64,000 bases of DNA from Carpediemonas membranifera BICM (Eukaryota > Protista > Fornicata): assembly GCA_019828565.1 (NCBI GenBank), contig JAHDYR010000053.1, forward strand, positions 966,272-1,030,271, written 5' to 3'. How positions within the stretch are numbered: position 1 is the stretch's first letter; each line of letters starts with the position of its first letter. The position numbers were made by a program, and so were the translations under genes. Below, piece by piece: positions 1 to 64,000 of this stretch. The notes beneath the pieces are model-generated. The model ran no database searches, was not told where the DNA came from, and saw only the letters and a list, made by a program, of their open reading frames with translations.

Positions 1-3000
1 GAGAACAACCGAGCTCGCGTCAAGAGATTGCGACACAGCATGTTCCTCACGAGCTGGTTCCTGATGTTCAACCGCAGCAAGTCCTTTTACAACATTGTTT
101 TCCTTTTCATAACCTTTTCGCCATGTGTGCTTGTCGGGTTAATGGTCGCATCTGAGCAGGTGAGCCTGTCCGACTTCAACACCACCTACGCGATGGTTTC
201 TATACTTATATTCCTCGTTGCTATCTGCGGTATGCTTATCCTCCTCTTCTTTGCTCAGCGACGACTGCAGGAAGATGTTTTCGCAAGCAAGCTGATGAAG
301 CAGTTTCTCGGGGTACTACTCCCCTTCGCGTTCATCATGCAGCCTGCCGCAATGCTGGCCCTCTTCCAGTTCGCTTACCACCAGATCCACGTCGCCATCG
401 ATGCTGCCAACGCCTCTGCGCTCATCCCCGTCGCCATATCGTGTGTGCCCCTGTTCGTTGCTCTCCTGGTGCTAGCCACAGTCATCAACAACACCTGCAC
501 CATTCATATCGATACAGTGGACGCCACACTACTCTCATCGACGTCATCACAGTCGTCTGCAGTTATCGGAGTCTTCATCCTGATCGCCATCATCATCCAC
601 CCGCTGCCCACAGCCGGGATAGGCACATTCACAGTAACACGCTGTATTAGTGGCGCCTTTCTCATCATGGCGGGCTTCATTGCGGCCCTGCTCCAACAAT
701 ACACCCTCATGGTCTCCAATATCATCCAAGCAACAGTATACTCCTTCACCGGCGTGGTTCTGATAGTGCTACCTGCCTTCGACGCGGCCCCGCTGTCTCT
801 ACTGACCCTCCTCGTCATCCCTGTCATCATCGTCATCAGCCTATGGCCTATCGCCGCGTACGTCTACTTCTACCGCACCATAGCAGCGGTACGGGCCTCA
901 TACACCGATGGCGAGGACTTTGGCCCCACACGCCACATTCCTCCGGTCCCCAGGGCCCCGACATTCATCCTACTGGTTGGTCTCCGCACTTTTATTCGGG
1001 CCGTCAGCCGGGCGGTAACAAAGGAGATGAAGGAGGCCAACCTGGACCACTGTCCCGTAGCACTGCCAGGGTTCGTGGGCTCAGACCAGTTCGAGACGAC
1101 TGCTGCTTCGACACGCACCACAGCCTGTGTCAGGGCCGTCGACAGCAGTCCGACCGTCAGGTCCCTGTTCAAGGTGTTCCAGCTGCTGATGGCGGCCAAG
1201 CCACACTCTAGCGCCGTAGTACTTCAGTACGGCGTTGTCGCGAACTCTCTGCAGCCCACGAGTCTGCCATTCGTTCTGAGGAAGATAGCTGAGCTGCAGC
1301 ACGGCGGCCATGTCCCAATGGCGAGGCTGGACGTCGGCTATGTCATCTTCTATCTTTATAAGACAAACGCGGACGCCTGCGAGGGTGGCAAGGAAGCCCG
1401 CCTGCGCCATGCCAGGAACCGGCAACTACAGGAGCTCAGACGCCAGCTAGCCGACTTCCGTACAGCCCGACGGACGCTGTGGACCACTATACAGGCCCAG
1501 TCAGGGCGATCTCTCAAGATGGCCTCGGTCACCAAGTCTCTGGCCTTGATGCAGGAGATACTCGCCCTCACGACAACGATGCAGGCCAACTACAGGAAAC
1601 ACCTGGTCGCTGCCACGCCCAACGTCATCCGGGAGTACGCTGCGTACGTCAACACCGCCTTGGGAAAGTCAGCGGAGGCCCAGCATCTCCTGGGACTAGC
1701 GGAGGACATGGAGGCGAGCGGGAAGGGCCGGTCGACTGTCGTCGTCGAACCGGTGAAGTCGATTAGGCTCCGGAGACGGCGCTTCATGGTGAATAAGGCT
1801 GAGCTGCGGTCAGTTGTCACGATTGTTCTCGTAGCACTCATAACGATCGGCATGCTCTTCCTCTTTGGCGCCAGCTCCTACCTGATCATCAACAGGGCGA
1901 CTCACCTCCTCCATGGATCAGGAAACGTCGCATCTGCAATATGGGCTGCCTTCTTCTCGGCTGAGCAGTTTATTGCCGGCCTCAGCCCCGTCTCCATTGT
2001 TGGGCCCGCCCTGTGTGACCGAATCCTCCTTGCTGAGCTGACTTACAGCGCCAGTCCGACAGCCATTGCCAACAGGATCGCCCAGAACAAGCTGGCAGAC
2101 TCGTTTAGAACCGACCTCGCTGGAAGCAACCTCGAACTTCTTCTCAACATGGAAGCATTCGTCAATAACATGAGCTGGGTACCCGATGTCCAGTTCGACC
2201 TTCTGACTGCCGACCGCGTGTCACATTTCATCATCACTCTGCTGACGTCATACCTCGATGACGCCGCGTTGGAAGTTGTGACAGATTACGGTGGTGTCAC
2301 TTATGCGTCGTTTAACACCACGGCTGCTTCTTTCATTGACCACTTCTTCTTCCGAGTTTATCACATTGCCGATCAAGGGATGAGCGCTGCTGTTCTCAAT
2401 CCGAGCTCCACTGCGCTGAACATGTCTTCATACGACGATATCATGATGATGGAAAGCCCTGTATTCATTTCTCAGTACGCCGACCAGGCTTACGAGTCCT
2501 ATAAGGCCATCCATGACGCCATTTACGATATGGCTGTCGAAGCCCCCATTATCGCCATGTTCCAGGCGATCGCGATCCTCGTCTTCTTCACGATCGGCCT
2601 CTTTGTATCCGTGTTCGGGTGTTTCATGCTCACGATGGGACGGGACATCTCTTCGTTCTTAGCTCATGTCAAGCTCATTTATGACCTCCCCCCCGCCGTC
2701 ACGACGTCCATGATAGGGTCCCGAGGAAACGGGTCACACGGCAGCACAGGTACGCCTGTTGCTCAGACTAAGCTGGCCGACGACGAGCTGTCCGATGAAG
2801 ACGACATCGTCGACGCCGAGACCCTGCAGCGTATTCGAATGCAGCCTTCTGTCGACAACAGCGACGAGACAGAGACGGATGATGACCCCAGCTGTGTTCT
2901 TGGCAAGAGCTCGAGGGCCGCGTACTTCAAATTGGTATTTGACGTTATGCTTCAGGTCATTCCCCTATCTCTGTGTTGGCAATTCGTTCTGCCCGTCATA

Positions 3001-3888
3001 GTCTGTCTGTGCTTGGTCGTTGATACCGGCCTCGTCCTCTTCGCGGGGGTCAAGTCAAACGATGTTTACGTCCTTTATGAGATCGACAGACGTGCCATAT
3101 CAATGACGGCACACATCTATCAAATGATTAGACTGGAAGAGGAGAGTGGCGCATACAACCAGGAGATCCGGGCCGCCATTGCCGCTGACATCGTAGAGCT
3201 GAGGGCCGGCCTATCATTCGTCACGTCGTCGTCCACCTCCGTCAGAGAGTGGCTCCCTTCCTTGTCTAGCTCCCATAGTACACTGTCTGCTTTGTTTGAC
3301 GCCACGAGGACGCTGGAGCTCGATCTGCTGGACTCTTCGTGGGCGTCGGGGCTGCACGAGAACGAGCTCAGCTCTATTATTAGCGACACGGCATGTAGGC
3401 TTGACGCCTCCGCAATCAACGCCTGCCCGACCTCTCTCGGCGGGCTTGACAGTGAGATAGAGGCTGTCATCACGGAGGGTCTGGGTAGCGCGCTTGAATA
3501 TCTCACGATGCAGGCCGCCCAGCTGGTGATCGACACCCATGGCGCGTATAACTATTCTACTGTCGAGAATCTCAAGAAGGCGGTCTGGGTCGGCATCCAT
3601 CCGTATCTCCGAGATTGCCTCGAGCTAATAATGGATGAGCAAGCGTTGCTGCTGTCGTACAGTATGTATGCCAACGGTGCCACAGTCGCCGTCATCGTCG
3701 TGCTTCTGCTGGCCATGCATTGGACTCTGAACCACCGAAGTCTGCTGAGGCTTGAGAAGGCCCACAACGCGGTGCTATTCCAGCTACAGCATGTCAACGA
3801 CGCCTTTAGCGTGCTGCTACCTCCTAAGACAGCTAGAGCAATCAGGGCCATACTGCCCAAGGACGCCGATGAGTGGGTTGACGAGTGA
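1..3888 (+). CDS. Large multi-pass membrane protein, TmcB/TmcC (tiny macrocysts)-like; 5' end lies outside the window
   Basis: Frame is open from base 1 to TGA 3886-3888. It has an N-terminal cluster of ~8 hydrophobic segments, a helical TPR-like segment (NVIREYAAYVNTALGKSAEAQHLLGLAEDME), further TM pairs around lumenal domains and an acidic linker. The family call rests on architecture only. Confidence 0.55.
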   Translation, partial: ENNRARVKRLRHSMFLTSWFLMFNRSKSFYNIVFLFITFSPCVLVGLMVASEQVSLSDFNTTYAMVSILIFLVAICGMLILLFFAQRRLQEDVFASKLMKQFLGVLLPFAFIMQPAAMLALFQFAYHQIHVAIDAANASALIPVAISCVPLFVALLVLATVINNTCTIHIDTVDATLLSSTSSQSSAVIGVFILIAIIIHPLPTAGIGTFTVTRCISGAFLIMAGFIAALLQQYTLMVSNIIQATVYSFTGVVLIVLPAFDAAPLSLLTLLVIPVIIVISLWPIAAYVYFYRTIAAVRASYTDGEDFGPTRHIPPVPRAPTFILLVGLRTFIRAVSRAVTKEMKEANLDHCPVALPGFVGSDQFETTAASTRTTACVRAVDSSPTVRSLFKVFQLLMAAKPHSSAVVLQYGVVANSLQPTSLPFVLRKIAELQHGGHVPMARLDVGYVIFYLYKTNADACEGGKEARLRHARNRQLQELRRQLADFRTARRTLWTTIQAQSGRSLKMASVTKSLALMQEILALTTTMQANYRKHLVAATPNVIREYAAYVNTALGKSAEAQHLLGLAEDMEASGKGRSTVVVEPVKSIRLRRRRFMVNKAELRSVVTIVLVALITIGMLFLFGASSYLIINRATHLLHGSGNVASAIWAAFFSAEQFIAGLSPVSIVGPALCDRILLAELTYSASPTAIANRIAQNKLADSFRTDLAGSNLELLLNMEAFVNNMSWVPDVQFDLLTADRVSHFIITLLTSYLDDAALEVVTDYGGVTYASFNTTAASFIDHFFFRVYHIADQGMSAAVLNPSSTALNMSSYDDIMMMESPVFISQYADQAYESYKAIHDAIYDMAVEAPIIAMFQAIAILVFFTIGLFVSVFGCFMLTMGRDISSFLAHVKLIYDLPPAVTTSMIGSRGNGSHGSTGTPVAQTKLADDELSDEDDIVDAETLQRIRMQPSVDNSDETETDDDPSCVLGKSSRAAYFKLVFDVMLQVIPLSLCWQFVLPVIVCLCLVVDTGLVLFAGVKSNDVYVLYEIDRRAISMTAHIYQMIRLEEESGAYNQEIRAAIAADIVELRAGLSFVTSSSTSVREWLPSLSSSHSTLSALFDATRTLELDLLDSSWASGLHENELSSIISDTACRLDASAINACPTSLGGLDSEIEAVITEGLGSALEYLTMQAAQLVIDTHGAYNYSTVENLKKAVWVGIHPYLRDCLELIMDEQALLLSYSMYANGATVAVIVVLLLAMHWTLNHRSLLRLEKAHNAVLFQLQHVNDAFSVLLPPKTARAIRAILPKDADEWVDE

Positions 3889-3928
3889 TTATATGTTAAT
3901 TGTTTAAAGCTTCGTTCGGGCATTTTAA

Positions 3929-6437
3929 TTATGATTGACTAATATCTCGAACACAACGGCTTGGACTCGCCGCTGTCGTGGCGAAACGAGTTTGATATGA
4001 ACCGGAACGTAACGCCGTTGATGACGCGGGTCTCGTCGAAGTTGTCGTGCGTGTGACCGCTGATGCAGACGACCTGCCTCGTCTTGGCAAGCTTGATTTC
4101 ATTAGCAACCTCGGTGTCGATGCCAACGATACAGGGTACTCTTCACCTGTGCTGAGCTTTGGAAAGTCGCTGTACTTCTCCAGCAGCTTCCCGGACGGCA
4201 TATACGGGTAATATGCTGTCGTATGAGGATCATGCTTGTCGAAGTCTGGCAGCAAGGGGAAGTGCGTGACGACGACAATCTTGTCGTGTCCGTCGTAGCT
4301 CGCAATCTTGGCCGAATCAGGACGGTGCGAGACTACAAGTCATGGGAGCTACTCTTCTGGGTTATGATTACCCTGGGCCACCAAAGCCTTGCCTCAGCTC
4401 TTCTCTGACGTTTTCCCGAAGACACACAGGTTCCCGACGCTGGCCGTGGATTTATCCGGGCGTTACGCAACCATGCGTGTCCAAAAACCGGGGTTGATGG
4501 TGTTAAAGATGTCTGAACTGGCAACCAACCAGGTCACGTGGGTAACACAAGCACGAGGCCTACGTCCACAAGGTCGACCACTGCACCAGATCGACCGGCA
4601 CCGCCCAGTCCAAGATCTTCGCCCGCTCCTCCGTGGTCACCTCGGTTGGCTCAGAGAGCAGATCTGGGCCATCGGCGAGTAGACCAGCTCTGTTATCCCC
4701 CAGCCCGAGCCAGACCTCACTGGTCCCTCCCCTGCCGCTGCAGACGACCTTGATAAAGTACTTGTACCACCCGACTCGAACCTCAGAAACATGGTCCGAC
4801 ACGGTAAAGTGGAAGATCACACTGTCCCTGCTGGTAATGTGGATGCAAAGATAGCAGCCGAAGAAGTCCTTGGTGCCGGCACGCCGGAACATCATAAAGT
4901 TTCCGGACAGATCGATGTATCCGGCATCAACTTCCGGCAGATCCAGAGGCCAAGGTGACAATGCCAGGTCATCGGCATCCAGGCCTTCAAGATACTCGCA
5001 CAATAAATCTGTAGCCGCCCCGACAAGGTAGAGTTTGCCGGAACTCAGAAATAATGTCGCGGGTTTGTAGTTGAAGTGCCAGATCTGCTCCACATCCATC
5101 GGGACGGTTTCGAACTGACGCACGACATTTCTATGACCCAGTCCGAGCTGGCCGTTTGTGTTTTCGCCCATGGCGACGGCGGTCCTGCCCTGTCTGAGGA
5201 AAACCGCCTGATAGTCGATCATGGCGTGATCTGGGACAAAGCCATCGGGCAGAGGGAAAGGTGCGAAGTGCAACAGCTGCCTTCCCGCCCCCTCCACCCC
5301 AACAACGTTGTCACCAGCGCACACGGCCCCTGCAGCAGTCACAAGGATGGTGATGAATCTAGTACGGCCCAAAAACACGCGCTCGACCAGCCTGTCTTTG
5401 TGCCAGATGGGCTGAATGGCCTCGCACTGGGCAACGTTGGGCGCCTCAGGGAAAGTGAGGCGGGTTGGGTGGATCGGTTGCCCTGACTGGTGTGCAAGGC
5501 TCCCAGCAATGTTGCTGCCCCAGACGTAGATGCCGTGCGGTGTGGTGCAGATCGTGTTGAATCCGTTTGAATATACAGATACGACCTTGTGTATCCTGAT
5601 CTTTTTGCATAGGTACCAACAAATGTTCCGTCAGCAAGAAGACCGGTCTCCCTCGACCCGTTCCACCCCCTGCTATACATATGGCCCATGTAAACCCTGT
5701 AGTTGACTGGTAAATTGGTCATTAGAGTCTCTGACCCACCCTTGTCGTCTTCTGCGACGGTGAGGGTCTCGTCCGTCAGCAGTTGGTGGTGTATCCCATC
5801 CTTAATGGACTGGCGGTGGGCGAAAAAGGTCTTCTTGCACAAGAACCAGTGGCATCTAGCCACATCCAGGTAGTGGTAATCATATACGAATGACCCAACA
5901 TGGTAATCGGGCGCTTGGTACTCGGCTCCTTCGAGGTCGGGGTCAGCGCCGGCAGACATCAGCACGGCCCACACAGTGCCCTGGAGCATGGTGTGCATGC
6001 ATTCGGGGAGCTCCTCGCCGTCCTCAAGAGGGATGTTCATGCTCAGCGGGGGCCCATAGGTCAGGAAGGAAACGGCGGTGGCGAGAGCTCGGGCTGCTGA
6101 AGAGTTAGAAAGGCGCACGTCCGCAAGATCGGCCATTAGCTTATCGAGTGTGTCATTCTTGTGCTTAAACGTCTTGGGGCTGTCCGTTGCCGGGAAATTC
6201 TCGTTCTCTTGCCAAGACAAGCAGCGATGGGATGTTCCCAGGTAAGCTTCGTGTTAGCTGTTCAGCGCGTGCAATAAGCTCACTAAAAGCCTTCGCCGTT
6301 GTTGTGACGGCGGTGGTCGGCATGGCCACTGCTGAAGATTTCTGACCGAACGTGACTCCATCATGGAGTCGACTCGGTCCAGCGATGTCCTGGGCGTAGT
6401 ATCGCGGGATCCTGTGGTCTGGGTGGTTATGTGGCAT
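3929..6437 (-). pseudogene. Disrupted RCC1/BLIP-II-like repeat protein (same family as 57624-59354)
   Basis: ORFs 6165-6479, 5339-6220, 4560-5378 and 3929-4255 are consecutive pieces in different frames. Removing one base from the T5 run at 5602-5606 joins GTYA to KIRIHKVVSVYSNGFNTICTTPHGIYVWGSN... RCC1-type motifs AMGENTNGQLGLG and GLGDNRAGLL are present. Further stops occur near 4300-4560. Confidence 0.6.
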
Positions 6438-6779
6438 GATGGCGGTTAGGAGGTGTGCGTTCAGCTTCTTTCGTCGCAATGGTCGCTACACACCCGGCAG
6501 AGACGTGAGAAAGATTGAACACGCCCTGCCAAGCCACCCCAACATCCCATATCCCTGTTCTATGACGCTAGATCGCTCTTGACCGCGGTGGACCGAAGAT
6601 CCGCTAGAGATCCGCCAACATTTGCCCCGAAAGAAGGCTGCCATACAAAGTCACCATGAGGAGAACTCTCTATATAGGGCCAGACTAAGCTATCATATCC
6701 ATGATTTTCTGATCTGCAAAGTAATATTGAGGCTGTCTTCGGTCGTCCATCCACCACCACAATTTCGACAACGTCAAAG

Positions 6780-7364
6780 ATGCGTTTCGCCTTCGTTCTG
6801 GCGGTGATTTTCGCCGTTGTGATGGCTATGCCCAACGACTTCTCCATCTATGATGAGCCTGAGCCCGAATTCATTTTCGGTGTTACTGAGCTTCGTTATC
6901 CCGACGAAGACAGTGCCAGGGAGGTCCTTTACTTCGCTGAAGGCCTTCTTGAGGGTCTCGGCAAGGGCCTCGTCCCTTCTGCCTTCCACTGCTTCGACGA
7001 CGCCCGTTATGCCGTTACCGACATGATTGGTTCGTTCCCCTCCTCGCCTTAGCCTTCTTATCCAGACGCCTACAACGAGCTTGTCCGCCACCACACCCGC
7101 TCCTTCCTTATAGACACTGCCCGTGGTCTCGATGAGATCTACGAAGCTTACAAGGCCTGCGGGAAGATTGAGGGCGAGATCAAGCAGATCATCGAGCTCT
7201 TCGAGTCCGGCGGTGTCTCGATCGCCTGGCATGCTGGCAAGTCCCTTGTTGTCCACGGCCGCGAGATCTACCACTGGGTCGAGCGCATGGAGACCTCCTT
7301 CCACCATCACCAATACAAGTCTGCTGGCCTCTACATGGGTGAGATCATCGGCACTCTTCTCTAA
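6780..7364 (+). CDS. Secreted protein of unknown function (~182 aa); exons 6780-7029 and 7066-7364
   Basis: Signal peptide MRFAFVLAVIFAVVMA. Removing a 36-nt GTTCGT...TCCAG intron, which carries the in-frame TAG, gives DMI-DAYNELVRHH...AGLYMGEIIGTLL* with strong GC3 bias. Confidence 0.75.
7030..7065 (+). other. Spliceosomal mini-intron, 36 nt
   Basis: GTTCGT...CTTATCCAG. It removes the in-frame stop at 7050-7052. Confidence 0.7.
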
Positions 7365-7528
7365 ATAAAGCGTGCTCGCATGTTCCATTCACGAGAGGTT
7401 GGGGCGGCCGGTGAACACTTTCTGCAAATTCTGCATCGCCTGTTGGATGGATGTCAGACACGACCAGACTTGGCCCTGTTGCTGCTTACTGCGTTCATTT
7501 ACATCCAGCTATGTATAACATAAATCTC

Positions 7529-10342
7529 TCACACGCACAGGGCAGGGTCACTCACCCCAGTCGCCCCGCCGGTTGTTGTGCCAGTGGGACAGTCATGACA
7601 TGCCTTCAAGGCCATAACCTCACCATAGGTGTCGACCGGGCACGGGTCACAGTTCGAGGAGCCCGGGGTCGGGTTGTACGTCCCGACGGGGCACGACATG
7701 CACGCGACACCACCGACAGAATACTCCCCAGCCGGGCAGTCGACGCAGGCGTCCCTACGATAGTTGCTCGTTGTTCCATCAGGGCACGTGTCACATGAGG
7801 ACATGCCGTCGGTCGCAGTGATCGTTCCTGGGAGGCAGGAGTAGCACCACTCCGTACCGTTACCCCAGGACCCTGCTGGGCAGGTGAACAGCGCCCCAGC
7901 GTTGCAGGCAGCACCGGGAATGCAGTCCTCGCATGTCTCGTGATTCAGGGCGTATTGGCCGTCGAAGCATGGCGTTCCGACGCCGCTGTCGCACACCCAG
8001 CCGTCGAGGCAGTCGAAGCAGTATGACGCATTACCAAAAGACATCTGGCCCTCAGGGCACGCCAGCTTCTCGCCGATGACGCAGTAGTACCCGACAATAC
8101 AGTCGTGGCAGTTCCCAGAGGCGTCAATGGCCCTGTACTGCCCGGCCCCGCACTCACACTTGTCGGGGTCGCCCGTGCAGGGGTAGCACACTGCAGAGCC
8201 CTCGGGAGACCACTCTGTGGGGCCACACGAGAGACAGAACTCGGCGCCAGGGTCACTGTACTTGTACGCGACACAATCGTGACAGTCGTCGATTGTGGTC
8301 ATGCCAAGATCCGGGTTGTACGTTCCAGCAGGGCAATCGGTGCAGAGCGGGGCTGCGGCGGCGGAGTAGGTGCCGACGTCGCATGTGAGGCAAGCTGAGA
8401 CGTCGGGCTGCCCTGTGAAGTTGTTGTATGTCCCCGCACTGCACTCGAGACAGGCGCTGATGTCGACCGAGCCTGTGCTGGGGTTGTAGTAGCCTCTAGC
8501 GCAGTCGGTACAGGCCTCCTGTCCAGTCTGGTCGTTGTATGTCCCGGGAAGGCATGAGACGCACTCGAGGATGTCTGACGCTCCCGTGTTGGGTTGGTAA
8601 GTGCCTATTCCACACGCGAGACACGAGCTGATGTCGTCTGATCCAGTGCTAGGGTTGTAAGTACCCGTGGGGCAGTCGGCACAGATGTTCTGGCCCGTGA
8701 TGTTGTTGTATGTCCCGACCGGGCACGGGGTACACGTGCTGGTGCCCCCGCCCGCAGAGTATTCACCCTCGGGACACGTAGAGCACTCAGTGCTGCCCTC
8801 CGCGCTCCAGTAGCCCTCGGGGCAGTCGGGACACGTTTCCTGGCCGGTCTGGTCTGACGCTGTCCCGGCCGGGCATGCCAGGCACTCGCTGCTGCCCGAG
8901 GGGGCGTACTCGGCCTCCTGGCACTCTGTACACACCGCTGGATCGTCTGCTCCGACGACAGAGCTGTAGTAGCCGGCAGTGCAGTTGGTGCAGGTGGCAG
9001 TGCCGTTCGCGTCGGCATAGGACCCCGCCGGGCAGGCCGTACAGTCTGCCAGGTCGGGCATGCCCGTGTATGGGTTCTCCGTGCCGGTGGGACATGCGAG
9101 GCAACCCTCCTCGAGCGTCGTCATCGCCGTCCCGTTGCCGTAGTATCCAGCAGGGCATTCAGTGCAGACGGCCTGGCCCTCAGTATCCTGGTATGTCCCG
9201 TCAGAGCAGTTCAGGCATGCGTACATCCCATCGGTCGGAGCGTACGTCCCCACTGGACAATCGGTGCATGTTATGCCATCACCGGAGTACTGGCCGGCCG
9301 GGCAATGGATGGGGACGTATGCTGTGGCCCACACGTCGCTCTCAATGATGTATTTCGTCCTACCACTGACGATGTAGACGTCTGCGATGCTGCTGCCATC
9401 ATCACGGTGGAAGAGGCCGAAGACGTACCGAGCTGTGGGAACAGTGCTCATACTGACCGTATGCCAGCTGTTGTGGTACTCGTTGTACTCGTATATAGCC
9501 GAGGAATAGTCGTTTGGCCATATCCCGCTGTACCCGCCGAACACCATCACACGCCCGTCATACGTCCACATGGACGCCCCCCTAAGCTGCGTGGGGGCGT
9601 CAGTGCCATTGAGCATGGTCCATGAGGCGTCGCCCTCGCAGTACATGTAGAAATCGTCGTAGTACTCGTTTGTACTGGGGTTGATCCCACCGAAGAGGAA
9701 GAAACAGCCGTCGTCCCTCATTGCTCCGGCAGAGTACGCCCTGGCCTCGGGCGGGTCGGCCACTGTCAGTGACGTCCACGTGGTCGTGGCGAATGTATAC
9801 TTGTATAGGTCATTAAAGGGGGAGGCCGCGCCCATGCCGCCGAAGACCAGCATGTACGAGTTCGCCCCGTCCTCCCGCACAGCGGCTACATGCCCCATAC
9901 GGGCGGTGGGTGCGGTACCCGAGGCAGCTATGACGGTGTGGTAGCCGTTCGTCACCATAGTTGGGTCGAACTCATACTCAACAAGGCTATCGACAACGGT
10001 GGAGTCGTCCTTGCCGCCAAATGTGTATGCGAACCCGTTGTACAGCACCGTTGTGTGATCCATAACGCAGTACCCTGTCGGAATGGGCTCTTGGGCTTCC
10101 CATGCATCCAGGGCAGTGTTGTACCAGTACAACTCGCATGAGACAGTGGGGCCTCCATCAGAGCCACCAAATACAAGGATGTCGTCGAGGTTATTCATCG
10201 CTACGGTGGTGTGGCTCTGCAGTTGTGGCGCCGAAGCGATGCCAAGCTCAGTCCACGCGGTTTCAGAGAACGGAGTGCCCGGGAATGCGAATACTACCAT
10301 CATTTGCGATAGTAAGAGCAAAAATATGAGAGCCTGAGGCAT
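7529..10342 (-). CDS. Secreted kelch-repeat + cysteine-rich (TNFR/ephrin-receptor-like CxxCPxGxY) repeat protein
   Basis: Hydrophobic N-terminus from MPQALIFLLLL, ~6 kelch blades (VFGG/YTFGG motifs) and more than 20 CxxCPxG(T/Y)Y repeats. No C-terminal TM segment. Confidence 0.85.
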   Translation of the reverse strand: MPQALIFLLLLSQMMVVFAFPGTPFSETAWTELGIASAPQLQSHTTVAMNNLDDILVFGGSDGGPTVSCELYWYNTALDAWEAQEPIPTGYCVMDHTTVLYNGFAYTFGGKDDSTVVDSLVEYEFDPTMVTNGYHTVIAASGTAPTARMGHVAAVREDGANSYMLVFGGMGAASPFNDLYKYTFATTTWTSLTVADPPEARAYSAGAMRDDGCFFLFGGINPSTNEYYDDFYMYCEGDASWTMLNGTDAPTQLRGASMWTYDGRVMVFGGYSGIWPNDYSSAIYEYNEYHNSWHTVSMSTVPTARYVFGLFHRDDGSSIADVYIVSGRTKYIIESDVWATAYVPIHCPAGQYSGDGITCTDCPVGTYAPTDGMYACLNCSDGTYQDTEGQAVCTECPAGYYGNGTAMTTLEEGCLACPTGTENPYTGMPDLADCTACPAGSYADANGTATCTNCTAGYYSSVVGADDPAVCTECQEAEYAPSGSSECLACPAGTASDQTGQETCPDCPEGYWSAEGSTECSTCPEGEYSAGGGTSTCTPCPVGTYNNITGQNICADCPTGTYNPSTGSDDISSCLACGIGTYQPNTGASDILECVSCLPGTYNDQTGQEACTDCARGYYNPSTGSVDISACLECSAGTYNNFTGQPDVSACLTCDVGTYSAAAAPLCTDCPAGTYNPDLGMTTIDDCHDCVAYKYSDPGAEFCLSCGPTEWSPEGSAVCYPCTGDPDKCECGAGQYRAIDASGNCHDCIVGYYCVIGEKLACPEGQMSFGNASYCFDCLDGWVCDSGVGTPCFDGQYALNHETCEDCIPGAACNAGALFTCPAGSWGNGTEWCYSCLPGTITATDGMSSCDTCPDGTTSNYRRDACVDCPAGEYSVGGVACMSCPVGTYNPTPGSSNCDPCPVDTYGEVMALKACHDCPTGTTTGGATGVSDPALCV

Positions 10343-10575
10343 TGGCGTCAATTCCTTTGCCTGGCTGAGCAAGAATAGCCGATCAAAAACCAGTCTGATT
10401 ACAGCTCTAGTGCCCTTCGCCACGCCCATGAGGCCCACCCAGCGCCCGTTTAACCGCCTTTTAATACTATCGATACTAATATTCTACAACCAGGCGCTCA
10501 TTAACCGCGTGCACTCACGGCCATAAAGACAACACCCAAACAAAGGCTCGAATACAGACATCGAGCACATACATA

Positions 10576-11304
10576 CTACAGTACAAACGCGTCCATGCCC
10601 CGCGCTACTCCCCTCATGACCTTGACGACGGCCCCCTTGACCCCTCTCGGGTCAGGCGGCATGTGGGTCCGCTTTCCCTTCCCGTGCGAATGCGAGTGCG
10701 AGTGGGTCCGCTTATGCTCACCACTCTTCCTCTCCGACGACCTCGACGACCGCACCCGCCGGGTCGACGGTGCTCGGCTGCTGTCCTCTTCCTGAAGCAT
10801 CTGCATGTTCAGCCGTTCGAGCTTGGCCTGCCTCAGCGGACTATCTATTCCTCGTGACTTCGCGATCGTCAGTGGGCCAGCATCCACGGCGCTGGGGTCA
10901 ATCATCTGGGTGTCAAGCCGTTCGATGCCGAGGGTGTCGAGTTCACGGTTAAAAGCTTCGAACTGGGCCACGATGTCTTTCTTGCTTCGTCCTACCTGCT
11001 TGTTGCCGCCACCTAGCTCCTTCTTCAGCTTAGGACTCTCGAGGGCACCGGTCTTGCAAGCTCGCTTCGGATTCAGAACCTTTTCAAGCTCCTCCTGATT
11101 GATCCCTAGGATCCTACAACAGTCTTTCTTCTTGTAACCGGCCTTGAGAAGCTTGTTGACGCGGTCGTTTAGCTTCACTTGAGGATCTCGATGTTTGTGG
11201 TGGGAGCTCGAACGGGAGGAGCTAATTGAGTATTTGCTCAGGCCACTCTTCCCGCTCTTGCTGCTATAAGCGCTCCCCGGAGATCGAGGAGCGGATTTTG
11301 CCAT
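10576..11304 (-). CDS. Hypothetical basic Ser/Lys/Arg-rich protein
   Basis: 242-aa ATG-initiated ORF with coding-like codon usage. No recognised domain. Confidence 0.7.
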   Translation of the reverse strand: MAKSAPRSPGSAYSSKSGKSGLSKYSISSSRSSSHHKHRDPQVKLNDRVNKLLKAGYKKKDCCRILGINQEELEKVLNPKRACKTGALESPKLKKELGGGNKQVGRSKKDIVAQFEAFNRELDTLGIERLDTQMIDPSAVDAGPLTIAKSRGIDSPLRQAKLERLNMQMLQEEDSSRAPSTRRVRSSRSSERKSGEHKRTHSHSHSHGKGKRTHMPPDPRGVKGAVVKVMRGVARGMDAFVL

Positions 11305-11601
11305 GTGAAGTGTTCTAAAGTTTGATGGAGCTGAAAATACTGAGCAAAAACTGGCCGGCCATGCCCGCTATGCGCCGCTGACTGGAGTCGGCAGACCTTG
11401 TTGACCATTCACATTTTCTTTGAAATCCAAAGCTGATCCAAATTGGTCGAACGAAATCGCGATGGATTATCTCAGGCAAAGAACAAACCCTTCCAAGCAA
11501 TGCGCCGGGCATACGGTGCAGGCCCACGTGAAGCATTGGGGAAGGGATGAACTTTGCACTAATGTGCGCACGACGAAATTTTGATCGAAAACTTGCTGTG
11601 A

Positions 11602-13509
11602 ATGCCTCTCAAGCCACTACCAGCAGATATAGGAGATAAGGATTCAACAGTTTGCTCATTTTGTGGCGTTTCCTACCTAATTATGCACGAGGTTGAGGAG
11701 CTAAAGAACCGAATCAGCGAATTAGAGGCAGATCTCAACAAGCGGACAGCAGAACACGATATCTTGGCCTCAGACTACCAGCAGTACAAGACTATATCTT
11801 CTGAGAAGGTCAGTGGCCTTGAGGGTCAGCTGAAAGAAGCACACACAAGCCTGTCCCACGAGCGAAAGACAGTAGCGGAGGTTCGGAGCAGCTACAGCCT
11901 GCTCGGGCGAATGAATGAGTCCTTGCAGGAGCGTGTGAATGATATGACAGCGTCGATTGAATCTCTTACGAAGGATATGGGTCGGCTTGAGATTCTCGTG
12001 ACGAACTATCAGCGTCAATACAGGGCAGCAAGGAACGTCGCCGCCAAGATAGCGAAGGCCCTGGTAGCCATGAAGGCAGAGCACAAGCTGCTGCGGGAGG
12101 ATGTGTCTGGCACCCTCGCACTGATGCAGGCGGACGCTGCAGAGGCCCTGGATAAGGTTCACCGCAAGTACGCCGACGCGATAGACGCAGATAGACACCG
12201 GTTTGAGGCATATAACATGGGTCTTCAAGCTGAGAACAACCAGAAAGCGGACGAGATCCGGCACCTCCAGTCTGAGCTGGCTGCCGCGTCAACAAGAGCC
12301 AAGGAGTTGCAAGCAGACCTCACATCTGAAAGGACAACGGCAAGAGGACTCAGATCCAGGCTCGAGGCCGACGCTGACACTGCCAAGGACGCCATAAGGG
12401 ACATGGAGGCTCACTTGGCCCGCGGTGTTGATGAGAGAGCGGAGCTGGAGGGAAAGATCGCCGCACTTGAGGACCAGCGGAGACAGATCGACCGGACTGT
12501 GTTCCGATTGGAGACGTCAGAGGCCCAGCTCAAGAAGGACGTTGCTGAGTACGTTGCGACGAATGCCGAGCTGACGGCCATGCTCGAGGCAGGTAGAGAG
12601 AAGCTAAGGGCGGAGCAGGCAGCGAGGGCAAAGGAAGGGAAGGCTTTGGTCGAGGCTAACAAGAGACTGACAGTCATGCGGACCGAGCTCAACGCTTTGA
12701 ACTCTGAAACGTCGGATGATCTCAAGAATTTGAAGAAAGATTTGATGGAGAAGGATCTGAAGATCGAGGAGATGATTGATTCGCACAAGAAACAGGTCGA
12801 ACAGATTCAGAACAGTTGGAGAGCCCGGCTGGCTGAATCCAAGGCCGAGCACGAGGATCGGCAGAGGTCATCAGATTCGGAGATCGTCAAGATGGGCAAA
12901 GAGATGACTGGCCTGAAGTCTGAGTTGAAGAGTTTGCGGGGGGAGCTACAGCAGGCGAAGGACGACGCCATTAGACATGAGCGTCGGGCCGGTGACCTCG
13001 AGAACAAGCTGAGGAGTAGTGCGAGTGCCAGTGATAGTGGGAGACAGGAGCTGAAGGATGCTCTCGATGCCACCGCCGCCGCTAATCGGGAAGTGCGGCA
13101 GTTGAAGACTGCGCTGTCCTCGACCAAGGAAGAGACTGCCTCGCTGACCGCCCAGATCTCCAGACTTGAGTCAGATTTGACTGCAGCCAGGTCGGCAGCA
13201 GCCAAACCATCCAGTGGTGTGGGCGATGAGCGCGTCCAGGAGCTAGAGGAGGAGATCGAGTTCCTCCAACTGACTGTGAAGAACGAGTGTGCCGAGCGGG
13301 CTGCCCTGCTTTGCGTCGTCACCGACCTCCGCAACAAGCTGTCTGCCGCGACTACCACTCCAGCGACTGCGACTGGAGTCAACATGGACTATCCGACATC
13401 CTCTGCCGCCCTGACCGAGCATGGGGATGATGCCGCAGACATGTATGTGCGAAGGACCAAGAAGAGGGCTGGAACAAGAACGCTGAGGTCTCGGGGCGGC
13501 GGACGCTAA
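11602..13509 (+). CDS. LEKR1: LEKR1-like coiled-coil protein
   Basis: N-terminal PLP..I....VCSFCGVSYLIMHE and C-terminal LQLTVKNECAER motifs recall LEKR1. Long heptad coiled coil in between. Confidence 0.7.
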   Translation: MPLKPLPADIGDKDSTVCSFCGVSYLIMHEVEELKNRISELEADLNKRTAEHDILASDYQQYKTISSEKVSGLEGQLKEAHTSLSHERKTVAEVRSSYSLLGRMNESLQERVNDMTASIESLTKDMGRLEILVTNYQRQYRAARNVAAKIAKALVAMKAEHKLLREDVSGTLALMQADAAEALDKVHRKYADAIDADRHRFEAYNMGLQAENNQKADEIRHLQSELAAASTRAKELQADLTSERTTARGLRSRLEADADTAKDAIRDMEAHLARGVDERAELEGKIAALEDQRRQIDRTVFRLETSEAQLKKDVAEYVATNAELTAMLEAGREKLRAEQAARAKEGKALVEANKRLTVMRTELNALNSETSDDLKNLKKDLMEKDLKIEEMIDSHKKQVEQIQNSWRARLAESKAEHEDRQRSSDSEIVKMGKEMTGLKSELKSLRGELQQAKDDAIRHERRAGDLENKLRSSASASDSGRQELKDALDATAAANREVRQLKTALSSTKEETASLTAQISRLESDLTAARSAAAKPSSGVGDERVQELEEEIEFLQLTVKNECAERAALLCVVTDLRNKLSAATTTPATATGVNMDYPTSSAALTEHGDDAADMYVRRTKKRAGTRTLRSRGGGR

Positions 13510-14171
13510 TCTGACAAAACGCGCTAAATTACTAATTTATGGCATGGTGGCTTGTGCTTCGACTTCTCCAAGAGGGGGATGCGCTCATGATCGTGCACGT
13601 CGATAGTTGGCTCCAACGCAGTTAATGACGTTTTGAAGCCGAGTTACTGGGATCGGCGCGATGGAGTGAGACATAAACACTTCACGCCCCTGTAGATGCT
13701 GTTTATTGACCAATGACGACATGTTCCGAGGGTCTCCCTGTTTCCAGAGCTCATCAAATTTGTGACCTGTGCTCATGACTTCCGGGGACTTTCGTAAAGA
13801 CCACTGATGGGCACCTCTACATGGGTATAGAGTATTTCGCCTCAAAATTCAAATGCGAGAACTAATCTCGGGGTGTGACTTTTGCGCCATTGTTTCTTGA
13901 CATAAACTGCGTTTCTCCCCAAACGTTCTTTTATTGCACGGAGAGCCGCATCTGCATACTCTGATGGAGGTATCGTGTTCTTAATGGTCATTGCCTCGTC
14001 AGGAGACACAGTTCGGGGTCAGAAATGCCCAGGCCGTGACGCAATCGATAATCGACTGTGGCGAAGTCCATCTCAAAATGGACCGCTCTGTTGGCAAGTG
14101 CGGCTTACTAAGCTAAATCTCTCTCCGTTTCACCCCCTTCGCTCCCAAACAAAGCACAACAGCAAGTATTA

Positions 14172-15302
14172 ATGACCAAGCGTATCCAGCAGTTTTTGAA
14201 CGAGCAAAAGCCCGCTACTCCGTGTGTCGTCATCGACCTCGATGTGATCAAGAACAATTACGGCTCCATGAGGACCCATCTGCCTCTTGCCCAGGTCTTC
14301 TACGCCGTTAAGGCCAATCCGGCCCCTGAGGTCGTGAACCTGCTTGTCAATGAGGGTTCTTCCTTCGACGTCGCCTCCGTTCCCGAGGTCGACCTGTGCC
14401 TCTCCCAGGGAGCCAACCCCGACAACATCTCCTTCGGCAACACCATCAAGAAGGAGCCCCACATTGCCTATGCCTACTCCAAGGGCATCCGCCTCTTCGC
14501 ATTCGACTCCGAGGAGGAACTGCTCAAGATATCCCGCGCTGCCCCGGGCTCCAAGGTCTACTGCCGTATCCTCGTCGAAAACGAGGGCGCACAGTGGCCT
14601 CTGTCCCGTAAGTTCGGCTGCGAGGTCGAGATGGCTGAGGACCTCCTCTGCCAGGCCCGCGAGCTCGGCCTCGTCCCCTACGGCGTCTCCTTTCACGTTG
14701 GCTCCCAGCAGACCGACCTCAGCCAGTGGGACGTCGCCATGACCCGCGTCGCCTCGCTCTTCATGACCCTGCAGGAGCGCGGCATCGAGTTGACCGCCAT
14801 CAACCTCGGCGGCGGCTTCCCCGCGCACTACATTGAGCACGTCGAGGAGATGCCCGCCTACGCTGATGCCGTCATGCGTGCCATCGTCGGTCACTTCGGT
14901 AACCGTCTGCCCAAGCTCATGATCGAGCCCGGCCGCTCCATGGTCGGCGACTCGGGCGTCCTCCAGGCCGAGGTCGTCCTCGTCTCCCGCAAGTCCAACG
15001 ATGACTGCAAGCGCTGGGTGTACCTCGACGCCGGCAAGTTCAACGGTCTCGCCGAGACCCTGGACGAGGCCATCACCTACCGCGTCACCACCTCCCGCGA
15101 CGGCGAGGAGACCGAGCCCGTTATTCTCGCGGGCCCGACGTGCGACAGCGTCGACGTGATCTACGAGAAGAAAGAGTACAGCCTTCCCCTCGGCCTCAAG
15201 GCGGGCGACCTGGTTCAATTCCACTCCACCGGGGCATACACTACTTCGTATGCCAGTGTCAACTTCAATGGATTTGAACCGATTAAGGCGTACTGCATTT
15301 AG
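14172..15302 (+). CDS. ODC: Ornithine (lysine/ornithine) decarboxylase, fold-type III PLP enzyme, bacterial-like
   Basis: FYAVKAN (PLP lysine), SFHVGSQ, NLGGGF, IEPGR, GPTCDS.D and GAYT motifs; 376 aa. Confidence 0.93.
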   Translation: MTKRIQQFLNEQKPATPCVVIDLDVIKNNYGSMRTHLPLAQVFYAVKANPAPEVVNLLVNEGSSFDVASVPEVDLCLSQGANPDNISFGNTIKKEPHIAYAYSKGIRLFAFDSEEELLKISRAAPGSKVYCRILVENEGAQWPLSRKFGCEVEMAEDLLCQARELGLVPYGVSFHVGSQQTDLSQWDVAMTRVASLFMTLQERGIELTAINLGGGFPAHYIEHVEEMPAYADAVMRAIVGHFGNRLPKLMIEPGRSMVGDSGVLQAEVVLVSRKSNDDCKRWVYLDAGKFNGLAETLDEAITYRVTTSRDGEETEPVILAGPTCDSVDVIYEKKEYSLPLGLKAGDLVQFHSTGAYTTSYASVNFNGFEPIKAYCI

Positions 15303-15507
15303 ACGGTGAGATTGAAGTTCAGCGTAAAGATTCCATTTTAACTTTGCTTTTGAGACAAGACAACGGCGGGCCAGCACTGCTGTTCGGCAAGTCCCTCGCG
15401 CTCGCCGCCCTCGCAGACACGCTCAGCGTCCCCTCTGTTGGTGCATCCCGGTGATTTGAGAATCGACTGTGGCCGGGTCTCGGAGCCAACAATCGCCGTG
15501 CACGATC

Positions 15508-18500
15508 ATGAGCGCATCCCCCTCTTGGAGAAGTCGTGGCCACACGGATTCCCTTCAAAAGACCATTAGAATGAACATTGACCCCACTGCGATCTCTTTC
15601 CTGATCGGAAGGAAGGGTTCCACCGTCTCTTCTATTCGTGCCCGTTCTAAGGCTGTCGTATCCTTCCAGGAAGGCGGTATTGCCATCATTCGTGGTTCTG
15701 AGGAGCAGACTCGGCTTGCTAAGAACCTTATCGAAGAGAAGCTTGCGGAGTGGAAGCAAACTGAGCAAGCCCCTTCTGGGTCGATGTCCCGGTGCGCATC
15801 CATGGCCTCCATGGAGACACACCGCCGCATGGCCGACCAGACGGACTCGCACGTCACTGTCGAGTTCCTGCTGACGAAGAAGGCCGAGGAGTGGCTTCGT
15901 TCTCTTGACGGGATTGAGGGAATTGCCAAGACCTGCCGCACCGACGACGGCACTGAGCCCGCAACTGTGTCCGTCTACCACCACGTTCTCCGTGTGCACT
16001 GCCCCACGGAGCGCCTCTACCTCGTCAAGGACAGCCTGCACGCCACCATCACGGCCGCCACGGACGAGAGCCAGCCGTGGCCGACGACCGTCAACGTGAA
16101 GCGCCACACCGCGCACCAGAACCACGGGCCCGACCCGCCGGATGCGGCGCCCCTCGTTCGCGTCGTCCACATCCCGAACGGCTCAGAGCGCGTGCTCATC
16201 GGCCAGAACGGGTCGACCGTCCAGGGCATCCGTGACAAGACCGGCACAACTATCCGCTTCGACAACGGGTGGGCGATCGTCAAGGGCCCGGCCCATGGTG
16301 TCCGCGAGGCCCTCGGCCTCATCGTTGAGAGACTGCAGAGCAACGTCAAGATCGACGGCACGCGTGGCAAGAAGACAGTTACGCTGCCGCTCTACGCCGA
16401 TCGCTACCTCGTCGGCCCACGCGCTGCCACACTTCGCCACATCCGCGAGCAGACCGGCGTTACTCTGCGCGTCGAGGTGACCTCGCAGTCCTCCGAGGCC
16501 CAGGGCGCTCTCGTCCTCGTCGGCCAGCCTGAAAACATCGAGGAGGCCGAGCAGGAGGTCGCTGAACTGCTGTGCGACTTCTCGTACGCCCGCCTGCCCA
16601 TCGTCCAGAGCCTCATCGGCCGCATCATAGGCCGCAACGGCGAGAACCTCAAGCGCATCGTCAAGCTCGCCAACAACGACGTGGCTCTCTTCCTGCCGTC
16701 AGACAGCAGCGGCGACAAGTACGCCGTCATCGCGGGCCCCGTCGATACTGTCGTGATGACGCGCAAGCTCTTCATCTCGCGCATGGCGCTGCTCCAGTCT
16801 CACCGCTGCGCCATGTTCCTCTCGGTGCTGCCCCCGCGCCGCTCTGTCGGCCGCACGCCCCGCGCCGCGTCGTACACGCTCGTGCCCCACGTCGACGACA
16901 ACGTGCTCGTCCCCTCGGCCGAGACCCCCGCCCTGGGCATCGAGACGCCGCGCCAGACCCCTCCCCAGTCGCCGGCCACGCTCTTTGCAGGCCTGTCGTC
17001 GCGCCTCGAGAGCCTCGCCAAGCAGGAGACTGACGGCACGCCTGTCACGCCGACAGCCTCGATGGACAACGTCTACGGCGTCACGCCGTACGGCCACTCC
17101 GTCGCCCACACGCCCACCGGCGCCCAGTCGCCCTACAGCACGCGCCCGCAGCTTGTGCAGTTCACCCTTGACGTCGCCGAGGCTCCCATAGGTGACGCGC
17201 TCTTCGGCTTCTCCGACTCGGAGATGTCTGGCGATGAGGACTTCTCCGACCCCGTCGAGGAGTTCTTCTTCGCTGACCGCACCAGCATCCCCCGAGCCCT
17301 CGCCCCCGGCGAGAAGACCATCTCGCTCGGCGCCTGCTGGTTCGACGCCGCGCTCGCTGGTGCCCGCGCCTACTGGGAGGGCGCTGTCGCGCGTGCCCTG
17401 TCCGGCATGCTCGGCCACGCCGCGGACAGCTCCAACCCGGCCGTCGACGGGCTCGGAAGTCTGCCCGACCTCGAGATCTCGGCTTACGTCGGCCGCAACG
17501 TCATCAACATCATGGCCCAGCCGACGACCAAGCAGACGAAGGTCAACCTCATCGCGGACAACATCCATGACCGCCGCTACGACGCCCGCTTCTGGGCCGG
17601 CGTCTCGGCTGACGCTGCCGACCGCCTCGTCGCGGCCATGCCCCTCCCCGGCGACGTCACTGAGGGCCACCAGGGCTCGTTCCATGTCAGCCTCGTCGCC
17701 GCGGACGCCACTCTCGCCCGCTCCAAGCTGCTGACCGCTAACCTCCCCGAGGGCGACGTCGCGGAGCTGCCCGACACGCTCGTCCTCAACCGCAAGCCCC
17801 TCGGGCCTGCTGACCGTGCCGTGTGGCGCCAGGTTACGATGACGCGCCACGTCGATGGCATTACCGGGCCCGAGCTCTCGCCTGCCGACCTGTCGAGCCT
17901 GGCGCCCGCCGATGGCGCTTCTGAGGTCACCCTTACTGGTGCGTCCGCCCAGATTCTCGTCGCCACGCCCCACCCCGGGGTCGACATCTCCTTCGTCATC
18001 AAGGCGCGCCCCCGCGTCGTCCGCCCGACCGACGGAACCGCCTCGGCCCTCGACAACATCGTCACGGCAGCCGGGACCGTACCCCTGGGCTGTGTCTTCC
18101 AGACGACCGCGCGCTCGGCGTCCCAGTCGGATGAGGCGACGCCCGTGATCGCACTGCCACTGCCAGACATCGATGCCGTTACTATGGCCTCGTTTGACGG
18201 CCTCAGCGACGTTTCCGCGCCCGGTACTGTCTCTGACGAGTTGCTCGCTCGTGCGGCTGTTGGCGAGCAGGAGATTGTGCCCTTCGAGGGTCACGCCACA
18301 CTTCGCCACCGCCGCTTCTTTGTGTCGGGCCAGAACGACCACTGCATCGCGCTGTCTCAGATGGCGATGCCCGCCGGAACCGAGCCCCAGTCGGTCAACG
18401 TCAACATCTTCAAGGCCGCGGCAGGCGACCGCACCAGAACCCCCGCGCCCGCCCTCGTCGCCCCGACCGTGCCCGCTGTCGTTAGCCAGCTGTCCGACCT

Positions 18501-18543
18501 GCTTCGGACGGCGATCGTGTGTGCAGAGACGATTGCTGAGTAA
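15508..18543 (+). CDS. Multi-KH-domain RNA-binding protein with a long unrecognised C-terminal region
   Basis: Four KH-type units with GxxG loops: LIGRKG, LIGQNG, LVGPRA (variant) and IIGRNG. First ATG at 15508. Confidence 0.85.
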   Translation: MSASPSWRSRGHTDSLQKTIRMNIDPTAISFLIGRKGSTVSSIRARSKAVVSFQEGGIAIIRGSEEQTRLAKNLIEEKLAEWKQTEQAPSGSMSRCASMASMETHRRMADQTDSHVTVEFLLTKKAEEWLRSLDGIEGIAKTCRTDDGTEPATVSVYHHVLRVHCPTERLYLVKDSLHATITAATDESQPWPTTVNVKRHTAHQNHGPDPPDAAPLVRVVHIPNGSERVLIGQNGSTVQGIRDKTGTTIRFDNGWAIVKGPAHGVREALGLIVERLQSNVKIDGTRGKKTVTLPLYADRYLVGPRAATLRHIREQTGVTLRVEVTSQSSEAQGALVLVGQPENIEEAEQEVAELLCDFSYARLPIVQSLIGRIIGRNGENLKRIVKLANNDVALFLPSDSSGDKYAVIAGPVDTVVMTRKLFISRMALLQSHRCAMFLSVLPPRRSVGRTPRAASYTLVPHVDDNVLVPSAETPALGIETPRQTPPQSPATLFAGLSSRLESLAKQETDGTPVTPTASMDNVYGVTPYGHSVAHTPTGAQSPYSTRPQLVQFTLDVAEAPIGDALFGFSDSEMSGDEDFSDPVEEFFFADRTSIPRALAPGEKTISLGACWFDAALAGARAYWEGAVARALSGMLGHAADSSNPAVDGLGSLPDLEISAYVGRNVINIMAQPTTKQTKVNLIADNIHDRRYDARFWAGVSADAADRLVAAMPLPGDVTEGHQGSFHVSLVAADATLARSKLLTANLPEGDVAELPDTLVLNRKPLGPADRAVWRQVTMTRHVDGITGPELSPADLSSLAPADGASEVTLTGASAQILVATPHPGVDISFVIKARPRVVRPTDGTASALDNIVTAAGTVPLGCVFQTTARSASQSDEATPVIALPLPDIDAVTMASFDGLSDVSAPGTVSDELLARAAVGEQEIVPFEGHATLRHRRFFVSGQNDHCIALSQMAMPAGTEPQSVNVNIFKAAAGDRTRTPAPALVAPTVPAVVSQLSDLLRTAIVCAETIAE

Positions 18544-18577
18544 TAAGTTATGCGGTTTAAAATATCGGATTGGACTT

Positions 18578-19126
18578 TTATTTGACGGCTGGAATTGTCA
18601 GGAACACTGGTGGCACGGCGTCAGTGAGCCATACGCCGTTGTCAGACTGGAAGAAGGTATGTCCCTTCATCGTCATGGCCTTCGCATCAACACTTAGTAT
18701 GATAGGTTCACCCCTTCTTCCGCCGACCTTCATCGATGTGTCCACGTCGGCAGAAAGATGGACATGATGTCGTTTCATCTTCTTCAGTCCACTTGCCCTG
18801 ATGCCCTCGATGGCCTTGGCAACTGTTCCGTGGTAGAGCCTTGCTGGTGGCTGGGCGGGAGAGAGCTGGAGGTCGATCCCGGACACAGAATGGCCTTGGT
18901 TGGCGCGGATGCGGGTGCCGTCGTCGGAAAGAGCGAAACGCTGCTTATCAGACGTAGCTACAATCGAGAAGAGCTCATCCCTTGTGATGGGGTAGTTTCT
19001 AGCTGCGAGACCAGCTAACAGGGCGTCGACAGATGCCCAACCATGCTCATCAAGCGTTATATTCAGAAATGCAGGCCTGTGACGAAGCGCAAGACTCATA
19101 TTCCTGCTCAACTTCTTCGTATTCAT
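18578..19126 (-). CDS. kptA: RNA 2'-phosphotransferase Tpt1/KptA (182 aa)
   Basis: LSRNMSLALRH, GW..V, DKQRF, IRANQGHS, LYHGT, RHHVHLS and NGVWL motifs. ATG at 19126 gives a bacterial-sized protein. Confidence 0.93.
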   Translation of the reverse strand: MNTKKLSRNMSLALRHRPAFLNITLDEHGWASVDALLAGLAARNYPITRDELFSIVATSDKQRFALSDDGTRIRANQGHSVSGIDLQLSPAQPPARLYHGTVAKAIEGIRASGLKKMKRHHVHLSADVDTSMKVGGRRGEPIILSVDAKAMTMKGHTFFQSDNGVWLTDAVPPVFLTIPAVK

Positions 19127-19291
19127 CCTCGAGACGGAACTGGTTGTCTGGACAGCTTCGTTCTGACGGGCGAGATGACATCTCCGGAAGACGTGAGTCC
19201 ACGGGTGCAGAGGCGAGCATGCCAGCGCCGAGACCGACGGACCCGTCATAAACTCGCCCCGAGCAACCCCCCACCGCAAGCACCGCTGCCT

Positions 19292-20635
19292 TTATTTGAC
19301 ACAGATGCCGTCCAAGATGCCCTGGCCGTGCATGATCCCGCCCTCCTGCACTGTCGGCCCCTTGGACCGCACCAGCACGCCAGCGAACCCGCTCTGCACC
19401 ATCTGACTCCCTCTGGCGAGCATGGACACGAAGACCCCGTACTCGCTGACCAAAGCCTGCTGGGCTATACTTCCGTCACATTGAACCACATACCGTTCAG
19501 TAACCTCGGGTCGGATTCTGTGCATCAGAATCCATGCCCTGGGGTCGATGTGTGGGCAATCACTGCCCAGTGCCCTGGGAACATGCGGGGCAGCGGTAGG
19601 GTAGACACCCTGTAAGGCTGTCCGGACGTCATCGTCGAATAGGTTCCAGCCACCACCTTCCCGTTGGGGCTTGAGGACGAAGCGCTCGGGGTGCTCTATT
19701 GCGTTGACAACTGCGGGCGTCGGCTGGTCTTCCAACGCTACTATCGTGGTGAACAAGGGCTCAACAACGCTGGCTGCTTGGGCGCTCAGTGCCCGTTCGA
19801 GCATTCCACGGTCACACAGAGCCTGCTGTACTTTCTTCGCACCAGCAAGCTGCATCGGCGCCGTCGGTATCTTCACGACCCTGGTGCTCTCAATAAGCTC
19901 TCTGGCGCGCCACTCGGCCTCTGTAGGGTAGTCTCCCGGGTCATAACCGGCCCTGAAGTAAGCACAGTCGACTACTCGACCGCCGACAGAGAGCTCACCG
20001 TCACTGCCAACGGCCAGGTCAGCTAGCTCGGACAGAGTCATTCTAGTGACGTCTGCGTCGATCCCGTCTGCTATGGCGGCCTGGTCGGCAAGGTTCGTCT
20101 CATTGGGTTGAACGACGAAAATCACGAAGGGTCTCCGTGTGCAGCCGGAGTGCAGAGATGCTGCCTTGGTTATCAGTGTCGAGAGCTCGACCTGAGGGCT
20201 CTGGTTGATCCCGCAAGACCCCATCTGCCGGTGGAACGACGCCACCCTCGTCGCCATGGTCGCAAATGACACTGCAATGGTGTTGAGCTCCACCTGCTTG
20301 ATGCTGCCGTCGTTCTCTATGAAGTAGTCGCTTCTAAGCCAGTTGCAAAGGATGTCATCTGGCCGTTGCGGGTGCTTCTGCGCGATTGCGAGAAGACGGC
20401 TCGTAAACGGGTCGGCATCGCTGGTTGGCGCGAGAATGTCTGTAAGAAGGGTAATATTGTTCGATAATGAGAGCACTAGCTCAGCAAATGCCGTTGCAGA
20501 CTGCGTAAACGTCGCCATCGTCCTCCTGCTGATCACAGAAGGCGTCAGAGTCGTCCGCAGCGGTATTTCTTCGCCATTCTCAGATGTAAGAGTTATTTGC
20601 TCTTTCAACAGGCAGTCTCGCGCGTCCAAGACCAT
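19292..20635 (-). CDS. GSS: Glutathione synthetase, eukaryotic type
   Basis: RSDY, KQVELNTI, YFRAGY.P.DY, QLAGAKKVQQ, VLKPQREGGG, SEYGVF and EGG motifs. Confidence 0.9.
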   Translation of the reverse strand: MVLDARDCLLKEQITLTSENGEEIPLRTTLTPSVISRRTMATFTQSATAFAELVLSLSNNITLLTDILAPTSDADPFTSRLLAIAQKHPQRPDDILCNWLRSDYFIENDGSIKQVELNTIAVSFATMATRVASFHRQMGSCGINQSPQVELSTLITKAASLHSGCTRRPFVIFVVQPNETNLADQAAIADGIDADVTRMTLSELADLAVGSDGELSVGGRVVDCAYFRAGYDPGDYPTEAEWRARELIESTRVVKIPTAPMQLAGAKKVQQALCDRGMLERALSAQAASVVEPLFTTIVALEDQPTPAVVNAIEHPERFVLKPQREGGGWNLFDDDVRTALQGVYPTAAPHVPRALGSDCPHIDPRAWILMHRIRPEVTERYVVQCDGSIAQQALVSEYGVFVSMLARGSQMVQSGFAGVLVRSKGPTVQEGGIMHGQGILDGICVK

Positions 20636-20772
20636 TGCTGCGTGTCACCAGTTCACCGTAGCTGATCTGACTCGAATCACAGTCGGCATCGCATATATTC
20701 AACACTGATCTGATTCCACTCAGGTGACGGTGCTAGGCGATGATTTATCAAGATGTTGTGATTGCCTTCGAC

Positions 20773-21303
20773 TCAAGCCTTGTCGAGGCCCGCGGACATC
20801 GCTACAGGGGTGTTTGCATCAGAAGGATGGAACTCGGGCGTCAACCCACTGATAACACGGGGCATAGGCTTGCCCGGTGACGTTGCTACCGTCACCCCGT
20901 CTCCACGGCGCCTAGGGTGGACGTACTGAAGGTTCCGCGGGACGTTATCGAGGATGACGAGCTCGTAGTTCGCCACACGGACGTAGTGCCACAGCAGGGC
21001 AAGGTCGATAGCAGTGCCGATGCCTAGGAAGCCAAAGGTGAACAGATACAGTAACGCGGACCGCACTCGGCCAACGTAGAGACGGTGCAGGCCGGCGATG
21101 CCAACAAAGCCGAGGAGAAGAAGGCAATATGCATATCCTGTGCAGAACCGGCCACTCTTGGTCGTTCCCCATGCGGCTCTGCCGTCACTAACAACTGTGA
21201 CGGCCAGACTATCATCTCTGAGGGCTGTGAACACGTGGTTCCGTTGCAAGCTTAGTAACGTGGAATGTGAAACCTGAGTTTGAGTAGAACCGACACGTCC
21301 CAT
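20773..21303 (-). CDS. TM2-domain membrane protein
   Basis: AY.LLLLGF.GIAGLHRLYVG....LLYLFTFGFLGIG..IDL is the TM2 signature. Confidence 0.85.
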   Translation of the reverse strand: MGRVGSTQTQVSHSTLLSLQRNHVFTALRDDSLAVTVVSDGRAAWGTTKSGRFCTGYAYCLLLLGFVGIAGLHRLYVGRVRSALLYLFTFGFLGIGTAIDLALLWHYVRVANYELVILDNVPRNLQYVHPRRRGDGVTVATSPGKPMPRVISGLTPEFHPSDANTPVAMSAGLDKA

Positions 21304-21645
21304 TGTCTGTTGCGATTCGACGTGGTCATCTTCAATGCATTACGAATTCGTTCGAGGAGATGATGCGAACGAGCATAAACTGCGGTGTGCCGGAATAGGC
21401 TTCATTGTGGCTAGTTACTGCGCTGATGACAGGGATATGAGCTAACAAAGAATAGGCTGAGCAAAATTCTCGCCACCGGGCCTCGTACACCAGATCTGAC
21501 AAAACTGCGACAATGCGATAAATAAACAACACGCAGACGTAGAATACAGTAGCATCACCTGAATTCTTGACACCGCTATCGCCTCCGGACACTCCCTGTC
21601 TCGATTTTTTGACAACGCAGCTTATGACCAAAAACTCCACAACGG

Positions 21646-23466
21646 ATGATAGACGGCGCTGGCGACGCTATCCTCCAGCAAATCGCCGATAAGGCAAAAC
21701 AACGCTCATACTATACATGCCGCGAGACGCCCAGCCCAGCTATCCACGCGGTGATGCCAAACTATGCTGAGCTCGTCAGTTTCATCAAAGAAATGAAGAG
21801 TGTGACCTTGTACATGCCCCGTTCAAACGTGCTAGAGTCCCTCTTGCCCTCTTCTGCTGTGAATATGATCAAGGCCCTCCCCCGAACCGTTTGGGCGACG
21901 CGTCTCTGGGTGTCCGAGGATGTCTCACAAGCCGCCGTCACCATGCTCCACTCACACCACGACACTGACGACATCCTCGAGTGTGTCCGTAGCGCTATCG
22001 GGAACAACCCTCTCTCCCCTGCGGCAGGCATGCTCGAGGCAGTGAGATCACTTCGTTCGGTTGTGATCAAAGGAACGAAGAGAGCAATGATAGACAGGAA
22101 GAGCAAGCCCATGCTACTGTCCATAGCGTCTAGCTTTAAGATGGACACGGACGACCTCGAGCTCCGGCTGACCAAGACGATGAAAGGCCGTGTGAAGAAG
22201 GGAATGAGCGTCGACGACGCCGAGACCGCCAAGGAGAACCTTGTACGCACATTCGCGGTGAAGGCATTGGAGCTAGTGATGTCAACGAACGAGCACACGA
22301 CGTTCCCCACCAACCAGATCATAACAACCATGGATGACGACGACCTGTGGGCCGCTGAGGTCATCGAGGCGTGGGTCACAGGCAAGCACTGCCCCAGCGA
22401 GGACGGCGGGGTCGACCGCACTGCCCCCGAGATGGGCCTGCCCCCTCTGCTCCCAGTGACGGACGTGGTGGTCGCCGTCACCACCGGGATGGAGCCCCTG
22501 CAGGCGACGTCCATACCAAGGGTCGCAGTATTCACCCCAGAGCCCAGCGAGCATGGCGAGGAGGAGGAGGTCAAGGTCGAGGAGGCCGTGGTGCAGCCGA
22601 CTGAGGTCGAGGCGGTGGAGATCGAGGATCCTGTCAAGCCATCTCCACCAGAGCCGGAGCAAGAACCGGAGCCAGAGGCACCACAGCCTGCACCCGTTCC
22701 GGCCGACGAGCCCGAGCCCACACTGGCGGGCACCATGGATCCCGTGCCTGTGGCCGACCTTGAGGAGGCCACACCGCAGACACATGCCCCTCCCGTTCCT
22801 GAGCCCGAGGTCACCCCGGCCATCCCTGGGCCGCAGACACCTGCGACCCCCAGCACCTCGACGCCCCAGCAGCGCATGGCCGAGTTGAGATCATCGCTCG
22901 GCAAACCCCCAGCGTCGCCGATGTCCCGACTGCTCCGTGGCCGCAGGAGTCCGCGGGTTGAATCTGACTCCTTCGACCGCAACAAGGTGACGGAGCGAGC
23001 CCGGCGATTCCGGCAGCAGGTGGAGGTCCTTCTCAAGGAGCAACCGCCTGCCCCAGTGATCTCCCAGTCGCCCTCGTACGTCATACTGAACCAGTACCTC
23101 GACTCGATCAAGCGAGACGAGCCCGTCGGCAGCGTCTCGCCACCCGACTCACCCAACCCCTCCCTCAGCCGCCCGATCCAAACCCTGGCGGCACATGCCA
23201 CTGTTGGCCGACTCGCGCTGTATCGCCACTTCGACGAGAATGCTGTGCACGACACTGCCGAGCTGCTCGGCCTTGACACCTTGCCCGCTGACCTCCCGAA
23301 CGAGCTCTACCCCGCTGCCCCCGTGACTGTTCAAGGAGAGCCGTTCCATGAGGTCCAGGGCCGGGTCATGCGGCAGTTGGTGGATCCAACGGCCATATCA
23401 GATCTGGTGGATATCGGATCCAGATACTGCGATGACAGGATCTTGGGAAGATATGGCGCAGATTGA
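21646..23466 (+). CDS. Hypothetical protein with Pro/Glu-rich linker; 3' end interrupted by the 330-bp element (pre-insertion ORF would end at 23919)
   Basis: 606-aa ORF whose last ~18 codons and stop come from the inserted repeat. The reconstructed empty site continues in frame for 59 codons. Confidence 0.7.
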   Translation: MIDGAGDAILQQIADKAKQRSYYTCRETPSPAIHAVMPNYAELVSFIKEMKSVTLYMPRSNVLESLLPSSAVNMIKALPRTVWATRLWVSEDVSQAAVTMLHSHHDTDDILECVRSAIGNNPLSPAAGMLEAVRSLRSVVIKGTKRAMIDRKSKPMLLSIASSFKMDTDDLELRLTKTMKGRVKKGMSVDDAETAKENLVRTFAVKALELVMSTNEHTTFPTNQIITTMDDDDLWAAEVIEAWVTGKHCPSEDGGVDRTAPEMGLPPLLPVTDVVVAVTTGMEPLQATSIPRVAVFTPEPSEHGEEEEVKVEEAVVQPTEVEAVEIEDPVKPSPPEPEQEPEPEAPQPAPVPADEPEPTLAGTMDPVPVADLEEATPQTHAPPVPEPEVTPAIPGPQTPATPSTSTPQQRMAELRSSLGKPPASPMSRLLRGRRSPRVESDSFDRNKVTERARRFRQQVEVLLKEQPPAPVISQSPSYVILNQYLDSIKRDEPVGSVSPPDSPNPSLSRPIQTLAAHATVGRLALYRHFDENAVHDTAELLGLDTLPADLPNELYPAAPVTVQGEPFHEVQGRVMRQLVDPTAISDLVDIGSRYCDDRILGRYGAD

Positions 23467-23738
23467 GTGTAATATATGCGATTTAGGATAAATGTATCTC
23501 CCGTCTCTTTCTCGCGGATGAATCTTTCTTTGGTTCGGATCAGGTTGAGGTCGATTCTTCTGTTCGATACAGCCGGCATGGAAGAAAATGAAGTTGCAGA
23601 GGTTTCTAAATAGTACTTCAAGGTATCCCTATCCCATGAATAGCGACATAGCTGTGCAGTATGAATGACATTCAGAGGAATGAGGCTGTGTGAGATTGTT
23701 GTGCAATGATGTGTTGCGCTTGCCCAAGGCCACACGAC
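23409..23738. mobile_element. 330-bp non-autonomous element, copy 1, 3-bp TSD GGT
   Basis: GGATATCGG...CCACACGAC flanked by GGT at 23406-23408 and 23739-23741. 328/330 identical to 59477-59806. Confidence 0.9.
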
Positions 23739-24777
23739 GGTAGCGCTACTGGAGCATACCACTGGGCTCAGCATGGCAGGGTTCGTTCAGACTCTTTTCA
23801 AACTGTATAGACAGGGCTTTCAAGCCGGCGACCAACTAAGGCGCAGCCAAGATTTTCACCAGTCATCGCGCAGACAAGTTGTATTACTACTGAGCCAATG
23901 CATGAGTCCTGTGAAATGACACTCTTAGCTACTTATCACTTTGACTCGGCACAGTCATGCCCTTCACAACAACCATCAGAGAAAAACATGGGAAACGCCA
24001 ACGGAAATGGCAATTCGTTTCTGCCAACCATTGGTCCAGGCCACTTTAGCGAGAACACGCAGATGCAAACCGACGAGTAATATGCAGAAGTGGCAGCGGC
24101 GTTCATGATCACAGGTATCGCTGGGCCGTAAATGAAAAGCATGGTTTCATTCATTGATAGCGTATATGGAGATGAGGAGCACAAACTCGTTCGTTTCTCG
24201 TGAGTGCTTCGCAGAATTGTCATCGGTGGAGAACACAAACTACAAGCAGGGGCCCGTGGCGCCATCAGACGCTGCCATCAGACACGGGCGACTTGCCCCA
24301 TGGGCGCTACGTCAGTTTTGCTCTTCTGTTGAGGCTGGCAGATGTTGCAAGACATTACGAAATTCTCAGCCACACAATCTAGACAATCTAGAAGTGCCAT
24401 CAGTGGTCTATTGACTGAACGAGGGTGCTCTGATCACTAGTATTCAACTCAATCGACAAAAATAAACGTTCAAAACGGCTTCATCTGTCATTTAGCTATC
24501 GATTGCTCTAGAACCTGCCAATGCTAAGGGACTTAATGCTGTCAGTGCCCGGAGTGACGTCGGGGTACTCGTTATCACTCTCAGACTCGTTTCCATATCC
24601 GCCAATGCCGCCGTTTCCCATCTTCACTTTGTTTGTGGTGTCTTGCGCGGTCAACGATTGCTCTCCGATCCGACTGCAACCCGAGTCAAATGCCTCAGGA
24701 CCCTCGCGCCATCAGTGCCCTTCATCACAGCCAGCACAGTAAATCAAAGAATTATGTTGAGATGTGGGTTTATTCGC

Positions 24778-26130
24778 TTAGTACTCGAACTCCTCCTCCT
24801 GCTCCTCCTCGGCAGTGTCGGCGCCGATCTCCTCGTAATCCTTCTCGAGGGCAGCGATATCCTCACGGGCCTCAGAGAACTCACCCTCCTCCATACCCTC
24901 ACCGACGTACCAGTGGACGAAGGCACGCTTGGCGTACATGAGGTCGAACTTGTGGTCCATGCGGGACCAGACCTCAGCGATGGCGGTAGTGTTGGAGATC
25001 ATCAGGCAGGAGCGCTGGACCTTGGCGAGGTCGCCGCCGGGGACGACGGTGGGAGGCTGGTAGTTGATGCCAACCTTGAAGCCAGTGGGGCACCAGTCAA
25101 CGAACTGGATGGTGCGCTTGGTCTTGATGGTAGCGATGGAGGCGTTGACGTCCTTGGGGACGACATCACCGCGGTACATCATGCAGCAGGCCATGTACTT
25201 GCCATGGCGGGGATCGCACTTGACCATGGAGTTAGCGGGCTCGAAGACAGCGTTGGTGAGCTCGGCAACGGAGAGCTGCTCGTGGTAGGCCTTCTCAGCG
25301 GAGATGATGGGGCTGTAGGAGCAGAGGGGGAAGTGGATACGGGGGTAGGGGACAAGGTTGGTCTGGAACTCAGTGAGATCAACGTTGAGGGCACCGTCGA
25401 AACGGAGGGAGGCGGTGATCGAGGAGATGCACTGGGCGATCAGGCGGTTGAGGTTGGTGTAGGTGGGGCGATCGATGTCGAGGTTGCGGCGGCAGATGTC
25501 GTACATGGCCTCGTTGTCAACCATGAAGGCGCAGTCAGAGTGCTCGAGCATGGAGTGAGCGGCGAGGACGGTGTTGTAGGGCTCGACAACAGCGGTAGCG
25601 ACCTGGGGGGAGGGGTAGACAGCGAACTCGAGCTTGGACTTCTTGCCGTAGTCGACAGAGAGGCGCTCGAGGAGGAGTGAGCCGAAGCCAGAGCCAGTGC
25701 CACCACCGAAGGAGTGGAAGATCAGGAAGCCCTGGAGGCCAGTGCAGTTGTCAGCAAGCTTGCGGATGCGGTCGAGGACGAGGTCGACGAGCTCCTTGCC
25801 GATGGTGTAGTGGCCACGAGCGTAGTTGTTGGCAGCATCCTCCTTGCCGGAGATGAGCTGCTCGGGGTGGAACAGCTGGCGGTAGATACCAGAGCGGACC
25901 TCATCGACAACGGTGGGCTCGAGATCGACGAAGACGGCGCGAGGGACGTGCTTGCCGGCACCAGTCTCAGAGAAGAAGGTGTTGAAGGCGTCGTCGCCTC
26001 CACCGATGGTCTTGTCGGAGGGCATCTGACCGTCGGGCTGGATGCCGTGCTCGAGGCAGTAGAGCTCCCAGCAGGAGTTACCGATCTGAACACCGGCCTG
26101 ACCAATGTGAATTGAGATGCATTCACGCAT
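24778..26130 (-). CDS. TUBA: Alpha-tubulin
   Basis: [21 protein letters not shown]40 present, C-terminal EEFEY; intronless. Confidence 0.99.
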
Positions 26131-27012
26131 GTTTGAGCTGTGTGAGAGCTTGGAAACATCTTATGGGCCCAAATACTCGGAAGGTGGATACCATGGCGCA
26201 AAAACACCATTGTTCGAGCTTTGGGGCACCAAGACGGAAGGGGAACGAACATTTGCTTCTTAGTTGAGGAAGTGCATGAGGTCGGTTCGATTTGAGATGA
26301 GGCGGTGAATATGGTTAAAACCCAATGCGACTGCTGGATGGGTGCAAAGACTCCGCCGACCGCCGGGATACGTGGGAGCATGCGCACACTCGTTGTTCTA
26401 TGTCAGTTTTGGCAGCATCTTGACTAAACTAGATCACGTATGGCCCACCGTAAAATTTTACCCAAGAGGCCTGACCCACCCCGGCCATTTATGGCATCGT
26501 ATAGCCCTCTCAGGTTACTATTAGCATGTATACTCGTGGGACCTTACACTCGAACCACACTACGATTGAATGGGACGATCTGATTCCCTCAGGTGCTTGG
26601 ATGAGCCGACTATCCCATCGAGATTTATCTGTCTGGGGCTCCCCGGGCGCTTGAGTCTCGCCGTTTAACACCAGTTCACGTACCACTCCCCAATGCCGCT
26701 CATAAAGACAGTCGCCACAAAACGACCTCATAAATTGTGATGGGACAATGAAGAGCTGGGTGCTGTCGGTCTGGATAAGGGCCCATGAAGCAAATCATGA
26801 TGAGTTTGACCTCAATTCACTTCTTCTCTCTCCCTGCTCCTGGGGACGGTGAAGAGCTTCGGCCCGATAGCAGTCTTGGGACAACTCAGTTGTGTCGGAA
26901 ACATGAGGAATAGCGATCATTGATGCCTTTGCGTACCCGATCCACAGGGCAAAGGCCCTCTCGGACAGCCTCCTTCATTCGTAACATTACCAACTTTAAA
27001 TGTTCAAAAACT

Positions 27013-29517
27013 TCACTGTTCTGCCCGAAGATCCTTAGCAGTCCGCCAGAGAGGCAGGCCGCCCGAGAACTGCAGCGGTCTGAACTTATACCCCTCGCCC
27101 TCGAAATACTTGCTCTGATGCTCAACCCAGTGCAGTCTAAGGGCGTGGAGGAAGGCGGAGAGGCTCTCCATGATGCAGAGAACGAGGAAGGACGCTGCCG
27201 CCCATGCTGCCCAGACGATAGGGAGTATGAACATCTTCACGGGGGTGGATGAGGGGGAAAGGGCCTTGCCGATGAGCTGGCTGAAGAACACCTCGGACAG
27301 CTCGCCATGGGCAAGGCTGAGGGCCCACAGTCTGAGGTAAGAGGCCGTGTGGGAGATACAGCCGAGGCAATACTCGATCGTGTGGATGACTTGGTCGACA
27401 ATGATCTCGCCGACACCCTCCTCGGCCTGCTCGGACTCCTCCTGCTGGGCCTGGGCGACCTCGTCAAGCAGGGCCTCGGTGTGGCCCTTCTTCTCCCTCT
27501 GCTTTTCCATAAGCAGCCTTGCGAGGAGGATGACGCCCTTGGGGAAGAGGAGCCAGGGCACAGAGATGAGGATGATCACAAAGAGCACGAGCTGGACGCC
27601 TGTCTGACCAGGATAGAGCCAGGCGTCATCCTCGACGGACCCGGGGGACATGAACAGGCCGATGAGCATCCTTGTGAGAGAGGGGCCGCGACCGTTCTCG
27701 AACCGTGATGTGCACCACTTGATGACGATGCAGACGGCGAGATATCCGAATGTAGAGGTAAGGAAGAGGATCTCGGGGATAGCCTTGCAGAAGATGTTGA
27801 GATAATCTCTGTTTCTGACAAAGTTGAACACGGAGAACGCGATACCAGCGTACATGTGGAGGATGCCGATAATAATGCTCACCTTCATCTTGAACGAGTT
27901 GACGTAGGCCAGACCGGCATCAGCGGTCCTCCAGTTATAGTCCATTCCAAACACAGGAGCCTTAAAGTGCAGGTTTCCAATGTCGATGTTTGTGGGGTTG
28001 ACCTCGTGGTTTGAGATCGTGTACGGCGAATCGGGGTATGGGATGGGGAGGCCGAAGTACTCGTTGTAGATGAGACCGACGATCATACTGAAGATTCCGA
28101 GGAGGAGGATGACATAGCGCCCCTTGAAGATCATGTCGAGGGCGTCGTGGACTCCGTTTTTGAGCATAGGTTTCTCCTTCCATATCATGAGCAAGGCCAT
28201 CAGGAGAACCACGGAGCCGTGCATGACGTCCCCGAACATGACAGCGAACAGGAAGGGGTATGTGAAGAGATAGAACATACCGGGGTTGACCTCGCCGTAC
28301 GTGCATTGGCCGTATGCGTCAGAGATGCCCTGGAACGCCTTGGTGAACTTGTTGGTACGGAAATACGTGGGCGGCGAGGCCTTAGTCTCGATCGACTCCA
28401 CAATGGTCGGCACATCAGCGCGAGTCGCCCGGTCACACTGGGCAACGGCCTCGTGCACCAGAGGAAGCGAGTCCACGGGGCACCAAGCCCGAGCGAGGAG
28501 GCACTTGTCGCTGTGTTCTGCCCCCAGCATGTTCAGAGTGTGGTAGACGGTGGCCTCGGTGTTGACCCTGAGCGACCAGTCATCGATGTAGGGGGCCGCC
28601 TCTTGCAGGATGTCGGCAAACTGCGACTGGGAGGACTGCAGTACGTTTGTGACTGTGCCGAGCCTCTCTTCGATGTCATAAACGGTCGCCTCGAGCTCGC
28701 TGGGGTCGGGTAGGACTACAGTGCGGGCGTCGAGGGAGTCACAGATCCTCTTGAGGTCATCCCTGGCCCTGCTGCTGCTGAACAGGATGATGAACACCGA
28801 CTTGGGGACAATCGTGCGGTCGGCGGTGGGGGCGGCGATCTCATCGTCCTCGAGTGGGAGGTGACGAATAAATGAGTTGCCCCGAGTCGCACGGAAGACA
28901 AGACGCATCAGGGCCTCTAGCTTAGGGGTGTCTATGGCACCCATGAGCGAGCACAGGGCAGCGTTGGTGGTGGGAGGGGCGTTGACGGCGTTGGGGGAGT
29001 TATACTCAAGGAAGGGGGCCGCGTCGTCCTCCCTGGCGTCGGGTTCGACTGACAGATGAGCCTGACGGCTGGTCTCGTCGAAGAAGGCGCTGCCTCTGGT
29101 CAGGATGACGCGGGCCTCGGCCAGGCGGACATACTCGTGCGTGAGGACGTCGCACTGGGTCTTCAGCTCGGTCAAACGGTGCTCATAGTCGCTGAAGATG
29201 ATGCCCAGCTCTGTTACAGTACTGTCCGCGGGTGTCTGCTGCTCGGGGATGTCCATGGAAGAAGTCTCGATCTCATTTCTGATGTAGCGAAGCTGGCGCT
29301 CCAGCTCAGCGCACTTAAGGGCCATCGTGGTAAACTCACGTTCGTGGATTGGGAGCTTGCGGTTCAGGTCAATGAACTGAAGGCATTTCATCTCGCCTAA
29401 GGCGAGAAGAGTATCATGGGAAATCTCTCGCTGTACCAGGATCTGAATGAGCTGCATCGGTTCCGAGCGCCACATGCGCAGCTTGCTCTCAGGTATGCGC
29501 GGTTTGCTATCACTCAT
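27013..29517 (-). CDS. ATP6V0A: V-type H+-ATPase V0 subunit a
   Basis: WRSEPM, FIDLN, FRATRGN, PPTYFRTNKFT, FLFAVMFGD, NSFKMK, ISHTASYLRLWALSLAH and LHALRLHWVE motifs. Likely start is MSDSKPR at 29517. Confidence 0.97.
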   Translation of the reverse strand: MSDSKPRIPESKLRMWRSEPMQLIQILVQREISHDTLLALGEMKCLQFIDLNRKLPIHEREFTTMALKCAELERQLRYIRNEIETSSMDIPEQQTPADSTVTELGIIFSDYEHRLTELKTQCDVLTHEYVRLAEARVILTRGSAFFDETSRQAHLSVEPDAREDDAAPFLEYNSPNAVNAPPTTNAALCSLMGAIDTPKLEALMRLVFRATRGNSFIRHLPLEDDEIAAPTADRTIVPKSVFIILFSSSRARDDLKRICDSLDARTVVLPDPSELEATVYDIEERLGTVTNVLQSSQSQFADILQEAAPYIDDWSLRVNTEATVYHTLNMLGAEHSDKCLLARAWCPVDSLPLVHEAVAQCDRATRADVPTIVESIETKASPPTYFRTNKFTKAFQGISDAYGQCTYGEVNPGMFYLFTYPFLFAVMFGDVMHGSVVLLMALLMIWKEKPMLKNGVHDALDMIFKGRYVILLLGIFSMIVGLIYNEYFGLPIPYPDSPYTISNHEVNPTNIDIGNLHFKAPVFGMDYNWRTADAGLAYVNSFKMKVSIIIGILHMYAGIAFSVFNFVRNRDYLNIFCKAIPEILFLTSTFGYLAVCIVIKWCTSRFENGRGPSLTRMLIGLFMSPGSVEDDAWLYPGQTGVQLVLFVIILISVPWLLFPKGVILLARLLMEKQREKKGHTEALLDEVAQAQQEESEQAEEGVGEIIVDQVIHTIEYCLGCISHTASYLRLWALSLAHGELSEVFFSQLIGKALSPSSTPVKMFILPIVWAAWAAASFLVLCIMESLSAFLHALRLHWVEHQSKYFEGEGYKFRPLQFSGGLPLWRTAKDLRAEQ

Positions 29518-29717
29518 CTGCTTCCGGTTGTGCCGTAGAGTGAGGATAAGCGATTGTGTGACTGTGCGCAGTTTAGTTCGCAGTGAGGTGCGCAGAGAGC
29601 TTTTTGTGTTTCTAGGGCTCCTGCGCATCGGGACCAACATGGCAGGGTCCTATCACGCCTGATTTGGCCTAGTTTTTTGTCTGCATGAAAAAATTCTCAG
29701 CGTCTGAAGGGCGCACT

Positions 29718-30471
29718 ATGGAGAAAGACACGACGGTCTTTGTCAGCGGCCATACGTGGCTCACAGATGACACAATAAGCCAACTTAAAGTGCGTTTGCC
29801 CAAGGTTTCCACTAACACAGCAACACTTTAGTCAATTTGGGCCCTTGAAAGAGATACGCTTGAAGAACGAAGAGACAGAAATTGCCTTTGCCTCAAGGGA
29901 AGACGCGTTGAAGTGCTTACAAGAGAAACGCCAGACGATCTGCCCAGAGCTTGAGAATGTGCTGGTCACTAGCACGAGCACAGTATCGTCGACGACAGTT
30001 GACACCGGCGACGCAGCCTTCGATAAGCTGAGGCCAAAGCTCAAGTCATTCGCCCGGAACGTAGTGGACCAGCTTCCTGATGCGAGGGATGACCGCGACC
30101 GAGCTGACCGGCAGATTATATACAACACGATCTCGACGTACAAGCCATGCTTCACTCTGGACTATGTTAAGAACGCAGCCTTCCCGTACTGTCAGGGGAA
30201 AGGGTCCCGGGGGCCTAAGGACAAGTACTCGTACCGCCGGGACGCACCATACGACACTGGACGGAGAGACAGAGACGATAGGCAGTTCCATAGGCGAGAC
30301 GACGATAGATCCTGGCGCCGGGACGAGGGCTTTAGAGACCGTGAACGGGACCGAGACATCCGCGAGAGAGATCGGGAATTCAGGAGGGATGATAATGACC
30401 GACGCAAGGAGAGGGAGGCGCGGGATAAGACTAGGGACTACGGAGGATGGCGCCAGCGTGACACATGGTGA
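29718..30471 (+). CDS. RRM protein with Arg/Asp-rich tail (putative splicing/RNA-processing factor); exons 29718-29789 and 29821-30471
   Basis: MEKDTTVFVSG...SQLK|QHFSQFGPLKEIRL...IAFASREDA after removing a 31-nt GTGCGT...ACTAACACAG intron. RD/RE-rich C-terminus. Confidence 0.8.
29790..29820 (+). other. Spliceosomal mini-intron, 31 nt
   Basis: GTGCGT...CACTAACACAG, with the branch site adjoining the 3' splice site. Restores the RRM. Confidence 0.85.
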
Positions 30472-30875
30472 GCGCCCGCACTGTTTTATACTAAAGAATC
30501 CGGTCAACGTGGCTGGGTAGATTTAACCTTTTTTGCCTGGGGAGGTTAGCTCATACAGTTTGGAAAGAAACGGCCGCCATTTTGTGAGAAACGGACGAAA
30601 TGTCGTAGAAACAACGTATTCTGAATCATTGTCATCTGAACATTGCAATTTTCGCGCTTTCGAGCAAGTTATTTGGCTTACCATCGCTGACAGAACAGAT
30701 TTGCGTGAGATCCTCAAAACACAAACAGCATATGAACCTGATCAGCTTTTGACACTCATTCGAGTGAGGTGCAGCGTCTTGCAATGGCGATAAACAGATC
30801 AAAAATTTTTGGACCGCTCAAACTTGAAAATCACATCTTCCACTGATCCATCCCCATCTTCGTGGAAGAACTCGA

Positions 30876-32648
30876 ATGAGTGAGAGACCAAGTTCGTCAG
30901 GCATCGAAGGTCATGGCATTTCCGCTCTTCTAGCCGCTGCAGATAGCAGTTTTGAACTTCCTTCTCTCTGCGCCAACATTGAGAAGACAACCCTTGTAGA
31001 GCCGAGAATCCAGTCTCAAAGCAACGAAAACGCATTCAACACCCATGACGTTGATGTTCTCGAATCCGTAGACGAGCCAAAGGATCACACCGACAATGTT
31101 GTCAACGACGACCGCAACCCTCTTTCAGACATAGCCACTCCCACAACGGCCAGTGGCGCCACCGCCCAGCCGTCCGGCGACACGGACCTCGCCATCTCGG
31201 TCATGCGCGGGATCCCCGCCTTGACGCTCGAAGACACCCACCGTGTCATCCGGCCGGCCGATAGCAGGTTCCACGGGGCCTGGCTTGGCCCAACTGGTGG
31301 TGGGTACTTCCCTATTCGCCAGGAGAGGACAGTTGCCGAGATCTACGCCCTTCTCGACACAAGGACCCGCCACTCCCACTTCTTTGGCGTTTTTGGCGGT
31401 GAGCAGCGCATACGAGCCTGCCATGGCTGGACCGACACCTATGTCCCCTCCTGGTTTGAACTGGCGACCACCTCTGAGTATGCCCAGTGCCACCATCTGA
31501 ACAGCGTGCTCATGAGGGCCACACCCTCTGCCATGCATCATGACGCCGCTATGGGCACCAGAAACTCCCAGGACATCGTGGTGCGGATGTTCGAAGGCAA
31601 GTTCGACTCGCCCATCATCGAGGACCGCCGTCTCCAGCCCAAGATCGCCCAGCGTGCCCGAGAGGTCGTTCTCAGTATCTACGCCGACTACGGTCACGCC
31701 CAAGAAGAGAATGACTCAGCCGACGTCATGCTGTTTGACATTGCCGCCGATGCCTGGGCCCGATGGTCGTCTGCCATCAGTCCGCTTTCCCCAGCCCTCG
31801 GCAGCAAGCACTTCTCCATCCAGCACATCCGCCGCATCCTCGCTGGCCCGGGCCGCAGTCGCCAGATCCGCACAGCGATGTGTCATAATGAGCTTGGCGA
31901 ACTCCTCATGCACATCCAGATGATGAGGGTCGACCCCCGCAACCCACTCGGCATCCCAGCCGGGGAGGGCAACATGCGCCGCCTCATGGCCACTATTAGC
32001 TTCTGGATCTTCATGCTGACAGACGATCTGTACTCGACACCCATCTTCCGTCGCAACCTCCCCTTCGATCCAAAGCAGACAAACACCGACAGCCCTAGAG
32101 TGCGCTATGAGAACGGCGTCCTCCGCCTCATCCGTTTCTCCAGCCACACCTTTGATACGGTCAACATCAAGCGCTACTGCCCCGAGCTCCTCGCAGTCTG
32201 GTATGCCTGCATGATCAAAACGGCCATCCAGCTCACCCACAGTATCACGCCCGACAGAGACGAGCGCATCGCTGCCCGACAGGTAACGTCCCTCGCCATG
32301 CTCAATCGGACTCTTCTAGGCAAGCTAATCAGCCTTCGCCGGGCCGAGGGTACCCGCTCTGACTGGCCCTACAACCTCGACCCCAGCGCCGGCAACGGCT
32401 GGTACGGCCCCTCTCTCAAGGCTGCCGGCAAGAGCCTGCAGAACCAGGTCCGGAAGTTTACTAAGGATCCGGCGCTCAACCCTGAGATCATCAAATCCCA
32501 CGTCATGCCCCTATTAGATAGCCGGACACTGCTGCCAGGCGCCGTCCGCGAGAGGGTCATGTCCAAAGTTATTGACGCCTATGGCCTGCACACTCACGGC
32601 GTGGAGCTGATCCGTGAGATCGTCGACGAGCTCGGCATCATGGCTTAA
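30876..32648 (+). CDS. Hypothetical protein (590 aa)
   Basis: Long ATG ORF with host-like GC3 bias. No recognised domain. Confidence 0.75.
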   Translation: MSERPSSSGIEGHGISALLAAADSSFELPSLCANIEKTTLVEPRIQSQSNENAFNTHDVDVLESVDEPKDHTDNVVNDDRNPLSDIATPTTASGATAQPSGDTDLAISVMRGIPALTLEDTHRVIRPADSRFHGAWLGPTGGGYFPIRQERTVAEIYALLDTRTRHSHFFGVFGGEQRIRACHGWTDTYVPSWFELATTSEYAQCHHLNSVLMRATPSAMHHDAAMGTRNSQDIVVRMFEGKFDSPIIEDRRLQPKIAQRAREVVLSIYADYGHAQEENDSADVMLFDIAADAWARWSSAISPLSPALGSKHFSIQHIRRILAGPGRSRQIRTAMCHNELGELLMHIQMMRVDPRNPLGIPAGEGNMRRLMATISFWIFMLTDDLYSTPIFRRNLPFDPKQTNTDSPRVRYENGVLRLIRFSSHTFDTVNIKRYCPELLAVWYACMIKTAIQLTHSITPDRDERIAARQVTSLAMLNRTLLGKLISLRRAEGTRSDWPYNLDPSAGNGWYGPSLKAAGKSLQNQVRKFTKDPALNPEIIKSHVMPLLDSRTLLPGAVRERVMSKVIDAYGLHTHGVELIREIVDELGIMA

Positions 32649-32706
32649 TCACCAAAATTTAAATAGTTGAACATATTTATACCATGATGTGTCTGGTCAG
32701 TTTATA

Positions 32707-33351
32707 TTACCACTGCCTGCGGTTTTCCAGCATTCGGTGGCCGCCCCTGCGGTGACGGTGGCTCAGATCAGGCAAACCCCGGGCCACGCGGTCCCACTCG
32801 CTGTCGAACTTACCGGCGTCATCATCTGCGATGCCGATGAGGTTCCTGGTCTCCGTCTGTGAGCCCCGGCCGTCGTCCTCCTGGATGAGCTCGACAGCAC
32901 GGTCCCCGATGGCGCGGCTGTGGACGGACTTTGTCTTGCCTTCGCTATTGCGGACGGTGCGGCGAGTCTCGGTGACGCCGTTAGAGGACCGAGTTGTGGT
33001 CGTCGAGCTGTAGCAGACGGAAGGTGGCACACGATCCGCCACGTTGCTGTCAAACATCGTCTCGAACATCTCCTCGGCCCTGGAGAACATGCTGCCAATG
33101 CCGAACGGGTCTCTGCTGGCTCTGGCGAGTGAAGAAGGGCGGCGGACGTTTTCGTCGGGCTCCTCGACAACTGGCGTGGTAGACGAGTCATGTACTTCTT
33201 CGTTGTCGTTAAGAGGCTCTACGACGGCGTCTTCACACTGACGGCGGTGATTGTCTAACGGGAAGCGGCCAAACGGAGGAAACATATCATCAAACGCGTC
33301 GAACATCGATCTGTGTGATCTAAGATAGGAAGAAACGAACCTGCTGAACAT
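32707..33351 (-). CDS. MLF: Myeloid leukemia factor (MLF)-family protein
   Basis: CYSSTTTTRSSNGVTETRRTVRNSEG...HSRAIGDR...RNL.GI..DD...FD.EW matches the MLF core pattern. Confidence 0.75.
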   Translation of the reverse strand: MFSRFVSSYLRSHRSMFDAFDDMFPPFGRFPLDNHRRQCEDAVVEPLNDNEEVHDSSTTPVVEEPDENVRRPSSLARASRDPFGIGSMFSRAEEMFETMFDSNVADRVPPSVCYSSTTTTRSSNGVTETRRTVRNSEGKTKSVHSRAIGDRAVELIQEDDGRGSQTETRNLIGIADDDAGKFDSEWDRVARGLPDLSHRHRRGGHRMLENRRQW

Positions 33352-33455
33352 GGTTGGTACTTTGAACTGTCTTCTTACTGATGAAAGCCAATCGTTGAAT
33401 TATGCCGGAGGAGGATCGATCCGTTCGATCAATTCACCAATCAAATAAATTTGAC

Positions 33456-35243
33456 TCAGCTAACGAGTCTAAAGAGACCCCGACTTGCCAGACGCCTGCA
33501 CATATCCAAGGCGAGAGCAGCGAGGCATGCGAGTAGTATCCCAGTCTCGAACAGCATCCTGGGGGCGAACACAGACCAACCCATCAGGGAATGTTGGAGC
33601 AGGAGAGCGGCAAACGCGGCCATGGATGCTCGCCCGGCCCTGACAGCAAGGGTTCGGGGTTGTTTGACGGCTGACACGGCGTGTGGTCCGAAAAGTGCGA
33701 TGCCCAAGAGCAGGGTCGCGACGGGCATCGAGAACGTCTTCAACCCGAGCCATGCGGGACTAGGGTCGACCTCGGAGAGGCTGTAGTGGGCACCCCACAA
33801 GAAGAATGCGACATCTGCCACTATAGGCGAGGGTGACACAGCCGGGACCAGTGCTGAGAGAACCTGGACGGGAGACGAGGCTTGGTGCAGTCTTAGGGTG
33901 TGAATGGCCGTGATGTCCATGGGAATAGCGAGAGCGGAGAGGATGTACATGGCAATGTGGCCGGGTGTGGACGGGAGCAGGGCTAGGACTGGTGGAACGA
34001 ACCACAGAGGCGTCCCCATAAAACAAGCAGCAATAACCTTAGCCTGCACAGTCAGAGTCGGGTCTGGAGTCGGTCTGCCCTCATCCATGGGGAGGGTGAG
34101 ACGGCCGAACTCTTCTACCGGTGCCAGCGTCCGCTGCCCGATAAATAAAAGAGGGACGAGGACGACTGGGGCAACATTGGCGAGGTGTGGCAGGGCAAAT
34201 AGGGCTGCGGCGACGTGAGAGTTCTCAGAGAGGCAGTTGGACAGCATGCCGATGCCCTGTGTGACGTGGGCCACGATCTCCCATGAGGGGGCTGCAAGAA
34301 GAGGCAGCACGGTGATGCAGAGCAGGCCTGCAATTACACAGACGCCTGCAGCGAATAAAGTGTACATGGGGTCGCCCTCCTCCTCCCCGGGGGGCAGCAG
34401 GCCCGTGTCATCGCCCAGAACAGCCCCCTCGATGAATGAGCGGACGGATACCTGTGCAACTGACTCTCCCGGTACATAAGGTTGACTCAACCCGAGAGTA
34501 CTATAGACCATGAGACCGGCGTGGGTTTCCTGGTGACTAGAGCCCCCGTGGCACCCAGAGTCAGTCATACCATGGTCGCCCATGACCAGCAGGAGTGTCT
34601 CGCCGTCCAATGGGTCGACCAGCTCCCTCAGTAGCACGTCAGTGGCCTCCATTACCGGCATGACCTTGTCATCGGCAACCCCAGTCTGATGCTCCATGTG
34701 GTCGAGACCGAGGGTGTGGATGACGATCAAACGGGGCTGTGGCAGGGCATGTAGGTGATGGATGTTCGCCATGATGCCCTCATCAACTGATGTGGTGTCT
34801 AGAATGTCGAACGAACGAAAGGGATAGGACACGTCCCAGGAGCTTGGGAGCAGGGAGGTCCACGTGTTGTCCCCAGCAAACCCAGTGGAAAACCCGGCAT
34901 CGCGGAGTGTGTCAACGAAGTTAGGCCCGTGGAACTGCGGTGTGTTGAAGTTTTGGAGGGATTCGAGGTATGATGAGGGGCGGCCACTGACGAGGGAACG
35001 CAGGCGGGGGGTGGTGACGGTAGGATTGCCGCAATACATGTCATAGAAGCGCATATGTTTGTCTGATTGGATCATACTGGTGCTGATGTTGTAGAATGAA
35101 AGGCGAAATGGACTTGTGCCGCCGCTAAGCACTGCTGGCGCTAGCTGATCAAATCTCAGAGCATCTACCATAGCAATGACAACATTATTGTATGTACTGG
35201 CCGCCAGCACTGCTGCTACGAGCACCAGCAGAACGGGGACCAT
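33456..35243 (-). CDS. GPI ethanolamine-phosphate transferase (PIG-O/PIG-G family), compact
   Basis: VDALRFD, PTVTTPRLRSLVSG, GDNTW, HTLGLDH, MGDHGMT..GCHGGSS..E and C-terminal WSVFAPR.LFE motifs. Confidence 0.88.
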   Translation of the reverse strand: MVPVLLVLVAAVLAASTYNNVVIAMVDALRFDQLAPAVLSGGTSPFRLSFYNISTSMIQSDKHMRFYDMYCGNPTVTTPRLRSLVSGRPSSYLESLQNFNTPQFHGPNFVDTLRDAGFSTGFAGDNTWTSLLPSSWDVSYPFRSFDILDTTSVDEGIMANIHHLHALPQPRLIVIHTLGLDHMEHQTGVADDKVMPVMEATDVLLRELVDPLDGETLLLVMGDHGMTDSGCHGGSSHQETHAGLMVYSTLGLSQPYVPGESVAQVSVRSFIEGAVLGDDTGLLPPGEEEGDPMYTLFAAGVCVIAGLLCITVLPLLAAPSWEIVAHVTQGIGMLSNCLSENSHVAAALFALPHLANVAPVVLVPLLFIGQRTLAPVEEFGRLTLPMDEGRPTPDPTLTVQAKVIAACFMGTPLWFVPPVLALLPSTPGHIAMYILSALAIPMDITAIHTLRLHQASSPVQVLSALVPAVSPSPIVADVAFFLWGAHYSLSEVDPSPAWLGLKTFSMPVATLLLGIALFGPHAVSAVKQPRTLAVRAGRASMAAFAALLLQHSLMGWSVFAPRMLFETGILLACLAALALDMCRRLASRGLFRLVS

Positions 35244-35427
35244 CGTTGGCCAAATCTGACTTTTCAGACTCACGGGTGACTACCGCAGCACACGAAGTAC
35301 TACGCTCATGGCGGAGTGTGTTTCAGGGTGCCTCCCTCGATGAGCTCTTCCAGTCGTCCGCTGGGTGTCACTGAGCTGAAGTGCGTGGACCCTCGCCGCC
35401 ATTCATAGCCCGAACTATTTACGTCAC

Positions 35428-36744
35428 TTACATAAAATCCTCGAGGTCGTCGTAATCGTCCATCTCCGCGTCAATGATGGCCGCCATGTCGACCTTCCAA
35501 CGAAGCACGCCGCCGATGCCGCCGAAGCCCTTGACGAACTGGTGGCCCTCCTGCGACCTGTCCGTGATGAAGTGGAGCCTGCAGCCGAAGTTCTTGTAGT
35601 TCTGCACGATCCATTCGCTGAGGAGCTGCTCGTCGAGCACGTCGAGCTTCTTACCCGTGTCAGAGAGGAAGAGGTTGTTGTCGTTCTTGTTCTTGATGTC
35701 GTCGGGGGTCATGATGCGAACGATGGGGACGTCGGGGTTCTCGTTATCCCTGAACACGTAGCGGACATGCGCCAAGTTCTCCCACAGAATGAGGTCGTCA
35801 ACGGAGCCAAGGTCGAGGGCATGCATCGTGTCGCTGACGCCGAAGCAGAACTGGCCGGTGTCGCGGGAGATCTCTTCGAAGTACCCGGCGATGAGCTTCT
35901 TTTCTTCGAGCAGCTTGACGTTGGCAAGACACTCTTGGGCAAGATCGATGGCCTGGTTGAAGCCGTCCTCGCCACCATAGCTGACGTCGACCATCTTGAG
36001 GACGATCTTCTTAAGCCTGGGGTCAAACATGTCAGAGCCGGCCAGCACGGACTTGAAGTCGGCCGAGCCAGCCAGGATGAGGCCCTGGACGTTTGGCTTC
36101 TCGTTATCGATAAACTGCTGCACAGCAACCTCGCACACCTTGCGCACATAGTGGTGGCGCTTCTCCTCGCGGAGACGGGAGAATCGGACGGCGGACTGGC
36201 CACCGCGGCCGTGCTTCTTAGGCAAGTCGACCGAGAACGAGTGGAGAACAGTACGTGTGCTGCCGCAGACAGTGCCATAGAGACAGCCGTTACCGTCCAT
36301 GATGATGAAACCGAACTTCTTGTCGTCCTCGAGCAGCTCGCGGAGGGGCTCAGTGTGGAACTTGTTGTCGCACAGATAGAGGCTCTGCTTGATCGGGCGG
36401 ATGGGCTCGATGGTCATGGAGACCTTCTTCTCCTTGCCTTCGTCGCCAATGACTGTGCCCGAGTACACAACGAGGCCGTTGGGAGGCACGCGGGTGTAGA
36501 GCTTGAGCTTCTGCTGTGTGGAAGTGATAGCGGCGAGAACGGAAAGTCTGTTCACACGAGACTTGATGTTCGACGCGGTGCCGTACTCTTCGGCGAGCAT
36601 CTTGCTATATCTAGAGATCTGGTCGCCTGCAGGGATGATCAGCGAAACCATGGAGGTACCGTTGCCCTTCGCCTGCTCAAGATGCTCTACTAGCTTTCTA
36701 ACACGCCAGAGATCGATGTGCTTATCCTCTTCGTTATCAGCCAT
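35428..36744 (-). CDS. eRF1: Eukaryotic peptide chain release factor 1
   Basis: GTS, TASNIKS, YLCDNKF, GRGGQS and GFGGIGG motifs. Confidence 0.99.
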
Positions 36745-37705
36745 GCTGTTCTACACTTCACTGAGCCCTCGATAAACTGCACTGGAGTCGATGAACTCGA
36801 TGAAAACTAGGCATTGTTGGGAAGCGTTCAGACGTTTTGGAGCATTCACTTCATCACAAATGAACTGGCAGGGTGGGATGACTAGATGGGGGCAGTCTTC
36901 TTCCGAGCATTGGGATTTCTGGGTGCAGGCGCCATATGCTGACAAGAACAGGTCGAGGGCGGGCTAGACCGAGCCTGGCAGCGAGTATACATGGTACGAA
37001 TGTCGTCAATCGCTGAGTGGGGCTGACTAACTGTCGCTGGCGGGACTGGGGTTGAGTCGGTTGGCTCAGCTTACTTCTAAACAAACAGCTTTCATGGTAG
37101 ATGTGATTCATGGAATGTGTGTCTGACACGTTATTCTCATATCTTGGTCTGGCGCAACATATATTAGTCTGTCTGGTCTGCCGTACTTCGTTGTCTCGGG
37201 CAATCCTTGGCGTGGCCACGGTGCTGAATGGTGTGCCATGCTGGCTAGTCTCACTGCCAAGGATGAACGAGACTAACACCAAAATACAGTGGATGAGATC
37301 AGTCAGTTCAGTCAATGTCCAGCGCATTTATGATCAAGACGGATCGACGGCTGGCCGACTTGTCACCACAGATCCAATATAATGCAATCATCAATATCTC
37401 ATGGGGCGACTACACCACATATACAACATCACAACGGTTGATCATAACAGCATATTCACGACGAACCTTCAACCAGACAAGACCTGGCCCCACACAACCA
37501 AGGGTGTGGACGAGTAATTCCAGCCTCAGCCAGCCCCCCGAAACGAGGATATGAGATGAAGAGTCATACTCATGAAGCCCACGTAAGCCTGCATGCACCG
37601 CCCAGCAGCCTCAGCATCTCCGCTTCATCTGATTGAGCCTTGCAAATACTCACCCCGATGGTCAAGTATGAATTTGCATGATTACATGGATTTACATCAC
37701 CCCAT

Positions 37706-38414
37706 TTACATTAGCTCCGCCCTCCTTGCTACCCTAGTCTCGAGGAAGTCGGCCGGCAGCATAGTGGAGTTCGGCTCGTTCTGCAGCAACTTGTGCTCAA
37801 ACATAAACCTCAGGAACCTCTCGCACAGACCAGTTTGGTCCTCGAAGTCCTCGAACACCTCGCGGTGGTGATGATAGACGTGAGCAAAGACCCGGGCAAG
37901 TCGGCGAGCCATGGACGCAAAGAGCTTGTGGCCCTTACTGTGGATGGTCACCCTGGACGGGAAGTAGTTGATGCTGTTAAGCACGGTCGATGTAGCATCT
38001 ACGGTGTGGGCCATGTAGTCGATGGCCGAGCACTGCTGCGGCGTCTTGTGGGCAGCACATAGGAATACCCATTCTTGCCCAACTCGCATCTCTGGGCAGG
38101 AATGGGGCGTGCACTGGTCCTGTACGACTGAGATTAGCAGGGAAAGCTGATCAGTCATCGCACGGATGTTTTCGTACTGCCAGACATGCAGATACTGCTT
38201 CTCATTCAGATCTGAAGGTATTTTGATGAAAGCCTCGACGTTCAACGGGGTGTTTTCGATCATATTGTATATATACTCCTGAATCGGGAAGGAGCCGTCG
38301 ATTTCTTCTGGACCAGAGACCGTCTTGGTCCGAATATCAGCATTCTTGGTAAGGATTGCGATAATAACTAACCTTGGTTCCCGGAAGAAGACAAGGGGGC
38401 GCTTCTGATGACAT
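37706..38414 (-). CDS. MOB4: MOB4/phocein; exons 38414-38373 and 38344-37706
   Basis: PGTK|NADI...FPIQEYI, VWQYE, CT..SCPEM...EW.FLCAAHKTP..C.AIDY..HT, YFPSRV and RRL.RVFAH.Y.HH motifs. Confidence 0.9.
38345..38372 (-). other. Spliceosomal mini-intron, 28 nt
   Basis: GTTAGT...CCTTACCAAG. Joins the conserved PGTK to the downstream frame. Confidence 0.8.
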
Positions 38415-38436
38415 TGGTTCGATTTTTCTGCGATGA

Positions 38437-39004
38437 TACTTAAAATGCATCATTCGCTTAAACGGTCCGCAGCTTGCTCACACCCTAGGATGGACTCCTC
38501 GGCGACTCCCTCGCGGTATTGCCCCTCCCCGGGCAGCCCCCACCAGGCTGGTTGTCTTCTACGGAAGCGCTAGATTCAAGACGCCCCGTCGGGTGCATCC
38601 ATGCGCGCCGTATGGTCGCTTTGCAAAATCACTAGCACACATCATGAGAGCTTTCAACATCACTGCTGAAGTGCGGATGACTAGCGAGTTCCGAACCTCA
38701 CTCGTCTGCCCCTTCTGCCGCGCGAGGTTCCGTAGAACTCGCTACACGAGGCGCACGATGCGATGCTCCATGGTACAGACAGCAACGCCTCAATTCCGAT
38801 CCTACCACCACTTGGCTCAATCTCTCCCACAGAGACAAGACTGCTGCACAGAACATCGTGGATTGCGGCCTCATGACGGATGCACAGTATCAAGCCAGTG
38901 CTTTCAGAAATCCAAGACCTCCAGCCCGTCTTCCCAACTATAACCCCAATGCACCAATTACGGCTAACCAGCCGCTAGTCTTCGCCTCCGGGCAAGCTAA
39001 TTGA
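38437..39004 (+). pseudogene. Fanzor1/TnpB-like RuvC nuclease C-terminal remnant (5'-truncated, frameshifted)
   Basis: Frame A reads RLVVFYGSARF...PCAPYGRFAKSL...VRMTSEFRTSLVCPFC (38545-38718). The +1 frame reads ARCDAPWY...SHRDKTAAQNI (RD at 38831-38836) and stops at 39002-39004. Confidence 0.8.
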
Positions 39005-39055
39005 AGTGGAGAGACGCAGTGCTTGCACTGTGCACTCTATGATACTTCACTTAAA
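38955..39055 (+). ncRNA. Putative omega-RNA scaffold / element right end
   Basis: Stems: CGGCT/AGCCG, GCC-TCCG-GGC (UNCG loop), CAATTA/TAATTG, CAGTG-CTTG-CACTG (CUUG loop), AGAG/CTCT and TGAAGT/ACTTCA. The segment overlaps the 3' end of the Fanzor-like ORF. Confidence 0.65.
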
Positions 39056-39126
39056 CGCACCACTCACTCTACACAGACTCCCAAGACCAGCATCATTCAC
39101 GGCGCAGTTTACTATGTCCATAACCA

Positions 39127-40815
39127 TCACACGGGCCGCGCCGCCATGTCGAGCACCGCACTAATCCGCCCAGCCTCAGCGTCGAGTAACTCCAACATCG
39201 CCTTTTCAACCTCGGCTGCGGCATCATTGGAGGGCAGTCGCATCTCCTTGTACACCCTGGCTGCCTCCGCGGCCGCGTCCTTGTTTGCTTTCCCGACACA
39301 CCCGACGATGGGCGCGATCATGTCCGCAGTGGCCGAGTCGGCCTTAACCCCGTCTGGGAGGGCAGCCCAACCATCGAGGAAGGTGTCGATGATGGGCAGG
39401 GACAGGAATGCTCTGAAGCAGTCGGCCTTGCTCCGGCCCGCCCCGACGTGCTCTCCGATAGAGTCCCAATCCGGACCAAATGTCTCGAGGCCCTCTAGGA
39501 GCAGAAGGACCTCCTCCCTGCTCCATTCCGTGCCCTTGCCGACGACACCGGAGACCTTGACGAAGTCTTCAGGGCCCAGCCCGTCCGACTTATAAATTTC
39601 GGGATGGGCCCAGCAATTCCCACAGAGATCGTAGTCAGAGGTCCGTATGCCGTGGTAGCACAGGGAAGAGCAGTCGGCCCCGCAGTGGTTGCAGTGGAAA
39701 GTGAGCTTGGGCTCAGTCAACGATCTATTGGAATCGGTGTGGTGTATGTTGCCCCGTTTCAACTCAAGCTCTGACGCAGCCAGCACTGGGGCAGATTGTG
39801 CGGGTGTCTTTCCATCCGGGGCCTCGCTGCTGTCCAATGGGGGGAGAACGGTCATGTCGGGCGGGACGGTGAGATGGCCGATTCGAGAGGCATGGCAATC
39901 AGATGACGGGTCGACCCCGCTGTTGATGATGCCGTGGAATACGAGGAAGTCAAACAGCCTGTGTATGGCACCAACATCCGCGGGGATGGCCTTGCGGACG
40001 GCAGTGAGGGAAAGTATCTGGGCCGGCCGGTTGCTCCAGGCGTCGATGATGAAGTTGCGGTACAGTATGTAGTTCTCCTCACACCGGATGGAGCCCTCGT
40101 TGAACCACTCGGGGAGCCTCTCCCGTTCCTCACCTGAGACTGTGTTGCGGTGGTACCAGGTGGGTTTGACGAGCTCGGACTGGACGGCGACAGGATTGTC
40201 TATGCCACCGTCCGCGTCTGCAATCTCTGGGGGCGGGAGCATGTCCGTGGTGACGCCGACAGCCTCCCCCCGGCCGCCAGAGGCAGCGGGCATGGTCAGT
40301 TTGAACAGACGGGCGTTGTACCCGGCCATGCTCTCTTCCACTGGGGCTGTAGGGAGGTGGTAGGGATGTTCCGTCCTGATTTCGATCCGGGGAGGAAGCG
40401 GTGCGGGAGGAGGCGCGGGCGGCTTCTTCTCGCTCTTCTCGCGGGCCTTGCGGCGCGGAGGAGCACTAGGAGTGACAACCTCGGACACATACTCGCTCTC
40501 TTGGGGCGGGGGCAGGTTATTCTCGAGCCAGATGATCTGGTAGGTGAGCTTTTCCTCCTCGGTGAACTCGAGCGCGCGCTCTCCAAATGAGCCATCGCGA
40601 TGAAGCAGATGATCAATCAGGTCTTCTCTAACCTCAAAACGCTTCCCAGTGCGCCCGAGAACGTCTGGGGAGCGGAGAGTGACGCGCACTGTCTGCTTCG
40701 TTGGCTTGAAAGGAGGATCAAAGGGCCTCGCAACAACAGGAGCCGCATTGAGTCTTTCGATGAGGTTTTGCTTCTGCGCCTTCTTGATTTTCGGCGTTCG
40801 ACCACCTCGTGCCAT
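39127..40815 (-). CDS. SWI3: SWI/SNF subunit SWI3/SMARCC (SWIRM + ZZ zinc finger + SANT/Myb)
   Basis: E.E.LPEWF...Y..YRNFII..W...L.LTAVR....DVGAIHRLFDFL..HGIIN, CNHC...YDLC.NC and WSREEVLLLLEGLE.FG.DW..I..HVG..RSK..C...FL.LPI.D motifs. Confidence 0.92.
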   Translation of the reverse strand: MARGGRTPKIKKAQKQNLIERLNAAPVVARPFDPPFKPTKQTVRVTLRSPDVLGRTGKRFEVREDLIDHLLHRDGSFGERALEFTEEEKLTYQIIWLENNLPPPQESEYVSEVVTPSAPPRRKAREKSEKKPPAPPPAPLPPRIEIRTEHPYHLPTAPVEESMAGYNARLFKLTMPAASGGRGEAVGVTTDMLPPPEIADADGGIDNPVAVQSELVKPTWYHRNTVSGEERERLPEWFNEGSIRCEENYILYRNFIIDAWSNRPAQILSLTAVRKAIPADVGAIHRLFDFLVFHGIINSGVDPSSDCHASRIGHLTVPPDMTVLPPLDSSEAPDGKTPAQSAPVLAASELELKRGNIHHTDSNRSLTEPKLTFHCNHCGADCSSLCYHGIRTSDYDLCGNCWAHPEIYKSDGLGPEDFVKVSGVVGKGTEWSREEVLLLLEGLETFGPDWDSIGEHVGAGRSKADCFRAFLSLPIIDTFLDGWAALPDGVKADSATADMIAPIVGCVGKANKDAAAEAARVYKEMRLPSNDAAAEVEKAMLELLDAEAGRISAVLDMAARPV

Positions 40816-41407
40816 CAACTAACTGTGCCTCGGTGCTTCTGACTTCTTGACCTTAAACTTGCGAGCGGCGGTCAGAAACAGATAGTTACGTCTGGAACGC
40901 TGGGTACATGTGCGCGTGGGCAGTCAGTAATTTTCTCTGGCGCAGGGTCGACTGACAGAATAGACCGTGGAGAGCTTGACCGGACAGAAGAATGCCATGG
41001 GGCACTAAAGCGATGCTATGTCCTTGTCGGTGGATATATGGGCTTTGTGGCTTCTGAGTCAGAGCTATTTTTGCCGCAGGCTGAGGCAACCTGTGTTGGA
41101 AAGCCAAGTGCTTCACACTGCGCAATATCGATGCATATCGTTGTCAGATGTTGGTTGCTGACGCAGCCGTCTGACCAGACATGGTATCCTTGGCGCAGGC
41201 CGTCAGGTGGCGTCCCCACCGGTCCAGGCAGAAAACCGCAGAGACCACGTGGGCATGGCCTCGATACTAGCCCTGCTTCCTGGAGCATTTGTGGGGTTGA
41301 GTCCTGAACGCTTGTGATCTCACACAATCACGACTGGATTTACGTTGGTGCATCTCAAGAGCCATAAACCATATTAAGCAGGTCACCGAGCCACCCTGAA
41401 CAATATA

Positions 41408-42051
41408 ATGAACCGTCTGGTGATAATAGCGCTTCTTATTGCTACTGTTACTGCATATAGCTGCGGCTCCTTGTCAGATCTCGCATCAACCAAGTCCTTC
41501 ACGAAGTTTAATGATAAGCAGCTCCTGTTCCTCGTTGTAGAGGGTTTGTACCACCACAATCCCATCACACAGACAGTACAAATGCCGAAGTGTTCCGCGC
41601 GCCGTTCTGCCCGACCGTGGACAAGTATGGTGCTCTCGTTATCAACAACCTGTGGGATAAGATCGAGTCCTCCGAGACGTACTACCTCCATGTCGAGGTC
41701 TGGGCCAAGTCCAAGCTGATGTACTCCACTAGCAGCAAGACTCTGCTATCCGGGGGCAAGTTCATCCCATACCGTGTGGTTCAGGTCAGCACCGTCAACG
41801 GCGGAGTCACCGACATCGCATGGAACAACAACGTGCTGTGTGAGCTGTGCAGTAGCTGCCTGGACGACGCCTGCTACATCGGCATAAGCGGCAAGAGCAC
41901 GAGTGCAGCGGACATGCAGGCTAAGGTCTTCGTCTCCTGGATTGGGACGGACGCCGACGGGTATGTGATGACCAGTGATACGACCAGCATCAGCCAGTTC
42001 AACTTTATGGATGCCACTAGCCTCCACGAGAGCATGACGGACCTCAGCTGA
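41408..42051 (+). CDS. Secreted Cys-containing protein, possibly Expp1-like; exons 41408-41543 and 41573-42051
   Basis: Signal peptide. A 29-nt GTTTGT...CACACAG intron joins the two ORFs. C-terminal G.V..I.W...C..C and VFVSWIGTDADG..MTS motifs. Confidence 0.7.
41544..41572 (+). other. Spliceosomal mini-intron, 29 nt
   Basis: GTTTGT...CATCACACAG. Resolves the frame change. Confidence 0.8.
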
Positions 42052-42189
42052 GATGAACTATGTTTGGATAAAGTCGCTTTGATGATGGGCGGAAAGATTG
42101 GGTCAGGAGGTATGCAGGGCTGGCTACTGGCTATTGTCGTCTTTGCAGGGTCCTTTCGTCTGAGTCGACACGAGTCGGTTGGCGAGGCG

Positions 42190-43887
42190 ATGGTGGAGTC
42201 GATCGAGGATACTGTGCTCCGAAAGGCAGGTGCCCGGAACATCTATGAGTTTAACAATGGCGTTATTGATGTCGATAATACCTTGAAAAGACTCAAAGCG
42301 CAGCCAAACGGCAAGCGGGTGAAGAAGAACAAGGTGCGCAACTTCCTCGAGCGCCAACAGAAGAAGCTTGCTGCCCTGAAGCCCTCTGTACCCATTGAAC
42401 CGGCCAACGACGACCGTCTGTGGGCCCTGCTTCAGCCGTTCAAGCGGACCCAGTACGACCACCTCACTCATCGTGCCCTGGGCCAAGTCATCCTCCAAAC
42501 CCTCGCACCGCACACCCAGACGACACTGTGTCCCTGGTACAAGGTCAGCAGTCCTCTCAAGGTGCGGGGGATGCTTGTGGTCTTCATTGACGGCATGGAC
42601 GCGACTGAATGGAGTAACGTCGAAGGTACTGACGTCCATAAGAACAGCGTGGTGGTGCAACAGGACGGCCCCATGGTCTGGGAAGACTGGGACGACACCC
42701 ACACGACCTCACCCTGGGTAGGGGCGAATGTTCTCGCCAACGTGGGGGAGAAGAAGCCTCGCAGGGTCAGTAACATGTACTATGACGGCATGATGACGCG
42801 CTGCATTAAGAACAAGGCCCGTCCCGCGTCTGTTTCTGCGACGCTGCCCGACTTCGCGCTGACAGTGGACGAGATGGTCTTTCACGACTACCCTCCCGTG
42901 TCGGAAGAGTCCTATAACTCCGCCATGGCCAACGTCAAGGCGGCGCCGACCAAGGAGGACGGCAGTACCACTATCCCCCTCCTGGCCATGGACTGCGAGA
43001 TGGTCGAGACGGAGTACGGCAGCGCGCTGGCCAGGGTCGCTGTCGTTGACGGGGCGACTCGGGCGACTGTGCTTGACATGCTGGCCATGCCGGAGTCACC
43101 GGTCACTGATTATCTCACACCATATTCCGGCATTTCCGAGTCGACTCTGGTTGGAGTCACCAACACTCTGGCGGATGCCCAGGCTGCTGTCAGGAAGCTC
43201 ATCGCGGACACTGCTGCGGCCCACGACCAGACCATGCCCATCCTGGTCGGCCACAGCCTGGAGAACGACCTGGGGGCCCTCCAGCTGGCCTACCCGCTCA
43301 TCCTCGACAGTGCCGTCATTTATGCCGCAGCTGGGTGCATTTATAAGAAGAAGCTCTCGGTCCTGACCAAACAGTTGCTCCACCGAGAGATCCAGGCCGA
43401 CGCTGATGGTCACGACCCTGGTGAGGACGCTCTCGCAGCCCTAGACCTGTGCTTGCTGGCCGTGGAGAAGGGGGACATGACGTTCAGACACCCGACCCAC
43501 GTGTTTGAGCCACTCCCCGCTTTCTTGTGGGACAGTGCTACCGTTCTTAGGGCTGAATCCGCAGTGATTGCGTCGCATCCAGTGTATTTGGACGAATCTG
43601 TTATCGGCCCGGCCACCGCCACTCAGACCTCGAACGACGATGAGACAGTCAAGGCTGCATCTGAGGTGATGGCGACTGCGGGCGAGTCCACCGTTGCCGG
43701 TGTTCACAAGCTGCTGTGCGTCGCCTGTCTCCACACACCAGAAGGCGTCGGGGCCAGGGTTCAAACGCTCATCGACAGTGCCCCGGCAGACTTTGTGCTG
43801 GCTGTACTGGCGGTCCCCAGGGCTGAACGGGGGCAGCTGGACCTGTCGAGACCGGGTCGACTCGTGGTGGCGACCAAGCAGCGGTAA
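42190..43887 (+). CDS. DEDDh RNA exonuclease, Rex1/REXO1-REXO5 family (start uncertain; in-frame ATGs also at 42082-42112)
   Basis: AMDCEMVET, DYLTPYSGI, ILVGHSLENDL, ILDSA and GHDPGEDA motifs. Confidence 0.9.
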   Translation: MVESIEDTVLRKAGARNIYEFNNGVIDVDNTLKRLKAQPNGKRVKKNKVRNFLERQQKKLAALKPSVPIEPANDDRLWALLQPFKRTQYDHLTHRALGQVILQTLAPHTQTTLCPWYKVSSPLKVRGMLVVFIDGMDATEWSNVEGTDVHKNSVVVQQDGPMVWEDWDDTHTTSPWVGANVLANVGEKKPRRVSNMYYDGMMTRCIKNKARPASVSATLPDFALTVDEMVFHDYPPVSEESYNSAMANVKAAPTKEDGSTTIPLLAMDCEMVETEYGSALARVAVVDGATRATVLDMLAMPESPVTDYLTPYSGISESTLVGVTNTLADAQAAVRKLIADTAAAHDQTMPILVGHSLENDLGALQLAYPLILDSAVIYAAAGCIYKKKLSVLTKQLLHREIQADADGHDPGEDALAALDLCLLAVEKGDMTFRHPTHVFEPLPAFLWDSATVLRAESAVIASHPVYLDESVIGPATATQTSNDDETVKAASEVMATAGESTVAGVHKLLCVACLHTPEGVGARVQTLIDSAPADFVLAVLAVPRAERGQLDLSRPGRLVVATKQR

Positions 43888-44020
43888 ATGGCGGTTATTA
43901 GTGGAAGACGTGTATAAGTGAGGGAGCGGTGCTACAGGGTGGGGTGTGAGACTGGTCGGGCTTGTAGGTCACGTAGGGCAAACATCACCTTCACTATACG
44001 TATTTCGCAAAGCCAACGGA

Positions 44021-44640
44021 ATGGCGATCGATCTCAAGGTTGTGCTGCTCGGCAACACCGAGGTTGGTAAGACATGTATTGTTAATCGTTACATCACTGG
44101 CAGGTTCAGTTCCACGACCGTTACAACCGTGGGGGCTGCATATGCGTCTACGACTCGAAGAATCGACAACAAGGAGATGACAGTGGGCATATGGGATACC
44201 TGCGGGATGGAGAAGTACGAGAGCATTAGCAAAATCTACTATCGTGGCGCCCGCGTTGCTTTTGTTTGGTATGTTCACACACGACCATGAGCTTATGCAG
44301 CTACGACCTCACCAACGCCACCACGTTCAGGAAACACGCCGCATTCTGGGTGGAAGAGCTTAAGAAGAACGTCAGTGACTGCATCATCTTTCTTGTAGGC
44401 ACCAAAGCCGACCTTCTCGCCGAGAAAACCCGTGGCGTTCCCGAGACCGAGGTACAGTCCTACGCCAACAGCATCGGCGCCCAGTGCATGGAGACATCTA
44501 GTGTGACTGGGCAGGGGGTGAATGATCTCTTTGATCAGGCTATGCGCGAGTTTATCAAGGCAGGCGGAAAGGTCGGCGTGGGAGCGCAGGGGAAGGCCAA
44601 CCTCTCCGACGATACCGGGAATAGCGGTTGCAGCTGTTAG
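44021..44640 (+). CDS. RAB24: Rab GTPase, Rab24-like; exons 44021-44268 and 44301-44640
   Basis: DLKVVLLG...VGKT, TVGAAY, GIWDTCGMEKYE.ISKIYYRGA..AFV|CYDLT, GTKADL, ETSS and C-terminal CSC. Confidence 0.8.
44269..44300 (+). other. Spliceosomal mini-intron, 32 nt
   Basis: GTATGT...TTATGCAG. Restores the conserved VCYD. Confidence 0.9.
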
Positions 44641-44853
44641 TGTACATTATTAAATACTGCATAGAGTGCCGGCAACAGTTTAGGGAGGACGGCCTTCCGA
44701 CAGCTGGGGTGACCCGGAAAAAGGGCTCAGTCGACTACTATCAGAGCTCATACACGCTACAGAGGCGGCTAGACGCCGTATGTGCCCTCCAACTGGGGGG
44801 CAAGTTTTTCTCGCGAGTTTTTCGCACCTACAAGACAGAACCATCTCATTGGA

Positions 44854-47800
44854 ATGTCGTTACCCTTAGAGCTCTTCTGGGGGGACGATGATAGTACACC
44901 AGACGAATGGATGCAACTTCTGTCGAAGTACAGAGCACTTCCAGGCGTCCCCGGACGCAGTCGCTACTTCGGCACGGACGGCAGTTTCCAGTGGAAGCAG
45001 TGCTTCGCTGTGGAGTATTCGGAAGAGAAGAACTCATACAAGATCCAGTGGTCGCAAGTAGCCAGCGATTCCTCGCCCAAATACAAATGGGTGAAGCGCC
45101 ACAACTTGCACTTCGACGACGAGCCTTGGTCCGAGTTTGTACGCAAGGTGGACGCCGCAGAGGCATACCGCAAGGAGACTGAAGCGGAGCTCAAGTACCG
45201 CAAGTATATCCTCGACACAAAGGTCCCAAACGTCGCGCCAACCGACGAGGCGCAGCTCGATCGCATTCTCACGCTCACCGCCCTCGACATCCTCCCCGCC
45301 GAGGAGTACCTGCTCGAGTCCATGCTGCAGGAGGTGCGTGACCTACGCCGCACGGCCATTGTTGAGGCCATCATCCGCCACCGGGCCGGAACGGACGGCG
45401 AGTACCGCCAGTCCTTGGAGGACGCCCAGATCAACACCCCAGTCGACCCTCCCGTGCCCGACTTCGGGCTGATCACCCGCGAGTCCGAGGGCATCGTCAC
45501 CCGGCCGGTCATGAAGGCGCTACCCCCAGCCCCCTGGGACGTCATCGAGGCCTCCCGCAAGTTCCTCGAGGCCCCGCTGCTCCTGGCTGACCTCATATCG
45601 TTCACGGACTCGCCCGTAGTCGCTGCAGTCCGAGAGAAACTCATGGCCACCAACCAGCCCGCCGTGGTCCAGGAGGCGCTCTCGACCATGGCCGTCCTCG
45701 CCGGGCCAGACCTCAGAGCCGTCGACATATCGAAGATCCGCAAGCACACCACAGGCCTCGCTCTCCCCGCCACGGCCTCTGCTTTCACAGCGCAGCAGGA
45801 GCAGTATAACGCGAGTACCAGGGCCCGCCTCGCAGACATGTGGGTCGGCTCCGTAGTGCAGATTCTGCACGTGTCTATTGGCGAAAACATCGACTTCTTC
45901 GCCCATTCTCTCCAGGAAATTGATCCAATCATTATGCGCACTTTAAGGATGGTCGCGCTTGTGATGACCGACCACCTTTCCCAGGCGATGCAGCGGACTA
46001 TCACCATGTACCTAGACCTCCTCCAGGGCATCCAGTGCAAGGGCGGGTTGGTCTGCCTCCACTCCAACAAGCTGCACGGGCCCGACCCGGACCTCTTCGC
46101 CAACGTCAGCGCGGGGGATGCCGCCCCGCTGTTCACCGCCAGTATCGAGACCGAGGGTGGGGTGGCGCTGAGCCCGTCGATCCCCGAGTTGACCTCCACC
46201 GTGGTCCGGCCGGTCCAGATGGTGCGGGCCCTCCCCTCGGAACTGCCGTCGTTATTCAGGCACCTGTTCCCTGTCTGCACTGACATCCCGGCCGACGCGT
46301 ACGCCTGCGAGCTTGGTACGACCTTCTTCGAGGAGAGCGAGACCCTCGTTGACGACATGGCGAAGGAGATGGCTGCCGAAGCTCAGACGCTGGTTACTGC
46401 GCTCGAGCCGTACCAGTGGCTGCTTAATGCCGACCCCGACGAATACCGGACGAAGTACATGGCCATGGTCGAGCCTGAGGTGCCTGAGGAAAACGAGGAC
46501 GCCCCTCAGGAGGAGGAGCCCGAGAAGAAGGAGGCCGAGAAGCCCAAGGAGGAGAGCAAGGAGACCGGCGAGCTTGACCTCGGCCTACCCGAGTACGTCC
46601 ACAGCGTCGCCGACATCGAGGCCGAGATCATCCGACTCGAGGGCCTCCGCACGAAGATCACCATGTTCGCACCAGACGTCGTCCGCACGAGACTGGTCGC
46701 AGTTTCGACCACACACGTCAAGCAGACCCTCCTCACCAGGGCTGGAGAGCTCATGGACGCTCTGTTCGCGGCCCTCGAGGCCCGGGCGTCGGCCATCCTC
46801 GAGGAAGACATGGCGACGTGGGCCTCCATCCAGGAGCGTGTCAGCGAGGAGCCCGAGAACCCCGAGGAGCTCGCTGCACTCAAGGACTTCATTGCCTCCA
46901 TCCCTGGCCAGGGCGCCGTACTCCGTAAGCGGCAGGTGGAGGCCAACAAGCTGGTCACAATGCTGACAGACCACCAGCACATAGTGACAGACGACCTCTT
47001 CACCCTGAACTACGCTGCCCTTGGTAGCCCGGCCAAGGTCATGAAACTTGTCGATGAGAACGAGTTCAGACTCGATGAGACGAAGACCCAGTTCGAGACG
47101 AAGCTGCAGGCAGAGAGAGACGCCTTCGAGGGCCTCATCAACGATCTTCAGGACGAGATCACTGAGTTTATCCATCTGGGTGACGTTTCACAAGCTGACA
47201 CGCGATACGACACCGCCTGTGACACTCAGGACCGCATCAAGGACGCCCAGGCGGCTGTGGAGCTGTTCAACAGCCGAGAGGAGCTGTTTGGGTGGAACAG
47301 GACAGCATACCCCCAGCTTAAGATCGTCGAGAAGCAGTTCGAGTCGTTCTTCCAGCTCTGGGCTATGGCTGCGACACTCAGCAAGCACTACCCGGTCTGG
47401 TTCGACGGGCCTTTCGCTGATATCGACCCCGATGGGGTGCAGACAATGATAGACACCCTCGCCAAGGACCTGTATAAGCTGAAGAAGCGGTGGGAGCGGG
47501 AACGGGACAAGGAGGGCCCCCGGTTCGAGTTCACTGCGGCCCTCGAGGTCGCGGACTCCCTCTACACGGGCGTGGAGGAGTTCAAGGAGCACATGCCACT
47601 CCTCACGGCGCTCAGGAACCCGGGTCTCAGGGACCGCCACTGGGAGACGATCAGCGCGAAGACCGGCGTCGAGGTCAAGCCATCGCCCCAGCTGACCCTG
47701 AAGAAGCTGCTCGCTATGGATCTAGCCTCGCATCTTGACGACATACTGGCTGTGTCCGACGTGGCCAGCAAGGAGTTCAGCCTTGATAAGACGCTCGACA

Positions 47801-50800
47801 AGATGGTCTCTGACTGGCGACCGGTGAAGTTCGAGCTGCTGGCGTACAGAGAGACCGGCACCTTCGTTCTCAGAGGTACCGACGACATCATCCAGCTGCT
47901 CGACGACAACATCGTCATGACACAGACGATGCGGGGATCCCCCTTCGTCAAGCCGTTTGAGGCCCGGACGAAGCAATGGGAGGCCTCGCTGACGCTCATC
48001 CAGGACACCCTCGACGAGTGGCTCACCTGCCAGAGATCTTGGATGTATCTTGAGCCCATCTTCGCATCCAACGACATCAAGCGGCAGATGCCGGTCGAGT
48101 CCCGTTCCTTCGCTGACATCGACAGCTTCTGGCGCAGTACTATGGAGGCGACCAACCGTAACCCCAACGTGCTCACGATCTGCAGCAAGGACAAGCTGCT
48201 CAACCAGTTCAAGGACGCGAATGAACGCCTCGAGGTCATCCAGAAGGGTCTCAACGACTACCTCGAGACCAAGCGGCTGGCCTTCCCCCGCTTCTTCTTC
48301 CTGTCCAATGACGAGCTGCTCCAGATTCTCTCCCAGACCCGGGACCCTAGAGCGGTCCAGCCGCATCTGAGGAAGATCTTTGAGGGCATCACCAAGCTCG
48401 AGTTCAGCAAGGACATGAAGATTACTCAGATGTACTCGGGTGAGGGTGAGGTCATCCCATTCTCGGAGCCCATCACACCCGAGGGAGACACCGAGCAGTG
48501 GCTGCTCCGTGTGGAGAAGGCTATGCGGTCTACACTGCACAAGGTCACGTCGGAGTCCCTTGCCGCCTTCACCCGCAAGCCGCGTGACCAGTGGGTCCTC
48601 GACTGGCCTGGCATGGTCGTCCTTTGTATCGACCAGATCGTATGGTCAAGCGAGATTGAGTCCGCTGTCAATGAGCGGGGTGTCAAGGGCATTGCTGAGT
48701 ATAAGCAGAAGCTGGACGAGCAGCTGCACGACCTCGTCGTCCTCGTCCGGTCGAAGCTGAGCAAGCTCAACCGCATCACTATCGGCGCTGTCCTCACCAT
48801 TGATGTACACGCGAGAGACGTCACCCAACGCCTGGTAGAGGCAGAGATGGCCGACGCCAACGCCTTCGAGTGGTCCTCCCAGCTCCGCTACTACTGGCAG
48901 GACGGCACAGTTCATGTCAAGCAGGTCGTCGCTGATCGAGAGTTCAAGTTTGAGTATCTCGGGAACTCGTTCCGCCTGGTCATCACGCCACTCACGGACA
49001 GGTGCTATATGACCCTGATGTCGGCCATGCATCTCTACCTGGGCGGCGCCCCCGCCGGCCCCGCTGGCACGGGCAAGACAGAGACCACCAAGGACCTCGC
49101 CAAGGCCCTTGCTACACAGTGCGTCGTGTTCAACTGCTCTGAGGGCCTCAACTACCTTGCAATGGCTCGGTTCTTCAAGGGCCTCGCCATGTCGGGTGCA
49201 TGGAGTTGCTTTGACGAGTTCAACCGTATCGACGTCGAGGTGCTCTCCGTTGTTGCCCAGCAGATCCTGACCATCCAGACCGCGCTGAAGAGCTTGAAGG
49301 AGCGCTTCATCTTCGACGGCACCGAGATCCGACTCGACCCTTCATGCGGTAAGTCACCCCACCTTCATCTAACACAGCCGTCTTCATCACCATGAACCCG
49401 GGGTACGCCGGTCGTACCGAGCTCCCCGACAACCTCAAGGCCCTCTTCCGGCCGGTCGCTATGATCGTGCCAGACTATGCGCTCATCGCTGAGATCATGC
49501 TCTTCTCCCAGGGTTTCAGCGACGCCCGTAACCTCGCCCGCAAGATCACAGCCACTCTCAGGCTCTCGTCCGAGCAGCTGAGCACGTGCGACCACTACGA
49601 CTTCGGCATGAGGGCGGTCAAGACGATTTTGTCGGCCGCCGGTGCGCTTAGGTCGACCAACCCCGACGAACAGGAGGACAAGCTTGTGCTCAGAGCTCTC
49701 AGAGACGTCAACCTGCCCAAGTTCGTGGCTGCCGATCTTCCTCTCTTCAGTGGGATCATTTCCGACCTGTTTGTCGGTCTAGAGATGGAAGAAGTCGACT
49801 ACGGCTCCCTCAAGGTCGCCCTGATCGAGTCCTGCAGGGAGCTCGGCCTCCAGGCCAGCGATCAGACCATTACCAAGTGCATCCAGCTCTATGAAACGGT
49901 TCTCGTGCGACATGGCCTCATGCTCGTCGGTCTGACCCTGTCGGGCAAGACTGAGTGCGTCCGTATCCTCCGCCGCGCCATGACCAAGGTTAACGCCCTC
50001 CTCATGGCCGAGTACGGCAAGGACGGCGTCATTGACCCGGAAGGCCTGCCCGACGGTGTCCCATACGTCGAGGCCGTCAAGACCATCCGACTCAACCCCA
50101 AGTCGATCCGACTGGCCGAGCTGTACGGCGCCTACGACGACGTCTCGGGCGAGTGGGTGGACGGCGTTCTCGCCTCGCTCGTCCGGGAGTACGCTGATGA
50201 CACCGCACCAGACAGGAAGTGGATAGTATTTGATGGGCCAGTCGATGCCCTGTGGATTGAGAACATGAACACCGTGCTCGACGACAACAAGAAGCTCTGC
50301 CTATCATCTGGTGAGATCATAGGGCTTACCAACACCATGACGATGATGTTCGAGGTCGAGGACCTGGCCGTCGCATCTCCAGCCACGGTCTCCCGATGCG
50401 GCATGGTCTACCTCGAGCCCGAGGCCCTAGGCTGGCACGTGGCAGCTGATTCATGGATGGATCGCCTCCCCACTTGGGTCGACGACAACTCCAAGGACAT
50501 GATTCGGGATATGATGGACCGCCTGGTGGACCCCGCGGCTACATATGTCCTCAACAACCTCAGCCTGGTCACCAAGGTTACAAGGGAATGGATGGTGCGG
50601 TCTCTGCTCAAGCTGATGCAGACTTTCATCGCGGTGTTCCGCACCCCCGGCGCCTCGGAGGATGATGCCGTCGAGATGGCTAAGCCACTCCCTCCCACCG
50701 GCCGCTCGCTCCGCCCTGCTCTCGAGAACGCTTTGATTTACTCAATGATCTGGTCGATCGGCACCTGCTCCGACCTCGAGGGCCGGCGCCGCTTCTCCGA

Positions 50801-53800
50801 CTTCCTGCTCTACGCCCTCGACCCCAGCCGCGACAAGCCCGACGACGTCGACCTCGACGACCTCCAGCTATCCACGGACATCCCTGACGGCCCCCCCAAG
50901 GTGGCCATGCCCATCAAGGAGGGTGGCCTCGTCCACGACTTTTTCTGGGACATTGTTGAGTCCAAGTGGGTTGACTGGATGCGACTCGGCGGCGACTACG
51001 ACGTTCCTGAGGGGGCACAGTTTGAATCAATCATTGTGCCGACCAAGGATTTCGTGCGGCACGGTCACCTTCTCCGCCAGCTGGCCCTGGACATGAACCC
51101 TGTGCTCCTCGTTGGTATCACGGGCACGTCTAAGACCGTCATCGTCAACGACATGCTCGACAACAAGCTCCCCGATAACTTCAGCTCGATCTCCCTCAAC
51201 TTCTCGGCCCAGACCTCAGCGAATCAGACCCAGGAGATCGTCGACGGGCAGCTCGACAAGCACCGCAAAGGCGTATACGGCCCTCCCTTTGGCAAGAACG
51301 CCGTCATCTTTGTTGATGATCTCAACATGCCGTCCAAAGAGGAGTACGGCGCCCAGCCGCCCATTGAGCTGCTGCGGCAGTGGCAAGACGACGGTGGCTG
51401 GTACGATCGGAAGATCAACAAGTTCATGCGCATCACCAACGTCCAGTTCGTGTCCGCCATGGGGCCTCCTGGCGGCGGTAGGAACGACGTGACTATGCGT
51501 CTCCTACGTCACTTCAACCTCATCTGCTTCCCCGAGCTTGATACCGACGCCATGAAGCGCATCTTCGGCACCATGATTGACTTCGTACTTCGGTCCTACG
51601 ACCCCGTGCTGCAGCGGGCCAGCGGTGAGATCGTCGCCTCCACTATCGACGTCTACCGCCGCATCTCGAGGGAGCTTCTTCCGACTCCCACCAGATCCCA
51701 TTATACATTCAATCTCAGAGATCTCAGGAAGATCCTGCAGGGCGTCTCGCTCGCTTCCCCCGCCGGCATTGAGACCAAGACCGACTTGGTTCGTCTGTGG
51801 GCGCACGAGTGCTTCAGGGTCTTCGGCGACCGTCTCATCGACAACGAGGACCGCGCATGGCTCACCAGCTGTCTCAAGGACCTCATCAAGGAGAACTACA
51901 AGGTCGACCCGACCACTGTTCTGGACGGCAAGCCGCTCCTCTTCGGTCACCTCATGTCTGACGAGGAGGTCCCCGCATACACGCTCATCTCCGACGACAT
52001 GGACGCGCTCCGGACCAGGGCTGTCGAGCTACTGGCTGACTACAACGCGATGTCCAAGAACAAGATGAACCTAGTGCTATTCGACGATGCCATTAGCCAC
52101 GTCTGCCGCATCTCCCGTGTTCTTCACCAGCCCCAGGGAAACGCTCTCCTCGTCGGTGTCGGCGGGTCAGGCCGGCAGTCGCTGACTCGCCTCGCTTCGT
52201 CTATCTGCGACTACCAGGTGACCCAGATCGAGATCTCCAAGTCGTACAGCGTAGCCGACTGGCATGAGGACCTCAAGACCATGTTCCGGCGGGCCGGTCT
52301 CGAGGAGCATAAGATCGTCTTCCTCTTCACCGACACCCAGGTCTTCCACCCAACCCAGCTCGAGGACATCAACAACGTCCTCAACTACGGCGAGGTCCCA
52401 AACATCTGGCCCCCGGACGAACTGCAGCAGATCATAGAGGGCGTCTCCAAGCCCGCCACTGCTGCTGGTAAGATCGGCAGGAAGCAGGTGTACTCATACT
52501 TCGTCGACAGGTGTAGGTCCAACATCCATCTCGTCCTGTGCATGTCGCCCGTCTCTACTGTTTTCCGGGAGAACCTCCGCAAGTTCCCCTCTCTCGTCAA
52601 CTGCTGCACTATGGACTGGTTCTCACAGTGGCCGCAGCAGGCACTGAGGTCCGTAGCGGAGCACTACCTCTCTGACGTCCACCTGTCGGACGAGCAGAGG
52701 GAGAGGGTCACCGAGATGTGCATGCATTTCCACGTCTCCGTCCAAAAGCTGACCACGAAGTACCGCAATGAGGTCAACAGAGTCAACTTCGTCACCCCAA
52801 CGTCCTATCTGGAGCTGCTGAAGTCTTTCATCGATATCGTCAACGTCAAGAGAGATGAGGTGCTCAAGGCCAAGCGGAGATACGAGGTCGGCCTCGAGAA
52901 GCTGCTGGACACCGCCAAGCAGGTTGAGGCAATGCAGGTCGAGCAGCAGGAGCTCAAGCCGATCCTCCTCAAGACGACGGAGGAAACCGAGCAGCTCATG
53001 GTCAAGATCAGTACCGACCAGCAGCAGGCCGACGCCCAGGAGGCCATTGTCGCCAAGGACACCGAGGCTGCCCTCAAGAAGAAGACCGAGGCCGAGATCA
53101 TCAAGGCTGAGTGCGAGAAGGAGCTCAGCGAGGCCCTGCCCGCGTTGGAGGCAGCCATGAAGGCTCTCAAGGCGCTGAAGAAGTCCGATGTCGTCGAGGT
53201 CAAGTCGATGACGAAGCCCCCGGCCGGTGTCGTACTCGTCATGCAGTCCGTCTGCATCGCCAAGCACGTCAAGCCGAAGACCGTGGTCGACCCCGAGTCC
53301 GGCAAGAAGGTACCCGACTGGTGGGGCAGCAGTAAGAAGCTGCTGGGCGAGTCGAACTTCCTCCCCTCGCTCATGAAGTACGACCGTGACAACATCCCCC
53401 CCTCTGTCATCAACGACCTCAAGCCGTTCATGGAGAACCCTCTGTTCACCGTGGAGGCCGCCCAGAAGGTGTCCAAGGCAGCCGCGGGGCTCTGCGCTTT
53501 CGTCCGAGCGATTTACAAGTACGACACTGTCGCCAAGGTTGTCGCCCCCAAGAAGGCTGCCCTGGCCGAGGCCGAGGCTGAGCTGCAGGAGGCCGAGTCC
53601 GAGCTCAAGGCCAAGAAGGACGCTCTCCAGGCCATCAAGGACTCCATCCAGACCCTCATGGAGGAGTACGCCACGGCCGTCGCCAAGAAGGAGGAGCTCC
53701 AGCAGCAGTACGCCGAGTGTGTCGCCAGGCTCGAGAGAGCGAACAAGCTCATCGGCGGGCTGGGCGGCGAGAAGGACCGATGGGGCCAGACCGTCGAGCG

Positions 53801-56800
53801 GCTGAACACCGTCTTCGCCAACCTCATCGGTGACCTAATCATCGCCAGCGGGTCCATCTCGTACCTCGGCCCGTTCAGCACACAGTATCGTAAGGAGTGT
53901 ATCGCCGACTGGCTGGCGAAGGCGAAGGAGCTCGGGCTTCAGTGCTCTGACGACTTCAACCTCTCTACTGTGCTGGGTGACCCGATCACCATCAGACGCT
54001 GGAACCTCAATGGGCTCCCCACTGACCCATTCAGCGTCGACAACGGCATCATCACTACGATGTCTAAGCGGTGGCCCCTGATGATCGACCCGCAAGGTCA
54101 AGCCCACGCCTGGGTCAAGAAGATGGAGGCAGACAGGCAGCTCAAGATTGTCAAGCAGACGGACTCCGACTTCTTGCGGTCACTGGAGAACGCCATCCGC
54201 TTTGGCACTACTGTGTTGCTCGAGAACATCCCAGAGGAGCTGGACCCCGCCCTCGAGCCGATCCTTCTTCGGCAGACATTCAAGCAGGGTAATCAGTTGA
54301 TGATCCGGTTGGGCGACACGGTGGTGGAGTACTCCCCCTCCTTCCGCCTCTACCTGACGACCAAGCTGTCTAACCCCAGGTACTCGCCCGAGATTTGCAC
54401 CCGTACGACTCTGGTCAACTTCGCCATCACACCCCAGGGCCTGGAAGACCAGCTCCTGGTTACCGTAGTGGCCAATGAACGGCCAGAGCTTGAGAAGGAG
54501 AAGGCTGAACTTATGGTTGAGAACGCCGCGAACCAGGCTCAGCTCCAGGAGATCGAGGATCGGATCTTGCGGATGCTGTCTGAAGCCAAGGGCAACATCC
54601 TGGACGACCAGGAGCTCATAGACGTCCTCTCAGCGTCCAAGGTCACGTCCGCCGAGATCAACACCAGAGTTAAGGCGGCGCAGGTGACTGAGGCCAAGAT
54701 CGACGCCATTCGCCTGAAGTACCGAATCGTCGCCGTCCGAGCAGCGACGCTGTTCTTCGCCATCGACGACCTGAAGTCTATCGAGGCGATGTACCAGTAT
54801 TCACTCCGATGGTTCACCAACCTCTTCATCAACACCATCGCCACGGCGCCGCGGTCGTCAGACCTCGACAAGCGCCTCGTAACCCTCGTTGAGCAATTCA
54901 CCCTCGACCTCTACCGCAACGTATGCCGCTCCCTGTTTGCCAGAGACAAGCTTATGTTCTCATTCGCACTCGCCTGCCGCATTAAGCTACACGCCGGTGA
55001 GATCGATCCCGATGAGTATCAGTTCCTCCTCACCGGCAACACCGACCTCGATCTTGTCCCAGACGTCACCAACCCCGGCACTGGATGGCTCGATGACGGC
55101 ACCTGGCAGCAGGTATTTGCCATGGGCAAGACGCTGGAGTCGTTTAAGTCGATAACCACCCACATGGTGTCTAACAGAGATGCATGGAAGCGTTGGAACT
55201 CCAAGGCGACCATCGCGGCCATGGATGCCATCCCGGGTATGGAGGAGATCACGCCCTTCCAGCGTCTTGTCATGCTCCGCTTCCTGCGACCCGATCACTT
55301 CACGAACGAGGTCTCCGAGTTTGTCCGACACTCCCTCGGAAAGGATTTCGTTCGACCCCCGCCCTTCGACATCAAGGCGGCCTATGATGATTCCAACGCC
55401 ACATCGCCGCTCATCTTCGTGCTGTCTACAGGCGCCGATCCCGTATCCAACCTGATGAAGTTCGCAGACACCATGGGCTTCAGCGGCAATAAGCTGAGGT
55501 CGATCTCCCTCGGACAGGGCCAGGGTCCTATCGCAGAGAAGATGATCCAAGACGGCCTCGAAAGGGGCGCTTGGGTTGTTCTTAGCAAGTTTGTACCTTT
55601 CTTTGAGTTTATTACACAGCTGCCATCTCGCCGCCTCATGGATGGGCAGTCTCGAGCGTATTGTCGAGCACTTTAACCCCGAGAAGATCAACCCGGCCTT
55701 CCGTCTCTGGCTGACGTCGATGCCCAGCGAGAAGTTCCCCGTCTCCATCCTCCAGAATGGTGTGAAGATGACGATGGAGCCTCCCAGAGGCCTCAGCGCT
55801 AACGTCGAGGAGGCATACCTCGACTGGTCCGAGGAAACCATGGAGCACAAGACGAAGCCCAAGGAGTGGCGTAAGTTGCTCTACTCCCTCGCGTTCTTCC
55901 ACGCCATCCTCCTCGAGCGCCGCAAGTTCGGCGCCCTCGGCTTCAACGTCGCCAACGTCGAGTTCAACGCCTCGGACCTCCGCATCTCGTCACAGCAGCT
56001 CGGCATGTTCCTGCAGCAGTACGACCAACTGCCTTTCAAGGCGCTGAAGTACGTCATCGGCCATGCCAACTATGGTGGTCGTATCAACGACGACCAGGAC
56101 CGCCGTTGTCTCGTCACCATCCTTAACGACTTCATCGACGAGAAGGTGCTCGTCCCCGGCTACGAGTACGCACCCGGCTACCCCGCCCCGTCCGACACTG
56201 ACTACGAGGGCTACCTCCGCTTTGCCAGAGATCTCCCCATGACGGATTCCCCGTCGGTATTCGGGCTCCACGACAACGCCTCGATCACATTCGCTCGCAA
56301 TGAGACGCATGACCTCATTGAGAAGGTCGTATCCCTCCAGCCACGCAAGATCTCATCCAGCGGCGAAGGATCGGGCGCCGACCCCGTGCTCGAGCTCGCC
56401 CAGTCCATCCTGGGTCGGCTTCCCATGCCATTCAACGAGGCAGCGATCCAAAGGAAGTACCCAACCCGCTACGAGGATTCGATGAATACTGTGCTCGTGC
56501 AGGAGGTCGTAAGGTTCAACAGACTCCTCAGAAAGGTTCGTGTCAGTCTGGTTGAGGTCCAGAAGGCCATCAAGGGCCTCGTGGTCATGTCGGCCGAGTA
56601 CGAGCACATGCACAGCGCCATGGGCATCGGTAAGGTGCCAGACCTGTGGATGACGGTCTCATACCCCTCCCTGAAGCCACTCGGGCCATACATCGCGGAC
56701 CTCCTCAAGCGTCTGACGTTCATCCAGGACTGGATCGACCGAGGGTCACCCACGGTCTTCTGGATCTCAGGTCTCTTCTTCCCGCAGGCTTTCCTCACGG

Positions 56801-57222
56801 GTACCCTCCAGAACACAGCGAGAGGCATGGCATTCCCCATCGATGAGCTGTCTTTCGACTTTGAGGTTGTGGAGGAGAGCAAGATGTCTCTTACACCGCC
56901 AGAGGTGGGCGTCTACATCGACGGTCTCTTCATCGAGTCAGCTCGGTGGGACTTCGAGAAGCACACCATCAACGAGCCCGAGCCTCGCCAACTGTTTGCC
57001 CCCATGCCTGTTATTCACCTCATTCCCAAGAAGACGGCCGAGATCGTACCCAAGCCGTGCGAGTACAACTGCCCAATGTATAAGACGACACTTAGGTGGG
57101 GCGTTCTCAGTACTACTGGTCACAGCACTAACTTCGTCCTCATGGTTCGTCTGCCCTCGTGCATGCCGGAGCGCCACTACGTTAAGCGTGCGGTCGCAAT
57201 GATTTGCCAGCTCGACGACTAA
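44854..57222 (+). CDS. Axonemal inner-arm dynein heavy chain (single-headed, DNAH1-like), ~4102 aa; exons 44854-49348, 49378-55588, 55620-57222
   Basis: P-loops GPAGTGKT, GLTLSGKT, GITGTSKT and GVGGSGRQS; CFDEFNRI; stalk; C-terminal LSTTGHSTNFV...QLDD. Two mini-introns restore CAVFITMNPG and VLSNCHLA. Confidence 0.96.
49349..49377 (+). other. Spliceosomal mini-intron, 29 nt
   Basis: GTAAGT...CTAACACAG. Restores CAVFITMNPGY. Confidence 0.92.
55589..55619 (+). other. Spliceosomal mini-intron, 31 nt
   Basis: GTTTGT...TTACACAG. Restores WVVLSNCHLA. Confidence 0.92.
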
Positions 57223-57623
57223 CTTATCTGATATTTAAAGTGTTTATAGTTCGATGCTTGCTTGCTGAGTGCGGGACATTCCCAGTCGAGCGTGCTGTTA
57301 TGGGAGGTCCCGTGGCAGGCGCCAGTGCAGTGAGAGCTAGCAAGTGTAACAGGTAATGAAGGGCGTGCCTCGTCAGTAAACGATCACGGTGTCTGGTGAG
57401 GATCAGCGAGCATTCACTGCAAAGGCAGCCCAGAATCGTGGGTCAAATACGAATCATAATTGTAAGAGTGTCTGCGGGTGTCTTTTAAAGGAGATTCGCC
57501 TGGTGCGGTAACTGTGTTTCCGATTTCACGCCTGCCGCCGGTCATTCATTCCATGACTCCGCTGGAGTCGTCAGGAAGGTTGCGCAGCGAAATTAAGTGC
57601 TACAGCTTCTATTAGGTAGTTGT

Positions 57624-59354
57624 ATGCTTTCTCATCGCAATCTCTTGGAGTTGGAAGAACAAGACGTGCTTAGCGCGTTTACAACGCAGCAATTGTTGTC
57701 GATTGCTGCGTTTAAGGACATGAAACGCTCTGAGCAGTCAATTATGGACATATATCGGTTCACACCAGAGAATAAGCTCCGTGGAATCGTTCAAAGTGCG
57801 ATCACCGACTTAAGGAACGCAGCAGCGAAGATCTCGTATTACCAGCGCACCATTCCAGACTTTGTCACCGAACACGTGCCAAAGATCCAAGTGTGCCTTG
57901 CTAATGCGCGAGATGCTGTTGTAGCATCTAAAGAAAGTGCCAGCATCCCGACGGATGTCTACGGCCTTCTAGAGCAGGATACGGAGACCCTCACGGCCCG
58001 CTGCCTGAAGCTGGGTCTGCCGCCACCTGGAGAAGTGTCGGTAGTGACCAGCCAGGAGTCAGCGATTGCTGCAATGAAGAAGTTGGAGCAGTCTCTGTAC
58101 GATGGGATGGGTGCGGCCTCTCGCCTCGACACCGTCCTTCACGCCATATTTAAACGGATGCACCAAGCGTCCCAACAAGCCAGCCAAAACCTACTGTCTC
58201 AAGCCAGCCTCGAGCACAACGTCGTGGGAGCCGACCTAGACCTATCTGGGTGGCAATCGGCGTTGGATCACGCGCTGGCCGCCCTCACGTTCGCTGTGAA
58301 GTGGAAGGACATCGACAACCCCAGTCCTATGCTCATGCTGCCACATCACGTTCTTCTGGCGACATTTGTGCAATCCGGGGTGGGCTCTAGCGCGTGGTTG
58401 TTGCACGAACGGGTTCTATTTTGCCGCAAACACTTCATGGAGGAATCAACGCCGCTCAATCGTAAGACCAAGCACGGTGTGGACGGCCTACGCCTGTACA
58501 ACGGCCGTCTCTTCTCCCAGATGTCGCCGCAGACCGTTAGTTCATCCCGGTCCCAGCCTCCGCAGGGTAAGACACCGGGACTACAGAAGATGGTGAGGCT
58601 GCCGCACGTCCTGCGTGTGATTACAGGCCAGTACAGTACATGGGCCATCACTTACCAGGGCATATTCGCCTGGGGCAACAACGGCGACGGCCGACTCGGC
58701 GTCGACTCGCCCGAGTCAGAAGTTGCTGTGCCGGTTAGAGTCAAGTTCGTTCTCGGTCACCCCACACATATGCCGCGGACCACATACATTGGTCTGCCTG
58801 GCCTATCTGATCCTGAGTGGCACCAAGCTCAGCTCCATGCGTCTCTGTGGTGCGAGGGGAACTCATACGCGGAGTCTGGTGTCACATTCCTGTCACTGGC
58901 GGGTCATTTGTTCGCCACAGGCTGCTGTACGTGGGGCCGACTCGGCATTGGCAGTGGTTGGGGTCGGCATGTGAGGGCTTTCGTGCCAGTCCAGTTATTG
59001 CCTGAGATCTACCCGCTGAATGTCATAATCGGACCCGGGACGACGTTTATGCAGTGTGCCGGACGCCAGTGCTATGTCTGCGGAGACAACGACGCTGCCA
59101 AACTCGGCGTGGACACGTCGACCCGGTCAACCCGAACGCCCCTGCCGCTCCCCTTTGCAGTGGACGGTGTGTCTACCCAGGCGAATGGGACGCTCTTCCT
59201 GTCGAACAACACAGTTTATGCGACACCGACTGCGGACCCAAGTTTGGTGCCGGAGGAGTGGCGGAAGTCGGCAGAGGGAGAGCTTGTGATCCAGTCGACC
59301 GCCAAGGAGAAGAGGGACGAGTCAGTCAGCGATAGTGTTTCCAATGAACCGTGA
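57624..59354 (+). CDS. RCC1/BLIP-II-like repeat protein with helical N-terminus
   Basis: GIFAWGNNGDGRLGV, LFATGCCTWGRLGIG and YVCGDNDAAKLGV repeats. Shares an (L/F)C(R/K)K.F segment with the pseudogene at 3.9-6.4 kb. Confidence 0.75.
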   Translation: MLSHRNLLELEEQDVLSAFTTQQLLSIAAFKDMKRSEQSIMDIYRFTPENKLRGIVQSAITDLRNAAAKISYYQRTIPDFVTEHVPKIQVCLANARDAVVASKESASIPTDVYGLLEQDTETLTARCLKLGLPPPGEVSVVTSQESAIAAMKKLEQSLYDGMGAASRLDTVLHAIFKRMHQASQQASQNLLSQASLEHNVVGADLDLSGWQSALDHALAALTFAVKWKDIDNPSPMLMLPHHVLLATFVQSGVGSSAWLLHERVLFCRKHFMEESTPLNRKTKHGVDGLRLYNGRLFSQMSPQTVSSSRSQPPQGKTPGLQKMVRLPHVLRVITGQYSTWAITYQGIFAWGNNGDGRLGVDSPESEVAVPVRVKFVLGHPTHMPRTTYIGLPGLSDPEWHQAQLHASLWCEGNSYAESGVTFLSLAGHLFATGCCTWGRLGIGSGWGRHVRAFVPVQLLPEIYPLNVIIGPGTTFMQCAGRQCYVCGDNDAAKLGVDTSTRSTRTPLPLPFAVDGVSTQANGTLFLSNNTVYATPTADPSLVPEEWRKSAEGELVIQSTAKEKRDESVSDSVSNEP

Positions 59355-59476
59355 ATGAGGTGCGGACGATTGTACTTATCTCAGCCCATCATCGCAGCTT
59401 TGTTAAAAGACGGCAGCCGTGATGGCCATTAGGCCGGTCAGGTGGGTTGGGGGCGAAGCGTTGGATTTTCAGGCCA

Positions 59477-59806
59477 GGATATCGGATCCAGATACTGCGA
59501 TGACATGATCTTGGGAAGATATGGCGCAGATTGAGTGTAATATATGCGATTTAGGATAAATGTATCTCCCGTCTCTTTCTCGCGGATGAATCTTTCTTTG
59601 GTTCGGATCAGGTTGAGGTCGATTCTTCTGTTCGATACAGCCGGCATGGAAGAAAATGAAGTTGCAGAGGTTTCTAAATAGTACTTCAAGGTATCCCTAT
59701 CCCATGAATAGCGACATAGCTGTGCAGTATGAATGACATTCAGAGGAATGAGGCTGTGTGAGATTGTTGTGCAATGATGTGTTGCGCTTGTCCAAGGCCA
59801 CACGAC
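59477..59806. mobile_element. 330-bp non-autonomous element, copy 2, 3-bp TSD CCA
   Basis: GGATATCGG...CCACACGAC flanked by CCA at 59474-59476 and 59807-59809. Same orientation as copy 1. Confidence 0.9.
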
Positions 59807-59957
59807 CCAGGGTTAGCCCCCCTCTGAGCCGGGCTTCCTGGCAACTAGCCTCTCCGCTGGCTGCAACCCCTCCGACAGGGTCAACCATAAATCAATTACA
59901 TGATCGATTTGTCAAATGTATCTGCTGACGTCAGCAACCGAAAGAACAACAGAACAG

Positions 59958-62261
59958 ATGAACGGCAAAAGTCTGTGCGTCTTGGCAATTGTGATTTCTC
60001 TTCTCTCTGTGGCTTTCTGCGAGGAAGCCTCAGAGAAGCATGAGTTCCAGGCTGAGGTGTCTTCTCTGATGAACATCCTCGTTCACAGCCTGTACTCCGA
60101 GAAGGAGGTCTTCTTGCGCGAGCTCCTTTCAAACGCTGCTGATGCGCTGGACAAGCTTCATTACCTATCGCTCACAGAGCCCGAGAAGGTCGAGAAGGGC
60201 GAGCTTGCCATCCACATCGACATCGACACCGCCAACAACCGCCTCGTCATCGAGGATAACGGTATTGGCATGACTCGCGATGAGCTTTCCCACGCCCTCG
60301 GCACCATCGCCGAGTCGGGCACGAAGCGCTTCATCCAATCTCTCCGCGATAAGGAGGTCGGCGCCTCTGCCAACGACCTCATCGGCCAGTTCGGCGTGGG
60401 CTTCTACTCTGCCTTCCTTGCTGCGCACACTGTGACCGTTGAGACAGTATCGTACACTGAGTCTGAGGCCAGCTGCCACACTTGGGAGTCCGTCGCCGAC
60501 ACTGGATCCTACACGATCGCCCACACGCCAGACTGCGGTATCGAGCGGGGCACACGCATCACCCTCCACCTTCGTGACGATGCCCGCGAGTACGCCACCG
60601 AGTACCGGGTCAAGATGCTCGTCGGCACGTACTCTGAGTTCCTCGCCTTCCCCATCTATCTCAGCACAGATGGGAAGCCTTACGACCGTCTGAACACGAA
60701 GCCCGTGCTGTGGCGTCGCCAGCCGTCCGACATTACTGACGAAGAGTACAATCAGTTCTTCAAGGACACCGTGAAGGACTCTCGGCAGCAGGACCCGTTG
60801 AACTGGATGCACTTCACTGGCGAGGGCGACGTCACGTTCTCCTCTCTTGTCTACATCCCTTCCGAGGCGCCCATCCACATCAAGGAGGAGGACAAGGCTC
60901 CCTCTCTCAAGGTCTACGCCAAGCGTGTGTTCATCGGCGCCGACATGAACGGGCTGCTGCCCCAGTGGGCTTCGTTCGTCCGTGGAATCATCGATTGTGA
61001 TGACATCGATCTCAATGTCTCGAGAGAGATGGTCCAAGGGAGCCGGCAGGTAAGAGCAATCGGACGTAAGATCGTGTTCAATCTCCTCAACCGCCTCAAT
61101 AAGATGGCACAGGCTGTTGATGCCGCCCTCATCGGCCTGGAAGAGGGCGAGGAGCCACAGGATCAGGATTTCTACACCTTCTACTTCCACTTCGCAAAGA
61201 ACCTCAAGCTCGGCGTCATCCAGGACGAGGCGAGACGGCCTAAGCTGCTCAACCTCCTTCGCTATCCGTCGACTCACGCGCCAGTCGCACGCGACATTAT
61301 TGATGGACGGTCGATGGTTAGTTTTGAAGACTATGTCGCCAGAGCACCCGAGGGCCAGAAGTCCATCTACTACGCTGCCGGGGAGAACCTCGATGCCCTC
61401 CGCAGGTCCCCCTTCCTTGAGCGTCTGACCGCTCTCGGCGTCGAGGTGCTTTTCCTGACTGACTCTCTCGATGAGTACGTTGTCCAGAACCTCCGTATGT
61501 ACACGGACGAGGACGGCAACAACTGGCACTTCTCCAACGTCGCCAAGGAGGCTGTCGACCTCTCTTTCCTCGAGGAGGCACCAACGCACACCCTCCCGGA
61601 AGGCCTAGTCGCACTCGTCTCCAACTACCTCCTCGACCTGCTCGAGAACCGTAAGGTGGAGCGCGTCGCCGTCTCTCAGCGCCTCACCGACTCTGCGGCA
61701 GTCGTGGTTTCCCCTGGTCTCGCACTGTCTGCAAATCAGCAGCGGATCATGAGATCTCAGACGATGAATGACGTCAGGATGATGTCCATCTTTGAGAACA
61801 TGAAGCGGGTCCTCGAGATCAACGTAGACCACCCTGTTGTCACCAACCTCGCCTACAAGACGGCCTTGCTCTTCACCGAGGCCACTGAGGGTATGAACGA
61901 CGAGGAGAAGGCCGATGCCCTTCGCCACCCTCTCTCTGTTGTCCGCGACGAGACCCTGCTGGCCGAGGCCGACGTTCTTTACGAGACTGCGATGGTGCAG
62001 TCAGGCTTCCCCATCGAGGATGCCATGCGGTACAGCAACAGTGTCTATCAGCTCCTGGGTCAGAACCTGGTCTACCAGGTGCGCGATAAGGTCGACGGCA
62101 TGGCTGACATCGATGCTGCGTTGCTGGAGACGATGGCCATCATTGAAGAGCAGGATAAGGCGGATGAAGAAGAGGAAGTGGTGGATGAGGATATCATTGT
62201 TGGTGATGATGAGTTTGAGGAAGTCTACGAGGAGGCTGACCTCGCCCACGACGAGTTGTGA
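59958..62261 (+). CDS. HSP90B1: ER Hsp90 (GRP94/endoplasmin)
   Basis: Signal peptide, FQAEV, FLRELLSNA.DA.DK, DNGIGMT, LIGQFGVGFYSAFL, LNVSRE, EIN.DHP and C-terminal HDEL. Confidence 0.95.
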   Translation: MNGKSLCVLAIVISLLSVAFCEEASEKHEFQAEVSSLMNILVHSLYSEKEVFLRELLSNAADALDKLHYLSLTEPEKVEKGELAIHIDIDTANNRLVIEDNGIGMTRDELSHALGTIAESGTKRFIQSLRDKEVGASANDLIGQFGVGFYSAFLAAHTVTVETVSYTESEASCHTWESVADTGSYTIAHTPDCGIERGTRITLHLRDDAREYATEYRVKMLVGTYSEFLAFPIYLSTDGKPYDRLNTKPVLWRRQPSDITDEEYNQFFKDTVKDSRQQDPLNWMHFTGEGDVTFSSLVYIPSEAPIHIKEEDKAPSLKVYAKRVFIGADMNGLLPQWASFVRGIIDCDDIDLNVSREMVQGSRQVRAIGRKIVFNLLNRLNKMAQAVDAALIGLEEGEEPQDQDFYTFYFHFAKNLKLGVIQDEARRPKLLNLLRYPSTHAPVARDIIDGRSMVSFEDYVARAPEGQKSIYYAAGENLDALRRSPFLERLTALGVEVLFLTDSLDEYVVQNLRMYTDEDGNNWHFSNVAKEAVDLSFLEEAPTHTLPEGLVALVSNYLLDLLENRKVERVAVSQRLTDSAAVVVSPGLALSANQQRIMRSQTMNDVRMMSIFENMKRVLEINVDHPVVTNLAYKTALLFTEATEGMNDEEKADALRHPLSVVRDETLLAEADVLYETAMVQSGFPIEDAMRYSNSVYQLLGQNLVYQVRDKVDGMADIDAALLETMAIIEEQDKADEEEEVVDEDIIVGDDEFEEVYEEADLAHDEL

Positions 62262-62476
62262 TGATTAAACGAGATGACTAGAGTTGGTTGACCCTGCCCT
62301 TGAACGATGGGTCAGATGGCGCCCAATGTGTTGTTGAGGCGAGAGATGGGACGGGCTTACTGCTCAGTAGCGTCTACTGATCTGGGCGCCGCGGTTGAGA
62401 CATAAATTCCGATTTACGTTGCGATAAACGGTCTCGTCCACTACCCGAAATTCCACTGACACCAGCGGTAGACGGG

Positions 62477-64000
62477 ATGCTTGCACGATCAAGCACCTTA
62501 GCAGTACAAAACCGCCACGGAAATGGTCCTCAGCCAGCGAAAAGCGGCGAGGATTCCGTCAGTGAGCTGAAAGAACAGATCGCTGGGTTCACCCGGCAAA
62601 TACGAGAACTTGTGGACAGTAATAGCAGCCTGAAGTCACAGCTGTACAGTGCAGAGGTAGACCAGAGCCTCCACAAGATTGAAGTGGCTGCACTGAAGAA
62701 AGAGAACAGCAAGTTGGCGTCTGATAACGCAACCTTGCAGGAGAGCCGCAGCGACATGGAAGCGGAGACCTACGCCCTCAAGGCCCAACTGGAGCAGCTC
62801 GCCGAGGAGCGGGACGAGGCCAAGGTCGCCATGGCCCGCAGTGCAAAGAGCTTAAGACGAGAGAGCTCGGCAAAGCTGTCGAGCGAGCAGGCAATTGGTG
62901 ACTATATCGCGCGCATCACGGCGCTCGAGGCTGAGCTCAAGGCGCGCGACGAGGACGACGCGAACACCCGCGCCAGCAACGCGAAGAAGCTCGCCGAGGT
63001 CGACAACCGCACCGCGCAGCTCGACGGCACCATCGCCGAGCTCGAGGCGAAGCTCGCCGAGTCGACCCGCGAGGCTGAGACCCTCCGCGCCGAGGTCGCG
63101 AAGTACAGCGAGCGCGAGGCCGTTTGTAGCGGAGAGCGCGGCGCCGACGAGATGCAGGCCGAGATCGAGCGCCTGCGCACGAGCTTGAACACCAGTGAAA
63201 ACGCCGCAGCGGAGAAGATCGCGGCGCTTCAGCACGAGATCGAGCTCCACGACCGCGACGAGCCGAAGATCGCCGCCCGCATCGCAGAGCTTGAGGCTGC
63301 CGTCGCCAACTCCCAGAGCGAGCTTGACCAGACGCGCGACGAGCTTGAAGACGTTCGCGCCACCCGCGCCGACATCAGCGCCGCCTCGCTGGCCGACCTG
63401 AAAACTCAGCTCGAGTCGGCCCAGGCCGAGCGCGACCAGGCGAAGATCGACGCTAATGTTGCCCGTTCGTCGCTGAAGCAGTACGGCTCCGACGAGGAAT
63501 CCACCAAGAAGACGATCGACGACTATGTCGCGCGCATCACGGCGCTCGAGGCTGAGCTCAAGGCGCGCGACGAGGACGACGCGAACACCCGCGCCAGCAA
63601 CGCGAAGAAGCTCGCCGAGGTCGACAACCGCACCGCGCAGCTCGACGGCACCATCGCCGAGCTCGAGGCGAAGCTCGCCGAGTCGACCCGCGAGGCTGAG
63701 ACCCTCCGCGCCGAGGTCGCGAAGTACAGCGAGCGCGAGGCCGTTTGTAGCGGAGAGCGCGGCGCCGACGAGATGCAGGCCGAGATCGAGCGCCTGCGCA
63801 CGAGCTTGAACACCAGTGAAAACGCCGCAGCGGAGAAGATCGCGGCGCTTCAGCACGAGATCGAGCTCCACGACCGCGACGAGCCGAAGATCGCCGCCCG
63901 CATCGCAGAGCTTGAGGCTGCCGTCGCCAACTCCCAGAGCGAGCTTGACCAGACGCGCGACGAGCTTGAAGACGTTCGCGCCACCCGCGCCGACATCAGC
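62477..64000 (+). CDS. Coiled-coil protein with 207-aa tandem repeats; runs off the window end
   Basis: Open frame from ATG 62477 (MLARSS...SVSELKEQI...DYIARITALEAELKAR...) to the end of the window. It is absent from the ORF track, presumably because it has no stop in the window. Confidence 0.8.
   Translation, partial: MLARSSTLAVQNRHGNGPQPAKSGEDSVSELKEQIAGFTRQIRELVDSNSSLKSQLYSAEVDQSLHKIEVAALKKENSKLASDNATLQESRSDMEAETYALKAQLEQLAEERDEAKVAMARSAKSLRRESSAKLSSEQAIGDYIARITALEAELKARDEDDANTRASNAKKLAEVDNRTAQLDGTIAELEAKLAESTREAETLRAEVAKYSEREAVCSGERGADEMQAEIERLRTSLNTSENAAAEKIAALQHEIELHDRDEPKIAARIAELEAAVANSQSELDQTRDELEDVRATRADISAASLADLKTQLESAQAERDQAKIDANVARSSLKQYGSDEESTKKTIDDYVARITALEAELKARDEDDANTRASNAKKLAEVDNRTAQLDGTIAELEAKLAESTREAETLRAEVAKYSEREAVCSGERGADEMQAEIERLRTSLNTSENAAAEKIAALQHEIELHDRDEPKIAARIAELEAAVANSQSELDQTRDELEDVRATRADIS
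62900..64000 (+). repeat. Tandem repeat, 621-bp period, near-identical units (at least 1.8 copies visible)
   Basis: GACTATATCGCGCGCATC at 62900 recurs as GACTATGTCGCGCGCATC at 63521, and the following sequence appears identical. Confidence 0.95.

Follow-up and report, generated by a model that had tools for sequence, protein, structure and literature searches.

What kind of element is a 330-bp sequence that stands twice within 64,000 nucleotides of the Carpediemonas membranifera genome (this whole stretch is here called the window), and by what route did it come to occupy both sites? The first copy (copy A, positions 23409-23738, plus strand) lies within an orphan host ORF, at its 3' end, and the second (copy B, 59477-59806, plus strand) is intergenic and has the same orientation. 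Each is 330 bp long, the two differ at only 2 positions, 23438 (G/T) and 23723 (C/T), and their identity breaks off abruptly on both sides, with T in copy A versus A in copy B at the base before the element (-1) and G versus C at the base after it (+1). Exact 3-bp duplications flank both copies and differ between them: GGT at 23406-23408 and 23739-23741 around copy A, and CCA at 59474-59476 and 59807-59809 around copy B. The chance of two adjacent 3-bp matches is about (1/64)^2 = 2e-4. These observations bear out an earlier note on this DNA, which had described two near-identical copies with two differences and a different 3-bp duplication at each. Working through the junctions, we found a real gain of 3 bp at the copy A site and at the copy B site, and the sharp, identical ends together with the perfect, differing duplications call for repair after a staggered cut and are at odds with conservative recombination: the junctions show that cleavage of the target left a 3-base stagger and that filling of the gaps duplicated GGT at the copy A site and CCA at the copy B site. 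The divergence of 2 in 330 positions indicates that the event was recent.

The element begins with GGATATC and ends with CACACGAC, and its two ends have only the first base (G) in common. No terminal repeat, inverted or direct, was found between them; complementarity of the terminal bases (4-5 of 16) is at chance level, and the single internal repeat in the element is a 14-nt pair with 79% identity. The termini read GG...AC, with no tail on either strand, so that the earlier note was right to describe ends that are not inverted repeats and an element without poly-A, TG..CA or Helitron ends. Its AT-richness was also correctly noted: its GC content of 0.448 compares with 0.53-0.69 for 2-kb windows of host sequence and with about 0.57 for the host. 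An alternative parse of the junctions counts the first two bases (GG) as target, so that the element shrinks to 328 bp and the duplication grows to 5 bp; this duplication is perfect at copy B (CCAGG/CCAGG, the right-hand CCA at 59807-59809 reading CCAGG when taken to 5 bp) and matches at 4 of 5 bases at copy A (GGTGG/GGTAG), and by our own estimate the 3-bp parse is favoured over this one about 25-fold. The left flank also resembles the left end of the element at a 2-nt offset (10/16 at copy A, 8/14 at copy B), a similarity that is marginal once multiple comparisons are allowed for.

We searched the 24.2-Mb C. membranifera assembly and found that copies A and B are its only copies. BLAST with the full-length element, searches with the terminal 70 bp of both ends on both strands, searches with the terminal 20-23 nt at up to 3 mismatches, a six-frame peptide search (E ≤ 10) and a sequence profile model of the element each returned copies A and B and nothing else in the assembly. 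The genome-wide BLAST that the earlier note had recommended therefore gives a copy number of two, with 3-bp duplications at both, and the longer or paired copies that it had suggested looking for are absent from the assembly. The assembly holds no longer parent, no partner sharing the ends and no third copy, and two copies yield neither a target consensus nor an end consensus. The description of a recently active element of unknown class holds insofar as the insertions are real and recent and fit no standard class, while "active" overstates what amounts to one event, or at most two. The copies point the same way at a spacing of 36,068 bp; had they been placed at random, such closeness would have P of about 0.003, a linkage argument that is weakened because the first reading could see only pairs within one 64-kb window.

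Our preferred reading, held tentatively and with somewhat less than even confidence, is that of a short, non-coding and non-autonomous element with asymmetric ends, which moves at the DNA level and made a single local hop. It would have passed as DNA between two sites of one chromosome that lie 36 kb from each other, keeping its orientation and using an enzyme provided in trans, with neither that enzyme nor the parent element now recognisable in the assembly. DNA-level transposition typically reinserts at linked sites. Against a local hop stand the lack of terminal inverted repeats and of any other element with the same terminal 20-23 nt. No serine recombinase was detected in the genome. It is conceivable, although improbable, that an undescribed kind of eukaryotic DNA transposon comes to light here for the first time, with asymmetric, non-inverted ends, a 3-bp stagger and an enzyme outside the known superfamilies that make 3-bp duplications, possibly an uncharacterised transposase of this TE-rich protist. 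If an enzyme that moves such an element, free of terminal inverted repeats and with a fixed 3-bp duplication, were found, it would bring a new transposition chemistry to the eukaryotic catalogue, and from Fornicata, a lineage already reported to have unusual DNA-processing machinery. For now the value of the finding is local, two copies without relatives bearing no larger claim.

Compared with described groups, the element lacks the traits that define Harbinger, CACTA, LTR, DIRS/Crypton, SINE, Helitron or introner elements. Similarly to the MITE-like members of PIF/Harbinger and CACTA (EnSpm), it is short and non-coding, makes a 3-bp duplication, shows low divergence between copies and lies in or near genes. 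Unlike PIF/Harbinger elements, it has no terminal inverted repeats, and although the duplication length of 3 bp agrees, neither GGT nor CCA fits TWA, the usual target of that group. Among eukaryotic DDE transposons, those known to make 3-bp duplications carry terminal inverted repeats. The Harbinger domain DDE_Tnp_4 (PF13359) had no match in the 24.2-Mb assembly, in a search whose control matched in 1 of 14 genomes. Unlike CACTA/EnSpm, the element does not have CACTA...TAGTG termini; Transposase_21 (CACTA) also had no match in the assembly, a result that is uninformative since its control matched nowhere. Helitrons, which read 5'-TC...CTRR-3' and sit between A and T with no duplication, differ from it both in their ends and in lacking the 3-bp duplication.

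The minus strand of the element is open over 110 codons, from its first base to its last, as had been noted, and the other five frames all contain stops. A stop-free frame arises in just 2.3% of dinucleotide shuffles, one length in three would be a multiple of three by chance, and 330+3 is divisible by three; it is on the open frame, its rarity among shuffles and this divisibility that the earlier note's idea of a frame-preserving coding cassette, a mobile module of 110 or 111 codons inside host proteins, can draw. The composition of the frame is nevertheless flat across codon positions (GC1/2/3 = 0.42/0.45/0.47, against 0.59/0.44/0.76 in the host), lacking the codon bias of the host, and both substitutions between the copies are nonsynonymous, at the first codon position. 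The peptide had no match in Pfam or PDB, and a word-indexed protein search with it returned nothing. Among 1.84 billion protein representatives it had one match, a ninefold tandem ERFI..KET.DT repeat protein, which we judged spurious as a homologue, the motif being short and the E-value inflated by the nine tandem repeats. In ESM recognition it scores 1269, whereas 91% of real families reach 2300, and its mean pLDDT in AlphaFold is 52. Moreover, neither copy is a sense in-frame insertion, in agreement with the earlier note; copy A is antisense to the host gene and cuts its ORF, and hence its product, short. The 110-codon frame is probably not coding, a cassette is scarcely credible, and the analysis removes the idea. 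Under the preferred reading of a local hop, the stop-free frame would be a by-product, owed to chance or left as a relic of the source sequence. An origin without any transposon, in which staggered chromosome breaks twice took up one and the same linear fragment of free DNA or cDNA, from a viral, episomal or extrachromosomal source, would account for an orphan sequence with foreign-looking GC (0.45 versus about 0.57) and no parent in the assembly. We consider it very improbable, as it requires that a fragment with the same ends was captured two times and that each of the breaks had 3-nt overhangs. Alternative end joining yields microhomology and deletions, not clean duplications. The classical, or canonical, NHEJ factors have been reported absent in this organism (PMC8516963), which counts against blunt capture of a free fragment. 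No match to the element was found in viral, bacterial and archaeal genome contigs, blastn found nothing in plasmids and phages, and searches with exact patterns from its ends and interior came back empty. A 10-residue match in a metagenome contig was rejected as an artefact created by the search pattern, and a vector polylinker origin, considered for the GATATC and GGATCC sites at the left end, was dropped in view of the missing plasmid match.

Origins from larger or RNA-mediated elements can draw on the richness of this genome in retroelements, where candidate matches number at least 1519 for RT and at least 716 for rve integrase. A length of 330 bp is an ordinary LTR size, and the 5-bp parse would fall within the 4-6-bp target duplications of LTR retrotransposons; the copies may be solo terminal repeats, left when an integrase inserted a full retroelement and LTR-LTR recombination reduced it to one repeat per site. 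The resident Ty3/gypsy solo LTRs offer a comparison: the element is like them in size range, direct orientation, possession of its own duplication and position near gene ends, and unlike them in its best-parse duplication of 3 bp, in ends that are not TG...CA but GG...AC (AT...AC in the 5-bp parse), and in having no full-length relative. No full-length, paired or gag/pol-flanking copy was found in the genome, so the solo repeat of a larger element that the earlier note had offered as its alternative has nothing larger in the assembly to attach to, and the element shows no similarity to the resident 43-46-bp mini-LTR, scoring under the shuffle mean. The scenario also requires two independent solo-forming recombinations and the loss of all full copies within 0.6% divergence, as well as a mutated duplication at the less likely 5-bp parse, and leaves the 36-kb linkage unexplained; we regard it as unlikely, though worth weighing. 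A SINE-like retrocopy of a short RNA, made by target-primed reverse transcription with a resident RT, would agree with the precise ends, the target duplications, the missing inverted repeats and the plentiful RT genes, and is nonetheless quite unlikely. The element has no poly-A or repeat tail on either strand; Rfam and ARAGORN found in it no family and no tRNA, and it has no tRNA-, 5S- or 7SL-like head. Its 3' 70 nt are absent, on both strands, from any LINE or other sequence in the genome, no third copy is available as a source gene, its RNA folding is weaker than that of shuffles on both strands, and a retrocopy likewise leaves the linkage unexplained. The element resembles DIRS-order elements and short derivatives such as SIRE, a short element related to VIPER, in its trinucleotide at both ends and in dispensing with terminal inverted repeats. 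With at least 234 tyrosine-recombinase candidate matches in the genome, it might have been a non-autonomous passenger of DIRS/Ngaro/Crypton-like elements, integrating as a circle through recombination at a junction sequence of 3 bp. DIRS-type elements have a trinucleotide on either side that is not a true duplication, and they can do without terminal inverted repeats (PMC3266345, PMC7192593). The flanking triplet should match across copies in such elements, since the mechanism is conservative and the triplet pre-exists in the circle junction and the target; here the triplets differ (GGT versus CCA), the duplications are true ones with 3 bp gained at both sites, and no ITR/ICR or split direct repeats are present. 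This origin is largely refuted and, in our view, highly unlikely.

Copy A broke a host ORF (21646-23466, plus strand). The annotated product of this ORF, P0002, has 606 aa, of which the element supplies the last 19, together with the stop codon; with the insertion taken out, the frame would reach 646 aa. The former 3' end of this ORF is probably represented by 23743-23919 (plus strand, 58 codons and a stop), the sole open frame there, which has weak codon bias (GC3 0.52). Introner-type transposons create spliceosomal introns, and the element is like them in being short, non-autonomous, located inside a gene and flanked by a short duplication; it differs in that no GT...AG pair at copy A excises the element and duplication precisely or in frame. 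The possibility that it is an intron was rejected, as none of the 4 registers that remove exactly 333 nt is bounded by GT...AG and the annotated protein stops inside the element; the nearest such pair, GT (23407)...AG (23743), spans 337 nt. Copy B starts 122 bp past an RCC1-like ORF, counted from its stop codon, and 109 bp separate the end of the copy from the Hsp90 ATG. One very recent insertion of this element has shortened an annotated orphan protein, and a second lies just upstream of Hsp90.

The 330-bp element occurs twice in the window, as copy A (23409-23738) and copy B (59477-59806), which differ only at 23438 (G/T) and 23723 (C/T) and lose identity sharply at both boundaries. Copy A is immediately adjoined by GGT on either side and copy B by CCA; the chance of two such adjoining triplet matches is ~2e-4. 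The ends, GGATATCGG and CCACACGAC, have only a terminal G/C in common, with neither inverted nor direct repeats between them, and the GC content of 0.448 compares with 0.53-0.69 in neighboring 2-kb windows. On recheck, the earlier note's description of the element (copies, two differences, duplications, ends lacking terminal inverted repeats, open minus-strand frame) proved accurate. The flank of copy B can also be read as a 5-bp repeat, CCAGG, if the element's first two bases are assigned to the target. A possible alternative parse is thus an element of 328 bp that duplicated 5 bp of target; under it copy A has GGTGG/GGTAG (a 4/5 match) and the ends become AT...AC, equally non-canonical. This parse is disfavored because it requires a GG common to both targets and a subsequent mutation, and by our own simple likelihood estimate it is ~25-fold less likely than the 3-bp parse. 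Immediately left of copy A, 16 nt (CCATATCAGATCTGGT, 23392-23408) match the element's first 16 nt (23409-23424) at 10/16 positions (P ~0.002 for a single comparison, marginal once multiple testing is allowed for), and the left flank of copy B matches the element start at 8/14, offset by 2 nt, also marginal given multiple testing.

The genome-wide BLAST check proposed earlier, run with the full-length element on the 24.2-Mb assembly (69 contigs), recovered copies A and B but no further copies. These two were likewise the only genomic matches to the terminal 70 bp of either end, to the outermost 20-23 nt (≤3 mismatches), to the minus-frame peptide in a six-frame search (E ≤ 10) and to a profile made from both copies. 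Longer copies, expected had the element been the terminal repeat of something larger, were looked for in the assembly, where neither a parent nor a partner element with related ends was found. Outside the genome, the collections searched hold no credible match: metagenome contigs gave a single 10-residue match produced by the search pattern itself, viral and prokaryotic contigs gave none with that pattern or in additional exact-pattern scans, and the element was unmatched in plasmids and phages. The element is genuine and very young, an orphan insertion sequence outside all standard classes; with two copies, and no mobilizing enzyme or relatives found for it, it will stay of modest interest unless further copies or a parent come to light in reads or sister genomes.

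The minus strand is stop-free over 110/110 codons, with stops in all five other frames, and had been suggested to form a coding cassette. This is not supported: GC by codon position is flat (0.42/0.45/0.47, vs 0.59/0.44/0.76 in host genes), both differences between the copies are residue-changing substitutions at first codon positions (Leu/Met, Ala/Thr), the peptide has no match in Pfam or the PDB, and its single-sequence AlphaFold model has a mean pLDDT of 52. Moreover, the codon-usage score of the frame is slightly above the other frames and far below host genes, and its ESM Atlas recognition of 1269 is in the range of shuffled sequences. A word-indexed protein search found no match, and an exhaustive search of 1.84 billion protein representatives returned one, a protein of 826 aa containing a ninefold tandem repeat, judged spurious since its E-value stems from a repeated short ERFI..KET.DT match. 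An open frame arises in 2.3% of dinucleotide shuffles, and a length divisible by three has one-in-three odds; the likeliest reading is that the frame is open by chance, or that it is a leftover of the element's source sequence.

Copy A lies in the 3' portion of a plus-strand ORF starting at 21646, with host-like codon bias (GC3 0.74), and supplies the final 19 residues and stop codon of the annotated 606-aa host protein, for which no homologues were found in the protein collection. Removing the element and one GGT gives a frame of 646 aa, and it is likely rather than proven that copy A truncated a genuine C-terminus, since the 58 regained codons have weak bias (GC3 0.52). An introner-type intron was ruled out, as no GT...AG pair excises the insertion precisely. 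Copy B is intergenic: an RCC1-like ORF stops 122 bp before it, and the Hsp90 ATG lies 109 bp beyond its end. Both copies share the orientation of their flanking genes.

Because the triplets differ between the sites and each is a net 3-bp gain, staggered target cleavage with fill-in is required and conservative recombination is excluded. The leading, though tentative, reading is a non-autonomous element with asymmetric ends that moves at the DNA level: a staggered 3-bp cut was made at each insertion site and the gaps filled in, and one copy would have given rise to the other by a local hop of 36 kb in the same orientation. Local hopping is suggested by the linkage and co-orientation of the sole two copies in 24.2 Mb, 36 kb apart (P ~0.003 under random placement), an argument weakened by the fact that the first reading could spot only pairs within one window. 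The genome, reported as probably haploid (PMC8516963), contains at least 1519 reverse-transcriptase, at least 716 rve-integrase and at least 234 tyrosine-recombinase candidates; no Harbinger DDE transposase or serine recombinase was found in it, and a CACTA transposase search gave no match, but its control was silent too, so nothing follows from that search.

A solo LTR would suit a genome heavy in retroelements and the possible 5-bp parse, but we consider it unlikely, as the element lacks TG...CA termini, has no full-length relative in the assembly, is dissimilar to the resident mini-LTR and would need two separate solo formations inside 0.6% divergence. Rather more doubtful is a SINE-like retrocopy, which would here be without tail, Pol III head, source gene or LINE partner. 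Smaller shares fall to the remaining explanations. Among known groups, only the DIRS-type tyrosine-recombinase elements combine a flanking trinucleotide with a lack of terminal inverted repeats (PMC3266345; PMC7192593), and such recombinases are plentiful in this genome; however, in their model the triplet is identical in element and target, so that the same triplet is expected in every copy, whereas GGT flanks copy A and CCA copy B. Capture of a free DNA fragment at chromosome breaks would have to happen twice in identical form, each time at a break with a 3-nt stagger, although this organism is reported to lack Ku/DNA-PKcs end joining (PMC8516963).

Elsewhere in the assembly, hits from several tyrosine-recombinase families are densely clustered within ~75 kb (contig C6, about 446-522 kb), which hints that these elements are nested there, perhaps in a centromere-like region. 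One tyrosine-recombinase family (L024-L029, copies >99% identical) carries two copies of a 46-nt direct repeat close to its 3' end (2353-2398 and 2668-2713 in L024, also in L025-L029); L029 terminates at the first repeat and the other members at the second, and the pair resembles either split direct repeats or a mini-LTR unit nested in the element. Within the window, the arms of a 55-nt inverted repeat (13560-13614 and 15482-15536, 96% complementary, 1867 nt apart) bracket the ornithine decarboxylase gene, flagged in the earlier note as a probable lateral transfer; no flanking duplication is evident around them. They could be carrier-element ends or a regulatory hairpin. Directly outside the right arm, at 15537-15546, is the 9-mer GGCCACACG of the element's right end, probably a coincidence, with ~0.5 chance matches expected per 64 kb. 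Finally, a 300-nt tandem-type duplication (62879-63178 and 63500-63799, 97% identity, spacing 621 nt) sits within a minus-strand ORF at 62852-63871.
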